From the NCBI RefSeq assembly GCF_056746865.1, contig NZ_CM163382.1: a stretch of 64,000 nucleotides of DNA, one strand, 5' to 3'. A program made the position numbers and the translations under genes. The notes beneath the pieces were generated by a model, which was not told the DNA's origin, ran no database searches, and saw nothing but the letters and a program-made list of their open reading frames with translations. This document shows, piece after piece, positions 1-64,000 of the stretch (position 1 is the stretch's first letter; the number at the start of each line of letters is the position of its first letter).

Positions 1-19
1 CCATCAAAAGACGTTCACG

Positions 20-1174
20 ATGCTGCTGGTTCTGGTGCTGATTGGTCTTAATATGCGACCACTGCTCACCTCCGTCGGACCACTGCTACCGCAATTGCGT
101 CAGGCGAGTGGAATGAGCTTTAGCGTGGCAGCCCTGTTGACTGCTCTGCCGGTGGTTACCATGGGCGGGCTGGCGCTGGCCGGAAGCTGGCTTCATCAGC
201 ATGTCAGCGAACGTCGCAGCGTCGCCATCAGTTTGTTACTGATTGCCGTCGGTGCATTGATGCGTGAGCTTTACCCCCAAAGTGCGCTGCTGCTTAGCAG
301 CGCACTGCTTGGTGGAGTGGGGATCGGCATCATTCAGGCAGTGATGCCTTCGGTAATTAAGCGGCGGTTTCAGCACCGTACGCCACTGGTGATGGGGCTG
401 TGGTCCGCGGCTCTGATGGGCGGCGGTGGACTTGGTGCCGCCATTACGCCCTGGTTAGTTCAACATAGCGAAACCTGGTATCAAACACTCGCCTGGTGGG
501 CGCTGCCTGCCGTTGTTGCGCTCTTTGCCTGGTGGTGGCAAAGCGCCCGCGAGGTCGCCTCTTCTCACAAGACAACAACCACTCCGGTTCGCGTGGTATT
601 TACTCCCCGCGCCTGGACGCTGGGTGTTTACTTCGGTCTGATTAACGGCGGTTACGCCAGCCTGATTGCCTGGTTACCCGCTTTCTATATTGAGATTGGT
701 GCCAGCGCGCAGTACAGCGGTTCCTTGCTGGCATTGATGACGCTTGGGCAAGCAGCAGGGGCATTGCTAATGCCTGCTATGGCTCGCCATCAGGATCGGC
801 GCAAACTTTTGATGCTGGCGCTGGCGTTACAACTGGTGGGGTTCTGCGGCTTTATCTGGCTGCCGCTGCAATTGCCGGTATTGTGGGCAATGGTGTGTGG
901 GTTAGGTCTGGGCGGCGCATTTCCGCTCTGTTTGCTGCTGGCGCTCGATCACTCTGCGCAACCCGCTATTGCTGGCAAACTGGTGGCGTTTATGCAGGGG
1001 ATCGGTTTTATCATCGCCGGGCTTGCCCCGTGGTTTTCTGGTGTGCTGCGTAGTATCAGTGGCAATTACTTGATGGACTGGGCGTTTCATGCGCTGTGCG
1101 TCGTTGGGCTGATGATCATAACCCTGCGTTTTGCACCAGCACGTTTTCCGCAGCTGTGGGTCAAAGAGGCATGA
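20..1174 (+). CDS. cynX: cyanate transporter CynX (MFS family)
   Basis: 384-aa hydrophobic multi-span ORF; directly upstream of and convergent with lacA as in the E. coli cyn-lac locus. Confidence 0.85.
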   Translation: MLLVLVLIGLNMRPLLTSVGPLLPQLRQASGMSFSVAALLTALPVVTMGGLALAGSWLHQHVSERRSVAISLLLIAVGALMRELYPQSALLLSSALLGGVGIGIIQAVMPSVIKRRFQHRTPLVMGLWSAALMGGGGLGAAITPWLVQHSETWYQTLAWWALPAVVALFAWWWQSAREVASSHKTTTTPVRVVFTPRAWTLGVYFGLINGGYASLIAWLPAFYIEIGASAQYSGSLLALMTLGQAAGALLMPAMARHQDRRKLLMLALALQLVGFCGFIWLPLQLPVLWAMVCGLGLGGAFPLCLLLALDHSAQPAIAGKLVAFMQGIGFIIAGLAPWFSGVLRSISGNYLMDWAFHALCVVGLMIITLRFAPARFPQLWVKEA

Positions 1175-1214
1175 TGCGACGCTTGTTTCGCCAGATAATG
1201 GAAGAGTGAATTAT

Positions 1215-1252
1215 TGTCGGATGTGCCCAATGGCGCATCCGACATTTATTTC
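1215..1252 (+). terminator. hairpin plus T-tract between convergent cynX and lacA
   Basis: inverted repeat tgtcggatg / catccgaca followed by tttatttc. Confidence 0.4.
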
Positions 1253-1261
1253 AGTGCTAAT

Positions 1262-1873
1262 TTAAACTGAAGGTTCAACTTTATAATCTTTGTAATAATA
1301 GTGCTTATCCCGGTCGTTTATTTCGCGAATAACCCGGCAAGGAACGCCAGCAGCCACGACGTTTGGTGGAATGTCTTTTATGACGACACTACCCGCGCCA
1401 ATAACAGAATTATCCCCGATGGTGACGCCTGGATTAATGACCACATGACTTCCGATCCAGACGTTATTGCCAATCGTTATCGGAAAAGAGTACATCTCAC
1501 CGTTTTTTCTTAATTCATGGTGTACCGGGTGTCCCGTAACGGAAAGAGTAACGTTGGGTGCAATCAGTACGTTATCACCGATTGTTACCGTGTAGTCATC
1601 GACAATGGTTAAATTAAAATTTGCATAAAAATTGCGGCCTATATGGATGTTGGAACCGTAAGAGAAATAGACGGGAGGTTCTACCCAGGCGTTTTCCCCT
1701 ACCGTGGCAAACATTTCTTTAATCAGGCTTTCTCTTTTTTCAACTTCTGATGGATGCGAGTGATTAAACTCATACATTAACGTTTTCCCACGAAGTCTTT
1801 TTTCCGGTAAGCCTTCGCACATATCGGTAAATAGCTTGCCTGCTTTTATTCTTTCGGTCATTGGCATGTTCAT
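1262..1873 (-). CDS. lacA: galactoside O-acetyltransferase
   Basis: protein begins MNMPMTERI at the internal Met of the 220-aa track ORF (203 aa); hexapeptide-repeat acyltransferase; downstream of lacY. Confidence 0.92.
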   Translation of the reverse strand: MNMPMTERIKAGKLFTDMCEGLPEKRLRGKTLMYEFNHSHPSEVEKRESLIKEMFATVGENAWVEPPVYFSYGSNIHIGRNFYANFNLTIVDDYTVTIGDNVLIAPNVTLSVTGHPVHHELRKNGEMYSFPITIGNNVWIGSHVVINPGVTIGDNSVIGAGSVVIKDIPPNVVAAGVPCRVIREINDRDKHYYYKDYKVEPSV

Positions 1874-1898
1874 TGCGATCATTCCGTTATGATATGTT

Positions 1899-1930
1899 GG
1901 TCGGATAAGGCGCTCGCGCCGCATCCGACA
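1899..1930. repeat. REP-like palindromic element between lacY and lacA
   Basis: ggtcggataaggcgctcgcgccgcatccgac imperfect palindrome. Confidence 0.5.
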
Positions 1931-1938
1931 TTGATTGC

Positions 1939-3237
<1,299 letters not shown>

Positions 3238-3243
3238 TTATTA

Positions 3244-6356
<3,113 letters not shown>

Positions 6357-6362
6357 CCACAC

Positions 6363-6430
6363 AACATACGAGCCGGACGCATAAAGTGTAAAGCCTGGGG
6401 TGCCTAATGAGTGAGCTGACTCACATTAAT
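6363..6430 (-). promoter_or_regulatory. lac promoter (-10, -35) and CRP (CAP) binding site
   Basis: minus-strand tttaca ... tatgtt hexamers and tgtgagtcagctcact CRP-like palindrome (taatgagtgagctgactcacatta on the plus strand). Confidence 0.75.
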
Positions 6431-6448
6431 TGCGTTGCGCTCACTGCC
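6428..6448. promoter_or_regulatory. lac auxiliary operator O3 (overlaps lacI 3' end)
   Basis: aattgcgttgcgctcactgcc = reverse complement of GGCAGTGAGCGCAACGCAATT. Confidence 0.6.
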
Positions 6449-7523
6449 CGCTTTCGAGTCGGGAAATTTGTCGCGCCAGCTGCATTAAAGAATCTGCCAA
6501 CGCCTGGGGAGAAGCGGTTTGCGTATTGGGCGGAAGGGTGGTTTTTCTTTTCACCAGTGAGACGGGCAACAGCTGATTGCCCTTCACCGCCTGGCCCTGA
6601 GAGAGTTGCAGCAAGCGGTCCACGCTGGTTTGCCCCAGCAGGCGAAAATCCTGTTTGATGGTGGTTAACGGCGGGATATAACACGAGCTGTCTTCGGTAT
6701 CGTCGTATCCCACTACCGAGATATCCGCACCAACGTGCAGCCCGGACTCGGTAATGGCGCGCATTGCGCCCAGCGCCATCTGATCGTTGGCAACCAGCAT
6801 CGCAGTAGGAACGATGTCCTCATTCAGCATTTGCATGGTTTGTTGAAAACCGGACATGGCACTCCAGTCGCCTTCCCGTTCCGCTATCGGCTGAATTTGA
6901 TTGCGAGTGAGATATTTATGCCAGCCCGCCAGGCGCAGACGTGCCGAGACAGAACTTAATGGACCTGCTAACAGCGCGATTTGCTGGTGACCCAATGCGA
7001 CCAGATGCTCCACGCCCAGTCGCGTACCGTCTTCATGGGAGAAAATAATACTGTTGATGGGTGTCTGGTCAGAGACATCAAGAAATAAAGCCGGAACATT
7101 AGTGCAGGCAGCTTCCACAGCAATGGCATCCTGGTCATCCAGCGGATAGTTAATGATCAGCCCACTGACGCGTTGCGCGAGAAGATTGTGCACCGCCGCT
7201 TTACAGGCTTCGACGCCGCTTCGTTCTACCATCGACACCACCACGCTGGCACCCAGTTGATCGGCGCGAGATTTAATCGCCGCGACAATTTGCGACGGCG
7301 CGTGCAGGGCCAGACTGGAGGTGGCAACGCCAATCAGCAACGACTGCTTGCCCGCCAGTTGTTGTGCCACGCGGTTGGGAATGTAATTCAGCTCCGCCAT
7401 CGCCGCTTCTACTTTTTCCCGCGTTTTCGCAGAAACGTGGCTGGCCTGGTTCACCACGCGGGAAACGGTCTGATAAGAGACACCGGCATACTCTGCGACA
7501 TCGTATAGCGTTACTGGTTTCAC
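6441..7523 (-). CDS. lacI: lactose operon repressor
   Basis: GTG start giving (M)KPVTLYDVAEYAGVSYQTVSRVV HTH, 360 aa, ends RLESGQ. Confidence 0.95.
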   Translation of the reverse strand: MKPVTLYDVAEYAGVSYQTVSRVVNQASHVSAKTREKVEAAMAELNYIPNRVAQQLAGKQSLLIGVATSSLALHAPSQIVAAIKSRADQLGASVVVSMVERSGVEACKAAVHNLLAQRVSGLIINYPLDDQDAIAVEAACTNVPALFLDVSDQTPINSIIFSHEDGTRLGVEHLVALGHQQIALLAGPLSSVSARLRLAGWHKYLTRNQIQPIAEREGDWSAMSGFQQTMQMLNEDIVPTAMLVANDQMALGAMRAITESGLHVGADISVVGYDDTEDSSCYIPPLTTIKQDFRLLGQTSVDRLLQLSQGQAVKGNQLLPVSLVKRKTTLPPNTQTASPQALADSLMQLARQISRLESGQ

Positions 7524-7599
7524 ATTCACCACCCTGAATTGACTCTCTTCCGGGCGCTATCATGCCATACCGCGAAAGGTTTTGCGCCATTCGATGGTG

Positions 7600-8433
7600 T
7601 CAACGTAAATGCATGCCGCTTCGCCGTCCGGCCACCAGAATAGCCTGCGATTCAACCCCTTCTTCGATCTGTTTTGCCACCCGTTGTAGCGCCGGAAGAT
7701 GCTTTTCCGCTGCCTGTTCAATGGTCATTGCGCTCGCCATATACACCAGATTCAGACAGCCAATCACCCGTTGTTCACTGCGCAGCGGTACGGCAATAGA
7801 GGCGATCTTTTCTTCTTGATCCCAGCCGCGGTAGTTCTGTCCGTACCCCTCTTTGCGCGCGCGCGCCAGAATGGCTTCCAGCTTTAACGGTTCCCGTGCC
7901 AGTTGATAGTCATCACCGGGGCGGGAGGCTAACATCTCGATTAATTCCTTGCGTTCTTGTTCCGGGCAAAAGGCCAGCCAGGTCAGGCCCGAGGCGGTTT
8001 TCAGGAGCGGTAAACGTCGCCCGACCATTGCCCGGTGAAAGGATAAGCGGCTGAAACGGTGAGTGGTTTCGCGTACCACCATTGCATCAACATCCAGCGT
8101 GGACACATCTGTCGGCCATACCACTTCGCGCAACAGATCGCCCAGCAGTGGGGCCGCCAGTGCAGAAATCCACTGTTCGTCACGAAATCCTTCGCTTAAT
8201 TGCCGCACTTTGATGGTCAGACGAAAACTGTCATCGGAGGGACTACGCCGGACATATCCCTCTTCCTGCAGCGTCTCCAGCAGTCGCCGCACAGTGGTGC
8301 GATGCAGGCCGCTGAGTTCCGCCAGCAGCCCGACGCTGGCACCGCCATCAAGTTTATTTAACATATTTAATAACATTAGACCGCGGGTTAAGCCGCGCAC
8401 GGTTTTGTATTCCGTCTGCTCATTGTTCTGCAT
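7600..8433 (-). CDS. mhpR: IclR-family transcriptional activator of the mhp operon
   Basis: protein from MQNNEQTEYKTVRGL (277 aa) within a longer track ORF; divergent from mhpA. Confidence 0.88.
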   Translation of the reverse strand: MQNNEQTEYKTVRGLTRGLMLLNMLNKLDGGASVGLLAELSGLHRTTVRRLLETLQEEGYVRRSPSDDSFRLTIKVRQLSEGFRDEQWISALAAPLLGDLLREVVWPTDVSTLDVDAMVVRETTHRFSRLSFHRAMVGRRLPLLKTASGLTWLAFCPEQERKELIEMLASRPGDDYQLAREPLKLEAILARARKEGYGQNYRGWDQEEKIASIAVPLRSEQRVIGCLNLVYMASAMTIEQAAEKHLPALQRVAKQIEEGVESQAILVAGRRSGMHLR

Positions 8434-8465
8434 ATTAATTGACATTTCTATAGTTAAAACAACGT

Positions 8466-8482
8466 TGTGCACCTGGTGCACA
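8466..8482. promoter_or_regulatory. 17-bp palindrome in the mhpR-mhpA intergenic region (probable MhpR operator)
   Basis: tgtgcacc-t-ggtgcaca perfect 8+1+8 inverted repeat upstream of mhpA. Confidence 0.55.
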
Positions 8483-8623
8483 TTCGGGCATGTTTTGATT
8501 GTAGCCGAAAACACCCTTCCTATACTGAGCGCACAATAAAAAATCATTTACATGTTTTTAACAAAATAAGTTGCGCTGTACTGTGCGCGCAACGGCATTT
8601 TGTCCGAGTCGTGAGGTACTGAA

Positions 8624-10288
8624 ATGGCAATACAACACCCTGACATCCAGCCTGCTGTTAACCATAGCGTTCAGGTGGCGATCGCTGGTGCCGGTCCGGT
8701 CGGGCTGATGATGGCGAACTATCTCGGCCAGATGGGCATTGACGTGCTGGTGGTGGAGAAACTCGATAAGTTGATCGACTACCCGCGGGCGATTGGTATT
8801 GATGACGAGGCGCTGCGCACCATGCAGTCGGTTGGCCTGGTCGATAATGTTCTGCCGCACACTACGCCGTGGCACGCGATGCGTTTTCTCACCCCGAAAG
8901 GCCGCTGTTTTGCTGATATTCAGCCAATGACCGATGAATTTGGCTGGCCGCGCCGTAACGCCTTTATTCAGCCTCAGGTCGATGCGGTGATGCTGGAAGG
9001 ATTGTCGCGTTTTCCGAATGTGCGCTGCCTGTTTTCCCGCGAGCTGGAGGCCTTCAGCCAGCAAGATGACGAAGTGACCTTGCACCTGAAAACGGAAGAA
9101 GGGCAGCGGGAAACGGTCAAAGCCCAGTGGCTGGTGGCCTGTGATGGTGGGGCAAGTTTTGTCCGTCGCACCCTGAATGTGCCGTTTGAAGGTAAAACTG
9201 CGCCAAATCAGTGGATTGTGGTAGATATCGCCAACGATCCGTTAAGTACGCCCCATATCTATTTGTGTTGTGATCCGGTGCGCCCGTATGTTTCTGCCGC
9301 GCTGCCTCATGCGGTACGTCGCTTTGAATTTATGGTGATGCCGGGAGAAACCGAAGAACAGCTGCGTGAGCCGCAAAATATGCGCAAGCTGTTAAGCAAA
9401 GTGCTGCCTAATCCGGACAATGTTGAATTGATTCGCCAGCGTGTCTATACCCATAACGCGCGACTGGCGCAACGTTTCCGTATTGATCGCGTACTGCTGG
9501 CGGGCGATGCCGCGCACATCATGCCGGTGTGGCAGGGGCAGGGCTATAACAGTGGTATGCGCGACGCCTTTAACCTCGCATGGAAACTGGCGTTGGTTAT
9601 CCAGGGGAAAGCCCGTGATGCGCTGCTCGATACCTATCAACAAGAACGTCGCGATCACGCCAAAGCGATGATTGACCTGTCCGTGACGGCGGGCAACGTG
9701 CTGGCTCCGCCGAAACGCTGGCAGGGTACGTTACGTGACGGCGTTTCCTGGCTGTTGAATTATCTGCCGCCAGTAAAACGCTACTTCCTCGAAATGCGCT
9801 TCAAGCCGATGCCGCAATATTACGGCGGTGCGCTGGTGCGTGAGGGCGAAGCGAAGCACTCTCCGGTCGGCAAGATGTTTATTCAGCCGAAAGTCACGCT
9901 GGAAAACGGCGACGTGACGCTGCTCGATAACGCGATCGGCGCGAACTTCGCGGTAATTGGCTGGGGATGCAATCCACTGTGGGGGATGAGCGACGAGCAA
10001 ATCCAGCAGTGGCGCGCGTTGGGCACACGCTTCATTCAGGTGGTGCCGGAAGTGCAAATTCATACCGCACAGGATAACCACGACGGCGTACTACGCGTGG
10101 GCGATACGCAAGGTCGCCTGCGTAGCTGGTTCGCGCAACACAATGCTTCGCTGGTGGTGATGCGCCCGGATCGCTTTGTTGCCGCCACCGCCATTCCGCA
10201 AACCCTGGGCAAGACCCTGAATAAACTGGCGTCGGTGATGACGCTGACCCGCCCTGATGCCGACGTTTCTGTCGAAAAGGTAGCCTGA
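8624..10288 (+). CDS. mhpA: 3-(3-hydroxyphenyl)propionate hydroxylase (FAD monooxygenase)
   Basis: 554 aa; [10 protein letters not shown] dinucleotide-binding motif; first gene of the mhp cluster. Confidence 0.9.
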
Positions 10289-10289
10289 T

Positions 10290-11234
10290 ATGCACGCTTA
10301 TCTTCACTGTCTTTCCCACTCGCCGCTGGTGGGGTATGTCGACCCGGCGCAAGAGGTGCTCGATGAGGTCAATGGCGTGATTGCCAGCGCCCGCGAGCGT
10401 ATTGCGGCTTTCTCCCCTGAACTGGTGGTGCTGTTTGCGCCAGATCACTACAACGGCTTTTTCTATGACGTGATGCCACCGTTCTGTTTAGGCGTTGGAG
10501 CGACGGCAATTGGTGATTTCGGTAGTGCGGCAGGAGAGCTGCCCGTGCCTGTTGAGCTGGCGGAGGCCTGTGCGCATGCCGTCATGAAGAGCGGGATCGA
10601 TCTTGCCGTTTCTTACTGTATGCAGGTGGACCACGGGTTCGCCCAGCCGCTGGAGTTCCTGCTCGGCGGGCTGGATAAGGTGCCGGTTTTGCCTGTGTTC
10701 ATCAACGGTGTCGCCACGCCGTTGCCCGGTTTCCAGCGTACCCGCATGTTGGGTGAAGCCATTGGACGTTTCACCAGTACTCTCAATAAACGCGTGCTGT
10801 TCCTGGGTTCCGGTGGGCTTTCCCATCAGCCGCCGGTGCCAGAACTGGCGAAAGCCGATGCCCATATGCGCGACCGTCTGTTGGGGAGCGGGAAAGATTT
10901 ACCCGCCAGTGAGCGCGAATTGCGTCAGCAACGGGTGATTAGCGCCGCTGAGAAGTTTGTTGAGGATCAGAGAACGCTGCATCCCCTCAACCCGATTTGG
11001 GATAACCAGTTCATGACTTTGCTGGAGCAGGGACGCATACAGGAACTGGATGCCGTCAGTAACGAAGAGCTTTCCGCCATTGCCGGAAAGTCGACACATG
11101 AAATCAAAACCTGGGTCGCCGCTTTTGCCGCTATTTCTGCGTTTGGCAACTGGCGTAGCGAAGGGCGTTATTACCGCCCAATCCCGGAGTGGATTGCCGG
11201 ATTTGGCTCGTTAAGCGCCAGAACAGAGAACTGA
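10290..11234 (+). CDS. mhpB: 2,3-dihydroxyphenylpropionate 1,2-dioxygenase (extradiol)
   Basis: 314 aa; operon position after mhpA. Confidence 0.88.
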
Positions 11235-11251
11235 ATATGCAGGAGAAGATG

Positions 11252-12118
11252 ATGAGTTATCAGCCACAAACCGAAGCCGCCACCAGTCGTTTTCTGAATG
11301 TAGAAGAAGCGGGTAAAACGCTGCGCATCCATTTTAATGACTGCGGACAAGGCGACGAAACTGTTGTCCTGCTGCATGGTTCCGGCCCGGGTGCTACTGG
11401 CTGGGCGAACTTCAGCCGCAATATCGATCCGCTGGTAGAGGCGGGCTATCGGGTGATCCTGCTGGATTGTCCGGGTTGGGGTAAGAGCGATTCGATCGTT
11501 AATAGTGGTTCGCGATCGGATCTTAATGCGCGAATCCTGAAAAGCGTGGTGGATCAACTGGATATCGCCAAAATCCACCTGCTGGGCAACTCGATGGGCG
11601 GCCACAGTTCTGTGGCGTTCACTCTTAACTGGCCGGAGCGCGTCGGCAAACTGGTGCTGATGGGCGGCGGTACGGGCGGCATGAGTTTGTTTACGCCGAT
11701 GCCAACCGAAGGTATTAAGCGACTGAATCAGCTTTATCGTCAGCCGACTATCGAAAACCTGAAGCTGATGATGGATATCTTCGTTTTTGATACCAGCGAT
11801 TTGACCGACGCCCTGTTTGAAGCGCGCCTGAATAATATGCTGTCGCGCCGCGATCACCTGGAAAACTTCGTTAAGAGCCTGGAAGCCAATCCGAAACAGT
11901 TCCCGGATTTTGGCCCACGTCTGGCGGAAATCAAAGCGCAAACCCTGATTGTCTGGGGGCGCAACGACCGCTTTGTGCCGATGGATGCGGGTCTGCGTCT
12001 GCTGTCCGGCATTGCCGGTTCTGAACTGCATATCTTCCGCGACTGTGGTCACTGGGCGCAGTGGGAACATGCCGACGCTTTCAATCAACTGGTGCTGAAT
12101 TTCCTCGCACGCCCTTAA
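11252..12118 (+). CDS. mhpC: 2-hydroxy-6-oxononadienedioate hydrolase (alpha/beta hydrolase)
   Basis: [21 protein letters not shown] start preceded by aggag; GNSMGG nucleophile elbow; 288 aa. Confidence 0.88.
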
Positions 12119-13880
<1,762 letters not shown>

Positions 13881-13884
<4 letters not shown>

Positions 13885-14894
13885 ACGGTAAAAAACTTTA
13901 TATTTCGGACGTCACGTTGCGTGACGGTATGCACGCCATTCGTCATCAGTATTCGCTGGAAAATGTCCGCCAGATTGCCAAAGCACTGGACGATGCCCGC
14001 GTGGATTCGATTGAAGTGGCCCACGGCGACGGTTTGCAAGGTTCCAGCTTTAACTATGGTTTCGGCGCACATAGCGACCTAGAATGGATTGAAGCAGCGG
14101 CGGATGTGGTGAAGCACGCCAAAATCGCGACGTTGTTGCTGCCAGGAATCGGCACTATTCACGATCTGAAAAATGCCTGGCAGGCTGGCGCGCGGGTGGT
14201 TCGTGTGGCAACGCACTGTACCGAAGCTGATGTTTCCGCCCAGCATATTCAGTATGCCCGCGAGCTCGGAATGGACACCGTTGGTTTTCTGATGATGAGC
14301 CATATGACCACGCCGGAGAATCTCGCAAAGCAGGCAAAGCTGATGGAAGGCTACGGTGCGACCTGTATTTATGTGGTGGATTCTGGCGGTGCGATGAACA
14401 TGAGCGATATCCGTGACCGTTTCCGCGCCCTGAAAGCAGAGCTGAAACCAGAAACGCAAACCGGCATGCACGCTCACCATAACCTGAGTCTTGGCGTGGC
14501 GAACTCTATCGCGGCGGTGGAAGAGGGCTGTGACCGAATCGACGCCAGCCTCGCGGGAATGGGAGCGGGCGCAGGTAACGCGCCGCTGGAAGTATTTATT
14601 GCCGCCGCGGATAAACTGGGTTGGCAGCATGGGACCGATCTCTATGCGTTAATGGATGCCGCTGACGACCTGGTGCGTCCGTTGCAGGATCGACCGGTAC
14701 GAGTCGATCGCGAAACGCTGGCGCTGGGATACGCTGGTGTTTACTCCAGCTTCCTGCGTCACTGTGAAACGGCGGCGGCGCGTTATGGCTTAAGCGCGGT
14801 GGATATTCTCGTTGAGTTGGGCAAACGCCGGATGGTTGGCGGTCAGGAGGATATGATCGTCGATGTGGCGCTGGATCTGCGCAACAACAAATAA
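13881..14894 (+). CDS. mhpE: 4-hydroxy-2-oxovalerate aldolase
   Basis: 337 aa; 4-bp overlap with mhpF. Confidence 0.9.
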
Positions 14895-14942
14895 TGATGA
14901 CTGCCGAGAACGTGCATTTTGTATGCCCATCCCAGCACGACT

Positions 14943-14973
<31 letters not shown>

Positions 14974-15069
14974 TATATTTCGCCCGTAGGCAGTCATTAA
15001 ATGGTTCTGATTACGCGGCTGACAATGTATCAGCCGCGATTCACCTGCACTCGCAACGAGGTTCATCTT

Positions 15070-16281
15070 ATGTCGACTCGTACCCCTTCATCATCTTCAA
15101 CCCGCCTGATGCTGACCATCGGGCTTTGTTTTTTGGTCGCTCTGATGGAAGGGCTGGATCTTCAGGCGGCTGGCATTGCGGCGGGTGGCATCGCCCAGGC
15201 TTTCGCACTCGATAAAATGCAAATGGGCTGGATATTCAGCGCCGGAATACTCGGTTTGCTACCCGGCGCGCTGGTTGGCGGAATGCTGGCGGACCGTTAT
15301 GGTCGTAAGCGTATTTTAATTAGCTCAGTTGCGCTGTTTGGTTTGTTCTCACTGGCAACGGCGATTGCCTGGGATTTCCCCTCACTGGTCTTTGCGCGAC
15401 TGATTACCGGTGTCGGGCTGGGGGCGGCGTTGCCGAATCTGATCGCCCTGACGTCTGAAGCCGCGGGGCCACGTTTTCGTGGGACGGCAGTGAGCCTGAT
15501 GTATTGCGGTGTTCCCATTGGCGCGGCGCTGGCGGCGACACTGGGTTTCGCGGGGGCAAACTTAGCATGGCAAACGGTGTTTTGGGTAGGTGGTGTGGTG
15601 CCGTTGATTCTGGTGCCGCTATTAATGCGCTGGCTGCCGGAGTCGGCGGTGTTCGCTGGCGAAAAACAGGCCGCGCCTCCACTGCGTGCGTTATTTGCGC
15701 CAGAAACGGCAACCGCGACGCTGCTGCTGTGGTTGTGTTATTTCTTCACTCTGCTGGTGGTCTACATGTTGATCAACTGGCTACCGCTGCTTTTGGTGGA
15801 GCAAGGATTCCAGCCATCGCAGGCGGCAGGGGTGATGTTTGCACTGCAAATGGGTGCGGCAAGCGGGACGTTAATGTTGGGCGCATTGATGGATAAGCTG
15901 CGTCCAGTAACCATGTCGCTACTGATTTATAGCGGCATGTTAGCTTCGCTGCTGGCGCTGGGAACGGTGTCGTCATTTAACGGTATGTTGCTGGCGGGAT
16001 TCGTCGCGGGGTTGTTTGCGACAGGTGGGCAAAGCGTTTTGTATGCCCTGGCACCGTTGTTTTACAGTTCGCAGATCCGCGCAACAGGTGTGGGAACAGC
16101 CGTGGCGGTAGGGCGTCTGGGGGCTATGAGCGGTCCGTTACTGGCCGGGAAAATGCTGGCATTAGGCACTGGCACGGTTGGCGTAATGGCCGCTTCTGCG
16201 CCGGGTATTCTTGTTGCTGGCCTGGCAGTGTTTATTTTGATGAGCCGGAGATCACGAATGCAGCCGTGCGCCGATGCCTGA
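15070..16281 (+). CDS. mhpT: 3-hydroxyphenylpropionate MFS transporter
   Basis: MSTRTPSSSSTRLMLTIGL start (403 aa) inside a longer track ORF; multi-span MFS protein. Confidence 0.85.
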   Translation: MSTRTPSSSSTRLMLTIGLCFLVALMEGLDLQAAGIAAGGIAQAFALDKMQMGWIFSAGILGLLPGALVGGMLADRYGRKRILISSVALFGLFSLATAIAWDFPSLVFARLITGVGLGAALPNLIALTSEAAGPRFRGTAVSLMYCGVPIGAALAATLGFAGANLAWQTVFWVGGVVPLILVPLLMRWLPESAVFAGEKQAAPPLRALFAPETATATLLLWLCYFFTLLVVYMLINWLPLLLVEQGFQPSQAAGVMFALQMGAASGTLMLGALMDKLRPVTMSLLIYSGMLASLLALGTVSSFNGMLLAGFVAGLFATGGQSVLYALAPLFYSSQIRATGVGTAVAVGRLGAMSGPLLAGKMLALGTGTVGVMAASAPGILVAGLAVFILMSRRSRMQPCADA

Positions 16282-16381
16282 CGCGCCTTATTAAGCAGGG
16301 ACGAAAGGGACTTGCCCCAATACACCTACGGCGTTTACAGGTATACTCGCTAAAAATTATTCAGCGGGTTTGGAAACAAAG

Positions 16382-16921
16382 ATGGCAAAACTTACCTTAC
16401 AAGAGCAGTTGCTCAAAGCAGGATTAGTCACCAGCAAAAAAGCGGCGAAGGTCGAGAGAACGGCGAAAAAATCGCGCGTTCAGGCGCGTGAAGCTCGGGC
16501 GGCGGTAGAAGAAAATAAAAAGGCACAGCTTGAACGTGATAAACAGCTTAGCGAGCAGCAAAAACAAGCGGCGTTGGCGAAAGAATATAAAGCTCAGGTG
16601 AAGCAGCTCATTGAAATGAACCGAATCACCATTGTTAATGGCGATATTGGTTTTAACTTCACTGACGGTAATCTGATTAAGAAAATCTTTGTCGATAAGC
16701 TCACGCAAGCGCAGTTAATTAATGGTCGTCTGGCGATTGCCCGCTTGTTGCTCGATAACAATAGCGAAGGTGAATACGCCATTATTCCCGCCAGCGTTGC
16801 CGATAAAATTGCTCAGCGTGATGCCAGCAGTATTGTGTTGCACAGCGCGCTCAGTGCCGAAGAGCAGGATGAAGACGATCCGTATGCCGACTTCAAAGTG
16901 CCTGATGATTTGATGTGGTAA
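16382..16921 (+). CDS. yaiL: DUF2058-family protein YaiL
   Basis: MAKLTLQEQLLKAGLV start, 179 aa, lysine-rich N-terminal half. Confidence 0.8.
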   Translation: MAKLTLQEQLLKAGLVTSKKAAKVERTAKKSRVQAREARAAVEENKKAQLERDKQLSEQQKQAALAKEYKAQVKQLIEMNRITIVNGDIGFNFTDGNLIKKIFVDKLTQAQLINGRLAIARLLLDNNSEGEYAIIPASVADKIAQRDASSIVLHSALSAEEQDEDDPYADFKVPDDLMW

Positions 16922-16944
16922 ACATAGATAAGTCGTGCGCAGAT

Positions 16945-17031
16945 GCCTGATGCGACGCTATGCGCGTCTTATCATGCCTACGGCCTGCGGGCGAAATGTA
17001 GGCGGATAAGGCGTTCACGCCGCATCCGGCA
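16945..17031. repeat. pair of REP elements between yaiL and frmB
   Basis: gcctgatgcgacgctatgcgcgtcttatcatgcctac and gtaggcggataaggcgttcacgccgcatccggca. Confidence 0.6.
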
Positions 17032-17045
17032 GTCGTGCACTATTA

Positions 17046-17879
17046 TTAACGCATATTCAGTTTATTGGCGTGATAGGCAATATGCTCGCCAATAAAACTG
17101 GAGACAAAATAATAGCTGTGATCATAACCCTCGTGATAACGGATTAACGTCTTGATATTCATCTCCTGGCAGATCTTTTCAAGATTTGGAGTCCGCAGCT
17201 GTTCTGCGTAAAAATCATCACTCAACCCCTGATCAACCATGATTTCCGCAACGCGTTGACCTTGTGAAATAAGGCTCACCGGGTCGTAATCCAACCAGGC
17301 TTCTTTATTTTCACCAAGATATGCGGTAAAGGCTTGCTGTCCCCACGGTACTTGCGATGGGGAGACAATGGGCGAAAACGCTGAGACGCTGACATATTCA
17401 TCTGGATTACGTAACGCCAGCACCAGTGCGCCCAGCCCGCCCATAGAATGACCTGAGATAGACTTTCTGGCCGTTGCCGGAAAATGTTGCATCACTAAAT
17501 CCGGCAGCTCGTTGCGGATATAGTCATACATTTTGTAATGTTCATTCCACGGCGCTTGCGTTGCGTTCAGGTAAAACCCGGCACCTTGCCCGAGATCGTA
17601 ACGGTCAGCATCTGCGACATGACTGCCTCGCGGACTGGTGTCCGGCGCAACAACAATAATGTTGTGCTCAGCCGCGTAACGTTGCATCCCCGATTTAGTA
17701 ATGAAATTCTGCTCGTTGCAAGTCAGCCCTGAAAGCCAGTACAACACCGGCAATTTTTCACTTGCGGCTTTTGGTGGGAGATAGACGCCGACATTCATTT
17801 CACATTTCAGTGATGGGGAATAATGCCGATACACATTTTGCCAGCCGCCAAAGCTGGCATGTTTTTCAATGAGTTCCAT
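17046..17879 (-). CDS. frmB: S-formylglutathione hydrolase
   Basis: 277 aa esterase with GHSMGG motif; downstream of frmA. Confidence 0.9.
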   Translation of the reverse strand: MELIEKHASFGGWQNVYRHYSPSLKCEMNVGVYLPPKAASEKLPVLYWLSGLTCNEQNFITKSGMQRYAAEHNIIVVAPDTSPRGSHVADADRYDLGQGAGFYLNATQAPWNEHYKMYDYIRNELPDLVMQHFPATARKSISGHSMGGLGALVLALRNPDEYVSVSAFSPIVSPSQVPWGQQAFTAYLGENKEAWLDYDPVSLISQGQRVAEIMVDQGLSDDFYAEQLRTPNLEKICQEMNIKTLIRYHEGYDHSYYFVSSFIGEHIAYHANKLNMR

Positions 17880-17970
17880 CAGTCATTATCTCACGGTTAA
17901 TCCCCCGGACGGCTGCCCGGGGAGAGTATTAAGAACCCCGTCTGAACTGGACGGGTAAACCTGCGGGAAA

Positions 17971-19110
<1,140 letters not shown>

Positions 19111-19114
19111 TCAG

Positions 19115-19390
19115 CTATTTAAGATAGGCACGAACCAGTTCAATAGTGTCGTCAACGGATTGGCTGACTTCGCGGCTGTAGCAGTCATTTCGGTCAAACG
19201 TTTCCCGGATATGGCTTTCAAGCACTTCTGCCATCAGCCCGTTAGCCGCGCCCCGAACGGCAGCGATCTGTTGGAGTATGGCACGGCATTCGGCATCACC
19301 CTCCAGCGACCGTTCCAGAGCATCAATCTGCCCCCGAATACGACGAACTCGAGTAAGGACCTTTTTCTTCTCTTCCGGAGTACTGGGCAT
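19115..19390 (-). CDS. frmR: formaldehyde-responsive repressor (CsoR/RcnR family)
   Basis: [29 protein letters not shown], 91 aa; first gene of frmRAB. Confidence 0.9.
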
Positions 19391-19416
19391 TTCGCACCTC
19401 ATCATCTGCACGCAAT

Positions 19417-19465
19417 ATACTATAGGGGGGTATGCTATATGTCAATGCATACCCCCCTATAGTAT
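19417..19465. promoter_or_regulatory. probable FrmR operator in the frmR promoter region
   Basis: atactatagggggg ... cccccctatagtat inverted repeat (TACT-G6 / C6-AGTA type, as for RcnR/FrmR family sites) immediately upstream of frmR. Confidence 0.65.
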
Positions 19466-19577
19466 ATAACACTGGAGAATAAAATTTATCCGGTGAATGT
19501 GGTCGGAAAACAAAGAGGAAAGGGGGTGGGGCTAATCGGCAGGGAAGGCCGCCCCGGATAGCGGGCGGCAGAAGCAA

Positions 19578-20351
19578 TCAGAATTTCCAGGTCAGATGGG
19601 CTGCAAGTTGCAGACCGTTATAATCATCGGTTGGGGTGTCGTACCACACTTTACCTGCCGTCAGCCCGAGATTAAGTTGCTCAGTCAGCGGTTGAATACG
19701 TTGCAAACTGACGCTCTTCATGCTGCCGTAGCGTGTTTCTGGCGTCCAGTCATAGGTGTAAGCACCTGTTCCGCGGCTTAGCCATAGTTGCGTATAACCA
19801 GTGCCGCGCGGGTCATTCAGACGCACGGAAATCATATTGCTGTAACTACCACCTGCATCGCTGGAGTCATAATGGGTATAGCGGTAGCTGGAGATCACCG
19901 GGCCAGTATAGAGTGATACGCCGCCTTGCCAGGCATCGACTTCGACATCATCGTAATATTTAGTGTAGCGATAACCGGTCGTGAAAAGCGTTTTTGGCAA
20001 CAGTGCCAGGTTAATATCCTGACGAAAATCCTGGCGGGCAAAGACCGGCGTATTATCCGCAAAGGCAATACCCATTCGGGTTGTCAGCCAGTTATTCCAT
20101 TTATACCAGACCGCACCCTGACCGCGAGTGGCATTGAAATGTTCAGTTTCATAATCACGACGCCCCTGGGAAAGATTAAAAAGCAGCGTTGCGTTTTCAA
20201 CTTTCGCCACCAGTTCAGCATACGCTAAATTACGGTTGCCATGATCGCCAGAATAATCGGTAAAATCGTAGCCCGCGGTAATGGAAGTTAACCCGGCATA
20301 AGCGGGCAATGTGCTAAAAATTGCTGCCGCTAATAACGTCCGTTTTATCAT
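19578..20351 (-). CDS. yaiO: outer membrane beta-barrel protein YaiO
   Basis: 257 aa; signal peptide MIKRTLLAAAIFSTLPAYA; aromatic-rich, ends TWKF. Confidence 0.85.
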   Translation of the reverse strand: MIKRTLLAAAIFSTLPAYAGLTSITAGYDFTDYSGDHGNRNLAYAELVAKVENATLLFNLSQGRRDYETEHFNATRGQGAVWYKWNNWLTTRMGIAFADNTPVFARQDFRQDINLALLPKTLFTTGYRYTKYYDDVEVDAWQGGVSLYTGPVISSYRYTHYDSSDAGGSYSNMISVRLNDPRGTGYTQLWLSRGTGAYTYDWTPETRYGSMKSVSLQRIQPLTEQLNLGLTAGKVWYDTPTDDYNGLQLAAHLTWKF

Positions 20352-20352
20352 T

Positions 20353-21045
20353 TTAATCTCCTGTACGGATAAGTTCTTGTCGGAGTGAATAAGTTCCGGG
20401 AGGTAAATTACGTTCTACAATCACGCGCGGGCCAAGTTGCGTGTTCGGGGAAATAATTCGCCCAGGCAAAATAATAACTTGTACGCCAAGGCGTGAACGC
20501 TGCCCGATATAACAACCTAATTTATCGCATCCGGTAGCGATAATTCCCTCTGGAGTTCGAACAGACACGGGCTGTTGATCCAGACGATGATTACTGGTAC
20601 GTACTTGTGCGCCCAAATATGCCTGGTTTGCAACTACCGAGTCGGCGATAAAGCATTGCGGACCAATCGTTGCTTCCGCTTCAATAACCGCATTTTTAAT
20701 TTCGGTGGCGAAACCAATTTTTACGCCATTGCTGATTATTGTGCCAGGACGAATAAACGCATAATTACCTATCAGGCAGTTTGCGCCAATCACTACCGGA
20801 CCCTGAATAACGGCACCGTGACAAATACGGGTATTCGCGCCGATAACAACTTCACCTGCAGTTTCATCAATAATTACCTGGTCTGCAATCTGAATATTTT
20901 TCTCTTTAACATTAAGCTTCAGAAAGTTTTTCAGTTCCTGTGACAGAAGGTTGGGAATAAGAGGTTGACGCTTCCACCAGTGCGGAATAGCGGGTGGGTT
21001 TGTCGCGCTGAGGTTCGCGTCCAGTAAAAAAGGCAATAAGTCCAT
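20353..21045 (-). CDS. yaiX: hexapeptide-repeat acyltransferase YaiX (intact here)
   Basis: left-handed beta-helix hexapeptide repeats (GANTRICHGAVIQGPVVIGANCLIG...); start uncertain (ATG 21063, ATG 21045 or TTG 21036); no IS interruption. Confidence 0.7.
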   Translation of the reverse strand: MDLLPFLLDANLSATNPPAIPHWWKRQPLIPNLLSQELKNFLKLNVKEKNIQIADQVIIDETAGEVVIGANTRICHGAVIQGPVVIGANCLIGNYAFIRPGTIISNGVKIGFATEIKNAVIEAEATIGPQCFIADSVVANQAYLGAQVRTSNHRLDQQPVSVRTPEGIIATGCDKLGCYIGQRSRLGVQVIILPGRIISPNTQLGPRVIVERNLPPGTYSLRQELIRTGD

Positions 21046-22108
21046 AAATAATCCAGATGGCATAAGCTAATAATACATACACAACGGAAAGCGGTGCTAA
21101 AGGCACCAACAACCAGCAACGATGAAACCAGGCGCTAAAAGCACCAATAACACAAACTACGCCGACCCAGATAAGCGGAAACATTGCCAACACCACACCA
21201 TACGGCCCGGTGGTGATGAATTCATTAAACCAGGTAGTGAGATAAATCCCAACGCCATAAAGCACAACCAACAGCATAGGAAATATACTGAAGATACCGA
21301 AGCGGCTAAATAAAAGCCTTTTATGCAGGCGCATACAGACCGCGTAGCCCACAATCCAACGCCGCCAGCGACGCCATTCCTCACGCGGGCTGTTGCATTC
21401 CTGTGGGTATACGATGCAGCGATTCGCCTGCCGAATACGATAGCCGTTTGCCACCAATGTCCAGGTGAGATCAAGGTCTTCGACTTTAGTACGATCAGAG
21501 AAACCGAACTTACGCAATACATCAGTACGGAACATCCCGCAGGCACCGCTGATAATAAACGGTGCGCCGCCCAGGAGCTGCTGTAGCGTGCGCTTCATAA
21601 CAATCATCGGCAACTTTACGGTCGCGCGGATGTGCGGTAACAGACCCGCGCCTTTCAACGCAGTAGAGGGAATGCCGCCTACGGCATCAGCACCGCGCTC
21701 TATTTCTGCAAGCATATAGCCCATTCCGTCTTGATCGGGCGGAACATAGGTGTCGGCATCACTTAAAAAAACCTGGTCGCAGGTGGCGTAATTGAGGCCA
21801 TTCATCAGCGCACCACCTTTACCGGTATTTTTTTGCGTGACGGCAACAAAGCGGTCGCCCCATTTGCGTTTGACTTCCGCCATGACCGCTTCGGTATTGT
21901 CCGTGGAGCCGTCGTTTACGCAAATTACCCGGCAAAAATAAGGATTACGCAGCAGATTATCCAGTGACTGTGCCAGACACGGGCCTTCGTTATAAGCAGG
22001 TATAATGGCGTCAATACAGCCTTTCTTTTGACTGGGTTTACGTTTTAGCGTACTTAAAAACCATAGCAACATTGCTATGGACATACAGATAAATATCCAG
22101 GTTTTCAT
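20912..22108 (-). CDS. yaiP: family-2 glycosyltransferase with membrane domain YaiP
   Basis: 398 aa; N-terminal TM, GT-A fold motifs (VNDGSTD, DAD), C-terminal TM segments. Confidence 0.8.
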   Translation of the reverse strand: MKTWIFICMSIAMLLWFLSTLKRKPSQKKGCIDAIIPAYNEGPCLAQSLDNLLRNPYFCRVICVNDGSTDNTEAVMAEVKRKWGDRFVAVTQKNTGKGGALMNGLNYATCDQVFLSDADTYVPPDQDGMGYMLAEIERGADAVGGIPSTALKGAGLLPHIRATVKLPMIVMKRTLQQLLGGAPFIISGACGMFRTDVLRKFGFSDRTKVEDLDLTWTLVANGYRIRQANRCIVYPQECNSPREEWRRWRRWIVGYAVCMRLHKRLLFSRFGIFSIFPMLLVVLYGVGIYLTTWFNEFITTGPYGVVLAMFPLIWVGVVCVIGAFSAWFHRCWLLVPLAPLSVVYVLLAYAIWIIYGLIAFFTGREPQRDKPTRYSALVEASTSYSQPSVTGTEKLSEA

Positions 22109-22117
22109 GCAATTTGC

Positions 22118-22789
22118 TCAAAGAATCATTTTATGAATTACAAAGCCTTCACCCAGATCGCTATTGACCTGTTGCCCGCGAAATTGTGCAACTGCACGCA
22201 GGCGATCATGACGCATATAATCGCGTCGTTCCTGGCTTTTATGTTTTTTTAATGCAGCAAGTTTGACTGTGAAATATTCTTCTTTAACGGATTCAAAAAC
22301 CTGAGGCATAAATGAAAGCCAGGTGCTTGGGGTTTCGTAGCCGAGAATTTGTGGAATAGTTCGGCAGGCAACCATTGAAGCTTGATAAACAGCAAGATGA
22401 TCCTGATGGCGGTCGGCATCATGCATGGTATATACCCGCATGATTTCAACATCAGAAGGAATTTGATTTTTAATGATGTCTTCCAGGGCGGAAATCATAT
22501 CATTGAGCTGCAAATGCGCGCGGGTGTCAGCAAAATTAAGATGAATAGTTTGGTGGCACCCTAATATCTTTAGGGCGTTGCGCGATTCTTCATGGCGATC
22601 GATTATTCCATCTGTGCCAGAGTTGCCGGTAGTCATCACCACGGCTGCGATATAAATTCCTTTTTGCGCAAGACGAGCAAGCGACGCGCCACAGCCCAAT
22701 TCTATATCGTCAGGATGTGCGTCAATAGCAAGGATACCCTTTCTTTTATTTGCCGAAGAAAGGATGGCTGAATCTAAAACCTTATCCAC
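22118..22789 (-). CDS. yaiS: LmbE/PIG-L family deacetylase YaiS
   Basis: AHPDDIELG motif typical of the PIG-L/LmbE N-deacetylase family; 223-aa ORF (start may be internal). Confidence 0.75.
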   Translation of the reverse strand: MDKVLDSAILSSANKRKGILAIDAHPDDIELGCGASLARLAQKGIYIAAVVMTTGNSGTDGIIDRHEESRNALKILGCHQTIHLNFADTRAHLQLNDMISALEDIIKNQIPSDVEIMRVYTMHDADRHQDHLAVYQASMVACRTIPQILGYETPSTWLSFMPQVFESVKEEYFTVKLAALKKHKSQERRDYMRHDRLRAVAQFRGQQVNSDLGEGFVIHKMIL

Positions 22790-23397
22790 TTAATGACACT
22801 CCATTTTATTTATTATACTACAAGCACAACGATGCCCGCAGAGACGTAATCTCTGGCACAGACAGATGCTAATTTTTAAGTGTTAAAAATTACTGATAGC
22901 TGAAAAATAAGGGGCTTTCAGGTACGGGGATACGACTGCGTAATCTTTTATGTAGTTCATATGTTAAGTGTTTGTGTGTTTGGTTTGTATAGTTATTTTG
23001 TTTTATATATTGTATTTAGATGTGATTTAGTTTGTCAATTAATTACATATTAAAAATATGTTCTAGGCACAAATATGGATTATATACATTATGTGAATGT
23101 ATTATGTGGTTGATTGAGAATGATACAGTTATATATGCAATGTGAATATAATGATTTCATTATATGTATTGCTGTTAATAAAATAAAAGACATTATGTTC
23201 TGCTTGTTTATGCATTAATAAAAATGAAGTGCAGTAACTTACTGAATTGTCAGCGTGGGTGTAATTGCATATTTAATCTTTCCTTTGCCGCTTTTTTGCT
23301 AAGAATAAAATCATCTGTGCGATAACGACTAATTCTTTTAATGAATGTTTTTATTCCTGAATACTGCTCCTATAACAAGACAGGGGAGCAGACAATC

Positions 23398-24360
23398 ATG
23401 GCAATTTCATCGCGTAACACACTTCTTGCCGCACTGGCATTCATCGCTTTTCAGGCACAGGCGGTGAACGTCACCGTGGCCTATCAAACCTCCGCTGAAC
23501 CGGCGAAAGTGGCTCAGGCTGATAACACCTTTGCTAAAGAGAGCGGGGCGACGGTGGACTGGCGTAAGTTTGACAGCGGAGCCAGCATCGTGCGGGCGCT
23601 GGCTTCAGGCGATGTCCAAATCGGTAACCTCGGTTCCAGCCCATTAGCGGTGGCAGCCAGCCAACAGGTGCCGATTGAAGTCTTCTTACTGGCGTCAAAA
23701 CTGGGTAACTCCGAAGCGCTGGTGGTAAAGAAAACTATCAGCAAACCGGAAGATCTGATTGGCAAACGCATCGCCGTACCGTTTATCTCCACCACCCATT
23801 ACAGCCTGCTGGCGGCGCTGAAACACTGGGGTATAAAACCCGGACAAGTGGAGATAGTGAACCTGCAGCCACCCGCGATTATCGCCGCATGGCAACGGGG
23901 AGACATTGATGGTGCTTATGTCTGGGCACCGGCGGTTAACGCCCTGGAAAAAGACGGCAAGGTGCTGACCGATTCTGAACAGGTCGGGCAGTGGGGCGCG
24001 CCGACGCTGGATGTTTGGGTAGTGCGCAAAGATTTTGCCGAGAAACATCCTGAGGTCGTGAAAGCGTTCGCTAAAAGCGCCATCGATGCTCAGCAACCGT
24101 ACATTGCTAACCCAGACGCGTGGCTGAAACAGCCGGAAAACATCAGCAAGCTGGCGCGTTTAAGCGGCGTGCCGGAAGGTGACGTGCCGGGGCTGGTGAA
24201 GGGGAATACCTATCTGACGCCGCAGCAACAAACGGCAGAACTGACCGGACCGGTGAACAAAGCAATTATCGACACCGCGCAGTTTTTGAAAGAGCAGGGC
24301 AAAGTCCCCGCCGTGGCGAATGATTACAGCCAGTACGTTACCTCGCGCTTCGTACAATAA
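23398..24360 (+). CDS. tauA: taurine ABC transporter periplasmic binding protein
   Basis: MAISSRNTLLAALAFIAFQAQA signal peptide, 320 aa. Confidence 0.9.
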   Translation: MAISSRNTLLAALAFIAFQAQAVNVTVAYQTSAEPAKVAQADNTFAKESGATVDWRKFDSGASIVRALASGDVQIGNLGSSPLAVAASQQVPIEVFLLASKLGNSEALVVKKTISKPEDLIGKRIAVPFISTTHYSLLAALKHWGIKPGQVEIVNLQPPAIIAAWQRGDIDGAYVWAPAVNALEKDGKVLTDSEQVGQWGAPTLDVWVVRKDFAEKHPEVVKAFAKSAIDAQQPYIANPDAWLKQPENISKLARLSGVPEGDVPGLVKGNTYLTPQQQTAELTGPVNKAIIDTAQFLKEQGKVPAVANDYSQYVTSRFVQ

Positions 24361-24372
24361 AAGGAGGCGCGG

Positions 24373-25140
24373 ATGCTGCAAATCTCTCATCTCTATGCCG
24401 ATTATGGCGGCAAACTGGCGTTGGAAGATATCAACCTGACGCTGGAAAGCGGCGAGCTGCTGGTGGTGCTGGGGCCGTCTGGCTGCGGCAAAACCACCTT
24501 GCTGAATCTGATTGCCGGTTTTGTGCCTTATCAGCATGGCAGCATTCAACTGGCGGGTAAGTGCATTGAGGGACCGGGAGCAGAGCGGGGCGTGGTTTTT
24601 CAGAATGAAGGGCTGTTGCCGTGGCGTAATGTGGTAGACAACGTGGCGTTCGGCCTGCAACTGGCAGGTGTAGAGAAAGCACTGCGCCTGGAAATCGCGC
24701 ACCAGATGCTGAAAAAAGTGGGGCTGGAAGGCGCAGAAAAACGCTATATCTGGCAGCTTTCCGGCGGTCAACGTCAGCGGGTAGGGATTGCCCGCGCGCT
24801 GGCGGCGAATCCCCAGCTGTTATTACTCGACGAACCGTTTGGCGCGCTGGACGCCTTCACCCGCGATCAGATGCAAACTCTGCTGCTGAAACTCTGGCAG
24901 GAGACAGGTAAGCAGGTGCTGTTGATTACCCACGATATAGAAGAAGCGGTGTTTATGGCAACCGAACTGGTTCTGCTTTCACCCGGCCCAGGCCGTGTGC
25001 TGGAGCGGCTGCCGCTCAACTTTGCTCGCCGCTTTGTTGCGGGAGAGTCGAGCCGCAGCATCAAGTCCGATCCACAATTCATCGCCATGCGCGAATATGT
25101 TTTAAGCCGCGTATTTGAGCAACGGGAGGCGTTCTCATGA
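24373..25140 (+). CDS. tauB: taurine ABC transporter ATPase
   Basis: Walker [10 protein letters not shown], signature LSGGQRQRV; 255 aa. Confidence 0.92.
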
Positions 25141-25964
25141 GTGTGCTCATTAATGAAAAACTGCATTCGCGGCGGCTGAAATGGCGCTGGCCGCTCTCGC
25201 GTCAGGTGACCTTAAGCATTGGCACGTTAGCGGTTTTACTCACTGTATGGTGGACGGTGGCGGCGCTGCAACTGATTAGCCCGCTGTTTTTGCCGCCGCC
25301 GCAACAAGTACTGGCAAAACTGCTCACCATTGCCGGACCGCAGGGATTTATGGACGCCACCCTGTGGCAGCATCTGGCAGCCAGCCTGACGCGCATTGTG
25401 CTGGCGCTACTTGCGGCGGTGTTGATCGGCATTCCGGTTGGGATCGCCATGGGGCTAAGCCCGACGGTGCGCGGCATTCTGGATCCGATAATTGAATTGT
25501 ATCGCCCGGTGCCGCCGCTGGCGTATTTGCCGCTGATGGTGATCTGGTTTGGTATTGGTGAAACCTCGAAGATCTTACTGATCTATTTAGCGATTTTTGC
25601 ACCTGTGGCGATGTCGGCGCTGGCGGGGGTGAAAAGCGCGCAGCAGGTTCGCATTCGTGCCGCCCAGTCGCTGGGTGCCAGCCGTGCGCAGGTGCTGTGG
25701 TTTGTTATTTTGCCCGGTGCGCTGCCGGAAATTCTCACCGGATTACGCATTGGTCTGGGTGTGGGCTGGTCTACCCTGGTGGCGGCGGAGCTGATTGCCG
25801 CGACGCGCGGTTTGGGTTTTATGGTCCAGTCAGCGGGTGAATTTCTCGCGACTGACGTGGTGCTGGCGGGGATCGCGGTGATTGCGATTATCGCCTTTCT
25901 TTTAGAACTGGGTCTGCGCGCGTTACAGCGCCGCCTCACGCCCTGGCATGGAGAAGTACAATGA
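25137..25964 (+). CDS. tauC: taurine ABC transporter permease
   Basis: 275 aa multi-span permease; 4-bp overlaps with tauB and tauD. Confidence 0.9.
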
Positions 25965-26582
25965 GTGAACGTCTGAGCATTACCCCGCTGGGGCCGTATA
26001 TTGGCGCACAAATTACGGGTGCCGACCTGACGCGCCCGTTAAGTGATAACCAGTTTGAACAGCTTTACCATGCGGTACTGCGTCATCAGGTGGTGTTTCT
26101 GCGTGAACAGGCCATTACGCCGCAGCAGCAACGCGCGCTGGCCCAGCGTTTTGGCGAGCTGCATATTCATCCTGTTTACCCTCATGCCGAAGGGGTTGAC
26201 GAGATTATCGTACTGGATACTCATAACGATAATCCGCCAGATAACGACAACTGGCATACCGATGTGACATTTATTGAAACGCCTCCTGCTGGGGCGATTC
26301 TGGCGGCGAAAGAGTTACCCTCGACTGGCGGCGATACGCTATGGACCAGCGGTATTGCGGCGTATGAGGCACTCTCTGTTCCCTTCCGCCAGCTGTTGAG
26401 CGGGCTGCGTGCGGAGCATGATTTCCGTAAATCGTTCCCAGAATACAAATACCGCAAAACGGAGGAGGAGCATCAACGCTGGCGCGAGGCGGTCGCGAAA
26501 AATCCGCCGTTACTACATCCGGTGGTGCGAACGCATCCGGTGAGCGGTAAACAGGCGCTGTTTGTGAATGAAGGCTTTACTA

Positions 26583-26587
26583 CGCGA
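26583..26587. repeat. IS2 target-site duplication, upstream copy
   Basis: cgcga immediately flanking the IS2 end. Confidence 0.8.
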
Positions 26588-26598
26588 TGGATTTGCCC

Positions 26599-27504
26599 CT
26601 ATATTTCCAGACACCTGTTATCACTTAACCCATTACTGGCCCGCTGCCGTAGATATTCCCGTGGCGAGCGATAACCCAGTGCACTATGCGGATGCCATTC
26701 GTTATAATGCTCGAACGCCTCTGCAAGGTTCTTTGCTGCCGTTAACCCGTCTGGTTTAGGCATGATACTGATGTAGTCACGCTTTATCGTTTTCACGAAG
26801 CTCTCTGCTATGCCGTTACTCTCCGGACTCCGCACCGCCGTGTTCTTCGGTTCAAGCCCCAACATCCGGGCAAACTGCCGTGTTTCATTAGCCCGGTAGC
26901 ATGAACCATTATCCGTCAGCCACTCTACTGGAGACGCCGGAAGCTCGTTGCCGAAGCGGCGTTCCACCGCTCCCAGCATTACGTCCTGTACTGTTTCACT
27001 GTCGAAGCCGCCCGTAGTGACTGCCCAGTGCAGTGCCTCACGGTCACAGCAGTCCAGCGCGAACGTGACTCGCAGTTTTTCTCCGTTATCACAGCGGAAC
27101 TCGAACCCGTCAGAGCACCATCGTTGATTGCTTTCTTTCACGGCCACTTTGCCAGTATGTGCCCGTTTCGATGGCGGTACAGCGGTTTTTCGCTCAAGCA
27201 ACAGCGCATTCTGGCGCATGATCCGGTAAACACGTTTGGCATTGATCGCAGGCATACCATCAAGTTCGGCCTGTCTGCGAAGCAGCGCCCATACCCGACG
27301 ATAACCATACGTGGGCAGCTCTCCGATAACATGGTGTATACGGAGAAGCACATCCGTATCATCTGAGTGACGGCTGCGGCGACCATCTTTCCAGTCATCG
27401 GTTCGTCTGAGAATGACGTGCAACTGCGCACGCGACACCCGGAGACAACGGCTGACTAAGCTTACTCCCCATCCCCGGGCAATAAGGGCGCGTGCGCTAT
27501 CCAC
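26599..27504 (-). CDS. insD: IS2 transposase OrfB (InsD), DDE integrase-like
   Basis: 301 aa, GTG start, [30 protein letters not shown]... Confidence 0.9.
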
Positions 27505-27827
27505 TTTTTTGCACGCCCGTATTCAACGGCTTCTTTAAGGAGTTCATTTTCCATCGTTTTTTTGCCGAGCAGGCGCTGGAGTTCTTTAATCTGCTTCATG
27601 GCAGCAGCAAGTTCAGAGGCAGGAACGACCTGCTCTCCTGCGGCCACAGCAGTAAGACTTCCCTCCTGGTATTGCTTGCGCCAGAGAAATAACTGGCTGG
27701 CTGCCACACCGTGTTGCCGGGCAACAAGGGAGACCGTCATTCCCGGTTCAAAACTCTGCTGAACAATAGCGATCTTTTCCTGTGTAGTACGCCGTCTGCG
27801 TTTCTCCGGTCCTAAGACATCAATCAT
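27462..27827 (-). CDS. insC: IS2 transposase OrfA (InsC), HTH protein
   Basis: [56 protein letters not shown], 121 aa. Confidence 0.9.
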
Positions 27828-27918
27828 CTGCTCTCCAATGACTAGTCTAAAAACTAGTATTAAGACTATCACTTATTTAAGTGATATTGGTTGTCTGGAG
27901 ATTCAGGGGGCCAGTCTA

Positions 27919-27923
27919 CGCGA
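27919..27923. repeat. IS2 target-site duplication, downstream copy
   Basis: cgcga directly after the IS2 left end. Confidence 0.8.
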
Positions 27924-28187
27924 ATTGTTGATGTCAGCGAGAAAGAGAGCGAAGCCTTGTTAAGTTTTTTGTTTGCCCATATCACCAAACCGGAGTTTCA
28001 GGTGCGCTGGCGCTGGCAACCAAATGATATTGCGATTTGGGATAACCGCGTGACTCAGCACTATGCCAATGCGGATTACCTGCCACAGCGGCGGATAATG
28101 CATCGGGCGACAATCCTTGGGGATAAACCGTTTTATCGGGCGGGGTAAGGGGGAAATGCCGGGTTGGATAACCCGGCATAATGATCA

Positions 28188-29162
28188 TTAACGCAGAATC
28201 TTCTTCTCAGCCAAATCCAGCGCAAAGTAGCTGAAAATCAGATCCGCACCCGCACGCTTAATCGAACCTAAGCTTTCGAGCACGACTTTCTCTTCATCTA
28301 TAGCACCCGCCAGCGCGGCGAACTTAATCATCGCATACTCACCGCTCACCTGATACGCGCCAATCGGCAATTCAGTACGTCCACGCAGCTCACGCACGAT
28401 GTCGAGGTACGCTCCAGCTGGTTTCACCATCAGGCAGTCTGCGCCCTGGGCTTCATCCAGCAATGATTCACGAATCGCCTCACGACGGTTCATTGGGTTC
28501 ATCTGATAGCTTTTGCGGTCGCCTTTTAATGCGCTTCCTGCCGCTTCGCGGAACGGGCCATAAAAGGAAGAGGCAAACTTGGTCGAATACGACATAATCG
28601 CCGTATCTTTAAAGCCCGCAGCGTCCAGCGCCTGGCGAATCGCCTGTACCTGACCATCCATCGCGGCGGAAGGGGCGATGAAGTCCGCACCTGCAGCAGC
28701 TGCAACCACGGCTTGCTTGCCTAAATTTTCCAGAGTCGCGTCGTTGTCGACGCCATGCTCGCACAGCACACCGCAGTGACCGTGAGAAGTGTATTCACAA
28801 AAGCAGGTGTCTGACATCACGATCATTTCAGGCACGGTCTGCTTGCAGATGCGCGACATCCGCGCCACCAGTCCATCTTCCCGCCAGGCATCGCTGCCGG
28901 TTTCATCGGTATGGTGAGAGATGCCGAAAGTCATCACGGAACGAATACCGGCGTTGGCGATGCGTTCAATTTCGCGTGCCAGATGTTTCTCAGGAATGCG
29001 CATCACGCCTGGCATGGCTTCAACGGCTTTGTAGTCGTCAATTTCTTCTTCAACAAAGATCGGCAACACCAGGTCGTTAAGGCTAAGTGTTGTCTCTTCA
29101 AACATAGCGCGCAGCGCAGGAGATTTGCGCAGGCGACGAGGGCGTTGGATTAAGTCTGTCAT
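28188..29162 (-). CDS. hemB: porphobilinogen synthase (delta-aminolevulinate dehydratase)
   Basis: protein from [28 protein letters not shown] (324 aa) inside a longer track ORF. Confidence 0.92.
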
Positions 29163-29687
29163 GGTCTGCCTGATGTTTGTGGAATCGAGGGGCATAGTAT
29201 ACCTGAAGCAGGGTGGGGATGTTTTACGAAAGTTGTCGCGATGTTGACAAGAAGAGAATGAAAGAGAGTCCATGACATCTTTGTAATAGAAACAGCAATA
29301 ATTTCATATTCACTGAAAATATTTTTAATTTTTATTTATATCCCTGGATTATTGTTTTTACGGATTTGATTGCGTTATCAAAAACAGAATGATTTAAAGT
29401 TCATTGGTTATTGATAGATTATTTGTCTGGTTTGTGTGTTTGATATTTTAAATGCATATGCTTTAAAAATGGAACTCCTGTTAACTTGTTGAAACATCAA
29501 GCCTTTATCAATTTTTTCTTTGTGTGTTCCTCCGTGCTTTATATATGTCCGTAACCGGACTTCGGGGAAAGAATAATTGAACCATTCCTCTATAACGCCG
29601 CATAATCGTCAACGCGAAACATAAGATGTTTTCTATGCATTGATAATTGATGGATCAACTTATTACGTCCCTGAGGAGGGATGACAA

Positions 29688-32606
<2,919 letters not shown>

Positions 32607-32620
32607 TGAAGAAATAGGTT

Positions 32621-33303
<683 letters not shown>

Positions 33304-34458
33304 TCAGGATGCGGGGATGACCAACGGTTTATTCCCGCTCAGTTCGGTCACCAGGTCATTGATGCCATCGCTCATATTTTTAAAGCGCGTCAATGGCGAA
33401 CGAGTGACCACCACAAATGCGCCAATGTTCTTCTGCGGGATCATCGCCATATAGGTAATGAAACCGCCACCACCTGTCTTCTGAATAATCCCTGGACGAC
33501 CCTCTTTCGGGGCCATATATACCCAGCCTAAACCAAGCGCGTCCGCTTTGCCGGGGACATCCATGCCAATCACTTTCGTAAACTGCGCGCGCTGATAAAT
33601 CAACGTCTGCATGCGATCTGCCTGGTTACTGCGCTGATAAAAATCAGATGACAAATACTGCTGCATCCAGCGCATCATATCGCCAGGCGTGGAATAGACT
33701 CCGCCGCTGCCAATTGCCGCCAGCGTGTTATTGCACGGACTGGCACCACGCTCAGCAACCATTAAACGGCGGCACTGGTCCGGCGAGGGGGTGTAGGTGG
33801 TGTCTTTCATCCCCAATGGGCGGGTAATCTGCTCTTCAAACAACTGGGTATAAGGCTTGCCGGACGCATTCGCCAGTGCATCTGCCAGCAGGTCGAACGC
33901 AAGGTTGGAGTACGCGGCCTGGCTGCCCGGCGCGGCTTTTAGTTTGGCAGTGGAAAGGTATTTCCAGCGTTGCTCGCGCGTTGGCCAGACAAATACCGGA
34001 CGATGTGCCGCGCCACCGGGCTGTTCACGGGGCAGGGCGCTGGTATGGGTTGCCAGATTCACTAGCGTAATGGGCGTCCCATTGTAGGTCGGTACGCGTG
34101 CGCCTGGCGGAGCATATTTACTTAGCGGATCGTTTAACTTCACGGTCCCCTGATCGAGCAATTTCACCAGCATCTCACTGGTCATTAACTTGGTGAGGGA
34201 AGCAATACGTATGACCGAATCCAGCTGCGGGCGAACGTTATTACCAGGTCGCGTTTCGCCATAACTACGAAAGACGCGCTGGTTACCGTCGATAACTACC
34301 AGCGCCATCCCCGTGGCACCGCTGCCGTAAAAAATATAATCGGCATAACGATCGACAATATCAGAGGCAAACTCCGGTTCAGTGATCGGCTGCGCCGCAT
34401 GGACGGAGGTCAATGACGCCGCACACAGCACGGCAGAAAAAAGCAGACTACGTTTCAA
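33304..34458 (-). CDS. ampH: penicillin-binding protein AmpH (class C beta-lactamase fold)
   Basis: signal peptide MKRSLLFSAVLCAASLTSVHA; SLTK active-site motif. Confidence 0.9.
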   Translation of the reverse strand: MKRSLLFSAVLCAASLTSVHAAQPITEPEFASDIVDRYADYIFYGSGATGMALVVIDGNQRVFRSYGETRPGNNVRPQLDSVIRIASLTKLMTSEMLVKLLDQGTVKLNDPLSKYAPPGARVPTYNGTPITLVNLATHTSALPREQPGGAAHRPVFVWPTREQRWKYLSTAKLKAAPGSQAAYSNLAFDLLADALANASGKPYTQLFEEQITRPLGMKDTTYTPSPDQCRRLMVAERGASPCNNTLAAIGSGGVYSTPGDMMRWMQQYLSSDFYQRSNQADRMQTLIYQRAQFTKVIGMDVPGKADALGLGWVYMAPKEGRPGIIQKTGGGGFITYMAMIPQKNIGAFVVVTRSPLTRFKNMSDGINDLVTELSGNKPLVIPAS

Positions 34459-34809
34459 CGGTGGTGTCCATAGATTGAATGAAGGTAACTGAGCGTATTT
34501 ATACTACTCATTGATGGATTGCAAAGGGCGAATTAGTGCAATAATAGTGTTAAAAACGTAACGGCGCGTAAACACGATCTTTTTCCTGCTCACCAATGCC
34601 TGCATTTGTGATCCTGCGCGTGTTAATCCGCTTATGTAAACAATCTTTGGTTTGTGAAATCCGTCGAAACAATTCTTATGCTCAGGCTGGCGAACTAAGC
34701 GCCTTGCTATGGGTCACAATGGGCGGTTTCATTTGGCTGACTCTTTGTAGCGGTCATGCGGTTAATACACAGCAGTTGTTAAAACGATAAGAAGTTAGCA
34801 GGAGTGCAT

Positions 34810-36030
34810 ATGTTTAAGTCTTTTTTCCCAAAGCCGGGAACGTTTTTTCTCTCGGCCTTTGTTTGGGCATTGATTGCCGTTATCTTCTGGCAAGCAGGTG
34901 GGGGTGACTGGGTGGCGCGTATCACCGGAGCTTCCGGGCAAATCCCGATTAGCGCCGCGCGTTTCTGGTCGTTGGATTTTCTGATTTTTTACGCTTACTA
35001 CATTGTTTGTGTAGGACTTTTTGCATTGTTCTGGTTTATCTACAGCCCGCATCGTTGGCAATACTGGTCAATACTCGGTACTGCACTGATCATCTTCGTC
35101 ACCTGGTTTTTGGTGGAAGTCGGGGTCGCCGTCAACGCCTGGTATGCGCCGTTCTATGATCTGATTCAAACCGCGCTAAGTTCGCCGCATAAAGTCACCA
35201 TCGAACAATTTTACCGCGAAGTGGGCGTCTTTCTGGGGATTGCGCTGATCGCGGTGGTGATCAGTGTGCTGAACAACTTCTTTGTCAGTCACTACGTGTT
35301 CCGCTGGCGTACAGCGATGAACGAATATTACATGGCGAACTGGCAACAACTGCGTCATATCGAAGGTGCCGCACAGCGTGTGCAGGAAGACACCATGCGT
35401 TTTGCTTCAACGCTGGAGAATATGGGCGTCAGCTTTATCAACGCTATCATGACGTTGATCGCCTTCCTGCCGGTGCTGGTAACGCTCTCCGCGCATGTGC
35501 CGGAGCTGCCGATTGTCGGGCACATTCCGTATGGCCTGGTGATTGCCGCTATCGTCTGGTCGCTGATGGGGACCGGATTGCTGGCAGTGGTAGGGATCAA
35601 ACTGCCGGGGCTGGAGTTTAAAAACCAGCGTGTAGAGGCTGCCTACCGTAAAGAGCTGGTTTATGGTGAAGACGATGCCACGCGCGCGACGCCGCCTACG
35701 GTACGCGAGCTGTTTAGCGCCGTACGGAAAAACTATTTCCGCCTCTATTTTCACTATATGTATTTCAACATCGCCCGCATTCTCTATTTGCAGGTCGATA
35801 ACGTTTTCGGTTTGTTCTTGCTGTTTCCGTCAATTGTTGCCGGTACGATTACGCTCGGCCTGATGACGCAGATTACCAACGTTTTTGGTCAGGTTCGCGG
35901 AGCTTTCCAGTACCTGATTAACTCATGGACCACACTGGTTGAGTTGATGTCTATCTACAAACGTCTGCGCAGCTTTGAACATGAGCTGGATGGTGACAAA
36001 ATTCAGGAAGTAACCCATACCTTGAGCTAA
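34810..36030 (+). CDS. sbmA: peptide antibiotic / antimicrobial peptide transporter SbmA
   Basis: [31 protein letters not shown] start, 406 aa inner membrane protein. Confidence 0.92.
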
Positions 36031-36042
36031 AAAGGAGAAGTA

Positions 36043-37137
36043 ATGTCGCGCGTCAATCATCTATCTTCGCTGTCATTGTTGGCGGTTCTGGTTTTAGCGG
36101 GGTGTAGTAGTCAGGCTCCGCAACCGTTGAAAAAGGGCGAAAAAGCGATAGATGTGGCGAGCGTCGTGCGGCAGAAGATGCCTGCGAGCGTGAAAGACCG
36201 CGATGCCTGGGCGAAAGATCTCGCCACCACGTTTGAAAGTCAGGGGCTGGCACCGACGCTGGAAAACGTCTGCTCGGTGCTGGCGGTGGCGCAGCAGGAG
36301 TCAAATTATCAGGCAGATCCGGCCGTTCCGGGCTTAAGCAAGATCGCCTGGCAAGAGATTGACCGTCGTGCTGAACGGATGCACATTCCTGCTTTTCTGG
36401 TGCATACCGCGCTAAAAATCAAATCGCCAAACGGCAAAAGCTATAGCGAGCGGTTAGATTCGGTGCGTACAGAAAAGCAATTGAGCGCGATTTTTGACGA
36501 TCTGATCAGCATGGTGCCAATGGGGCAGACGTTGTTTGGTTCGCTTAATCCGGTGCGCACCGGTGGGCCGATGCAGGTCAGCATTGCTTTTGCCGAACAG
36601 CATACCAAAGGGTATCCGTGGAAAATGGACGGTACAGTCCGTCAGGAAGTCTTCAGTCGTCGCGGCGGGTTGTGGTTTGGTACTTACCATTTACTGAATT
36701 ATCCCGCCAGCTATAGCGCGCCGATATACCGTTTTGCTGATTTTAACGCTGGCTGGTACGCCAGCCGTAATGCCGCGTTTCAGAACGCGGTCAGTAAGGC
36801 CAGCGGCGTGAAGCTGGCACTGGACGGTGATTTAATTCGTTACGACAGTAAAGAGCCCGGGAAAACCGAACTGGCAACGCGCAAACTGGCGGGAAAACTG
36901 GGGATGAGCGACAGTGAAATTCGCCGCCAGTTAGAGAAAGGCGACAGCTTCTCTTTTGAGGAGACGGCGCTGTACAAGAAAGTTTATCAACTTGCCGAAG
37001 CGAAAACGGGGAAATCACTACCCCGCGAAATGTTGCCTGGCATTCAACTGGAAAGCCCGAAAATCACCCGCAACCTGACTACGGCCTGGTTTGCGAAGCG
37101 CGTAGACGAACGGCGGGCGCGTTGTATGAAACAGTGA
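36043..37137 (+). CDS. yaiW: lipoprotein YaiW
   Basis: 364 aa; lipobox LAGCSS; co-oriented directly after sbmA. Confidence 0.85.
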   Translation: MSRVNHLSSLSLLAVLVLAGCSSQAPQPLKKGEKAIDVASVVRQKMPASVKDRDAWAKDLATTFESQGLAPTLENVCSVLAVAQQESNYQADPAVPGLSKIAWQEIDRRAERMHIPAFLVHTALKIKSPNGKSYSERLDSVRTEKQLSAIFDDLISMVPMGQTLFGSLNPVRTGGPMQVSIAFAEQHTKGYPWKMDGTVRQEVFSRRGGLWFGTYHLLNYPASYSAPIYRFADFNAGWYASRNAAFQNAVSKASGVKLALDGDLIRYDSKEPGKTELATRKLAGKLGMSDSEIRRQLEKGDSFSFEETALYKKVYQLAEAKTGKSLPREMLPGIQLESPKITRNLTTAWFAKRVDERRARCMKQ

Positions 37138-37194
37138 TCAAACAGGAATGTCATGCCAGATAAGGCGTTTTAGGCCCTATCTGGCAAGTAAATC

Positions 37195-37503
37195 TTACTG
37201 GCGACGATGTCGCCAGTGCAGCCATAGCGCCACTACTGCAAAAATGAGGCAGCCTACTAAAAACGGGATCAGCCCGAAAATGGTGCCGACACCTAAACCA
37301 ATTTCCACCCGTGGGCGACCTGTTTCCTGGACCTGCATTAAACGCTCATAGACGCCGGGCGCATGCACTAACAGGTTCAGCAATTGCGCCCCAGCCCAAA
37401 AGCAAAACAGCACAAACAACGCATAGGCAATATTGCCAGGCGTTGAAGAGGCATTGCGATATTTTCCGCTAAACAGCGATTTTGACAGGGTGAAATCAGC
37501 CAT
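37195..37503 (-). CDS. yaiY: inner membrane protein YaiY
   Basis: 102 aa, two hydrophobic helices. Confidence 0.75.
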
Positions 37504-37762
37504 AAAAACCTCCGGAAGTCATCTGCTTCTCTTCTGGTGTGATACCAGCGGCTTATGGCAAGTCTGACAGGACATTTAGATTGTCAATATCAGAATCATG
37601 GTAAATTGATGTTGGGAATATTCCCGAAGCGTGAATCTTCGTCGTGAGTCACAAAATGATAACCTTAAGTTAAATTTATTAACAATTACGGAAGTGTTGT
37701 CTACGCCACAGACGGTTGTTGCAGAATATGCAAGGATGTTGTTTTTCGTTAACGGAGCTGCC

Positions 37763-37975
37763 ATGAACTTGCCTGTAAAAATCCGCCGTGACTGGCACTA
37801 CTATGCGTTCGCCATTGGCCTTATATTCATTCTTAATGGCGTGGTGGGTTTACTGGGATTTGAAGCAAAAGGTTGGCAGACCTATGCCGTCGGTCTGGTG
37901 ACGTGGGTGATTAGTTTCTGGCTGGCGGGGCTGATTATTCGTCGTCGCGATGAAGAAACTGAAAACGCCCAATAA
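37763..37975 (+). CDS. yaiZ: small membrane protein YaiZ
   Basis: MNLPVKIRRDWHYYAFAIGLIFILNG..., 70 aa, inside a longer track ORF. Confidence 0.7.
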   Translation: MNLPVKIRRDWHYYAFAIGLIFILNGVVGLLGFEAKGWQTYAVGLVTWVISFWLAGLIIRRRDEETENAQ

Positions 37976-38021
37976 CAGAGGATTGGGCGTTCTGGGAGCT
38001 GACAAAGTGCTCGTTGTTTTT

Positions 38022-38121
38022 GCCGGATGCGGCGCGAACGCCTTACCCTGCCTACAAAATCATGCAAAATCAGTATATTGCAATTATCTGGTAGGCCTGA
38101 TAAGCAAAGCGCATCAGGCAA
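38022..38121. repeat. REP elements between yaiZ and ddlA
   Basis: gccggatgcggcgcgaacgccttaccctgcctac and ggtaggcctgataagcaaagcgcatcaggca. Confidence 0.6.
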
Positions 38122-38177
38122 TCTTACTTTTTCCATCAGTCTTAAATGCCCAATAAAAGTTATCAGGCATTTAAAAA

Positions 38178-39272
38178 TTACATTGTGGTTTTCAATGCGT
38201 TATCCGCAGCGTGACGCTCCAGCGCCAGTTCAATCAAACGGGTGATCAGGTCGGTGTAACCCAGACCGCTGGCTTGCCACAGCTTCGGATACATACTGAT
38301 GTTGGTGAAGCCAGGCAGTGTGTTGATCTCGTTGATCACCACTTCGTTCTCTGGGGTTAAAAACACGTCTACACGCGCCATGCCTGCGCATCCCAACGTC
38401 TGATAAGCCTGAACGGCAATCGCCCGGATCTTATCGTTGATTTCTGGCGCAATGGCTGCCGGAACTACCACTTTCGCGCCATCTTCATCAATGTACTTGG
38501 TGTCGTAGGCATAGAAATCGCTGGTGAGTACGATCTCGCCACAGGTGCTGGCTTGCGGATTGTCGTTGCCCAGAACTGCGCATTCGATCTCACGACCTTT
38601 GATCCCTTGCTCAACGATCACTTTATGGTCGAACTCGAACGCCAGATCGACGGCAATTGCGTACTGTTCTTCACTGGTTACTTTGCTGACACCAACAGAA
38701 GAGCCCTGATTAGCCGGTTTTACAAACAGCGGTAACCCCAGTTTAGACTCCACTTCGGCAAAACTGATGTTGTGACGATTAGCGCGCGTCAGGGTAATAA
38801 ATGGCGCAATGTTCAGCCCGGCATCGCGCAGCAGACGTTTGGTGACATCTTTATCCATACAGGCCGCTGAAGCCAGAACATCAGAACCTACAAACGGTAA
38901 ATTGGCGACCCGCAGCATTCCCTGCAAAGAACCATCTTCGCCCAGCGTACCGTGGACAATCGGGAAAATGACATCCACCGTCGGCAACGGCTGACCGTTT
39001 TGCGTGTCGATAAGCTGATGTTCATGTTTACCAGGCACCTGCGCAAGACTGGTCGCCGAAGGGCGCAATGCAATATGGGCAGGATCGTCTGCATTTAGCA
39101 GATAATTGCTGGCATCGCTGACGTGCCATTGCCCTTGTTTATCAATGCCCAGCAGCACAACGTCGAAGCGACTTTTATCAATGGCATCGACAATGTTTTT
39201 TGCCGATTGCAGAGACACTTCATGTTCCGCTGATTTACCACCAAAAACGATTCCTACCCGCAGTTTTTCCAT
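38178..39272 (-). CDS. ddlA: D-alanine--D-alanine ligase A
   Basis: 364 aa, [30 protein letters not shown]-grasp ligase. Confidence 0.93.
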
Positions 39273-39733
39273 CTTAAAAACCTATCCCGTCTAACACAAA
39301 GTGCATACATTACCACGACAAAACGGGGGATTCGCGGCCTTCTGACAGAATGTTGCAATCTTCTGCTGACAAAGCGTGCAACGTACTGGTGAAGAAAGTG
39401 CGTTATCTCAATGATGTGCGCAAGATCACAAAAATGATGAACGGGAAGCTAATTTATTCCTGGCTTGTATGGCCATGCAGTGAGTTTTTTCTCTTAATTA
39501 TAAGTTAACGAAGAGAATATATTTCATAACTTTTATTTATAATAAAGGTTGATAATTAAAAGCCTATATTTTGTGTGGGTAATTATTAAAATAAGAGAAA
39601 CGTTTCGCTGGTAATCAAACAAAAAATATTTGCGCAAAGTATTTCCTTTGTCATAAAAATAATACTTCCAGACACTATGAAGTTGTGAAACATAATGTTA
39701 ACTTCTCCATACTTTGGATAAGGAAATACAGAC

Positions 39734-39994
39734 ATGAAAAATCTCATTGCTGAGTTGTTATTTAAGCTTGCCCAAAAAGAAGAAGAGTCGAAAGAACTGT
39801 GCGCGCAGGTAGAAGCTTTGGAGATTATCGTCACTGCAATGCTTCGCAATATGGCGCAAAATGACCAACAAAGGTTGATTGATCAGGTAGAGGGGGCGCT
39901 GTACGAGGTAAAGCCCGATGCCAGCATTCCTGACGACGATACGGAGCTGCTGCGCAATTATGTAAAGAAGTTATTGAAGCATCCTCGTCAGTAA
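39734..39994 (+). CDS. iraP: anti-adaptor protein IraP (RpoS stabiliser)
   Basis: 86 aa, [33 protein letters not shown] coiled-coil. Confidence 0.88.
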
Positions 39995-40014
39995 AAAGTT
40001 AATCTTTTCAACAG

Positions 40015-40032
40015 CTGTCATAAAGCTGTCAC
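40015..40032 (+). promoter_or_regulatory. pho box upstream of phoA
   Basis: ctgtcataaagctgtcac matches the PhoB box direct repeat. Confidence 0.8.
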
Positions 40033-40093
40033 GGCCGAGACTTATAGTCGCTTTGTTTTTATTTTTAATGTATTTGTACATGGAGAAAATAAA

Positions 40094-41509
40094 GTGAAAC
40101 AAAGCACTATTGCACTGGCACTCTTACCGTTACTGTTTTCCCCTGTGACAAAAGCCCGGACACCAGAAATGCCTGTTCTGGAAAACCGGGCTGCTCAGGG
40201 CGATATTACTGCACCCGGCGGTGCTCGCCGCTTAACGGGTGATCAGACCGCTGCTCTGCGTGATTCTCTTAGCGATAAACCTGCAAAAAATATTATTTTG
40301 CTGATTGGCGATGGGATGGGGGACTCGGAAATTACTGCTGCACGCAATTATGCCGAAGGTGCGGGCGGCTTTTTTAAAGGTATCGATGCCTTACCGCTTA
40401 CCGGACAATACACACACTATGCGCTGAATAAAAAAACCGGCAAACCGGACTACGTTACCGACTCGGCTGCATCAGCAACCGCCTGGTCAACCGGTGTCAA
40501 AACCTATAACGGTGCGCTGGGCGTCGATATTCACGAAAAAGATCACCCAACGATTCTGGAAATGGCAAAAGCCGCAGGTCTGGCGACCGGTAACGTTTCT
40601 ACCGCAGAGTTGCAGGATGCCACGCCCGCCGCGCTGGTGGCGCATGTGACCTCGCGCAAATGCTACGGTCCGAGCGCGACCAGTGAAAAATGTCCGGGTA
40701 ACGCTCTGGAAAAAGGCGGGAAAGGATCGATTACCGAACAGCTGCTTAACGCTCGTGCCGATGTTACGCTTGGCGGCGGCGCAAAAACCTTTGCTGAAAC
40801 GGCAACCGTCGGCGAATGGCAGGGAAAAACGCTGCGTGAACAGGCACAGGCGCGTGGTTATCAGTTGGTGAGTGATGCTGCCTCGCTAAATGCGGTGACG
40901 GAAGCGAACCAGCAAAAACCCCTGCTAGGACTGTTTGCTGACGGCAATATGCCAGTGCGCTGGCTAGGACCGAAAGCAACGTACCACGGCAATATCGACA
41001 AGCCCGCAGTTACCTGTACGCCTAATCCGCAACGTAATGACAGCGTACCGACCCTGGCGCAGATGACCGACAAAGCCATTGAATTGTTGAGTAAAAATGA
41101 GAAAGGTTTTTTCCTGCAAGTTGAAGGTGCATCAATCGATAAACAGGATCACGCTGCGAATCCTTGTGGGCAAATTGGCGAGACGGTCGATCTCGATGAA
41201 GCCGTACAACGTGCGCTGGAATTCGCTAAAAAGGATGGCAACACGCTGGTCATAGTCACCGCTGATCACGCCCACGCCAGCCAGATTGTTGCGCCGGACA
41301 CCAAAGCGCCGGGCCTCACCCAGGCGCTAAATACCAAAGATGGCGCAGTGATGGTGATGAGTTACGGGAACTCTGAAGAGGATTCACAAGAACATACCGG
41401 TAGTCAGCTGCGTATTGCTGCGTATGGCCCACATGCCGCCAATGTCGTTGGACTGACCGACCAGACCGATCTCTTCTACACCATGAAAGCCGCCCTGGGG
41501 CTGAAATAA
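40094..41509 (+). CDS. phoA: alkaline phosphatase
   Basis: GTG start, signal peptide [20 protein letters not shown], active-site DSAASATAW, 471 aa. Confidence 0.96.
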
Positions 41510-41512
41510 AAC

Positions 41513-41549
41513 CGCGCCCGGCAGTGAATTTTCGCTGTCGGGTGGTTTT
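41513..41549 (+). terminator. intrinsic terminator after phoA
   Basis: cccggcag ... ctgtcggg hairpin followed by gtggttttttt. Confidence 0.6.
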
Positions 41550-41627
41550 TTTGCTGTTAGCAACCAGACTTAATGGCAGATCACGGGCGCATATGCTCAT
41601 GGTTAAAACATGAAGAGGGATGGTGCT

Positions 41628-41948
41628 ATGAAAATAACATTACTGGTTACCTTGCTTTTCGGTCTGGTTTTTTTAACCACCGTCGGCGCTGCCGAGAGAA
41701 CCTTAACCCCGCAACAACAGCGTATGACCTCCTGTAATCAGCAGGCGACGGCGCAGGCGTTGAAAGGGGATGCTCGTAAGACCTACATGAGTGATTGCCT
41801 GAAGAACAGCAAGTCTGCGCCTGGTGAAAAAAGTTTGACGCCACAGCAGCAAAAGATGCGCGAATGTAATAATCAAGCAACGCAACAATCTCTGAAAGGT
41901 GATGATCGTAATAAGTTTATGAGCGCCTGCCTCAAGAAAGCCGCCTGA
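41628..41948 (+). CDS. psiF: phosphate starvation-inducible protein PsiF
   Basis: MKITLLVTLLFGLVFLTTVGA signal peptide, 106 aa with internal duplicated motif (TPQQQ...CN.QAT.Q.LKGD). Confidence 0.88.
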   Translation: MKITLLVTLLFGLVFLTTVGAAERTLTPQQQRMTSCNQQATAQALKGDARKTYMSDCLKNSKSAPGEKSLTPQQQKMRECNNQATQQSLKGDDRNKFMSACLKKAA

Positions 41949-42049
41949 TACCTGATAGTGCTAACGGGTGAGCTACGAAAATGGCTCACCCGAAATTTCA
42001 TACTTCTGCCTTTAGCCCCGTCTCTATAATTTGGGAAAATTGTTTCTGA

Positions 42050-43165
42050 ATGTTCCCAAAAATAATGAATGATGAAAACTTTTTCAAAAAAGCGGCGGCG
42101 CATGGGGAGGAACCTCCTTTAACTCCTCAAAACGAACATCAGCGGTCCGGGCTGCGCTTCGCCCGTCGCGTCAGACTACCCCGCGCGGTTGGCCTGGCTG
42201 GTATGTTCTTACCGATTGCTTCAACGCTGGTTTCGCACCCGCCGCCGGGCTGGTGGTGGCTGGTGTTGGTCGGCTGGGCGTTCGTCTGGCCGCATTTAGC
42301 CTGGCAGATAGCGAGCAGGGCCGTCGATCCGCTTAGCCGGGAAATTTACAACTTAAAAACCGATGCAGTATTAGCGGGAATGTGGGTAGGCGTAATGGGC
42401 GTAAACGTGCTGCCTTCCACCGCGATGTTGATGATTATGTGTCTGAATTTGATGGGGGCAGGCGGCCCCCGTCTGTTTGTCGCGGGTCTGGTGTTGATGG
42501 TGGTTTCCTGTCTTGTCACCCTTGAACTGACGGGCATCACCGTGTCGTTCAATAGTGCGCCGCTGGAATGGTGGCTCTCCCTTCCCATTATCGTCATTTA
42601 TCCTCTGCTGTTTGGCTGGGTCAGCTACCAGACGGCGACTAAACTGGCGGAACATAAACGCAGGTTGCAGGTCATGAGTACCCGCGACGGTATGACGGGC
42701 GTGTATAACCGACGTCATTGGGAAACTATGTTACGCAATGAATTTGATAACTGTCGGCGGCATAACCGCGATGCGACATTACTGATTATCGATATCGACC
42801 ATTTCAAGAGCATCAACGATACCTGGGGCCATGATGTGGGCGATGAAGCGATTGTGGCGCTTACCCGACAATTACAAATAACCCTGCGCGGTAGCGATGT
42901 GATTGGTCGGTTTGGCGGCGATGAGTTTGCGGTAATCATGTCCGGTACGCCAGCTGAGAGCGCCATTACCGCCATGTTACGAGTGCATGAAGGGCTAAAT
43001 ACATTACGTCTGCCGAATACGCCACAGGTAACTTTACGGATTAGTGTGGGGGTTGCGCCGCTGAACCCACAAATGAGTCACTATCGTGAGTGGTTGAAAT
43101 CGGCAGATTTGGCGCTTTACAAAGCAAAGAAAGCCGGACGTAACCGCACCGAAGTGGCGGCCTGA
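42050..43165 (+). CDS. dgcC: diguanylate cyclase (GGDEF) DgcC/AdrA
   Basis: 371 aa, N-terminal membrane domain, RFGGDEF active site. Confidence 0.9.
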   Translation: MFPKIMNDENFFKKAAAHGEEPPLTPQNEHQRSGLRFARRVRLPRAVGLAGMFLPIASTLVSHPPPGWWWLVLVGWAFVWPHLAWQIASRAVDPLSREIYNLKTDAVLAGMWVGVMGVNVLPSTAMLMIMCLNLMGAGGPRLFVAGLVLMVVSCLVTLELTGITVSFNSAPLEWWLSLPIIVIYPLLFGWVSYQTATKLAEHKRRLQVMSTRDGMTGVYNRRHWETMLRNEFDNCRRHNRDATLLIIDIDHFKSINDTWGHDVGDEAIVALTRQLQITLRGSDVIGRFGGDEFAVIMSGTPAESAITAMLRVHEGLNTLRLPNTPQVTLRISVGVAPLNPQMSHYREWLKSADLALYKAKKAGRNRTEVAA

Positions 43166-43181
43166 CGTCCGGCAAAAGTCA

Positions 43182-43991
43182 TCAGGATTTACTGAGTTTT
43201 TCTGATTTTTCCATACACTTCGTCATCGCTTCGATCACTGCGGCACGGAAGCCTTTCTCTTCCAGTACGCGTACCGCCTCAATGGTGGTGCCTCCCGGTG
43301 AGCAGACCATATCTTTCAGTGCCCCCGGATGTTCTCCCGTTTCCAGCACCATTTTTGCGGAACCCATTACCGCCTGAGCGGCAAATTTATACGCCTGGGC
43401 GCGTGGCATCCCGCCCAGCACGGCAGCGTCGGCCATCGCTTCGATAAACATAAAGACGTAGGCTGGCGAAGAACCGCTCACACCGACCACCGGGTGGATC
43501 ATCGGCTCGGCAATTACTTCCGCTTCGCCAAAGCAGCGGAAAATATTCAGCACATCAGCGGTATCTTCTGGGGTTACCAGCGCGTTTGGCGTTACGGAGG
43601 TCATCCCGGCATTAACCAGCGCGGGAGTGTTCGGCATGGCGCGGATAATTTTCCGGTCATGGCCCAGCGCGCGGGCAAGCTGGTCGAGTGTGATACCTGC
43701 AGCAATAGAAACGACCAGAGAGTCTTTATTCAGGCTGGAGGTGATTTCGCTAAGCACTTTAATCATGATGCCAGGTTTAACGGCGGCAAAAATGATGTCG
43801 GCGATTTGCGCCACTTCTTGCGCCGATTCTGCGGCGTTGATGCCGAACTGGTCATGCAGGGCGGCGACTTTATCCGGGGAGGGGGTATATACCCAGATTT
43901 GCCCTGGAAGCACCTGACCGCTGGCAATCAGACCGCCGAGAATGGCTTTTCCCATATTGCCGCAGCCAATAAAACCGATTTTCTTTTCCAT
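43182..43991 (-). CDS. proC: pyrroline-5-carboxylate reductase
   Basis: [21 protein letters not shown] start (269 aa) inside a longer track ORF. Confidence 0.93.
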
Positions 43992-44110
43992 TGCCTCACT
44001 CCTGCCGTGAAATTCATTGTTTTGATAATCGCTGGCAGAAGCATAAACAGAACTATGCCGGAAGGCAAAAGCGCGACACAATAGAGGATTACCCAACAAA
44101 GGATGACTTT

Positions 44111-44569
44111 ATGACAATTTGGGTGGATGCCGACGCGTGTCCCAATGTAATTAAAGAGATTTTGTATCGCGCGGCTGAACGTATGCAGTTGCCGCTGGTA
44201 CTGGTAGCAAACCAGAGTTTACGCGTGCCGCCATCGCGATTTATTCGTACGCTGCGCGTCGCGGCAGGTTTCGACGTTGCCGATAACGAAATTGTCCGGC
44301 AGTGTGAAGCGGGCGATTTGGTGATCACCGCAGATATTCCTTTGGCTGCTGAAGCCATCGAGAAAGGCGCGGCGGCGCTTAATCCACGCGGCGAACGTTA
44401 CACTCCAGCGACCATTCGTGAGCGTCTGACGATGCGCGATTTTATGGATACCTTACGCGCCAGTGGGATCCAGACCGGGGGACCAGATAGTCTTTCACAA
44501 CGTGACCGCCAGGCCTTTGCCGCGGAGCTGGAGAAGTGGTGGCTGGAAGTGCAACGTAGTCGTGGCTGA
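44111..44569 (+). CDS. yaiI: UPF0178 family protein YaiI
   Basis: [26 protein letters not shown], 152 aa, inside a longer track ORF. Confidence 0.85.
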
Positions 44570-44570
44570 A

Positions 44571-44664
44571 TGTAATTTATTATTTACACTTCATTCTTGA
44601 ATATTTATTGGTATAGTAAGGGATGTATTAAAATTTTCACTTTAAGTGGAATTTTTTCTTTACA
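44571..44664 (+). promoter_or_regulatory. TyrR-box-like motifs in the aroL promoter region
   Basis: tgtaatttattatttaca (TGTAAA-N6-TTTACA type) plus two weaker copies (tgtattaaaattttcac, tggaattttttctttaca) upstream of aroL. Confidence 0.55.
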
Positions 44665-44751
44665 ATCGAAATTGTACTAGTTTGATGGTATGATCGCTAT
44701 TCTCATGACACCGGCTTTCGCCGCATTGCGACCTATTGGGGAAAACCCACG

Positions 44752-45276
44752 ATGACACAACCTCTTTTTCTGATCGGGCCTCGGGGCTGTGGTAAAACAA
44801 CGGTCGGAATGGCCCTTGCCGATTCGCTTAACCGTCGATTTGTCGATACCGACCAGTGGTTGCAATCACAGCTCAATATGACGGTCGCGGAGATCGTCGA
44901 AAGGGAAGAGTGGGCGGGATTCCGCGCCAGAGAAACGGCGGCGCTGGAAGCGGTAACTGCGCCATCCACCGTTATCGCTACGGGCGGCGGCATTATTCTG
45001 ACGGAATTTAATCGTCACTTTATGCAAAATAACGGGATCGTGGTTTATTTGTGTGCGCCAGTATCAGTCCTGGTTAACCGACTGCAAGCTGCACCGGAAG
45101 AAGATTTACGGCCAACCTTAACGGGGAAACCGCTGAGCGAAGAAGTTCAGGAAGTGCTGGAAGAACGCGATGCGCTATATCGCGAAGTTGCGCATATTAT
45201 CATCGACGCAACAAACGAACCCAGCCAGGTGATTTCTGAAATTCGCAGTGCCCTGGCACAGACGATCAATTGTTGA
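44752..45276 (+). CDS. aroL: shikimate kinase II
   Basis: 174 aa, Walker [12 protein letters not shown]. Confidence 0.93.
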
Positions 45277-45316
45277 TTTTCGAGCGCCTATACTTAACGT
45301 TCATCCCGTGAAATAA

Positions 45317-45517
<201 letters not shown>

Positions 45518-45774
45518 CCGCATCAGACTGCTCGGAAGGGATTCTGAGTGCCACCACAAGGGATCTGCGTCACATTTTTCACAATTCATGTTTTTCAAAT
45601 AATTAGAATATTAGACAATAACAATCCATTACTGGAATCATTTGGAATCTTTACATTATGCCGTGCAGGTCTGCTGCTACGCTTTTTGTCATTTGTAGCA
45701 CAGGTAAGTGTCAGCAGTGGTGCTTAGCGCTTGCCCGGTAATTAACGACGAAATAAAAGTAAGGTGGAAGAACA

Positions 45775-46452
45775 ATGAGTGCGTCGTTGGCGATCCTGAC
45801 CATCGGCATTGTACCTATGCAGGAAGTTTTGCCGCTCCTGACAGAATACATTGACGAAGATAATATTTCCCATCATAGCCTGCTGGGGAAGTTAAGTCGT
45901 GAAGAAGTGATGGCGGAGTACGCGCCAGAAGCAGGCGAAGACACCATTCTCACATTATTAAATGACAACCAGCTGGCCCATGTTTCGCGTCGTAAAGTGG
46001 AACGAGACCTGCAAGGTGTGGTTGAAGTGCTCGATAATCAGGGTTATGACGTCATTTTATTAATGAGTACAGCAAACATTAGTAGTATGACTGCGCGTAA
46101 TACGATCTTTCTTGAGCCGTCGCGGATATTGCCACCGCTGGTTTCCTCTATTGTTGAAGATCATCAGGTGGGGGTTATCGTACCGGTTGAGGAGTTGCTG
46201 ACCGTTCAGGCGCAAAAATGGCAAATTTTGCAGAAACCGCCAGTATTTTCATTGGGTAACCCCATTCATGATTCAGAACAAAAAATCATTGATGCCGGGA
46301 AAGAATTACTGGCAAAAGGGGCAGATGTCATCATGCTGGATTGTTTGGGATTTAACCAGCGTCATCGCGATTTACTGCAAAAACAGCTCGATGTTCCTGT
46401 CTTGCTCTCTAACGTATTGATTGCACGGCTGGCTGCGGAATTACTGGTGTAA
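45775..46452 (+). CDS. aroM: protein AroM
   Basis: 225 aa, downstream of aroL/yaiA. Confidence 0.85.
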
Positions 46453-46523
46453 TTTTGCGTGACAGCCAGCGCCTCTGGCCCCTATAGTGAAGTAGATGTT
46501 CAACTACCAGACAGGGCCAGTTT

Positions 46524-46808
46524 ATGCTTCAAAGTAATGAGTACTTTTCCGGCAAAGTGAAATCGATCGGCTTTTCCAGCAGCAGCACTGGTCGCGCCAG
46601 CGTGGGTGTTATGGTTGAAGGCGAATACACCTTCAGCACCGCTGAGCCGGAAGAGATGACGGTAATCAGTGGCGCGCTGAATGTGTTACTGCCTGACGCG
46701 ACCGACTGGCAAGTGTATGAAGCCGGTTCGGTGTTTAATGTTCCCGGTCACAGTGAGTTTCATCTGCAAGTTGCCGAACCCACCTCTTATCTGTGCCGCT
46801 ATCTGTAA
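46524..46808 (+). CDS. ppnP: pyrimidine/purine nucleoside phosphorylase PpnP (YaiE)
   Basis: 94 aa, [17 protein letters not shown]... Confidence 0.88.
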
Positions 46809-46811
46809 TTC

Positions 46812-46850
46812 CTCGCCTTCCCCTTGAACGGGAGGGCATTTTTCTGAAAT
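46812..46850 (+). terminator. probable intrinsic terminator after ppnP
   Basis: gccttcccc / gggagggc imperfect hairpin followed by atttttct. Confidence 0.45.
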
Positions 46851-47015
46851 GTTCTCTCATAAACCCATAATAATATTTCCTTTGCTGCGATTTTTTCGAT
46901 TTCCGATATATTCATAATTCATCAAGGTTGATATAAATATCAGCGAAGATCTCCAGATATTGTTGCGGAACTGGCGACGATAAAAGATAAATCAGATGAT
47001 GAATGGTGGCGTGCA

Positions 47016-47297
47016 TTGCTGCAAAGTCGCAATGATCATTTGCGCCAAACGGCATTGCGCAACGCACATACCCCGGCGTCGTTGTTAACGGCATTGACTG
47101 AGCCTCAGGATCGGGCGTTGGTTATTAATAATCCACAGTTGGCTGCCGATGTGAAAACGATGTGGTTAAAAGATGATCCATCATTACTCTTATTTGTCGA
47201 TCAACCCGCTCTTTCGCAGTTACGGGATTTAGTGAAAACCGGGGCAACGCGGAAAATTCGCAGTGAAGCGCGTCACCGGCTTGAGGAAAAACAATGA
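47016..47297 (+). CDS. hypothetical small ORF in the ykiA position (possible gene remnant)
   Basis: 93-codon ORF with TTG start only; lies between ppnP and rdgC where K-12 annotates ykiA; coding status doubtful. Confidence 0.3.
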   Translation: MLQSRNDHLRQTALRNAHTPASLLTALTEPQDRALVINNPQLAADVKTMWLKDDPSLLLFVDQPALSQLRDLVKTGATRKIRSEARHRLEEKQ

Positions 47298-47402
47298 CAC
47301 AACGCCCATGGAGCAAGTTACAGCGTAAAACGCATAATATTGCTGCGCTAAAAATTATTGCCCGCCGTAGCGAATAATTATATGCCTGGTGTGGCTTCGT
47401 AC

Positions 47403-47435
47403 GCCGGATAAGACGCGGCAGGCGTCGCATCCGGC
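47403..47435. repeat. REP element upstream of the rdgC 3' end
   Basis: gccggataagacgcggcaggcgtcgcatccggc. Confidence 0.6.
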
Positions 47436-47454
47436 ATTAAAGGTAAATCAGCAA

Positions 47455-48366
47455 TTAACGTTGTGCTTCGCCACCTAATCCTTCAATCAGGTTTTGAATT
47501 AACGCTGCCAGTTCACCAGTCATCAGGATGAAATCGGCATCAAAACGCTGGGCGAAATCTTCACGGTCGATATCTTCGTTTTGATCGCGCAGCTCGTCGC
47601 AGAACTTCAGACGCTTGAGCGAACCATCGTCGCACATCACAAACTGAATGCGCTGCTGCCAGTCGAGCGCCAGTTTAGTCACCACTTTTCCGGCTTCAAT
47701 GTGATTGGTGATCTCTTCGCTGGTCAGATCTTGTTTCTTCGCGCGGATCACTCCACCATCTTCCAGCAGCGATTTCAGCTCGGCTTCATCAAGCAGCTGG
47801 AAGCCCTGTGCCGCGCTGCCGGAGCGTACCCATTCGGTCAGCGTCAGTTCAATCGGGTTTTCCATGCTCAATGGTACAACCGGTAACGACCCCAGGCTTT
47901 TACGCAGTAATGCCAGCGTATCTTCCGCTTTTTTGGCACTGGCGCAGTCCACCATAATCAAACCGTTAACCGTGTCGATCCACATCATTGTCTGGCTAAA
48001 ACGGCTGAAAGCACGTGGCAGCAGAGAGTGCAGCACTTCGTCTTTCAGCGAATCTTTTTCGGTTTTCTTCAGCTTACGCGCCTGTTCCGCTTCCAGTTTG
48101 GCGATTTTCGCTTCCAGCGCCTGTTTAATCACCGGAGACGGGAGGATTTTTTCTTCTTTGCGCGCGCAGATAACAATTTGACCATTGGCAACGTGCGTTA
48201 ACGCATCGCTGTGCGATCCCATCGGAGGAACCCAGCCCATCTTCGCCATGTCCTGGCTGCCGCATGGGGTAAATGCCATCGAGGCTAGCTGTTTTTCCAT
48301 CTCTTCTGCACGCAGCGAAATCTCGCGGCTAAGACGGTAAACCATTAAATTTTTGAACCACAGCAT
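47455..48366 (-). CDS. rdgC: recombination-associated protein RdgC
   Basis: [37 protein letters not shown] start, 303 aa. Confidence 0.92.
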
Positions 48367-48490
48367 GATAATTTCCACGGCCTTGTCGTTAAATTTAGCG
48401 GGCATGATAACGAATTGTCGGCGGCCTTGCATTGCCAATCCGGTTGTCCGTCTCTACGCTATTGATATTGAAAAAAATAAGGAGAGTACC

Positions 48491-49399
48491 GTGCGTATAG
48501 GTATCGATTTAGGCGGCACCAAAACTGAAGTGATTGCACTGGGCGATGCAGGGGAGCAGTTGTACCGCCATCGTCTGCCCACGCCGCGTGATGATTACCG
48601 CCAGACCATTGAAACGATCGCCACGCTGGTTGATATGGCGGAGCAGGCGACAGGGCAGCGCGGAACAGTAGGGATGGGCATTCCTGGCTCAATTTCGCCT
48701 TACACCGGCGTGGTGAAGAATGCCAATTCAACCTGGCTCAACGGTCAGCCATTCGATAAAGACTTAAGCGCGCGGTTGCAGCGGGAAGTGCGGCTGGCAA
48801 ATGACGCCAACTGTCTGGCGGTTTCAGAAGCAGTAGATGGCGCGGCAGCGGGAGCGCAGACGGTATTTGCCGTGATTATCGGCACGGGATGCGGCGCGGG
48901 CGTGGCATTCAATGGGCGGGCGCATATCGGCGGCAATGGCACGGCAGGTGAGTGGGGACACAATCCGCTACCGTGGATGGACGAAGACGAACTGCGTTAT
49001 CGCGAGGAAGTCCCTTGTTATTGCGGTAAACAAGGTTGTATTGAAACCTTTATTTCGGGCACGGGATTCGCGACGGATTATCGTCGTTTGAGCGGACATG
49101 CGCTGAAAGGCAGTGAAATTATCCGCCTGGTTGAAGAAAGCGATCCGGTAGCGGAACTGGCATTGCGTCGCTACGAGCTGCGGCTGGCAAAATCGCTGGC
49201 ACATGTCGTGAATATTCTCGATCCGGATGTGATTGTCCTGGGGGGCGGGATGAGCAATGTAGACCGTTTATATCAAACGGTTCCGCAGTTGATTAAACAA
49301 TTTGTCTTCGGCGGCGAATGTGAAACGCCGGTGCGTAAGGCGAAGCACGGTGATTCCAGCGGCGTACGCGGCGCTGCATGGTTATGGCCACAAGAGTAA
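48491..49399 (+). CDS. mak: fructokinase / manno(fructo)kinase (ROK family)
   Basis: GTG start, (M)[16 protein letters not shown] sugar-kinase motif, zinc-binding CYCGKQGC, 302 aa. Confidence 0.9.
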
Positions 49400-49424
49400 A
49401 AAACGTAGGCAATTGGCTCATCAT

Positions 49425-49514
49425 GCCTGATGCGACGCTTGCCGCGTCTTATCAGGCCTGCAAAATGTGCCAGAACCGCGTAGGGCGGATAAGGCGTTCA
49501 CGCCGCATCCGGCA
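49425..49514. repeat. pair of REP elements between mak and araJ
   Basis: gcctgatgcgacgcttgccgcgtcttatcaggcc and gtagggcggataaggcgttcacgccgcatccggca. Confidence 0.6.
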
Positions 49515-49541
49515 ATAAGCAACGTGCTCCGTGACTGCAAT

Positions 49542-50726
49542 CTACCCCACTGGTTTCGCCAGCACCGGACTATCCGCCGCTTGCTGGCGCTTATAGCGAC
49601 CATACAGCAGCAACGACGACATCGCAGCAAACGAAAGCAGGGCGGCAGGTAGCGCCACGTAATTATATGCCAGCCCCAGCGTCAGCATCATACCACCGCA
49701 ATATGCGCCGACGGCGCTACCGAGGTTAAACGCTATTTGCCCACCTGCGGCACCTAATAACTCTCCGCCTTTGGCATTTTGCAGTAACAATATTTGCAGT
49801 GGTGCTGAAAGGGCAAATAATCCCGCGCAACAAAAAAATGCAAAAATAAGCGACGTTGTTTTCATGCCGCCGAAGAAAAAGAGCATCAGCAGTGCCAGCA
49901 CAATAATAAAGTCAGTTACTGCCGCAATGCGCAGTGGTGAATAACGTCCTGAAATCCGGCCACTTAGCACATTCCCCAGCACCATCCCTAGCCCAACTAA
50001 CATCATAATAAAAGTCATCGCCGTTTCCGAAAAACCGGAAATAAACATCATGTATGGCTTTACGTAGCTGAACCAGGCAAATACACCTGCGTTGCCAAAC
50101 ATGGTGGCGGCGAAAATTAACCACGGGGCCGGGCTGCGCAAAAAGTGAAATTGTTCGCGTAGCTTCCCTTTCGCCTCGTCGCGAATATCCGGCACCCAAA
50201 AATAGACCGATGCCATCACCGCAATATTAAAAACAGCGATCAATAAAAAGGTGTAACGCCAGCTAAATTCCTGACTTAAATACGTTCCCAGCGGAATGCC
50301 CAGCAAATTGGCGACTGTCATCCCGGAAACCATCCCCGCCACGGCGGCGGTGACTTTGCCGGGTTTGATAATTTTCGATAACACGATCGCGCCGACGCCA
50401 AAAAATGCACCATGCGGAAAGCCGGAAACCAGCCGACCAATGGCGAGCATCAGGTAAGACGAAGAGAGCGTGAACATGGCGTTGCCAATGACGCACAACG
50501 CCACCAGAAACAATAAGATATGTTTGAGTGAGTAGCGGCTGGAAAAGAGTGCGATGATTGGCGCACCGACCACCACCCCCAGCGCATAATACGAGATCAT
50601 ATGCCCGGCAGCAGGAATTGAAATTCCTACGTTATGCGCCAGCTCCGTGAGCACGCCCATAATGCCAAATTCGGCCATCCCCAAACCAAACGTGCCCAGA
50701 GCCAAAGATAAAATAACTTTTTTCAT
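49542..50726 (-). CDS. araJ: MFS transporter AraJ
   Basis: MKKVILSLALGTFGLGMAEFGIMGVL start (394 aa) inside a longer track ORF. Confidence 0.88.
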   Translation of the reverse strand: MKKVILSLALGTFGLGMAEFGIMGVLTELAHNVGISIPAAGHMISYYALGVVVGAPIIALFSSRYSLKHILLFLVALCVIGNAMFTLSSSYLMLAIGRLVSGFPHGAFFGVGAIVLSKIIKPGKVTAAVAGMVSGMTVANLLGIPLGTYLSQEFSWRYTFLLIAVFNIAVMASVYFWVPDIRDEAKGKLREQFHFLRSPAPWLIFAATMFGNAGVFAWFSYVKPYMMFISGFSETAMTFIMMLVGLGMVLGNVLSGRISGRYSPLRIAAVTDFIIVLALLMLFFFGGMKTTSLIFAFFCCAGLFALSAPLQILLLQNAKGGELLGAAGGQIAFNLGSAVGAYCGGMMLTLGLAYNYVALPAALLSFAAMSSLLLYGRYKRQQAADSPVLAKPVG

Positions 50727-50851
50727 ACCACCATCACAACCACCAGAACGGCTACTAATCACCGTAGCCAATAAAGTGATAGCTTGCAGGATAACGACCA
50801 GCGAGGCCAAGAGATAATTCGCCCCTCTGTATTCATTATCCTGCTGAATAG

Positions 50852-53800
50852 TTATTTCACTGCAAACACACTTTCCAGTTTGCTGTAGCCCAGTCCATTG
50901 ATCTTCTTCACTTTGATCTGCACCGGAATACGCTCTTTCATCGCTTCAACGTGGCTAATCACACCGATGGTTTTGCCGCTGGCATTCAGGGCATCCAGCG
51001 CATCAAGGGCGGTATCCAGCGTTTCACTATCCAGTGTGCCAAAACCTTCATCAAGGAACAGCGAGTCAATACGCGTTTTATGGCTGACCAGATCCGAAAG
51101 CGCCAGCGCCAGCGCCAGACTGACGAGGAAACTTTCGCCGCCAGAAAGGGTACGGGTGTCGCGTACCGCATCTGCCTGCCAGGTATCAACAACCTCGACT
51201 TCCAGCGCCTCGCTGGCTTTGCGCTGTAACAGATAGCGCCCGTGCAGCCGGGTAAGTTGCTGATTAGCGAGATGGACTAAATTATCCAGCGTCAGCCCCT
51301 GGGCAAACTTGCGGAATTTATCGCCCTCTTTGGAACCTATTAGCGAATTCAGATATCCCCAGTCCTCAACCTGCTGCGTCATTTGAGCAATTTGCTGCAG
51401 TAAGGTTTGTTGTTGCTGACGGTTATCTGCATCCTGCTTCAGCTGCTGGCGAATCTCGCCCTGACTGGTGGTGTTTTCACGCAACTTTTGCTGAGTTTGC
51501 GCTAACTCTTGCTGAATCTGCTCCACCGTTACAGTGAGAGCCAACCCGCCAGGTCGGTGTTGCTGATGCTGTGTCAGCGTTTCTGCTGTCTGAATGGCCA
51601 ACGCTTGCGCCTGACGACGCTGGTTTTCCAGATTCTGTTTCAGCTGTTCCAGCTGCGTTAGCGTCTGCTCATCCATTAACGCCGCAAGAAATGCCTGCTG
51701 ATCGTCAAAAATGCTGTCCTGTAGCGCGGTGTCAAACTGCGCCTGGGCTTTTTGCAGACTTTGCGCTGCCAGAGCCTCCTGTTGCTGCAACGTTTGCTGC
51801 TGGCTTTGCAACGCGAGGCATTGTTCGTGAACTTGCCGCCAGTTTTCCAGCGCTACAGTTTCTTCGCTGTGCGGGAGTTCATCACTTTGCGGCAACGTTT
51901 CCAGAATCGGCGTCAGTTGCTGAATACAGTTTTGCAGCGCGGTTAATTCGTTCTGGCGATGCTGCCAGCTCTGCGCTTCTTGCTGACGCGTCGCCAACCA
52001 GCTCTCTTCTTCATCTTCCTGTGGCAATGTCAGCGCATAACCCGCCAATGCCGTTAAGAGCTGCTGCTGGCGTTGTTCAATTTGCTGTTGATACTGGATA
52101 ATTTGCTGATTATGCGCGGCAATCTGCCCTTGTAATTCATGCCGTTGGCTGAGTAACCGCAGCTGGCGTTCGTGCTCATCTTGTGCATCCAGCCACGGTT
52201 GAATATCGTCCTGTGGCTGCAAGGTGATATTGAGGCTGGCCGTGACGGCTTGCCATTGTTGAGTAAGTGCTTGCTCATCTTGTCGGAGGCTTTGCGCTTC
52301 GTTTTCATCACGCTGAAGTTGCTTTGTTAAGGCGTCCAGTTGCCCACGTAGCGTCGCACCTTCTTCACCGAGCTTTTTAACTTCGTTTTCCAGCGCCAGT
52401 AATCGAGACTGATTAACGCCAGGCTCCAGCGCCTGATACGCCTCGACCGCCGGGTGGCTGGTGGAACCACAAAGTGGACAAGGCTGACCCGCCTGTAACT
52501 GTGCACGTTGAGCTTCCAGCGTTTTGATGCGCGCTTCCTGCTCGCAAATGGTTTTCACATCGGCAAGTTGCTGCGTCTTTTCTTTATAACGCTGGCGCAT
52601 TTCGTTAAGTGCGGCGTTACGTTGCGTCTGTTCTTGCGTGACATTCTGGATAGTGACCTGTAATTGCGCCAGGCGTTTTTGTTGGGGAACAATCTGTCCA
52701 TGCAGCGCGACCAGGCGCTGACGCAGTGGGCGTTGCTCAGCATGTTGCGCCAGGGCGCTAGCAACTTCATCGGCGGTTAACGTCAACGTGATCGCCGCAA
52801 GCGCATTAAGTTTTTGCTCTGCATGGGTTAACTGTTGCTGCCATTGCCGCAGATGCTCGCGATCGCTGGTTTGTTGGGAGAACTGCGCACGCCAACCCGC
52901 CAGTTCGTTGTTCCACTGACGGAAGCGGTCGTGTTCCTGTAACCAGGTATTCAGGCTTTGTTGCTGCTGCTGTAATTCTGCTGACTGCTTCGCCGCGTGG
53001 TGGCGAATGCTCGCGCGAAGCGCCATTGTGCTCTGTAAGCGAGTATTTACTTCTTCAATCTGCTGGCGAGTATGCGCCAGCGCCGCGCTGTGTTCTGCGA
53101 TGCGTTCCCAGTGCGGACGAAGATTTCGTGCCGGTTGTGCCAGACTGAGCGCCGCCAGTTGAGGTTGCGCTTTTTCTTCTTCGGCTAACGCCTGTTGCAA
53201 GGCCTGTTGACGGCGGCTGGCTTCTTGCTGCAATTCGTCCAGACGCGTTAACCAGTTTAGTGATTGTTGTTCTTGCTGCTGCGCGGTAAGTAACTGTTTT
53301 TCTTCGTCAGTAAGTACCTGCAAACTCGCTGTCAGCGATTGCACTTGTTCTGGCGTGAGCAACGCGACGCCGCTGGCCTGCGCTTGCAGCTTCTCCAGCT
53401 CTGTGCGGGCCGATTTGTGCTGCTCAAAAACCATCGCCGAGATTTGCCCGTAGATTTCAGTGCCGGTTAACTCCTCGAGCAATTCCGCGCGTTCTTTGGG
53501 TTTGGCATTCAGGAAGGCAGCAAATTGCCCCTGCGAAAGCAGCATCGAACGGGTGAAGCGCCCGTAATCCAGTCCGGTTAACGTCGCCGTCAGTTCCAGC
53601 TTATCTTTCACTTTGTCGGCGAGAATTTTGCCATCGGCACAGCGCGCCAGCTCAACGCGTGGCACCTGCAAATTACCGTCCGGCTGGTTACGCGCCCGAT
53701 TCTGGCTCCAGAATGCACGGTACGCTTCACCTTTGACTTCAAACTCCACTTCCGCCAGACATTCGGCGGTATCGCGGGTCATGAGATCATTTTGCGATTG

Positions 53801-53995
53801 TGAAACGTTAGAAAGGCGCGGAGTTTCGTGATACAGCGCCAGACAAATGGCGTCCAGCAGGGTGGTTTTCCCCGCACCGGTTGGGCCGGTAATGGCAAAC
53901 AGCCCGTTGCTGGCGAACGGCTCGCGGGTGAAATCAATCTTCCATTCGCCTTTTAATGAGTTCAGGTTTTTCAGGCGCAGGCTGAGAATTTTCAT
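50852..53995 (-). CDS. sbcC: SbcCD nuclease ATPase subunit (SMC-like)
   Basis: 1047 aa, N-terminal Walker [10 protein letters not shown], long Q/L-rich coiled coil with CPLCGS zinc hook, C-terminal signature/Walker B. Confidence 0.95.
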
Positions 53996-55194
53996 GCTTC
54001 GTGTTCTCCGGCGAGGGTATGCAACGTCGTGGTGAAAAGATGCTGCAGACGTTGCTGCTGCGATTCATCCAGTTCTTCCAGTGCCAGACGGCGATTGAAC
54101 ACCTCTTCGACGCTGAGTTCGCTGAGGGTTTCACGCTGTTGGCTGGCTAACACTCGCTCGCGCTGTTCACGACTCCGGCGTACCAGCAATACTTCGACAG
54201 GCAATGATTCGGTTAATGCCTGGATTTTGCGCTGAATATCATGCAGATACTCATCAGTAGTGATTTCGATATCCAGCCAGACAGGTGGCTCCTGTGATAC
54301 ATCGCGCCACTGTTCCAGCTGTTCGGTAATCGACGCCAGATCGCCTTTCAGCACCGCCATGGGTTGCGTTACCGGTACGTTCAGGTTTTCCACGCTCTCT
54401 AATTTGCCGTTTGAAAATGTCACCAGATGGACATATTTACTCTTACCGCATTCATCAAAACTCAGTGGTATGGGGGAACCGCAATAGCGAACATGTTCCA
54501 TGCCGCCAATAATCTGCGCGCGGTGAATATGCCCGAGCGCGATGTAGTCGGCTGGTGGAAAGTTTTGTGCCGGAAACGCGTCCAGCGTGCCAATATAAAT
54601 GTCACGCACGGCGTCACTTTTACTGGCACCCACGGTCGTTAAATGTCCCGTGGCGATGATGGGCAGAGGCTGATCGCCGCGCAGTTTGCAGGCATCGGCA
54701 TAATGTTGTTGATAATAATCAGTAATAGCCGCCAGCAAATGCTGCTGTTTTTCAATACCGTTAAGCCCCGCCTGGCTGGTAATAATGTCACGCGGACGTA
54801 AAAACGGAATAGGGCACAGCACTGCGCCTGGCGTCCCGTCGCGACGAGGCAAGATTTGCGGCGCATGTCCGGCGCTGGCGACCACGGTCGTATTGAGGAA
54901 CGCCATGATATCGCGCGATTCATTCAGCGTGGCGACCGAGTCATGGTTTCCTGCCAGTACCACCAGATGACAGCCAGTTTGCTGTAAATTGACAACAAAA
55001 CGGTTGTATAACGTGCGGGCGTAACTGGGGGGCGAGCCGGTATCGAAAACATCACCGGCAACAATAATCGCATCCACCTGATGGGTTTGTGCTGTCTCCA
55101 GCAGCCAGTCAAGAAAAGCCTGATGTTCAGCTTCGCGGCTTTTACTGTAGAAGTTCTGGCCGAGATGCCAGTCTGAGGTGTGAAGGATGCGCAT
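53992..55194 (-). CDS. sbcD: SbcCD nuclease subunit (Mre11-like phosphoesterase)
   Basis: [16 protein letters not shown] start, 400 aa, 4-bp overlap with sbcC. Confidence 0.94.
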
Positions 55195-55303
55195 AACGGT
55201 TCCCTGGCGAAAAAGCATGGGCGCGATTATACCCAAACAGATGTGCCATTTGCTTTTTTCTGCGCCACGGAAATCAATAACCTGAAGATATGTGCGACGA
55301 GCT

Positions 55304-55328
55304 TTTCATAAATCTGTCATAAATCTGA
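55304..55328 (+). promoter_or_regulatory. pho box upstream of phoB
   Basis: ttttcataaatctgtcataaatctgac direct repeats followed by cataat -10-like hexamer. Confidence 0.75.
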
Positions 55329-55383
55329 CGCATAATGACGTCGCATTAATGATCGCAACCTATTTATTACAACAGGGCAAATC

Positions 55384-56073
55384 ATGGCGAGACGTATTCT
55401 GGTCGTAGAAGATGAAGCACCAATTCGCGAAATGGTCTGCTTCGTGCTCGAACAAAATGGCTTTCAGCCGGTCGAAGCGGAAGATTATGACAGTGCTGTG
55501 AATCAACTGAATGAACCCTGGCCGGATTTAATTCTCCTTGACTGGATGTTACCTGGCGGCTCCGGTATCCAGTTCATCAAACACCTCAAGCGCGAGTCGA
55601 TGACCCGGGATATTCCAGTGGTGATGTTGACCGCCAGAGGGGAAGAAGAAGATCGCGTGCGCGGCCTTGAAACCGGTGCGGATGACTATATCACCAAGCC
55701 GTTTTCGCCGAAGGAGCTGGTGGCGCGAATCAAAGCGGTAATGCGCCGTATTTCGCCAATGGCGGTGGAAGAGGTGATCGAGATGCAGGGGCTAAGTCTC
55801 GACCCGACATCCCACCGGGTGATGGCGGGCGAAGAGCCGCTGGAGATGGGGCCGACAGAATTTAAACTGCTGCACTTTTTTATGACGCATCCTGAGCGCG
55901 TGTACAGCCGCGAGCAGCTGTTAAACCACGTCTGGGGAACCAACGTGTATGTGGAAGACCGCACGGTCGATGTCCACATTCGTCGCCTGCGTAAAGCACT
56001 GGAGCCCGGTGGGCATGACCGCATGGTGCAGACCGTGCGCGGTACAGGATATCGTTTTTCAACCCGCTTTTAA
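55384..56073 (+). CDS. phoB: phosphate regulon response regulator
   Basis: 229 aa, receiver domain ([11 protein letters not shown]) plus winged-helix output. Confidence 0.96.
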
Positions 56074-56130
56074 CGCCTTGCTCATCGGACGCAGAGCAGG
56101 GCTTATGATTTCTTAACTGGAGTATCTTAC

Positions 56131-64000: not shown

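What the first reader, a model, noticed from the sequence alone, without database searches (positions are those of the whole stretch)
46851..47300. Doubtful ORF in the ykiA position between ppnP and rdgC
The only ORF here (47016..47297) lacks an ATG start (TTG only) and its frame continues upstream without a start, with helical-repeat-like content (…QTALRNAHTPASLLTALTEPQDRALVINNPQLAADVKTMWL…). It looks more like a decayed fragment of a larger gene than an independent gene.
Basis: seen in the sequence. Interest (0 to 1): 0.25.

Follow-up and report, generated by a model that had tools for sequence, protein, structure and literature searches.

The report
ykiA pseudogene: relic of a larger gene
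The doubtful ORF is the start-less last 113 codons of a 759-codon exported repeat-protein gene that is still intact in about 8% of E. coli genomes, so it is an ordinary pseudogene that reference annotation already records.

Summary
Window 46956..47297 is the ykiA pseudogene. It is annotated as such in E. coli K-12 (b0392) and by PGAP ("DUF2773 ... missing N-terminus").

- **Intact ancestor.** O157:H7, some other E. coli and two other Escherichia species (sp. E4930 and E. whittamii) carry the full gene at the same ppnP–rdgC locus. It encodes 759 aa: a signal peptide, an N-terminal beta-helix and an LRV/HEAT-like alpha-solenoid. In E. coli a 151-aa SF0329-family gene follows it.
- **What the window keeps.** The window retains the ancestral upstream region and the last 113 codons. 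It lacks 1,934 nt, including the start codon. The junction is best explained by a 1,070-nt non-homologous deletion plus an 864-nt deletion between 12-nt direct repeats.
- **ykiD.** The neighbouring 27-aa gene (47294..47377), whose protein was detected in K-12 by tagging, is itself a relic. It is an SF0329 gene with an in-frame 372-nt deletion.
- **Distribution in 5,426 complete E. coli genomes.** About 4,490 have the window type. 444 have at least 80% of the full-length locus. 54 have the remnant plus intact SF0329. About 420 have a further-deleted form.
- **Selection.** Remnant alleles show relaxed constraint: 26 non-synonymous against 14 synonymous changes, one with an internal stop.

Verdict: already known, low interest.

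The parts
46524..46808 (+). ppnP (upstream flanking gene)
   Evidence: PGAP annotation of the identical sequence in strain 118UI; ORF.
46815..46845 (+). ppnP intrinsic terminator-like hairpin followed by a T-run
   Evidence: Terminator scan: 8-pair stem at 46815..46837, then ATTTTTCTGA.
46809..46950 (+). Retained upstream (promoter/leader) region of the ancestral full-length ykiA gene. It ends 2 nt before the position of the ancestral ATG.
   Evidence: Window 46500..46950 is collinear with O157 locus L003 111..561 at 98.7% identity. In K-12 this intergenic region carries a BglJ-RcsB-activated promoter with a mapped transcription start (PMC3950696). The start-site coordinate could not be retrieved.
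46951..46967 (+). Junction segment CTCCAGATATTGTTGCG. These 17 nt come from the middle of the ancestral gene (codons ~357-362, 'SPDIVA'). Its last 12 nt (46956..46967, GATATTGTTGCG) are the direct repeat at which the second deletion occurred.
   Evidence: Exact match to L003 1632..1648 (18-nt BLAST hit, E = 2.6e-4). The 12-mer occurs at L003 1637 and 2501, and the two copies are identical 12/12 in the VE-T9 allele. The left junction 46950|46951 corresponds to loss of L003 562..1631.
46956..47297 (+). ykiA pseudogene: the last 113 codons (647-759) plus the stop of a 759-codon gene. It has no start codon, no signal peptide and no N-terminal domains.
   Evidence: 95.6% identical to L003 2501..2842. 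Annotated as a pseudogene or 'missing N-terminus'. Pfam DUF2773 covers 47052..47294.
47016..47297 (+).
   Evidence: The TTG is codon L667 of the full-length protein, a nearly invariant leucine in the family, so its presence says nothing about start-codon use.
47294..47377 (+). ykiD, a 27-aa ORF with an ATGA overlap to the ykiA stop and its own GAGGA Shine-Dalgarno sequence. It is the relic of a 151-aa SF0329-family gene after an in-frame 372-nt deletion.
   Evidence: The sequence is identical to K-12 YkiD, which was detected by SPA tag. The first 11 and last 16 residues match intact SF0329 of strain A16.
47316..47325 (+). Junction of the 372-nt deletion inside SF0329 (imperfect direct repeat AGTTACrGCG)
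   Evidence: The overlap of the two BLAST pieces maps to both L003 2861..2870 and L003 3233..3242.
47385..47440 (.). REP-type palindromic element between ykiD and rdgC
   Evidence: A repeated copy occurs elsewhere in the locus (L003 5341..5379). There is a partial sub-threshold Rfam naRNA4 (REP-derived) match at 47403..47438. The element is also present in full-length loci.
47455..48366 (-). rdgC (downstream flanking gene)
   Evidence: PGAP annotation.

Best explanation
Window 46956..47297 is a non-functional 3' remnant (pseudogene) of ykiA.

The ancestral Escherichia gene at the ppnP–rdgC locus encoded a 759-aa exported protein. That protein had a Sec signal peptide, an N-terminal beta-helix domain and a long LRV/HEAT-type alpha-solenoid. 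In E. coli an SF0329-family gene followed it with an ATGA stop/start overlap.

In the ancestor of most E. coli, 1,934 nt were lost. A 1,070-nt non-homologous deletion removed the start codon, the signal peptide and the N-terminal half. An 864-nt in-frame deletion between two 12-nt direct repeats (GATATTGTTGCG) in homologous solenoid repeats removed most of the rest. The order of the two events is unknown.

What remains is the original promoter region fused to the last 113 codons, with no initiation codon. The remnant therefore makes no YkiA protein. It is transcribed from the retained promoter (BglJ-RcsB-activated in K-12) and acts, at most, as a roughly 350-nt leader for the downstream mini-ORF ykiD. 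That ORF is translated from its own Shine-Dalgarno sequence and is itself a deletion relic of SF0329.

Shown here: homology, junctions, distribution and relaxed constraint. Inferred: absence of translation of the remnant, the leader role and the two-step order.
For: - **Intact gene at the same locus.** A full-length 759-aa gene sits at the identical locus in O157:H7, strain A16, a divergent E. coli, Escherichia sp. E4930 and E. whittamii.
- **Collinearity and junctions.** These are. All remnant types examined carry the same junction, GAAGAT|CTCCA…TTGCG|G, apart from point differences in YJ1, CB209 and the further-deleted variant. This implies a single origin.
- **Annotation.** The region is annotated as a pseudogene or as missing its N-terminus.
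- **No start.** There is no ATG, GTG or TTG between the upstream stop and the TTG at 47016. K-12 additionally has an in-frame TGA just upstream.
- **Selection.** Intact orthologues are under purifying selection: dN/dS is 0.12-0.19 for the whole gene and 0.23-0.24 for the last 113 codons. Seven remnant alleles carry 26 non-synonymous (one a nonsense change) against 14 synonymous variants. That ratio is compatible with neutrality (p = 0.095) and differs from the intact-gene expectation (p = 0.01). Pairwise dN/dS is about 0.3-1.3.
- **Continuing decay.** One allele has an internal stop, one has a 3-nt deletion, and about 420 genomes have deleted the rest of the remnant.
- **Independent knock-out.** One full-length allele is disrupted by an IS3 element.
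- **Loss of targeting.** A translated fragment would lack the signal peptide and the beta-helix.
Against: - The 93-codon frame is still open in the window and in most alleles sampled. At about 5% divergence this is expected by chance.
- A weak GGTGG lies 6 nt upstream of the TTG, so low-level initiation cannot be excluded from sequence alone.
- The locus is transcribed and regulated in K-12 (PMC3950696), and the overlapping ykiD is translated (PMC6001520).
- Some pairwise dN/dS values are below 1. Counts are small, and part of the polymorphism may have been imported from full-length alleles by recombination.
- No ribosome-profiling or proteomic data could be examined here.
Confidence: 0.93

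Rival explanations
1. The 93-aa TTG ORF (or a 113-aa version from a non-canonical start such as ATT at 46959) is an independent, expressed short gene. It would encode a cytoplasmic DUF2773 mini-protein that gained a new role after truncation.
For: The frame is open in most alleles. Pfam treats DUF2773 as an 81-aa family of its own. The promoter is active and regulated in K-12. The GAAGA motif that preceded the ancestral ATG now lies 9 nt upstream of an in-frame ATT. A weak GGTGG precedes the TTG.
Against: There is no canonical start with a good Shine-Dalgarno sequence. K-12 has an in-frame TGA just before the remnant. Constraint is relaxed and one allele carries a nonsense change. About 420 genomes have deleted the segment entirely. 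The fragment is seven helices cut out of a large solenoid and lacks its export signal. RefSeq and PGAP call it a pseudogene.
Confidence: 0.04
2. The remnant is kept as functional non-coding sequence. It would be a long 5' leader that controls expression or stability of the ykiD mRNA, or it would shield the convergent rdgC 3' end.
For: ykiD protein is made in K-12, and no separate promoter was examined, so its mRNA probably starts at the ykiA promoter upstream of the remnant. The remnant-plus-ykiD form is the commonest, at about 4,490 of 5,426 genomes.
Against: The remnant is among the most divergent stretches locally, at 92.7-98% identity between alleles. It tolerates indels and is wholly absent in about 420 genomes. 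YkiD itself varies (R11H, T13K, K19R, R24C and a shortened end). No Rfam family or structured element was found.
Confidence: 0.03

Closest known systems
E. coli K-12 ykiA (b0392), annotated pseudogene; PGAP 'DUF2773 domain-containing protein, incomplete, missing N-terminus'
   Same: Same locus, same boundaries (342 nt), same junction sequence and same downstream ykiD. 95.6% nucleotide identity over the remnant.
   Different: Allelic differences only, 15 nt and 9 aa. K-12 also has an in-frame TGA immediately upstream of the remnant, where the window has CGA.
Full-length DUF2773 protein of E. coli O157:H7 (WP_120795310.1, 759 aa), with orthologues in E. coli A16, Escherichia sp. E4930 and E. whittamii
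   Same: The window frame is collinear with codons 647-759, and the upstream intergenic region is shared.
   Different: The window lacks codons 1-646 apart from 17 nt, that is the start codon, signal peptide, beta-helix domain and most of the solenoid.
LRV (leucine-rich repeat variant) / HEAT-type alpha-solenoid proteins
   Different: The E. coli protein itself gives only a sub-threshold HEAT hit. The N-terminal beta-helix plus signal peptide architecture is not that of classical LRV or HEAT proteins. The function is unknown.
SF0329 family (Pfam PF25753 / NCBIfam NF049912), the parent of ykiD
   Same: The first 11 and last 16 residues of YkiD are those of intact E. coli SF0329, and the ATGA overlap with the ykiA stop is the same.
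   Different: 124 codons are missing, and the 27-aa product no longer matches the family model.

Membership tests
Truncated-gene pseudogene (ykiA, b0392) | Homology to only part of a longer gene that is intact in relatives at the same locus | tested here: met
   Codons 647-759 of the 759-codon gene found in O157:H7, A16, a divergent E. coli, Escherichia sp. E4930 and E. whittamii, all between ppnP and rdgC.
Truncated-gene pseudogene (ykiA, b0392) | Loss of the initiation codon and N-terminus, with definable deletion junctions | tested here: met
   Junctions lie at 46950|46951 and within 46956..46967. The ancestral ATG is deleted, and there is no ATG, GTG or TTG before 47016.
Truncated-gene pseudogene (ykiA, b0392) | Relaxed selective constraint relative to intact orthologues | tested here: met
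   26 non-synonymous against 14 synonymous changes, including a nonsense allele, and indels. The same codons give dN/dS 0.23-0.24 in intact genes. The sample is small (7-8 alleles).
Truncated-gene pseudogene (ykiA, b0392) | No protein product | not testable with these tools
   No Ribo-seq or proteomics data are accessible here. The literature search found no report of a YkiA product.
Pfam DUF2773 (PF10971) | Score above the family gathering threshold (25 bits) | tested here: met
   137.6 bits, E = 1.5e-40, covering the full 81-position model. The model covers only the last 81 residues of 759-aa proteins, so the family in effect describes the pseudogene-sized fragment.
LRV / HEAT repeat alpha-solenoid | Repeat-family HMM match above threshold | tested here: inconclusive
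   Hits on the 759-aa-type relatives are all sub-threshold (LRV 18.8-19 bits against 21.6; HEAT 15.5 against 23.5). LRV reaches threshold only in two longer relatives that share the N-terminal domain, P0202 and P0249 (36 bits).
LRV / HEAT repeat alpha-solenoid | Helix-turn-helix repeat solenoid fold | tested here: met
SF0329 family (for ykiD) | Match to the family HMM | tested here: not met
   The 27-aa YkiD gives no hit in Pfam or NCBIfam. Descent from SF0329 rests on DNA collinearity instead.
Validated small protein YkiD (K-12 b4732) | Same sequence and position as the SPA-tag-detected protein | tested here: met
   The peptide MTQRPWSKLQRKTHNIAALKIIARRSE is identical and lies between ykiA and rdgC.

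The most novel reading that the evidence does not exclude
The mini-ORF left behind by SF0329 decay may be retained by selection rather than by accident. E. coli has ykiD (27 aa) and Escherichia sp. E4930 has an independently derived 21-aa ORF, MRLRRKTHNIAALKIIIRRSE. Both arose by different in-frame deletions. Both kept the ATGA-overlapped start and the basic C-terminal tail of SF0329. This could indicate a functional micro-protein, or a need for translation through this spot, expressed from the BglJ-RcsB-controlled promoter with the ykiA remnant as leader.
Probability: 0.07. Interest if true: 0.35.

Novelty: already known. Interest (0 to 1): 0.12.

Why it matters
It matters little for biology. 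The region is a textbook decaying gene that reference annotation already flags.

Three modest points follow from the work:
- **Pfam DUF2773.** The family is in effect modelled on the pseudogene-sized C-terminal fragment of a 759-aa exported beta-helix/alpha-solenoid protein. Its description could be corrected.
- **YkiD.** This validated small protein of K-12 is a translated deletion relic of an SF0329 gene, not a dedicated small-protein gene. That is a caution for small-protein catalogues.
- **A decay series.** The locus shows full length, then a 5' deletion, then either an SF0329 internal deletion or complete loss of the remnant, plus an IS3 knock-out. This series could help date gene loss across E. 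coli lineages.

The functions of intact YkiA and SF0329 remain unknown.

Tried and rejected
- **Sequence search against solved structures.** Full-length YkiA gave no hit and SF0329 gave only noise at E ≥ 0.13.
- **PADLOC defence models.** No hit for either protein.
- **NCBIfam.** Nothing for the remnant or for YkiD.
- **Rfam at permissive threshold.** Only a sub-threshold REP-derived naRNA4 fragment, and no RNA gene in the remnant.
- **P0004 as the hypothetical 471-aa in-frame-deletion intermediate.** It is simply residues 283-759 of the full protein, so rejected.
- **YkiA and SF0329 as an obligate pair.** YkiA relatives elsewhere stand alone without SF0329. SF0329 relatives occur without YkiA in varied contexts. 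A fixed two-gene system is therefore not supported.
- **ykiA transcription start coordinate.** I tried to retrieve it from PMC3950696, but it appears only in a figure and the supplement is not held.
- **One-step deletion with polymorphism at the junction.** Rejected, because 17 consecutive junction bases exactly match an internal site 865 nt upstream.
- **Minus-strand ORFs 47125..47430 and 46912..47094.** No family match, so treated as spurious.

Full report
**1. What is in the sequence**

The window is E. coli. Positions 46500..47500 are 100% identical to strain 118UI and 97% identical to K-12.

Translating the frame further upstream shows it stays open back to a TGA at 46929..46931. None of the 28 intervening codons is ATG, GTG or TTG.

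The translation matches Pfam DUF2773 at E about 1e-40, so the frame is real coding-derived sequence and not a chance ORF.

The flanks are ppnP (46524..46808) with a terminator-like hairpin at 46815..46837, and rdgC (47455..48366, minus strand).

**2. Existing annotation**

PGAP annotates the identical sequence as [quoted passage not shown] at window 46956..47297, followed by "protein YkiD" at 47294..47377. The K-12 reference types ykiA (b0392) as a pseudogene and ykiD (b4732) as a CDS.

**3. The full-length ancestor**

In O157:H7 the ppnP–rdgC interval holds a 2,280-nt gene for a 759-aa DUF2773 protein. An SF0329-family gene overlaps its stop codon (ATGA).

The window aligns to this locus in three blocks:
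- 46500..46950 matches L003 111..561, ending 2 nt before the ancestral ATG.
- 46956..47325 matches L003 2501..2870.
- 47316..47500 matches L003 3233..3418.

Full-length genes also sit at the same locus in strain A16, a divergent E. coli at 90% aa identity, Escherichia sp. E4930 at 73% aa identity and E. whittamii. The gene is therefore ancestral to the genus at this position.

A degenerate DNA scan for the invariant NDHNFEVM motif across 100,044 species representatives found only two Escherichia species. A profile search of 1.84 billion representative proteins found 280 relatives at E ≤ 0.001. About 40 of these have the same ~750-800-aa architecture.

**4. Anatomy of the deletion**

The window junction reads GAAGAT|CTCCAGATATTGTTGCG|GAACTGG. 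The 17-nt middle piece is an exact copy of an internal site (L003 1632..1648; the BLAST hit extends one further base, to 1631). Its last 12 nt (GATATTGTTGCG) recur at L003 2501. In the VE-T9 allele the two copies are identical 12/12.

The simplest history is two deletions:
- A non-homologous deletion of L003 562..1631 (1,070 nt), which removed the start codon.
- A deletion of 864 nt (288 codons, in frame) between the two 12-nt repeats. These repeats encode equivalent "(S)(P)DI(V/F)A" positions of two solenoid repeats.

Every remnant examined shares this junction, apart from point differences in YJ1, CB209 and the further-deleted variant. The set comprises the window, K-12, five other strains, the "intermediate" form and the further-deleted variant. 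The event therefore happened once.

**5. ykiD is also a relic**

Window 47294..47377 encodes MTQRPWSKLQRKTHNIAALKIIARRSE. These are residues 1-11 and the last 16 residues of intact 151-aa SF0329 (strain A16), joined by an in-frame 372-nt deletion at an imperfect repeat AGTTACrGCG.

YkiD has its own GAGGA Shine-Dalgarno sequence and was detected in K-12 by chromosomal SPA tagging (PMC6001520). Its sequence varies between strains: R11H, T13K, K19R, R24C and a shortened end. This argues against strong constraint.

The family alignment shows that the "…KIIARRSE" ending is ancestral. The O157:H7 copy has a +1 A frameshift that changes its last residues.

**6. Distribution in 5,426 complete E. coli genomes**

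| Architecture | Genomes | Source |
|---|---|---|
| At least 80% of the full-length locus present | 444 | |
| Remnant plus intact SF0329 ("intermediate") | 54 | |
| Junction followed by deletion of the rest of the remnant up to the SF0329 ATG, with SF0329 frameshifted in the genome examined | about 420 (474 minus 54) | |
| Window type (remnant plus ykiD) | about 4,490 (4,543 minus 54) | |

One full-length allele is interrupted by an IS3 element.

**7. Selection**

| Comparison | Result |
|---|---|
| Intact orthologues, whole gene | dN/dS 0.12-0.19 |
| Intact orthologues, last 113 codons | dN/dS 0.23-0.24 |
| Seven remnant alleles | 26 non-synonymous (one W70* nonsense) : 14 synonymous |
| Remnant ratio against neutrality | p = 0.095 |
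| Remnant ratio against the intact-gene expectation | p = 0.01 |
| Remnant alleles, pairwise | dN/dS 0.3-1.3 |

One allele has a 3-nt deletion and another has an indel at the 5' edge. The numbers are small but all point to relaxed constraint.

**8. What the ancestral protein was**

AlphaFold2 with a 42-sequence alignment gives a confident model (pLDDT 90.9):
- An N-terminal signal-peptide-like helix, with the MNRINILVICMVLFFMTGNACA|TEW motif visible in the sequence.
- A beta-helix at about residues 65-176.
- An all-helical solenoid from about residue 240 to 759.

The window remnant corresponds to the last seven or so helices. If translated, it would lack the export signal.

**9. Expression context**

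In K-12 the ppnP–ykiA intergenic region carries a promoter activated by BglJ-RcsB, with a 5'-RACE-mapped start and a mutationally verified binding site (PMC3950696). That paper treated ykiA as a 113-aa protein of unknown function.

The same upstream region is retained in the window. It differs from K-12 in a cluster of substitutions at about 46850..46862. I infer that the remnant is transcribed and serves as the leader of the ykiD mRNA. This was not tested.

**10. SF0329 side-track**

SF0329 proteins are about 60% identical across distant phyla. They occur as solitary genes in varied contexts. Sometimes they lie in same-strand arrays of small genes, in some cases next to an integrase, that include Imm10, Macro, SUKH-3 and WGR/DUF4240 proteins. 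From my own knowledge, this resembles the poly-immunity or acquired interbacterial-defence islands described in the polymorphic-toxin literature. It is a lead only. No structural or family evidence supports it.

**11. Verdict**

The feature is the known ykiA pseudogene, and it is ordinary.

Beyond the existing annotation, this work adds:
- the identity and architecture of the parent gene;
- the exact junctions and their likely two-step origin;
- the derivation of ykiD from SF0329;
- the population distribution of four decay states.

Noticed in passing
window 47294..47377 (ykiD): The validated small protein YkiD is the in-frame fusion of the first 11 and last 16 codons of a 151-aa SF0329-family gene (372-nt deletion). 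It varies between strains (R11H, T13K, K19R, R24C and a shortened end).
   Followed up: yes
L022 6275..6343 (Escherichia sp. E4930): Downstream of its intact ykiA, this species carries a different, independent in-frame deletion of SF0329. It leaves a 21-codon ORF (MRLRRKTHNIAALKIIIRRSE) with the same ATGA overlap and the same C-terminal tail as ykiD. This may be coincidence (each deletion has a 1-in-3 chance of being in frame) or retention of the tail.
   Followed up: partly
L003 3262..3288 (O157:H7 SF0329 3' end): The O157:H7 SF0329 copy has an extra A in a poly-A run. It ends ...KNYCPP instead of the family-consensus ...KIIARRSE seen in A16, the window and relatives, so even this 'intact' copy carries a terminal frameshift.
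   Followed up: partly
Pfam PF10971 (DUF2773), matched at window 47052..47294: The 81-position Pfam model covers only the extreme C-terminus of 759-aa proteins. The family appears to have been defined on the pseudogene-sized fragment.
   Followed up: yes
L007 1726..12270, L008 635..8756, L005 3238..6471, L006 5070..7252 and 10347..12331: In L007 and L008, SF0329 homologues sit just downstream of a tyrosine recombinase, in same-strand arrays of small genes that include Imm10 and Macro proteins. L005 and L006 have similar arrays with WGR/DUF4240, SUKH-3 and Macro proteins, but no recombinase was seen there. This resembles poly-immunity or acquired interbacterial-defence islands. Other homologues are solitary.
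   Followed up: partly
window 47385..47440: A REP-type palindromic element lies between ykiD and rdgC. It gives a partial sub-threshold Rfam naRNA4 hit (47403..47438), and a second copy occurs near araJ in L003 (5341..5379).
   Followed up: no
L017 1730..2957 (strain VE-T9); hits H7 and H15: An IS3-family element independently interrupts a full-length ykiA allele in VE-T9. An IS1A insertion lies within the queried ppnP–rdgC segment in an E. coli B derivative (B-LamR) and in strain E100341.
   Followed up: no
window 46850..46862: A cluster of substitutions in the ppnP–ykiA intergenic region distinguishes K-12 (ATATCCTTTCTTTAGCC) from the window and O157 (ATGTTCTCTCATAAACC). It lies in the region that carries the BglJ-RcsB-regulated promoter in K-12, so promoter behaviour may differ between strains.
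   Followed up: no
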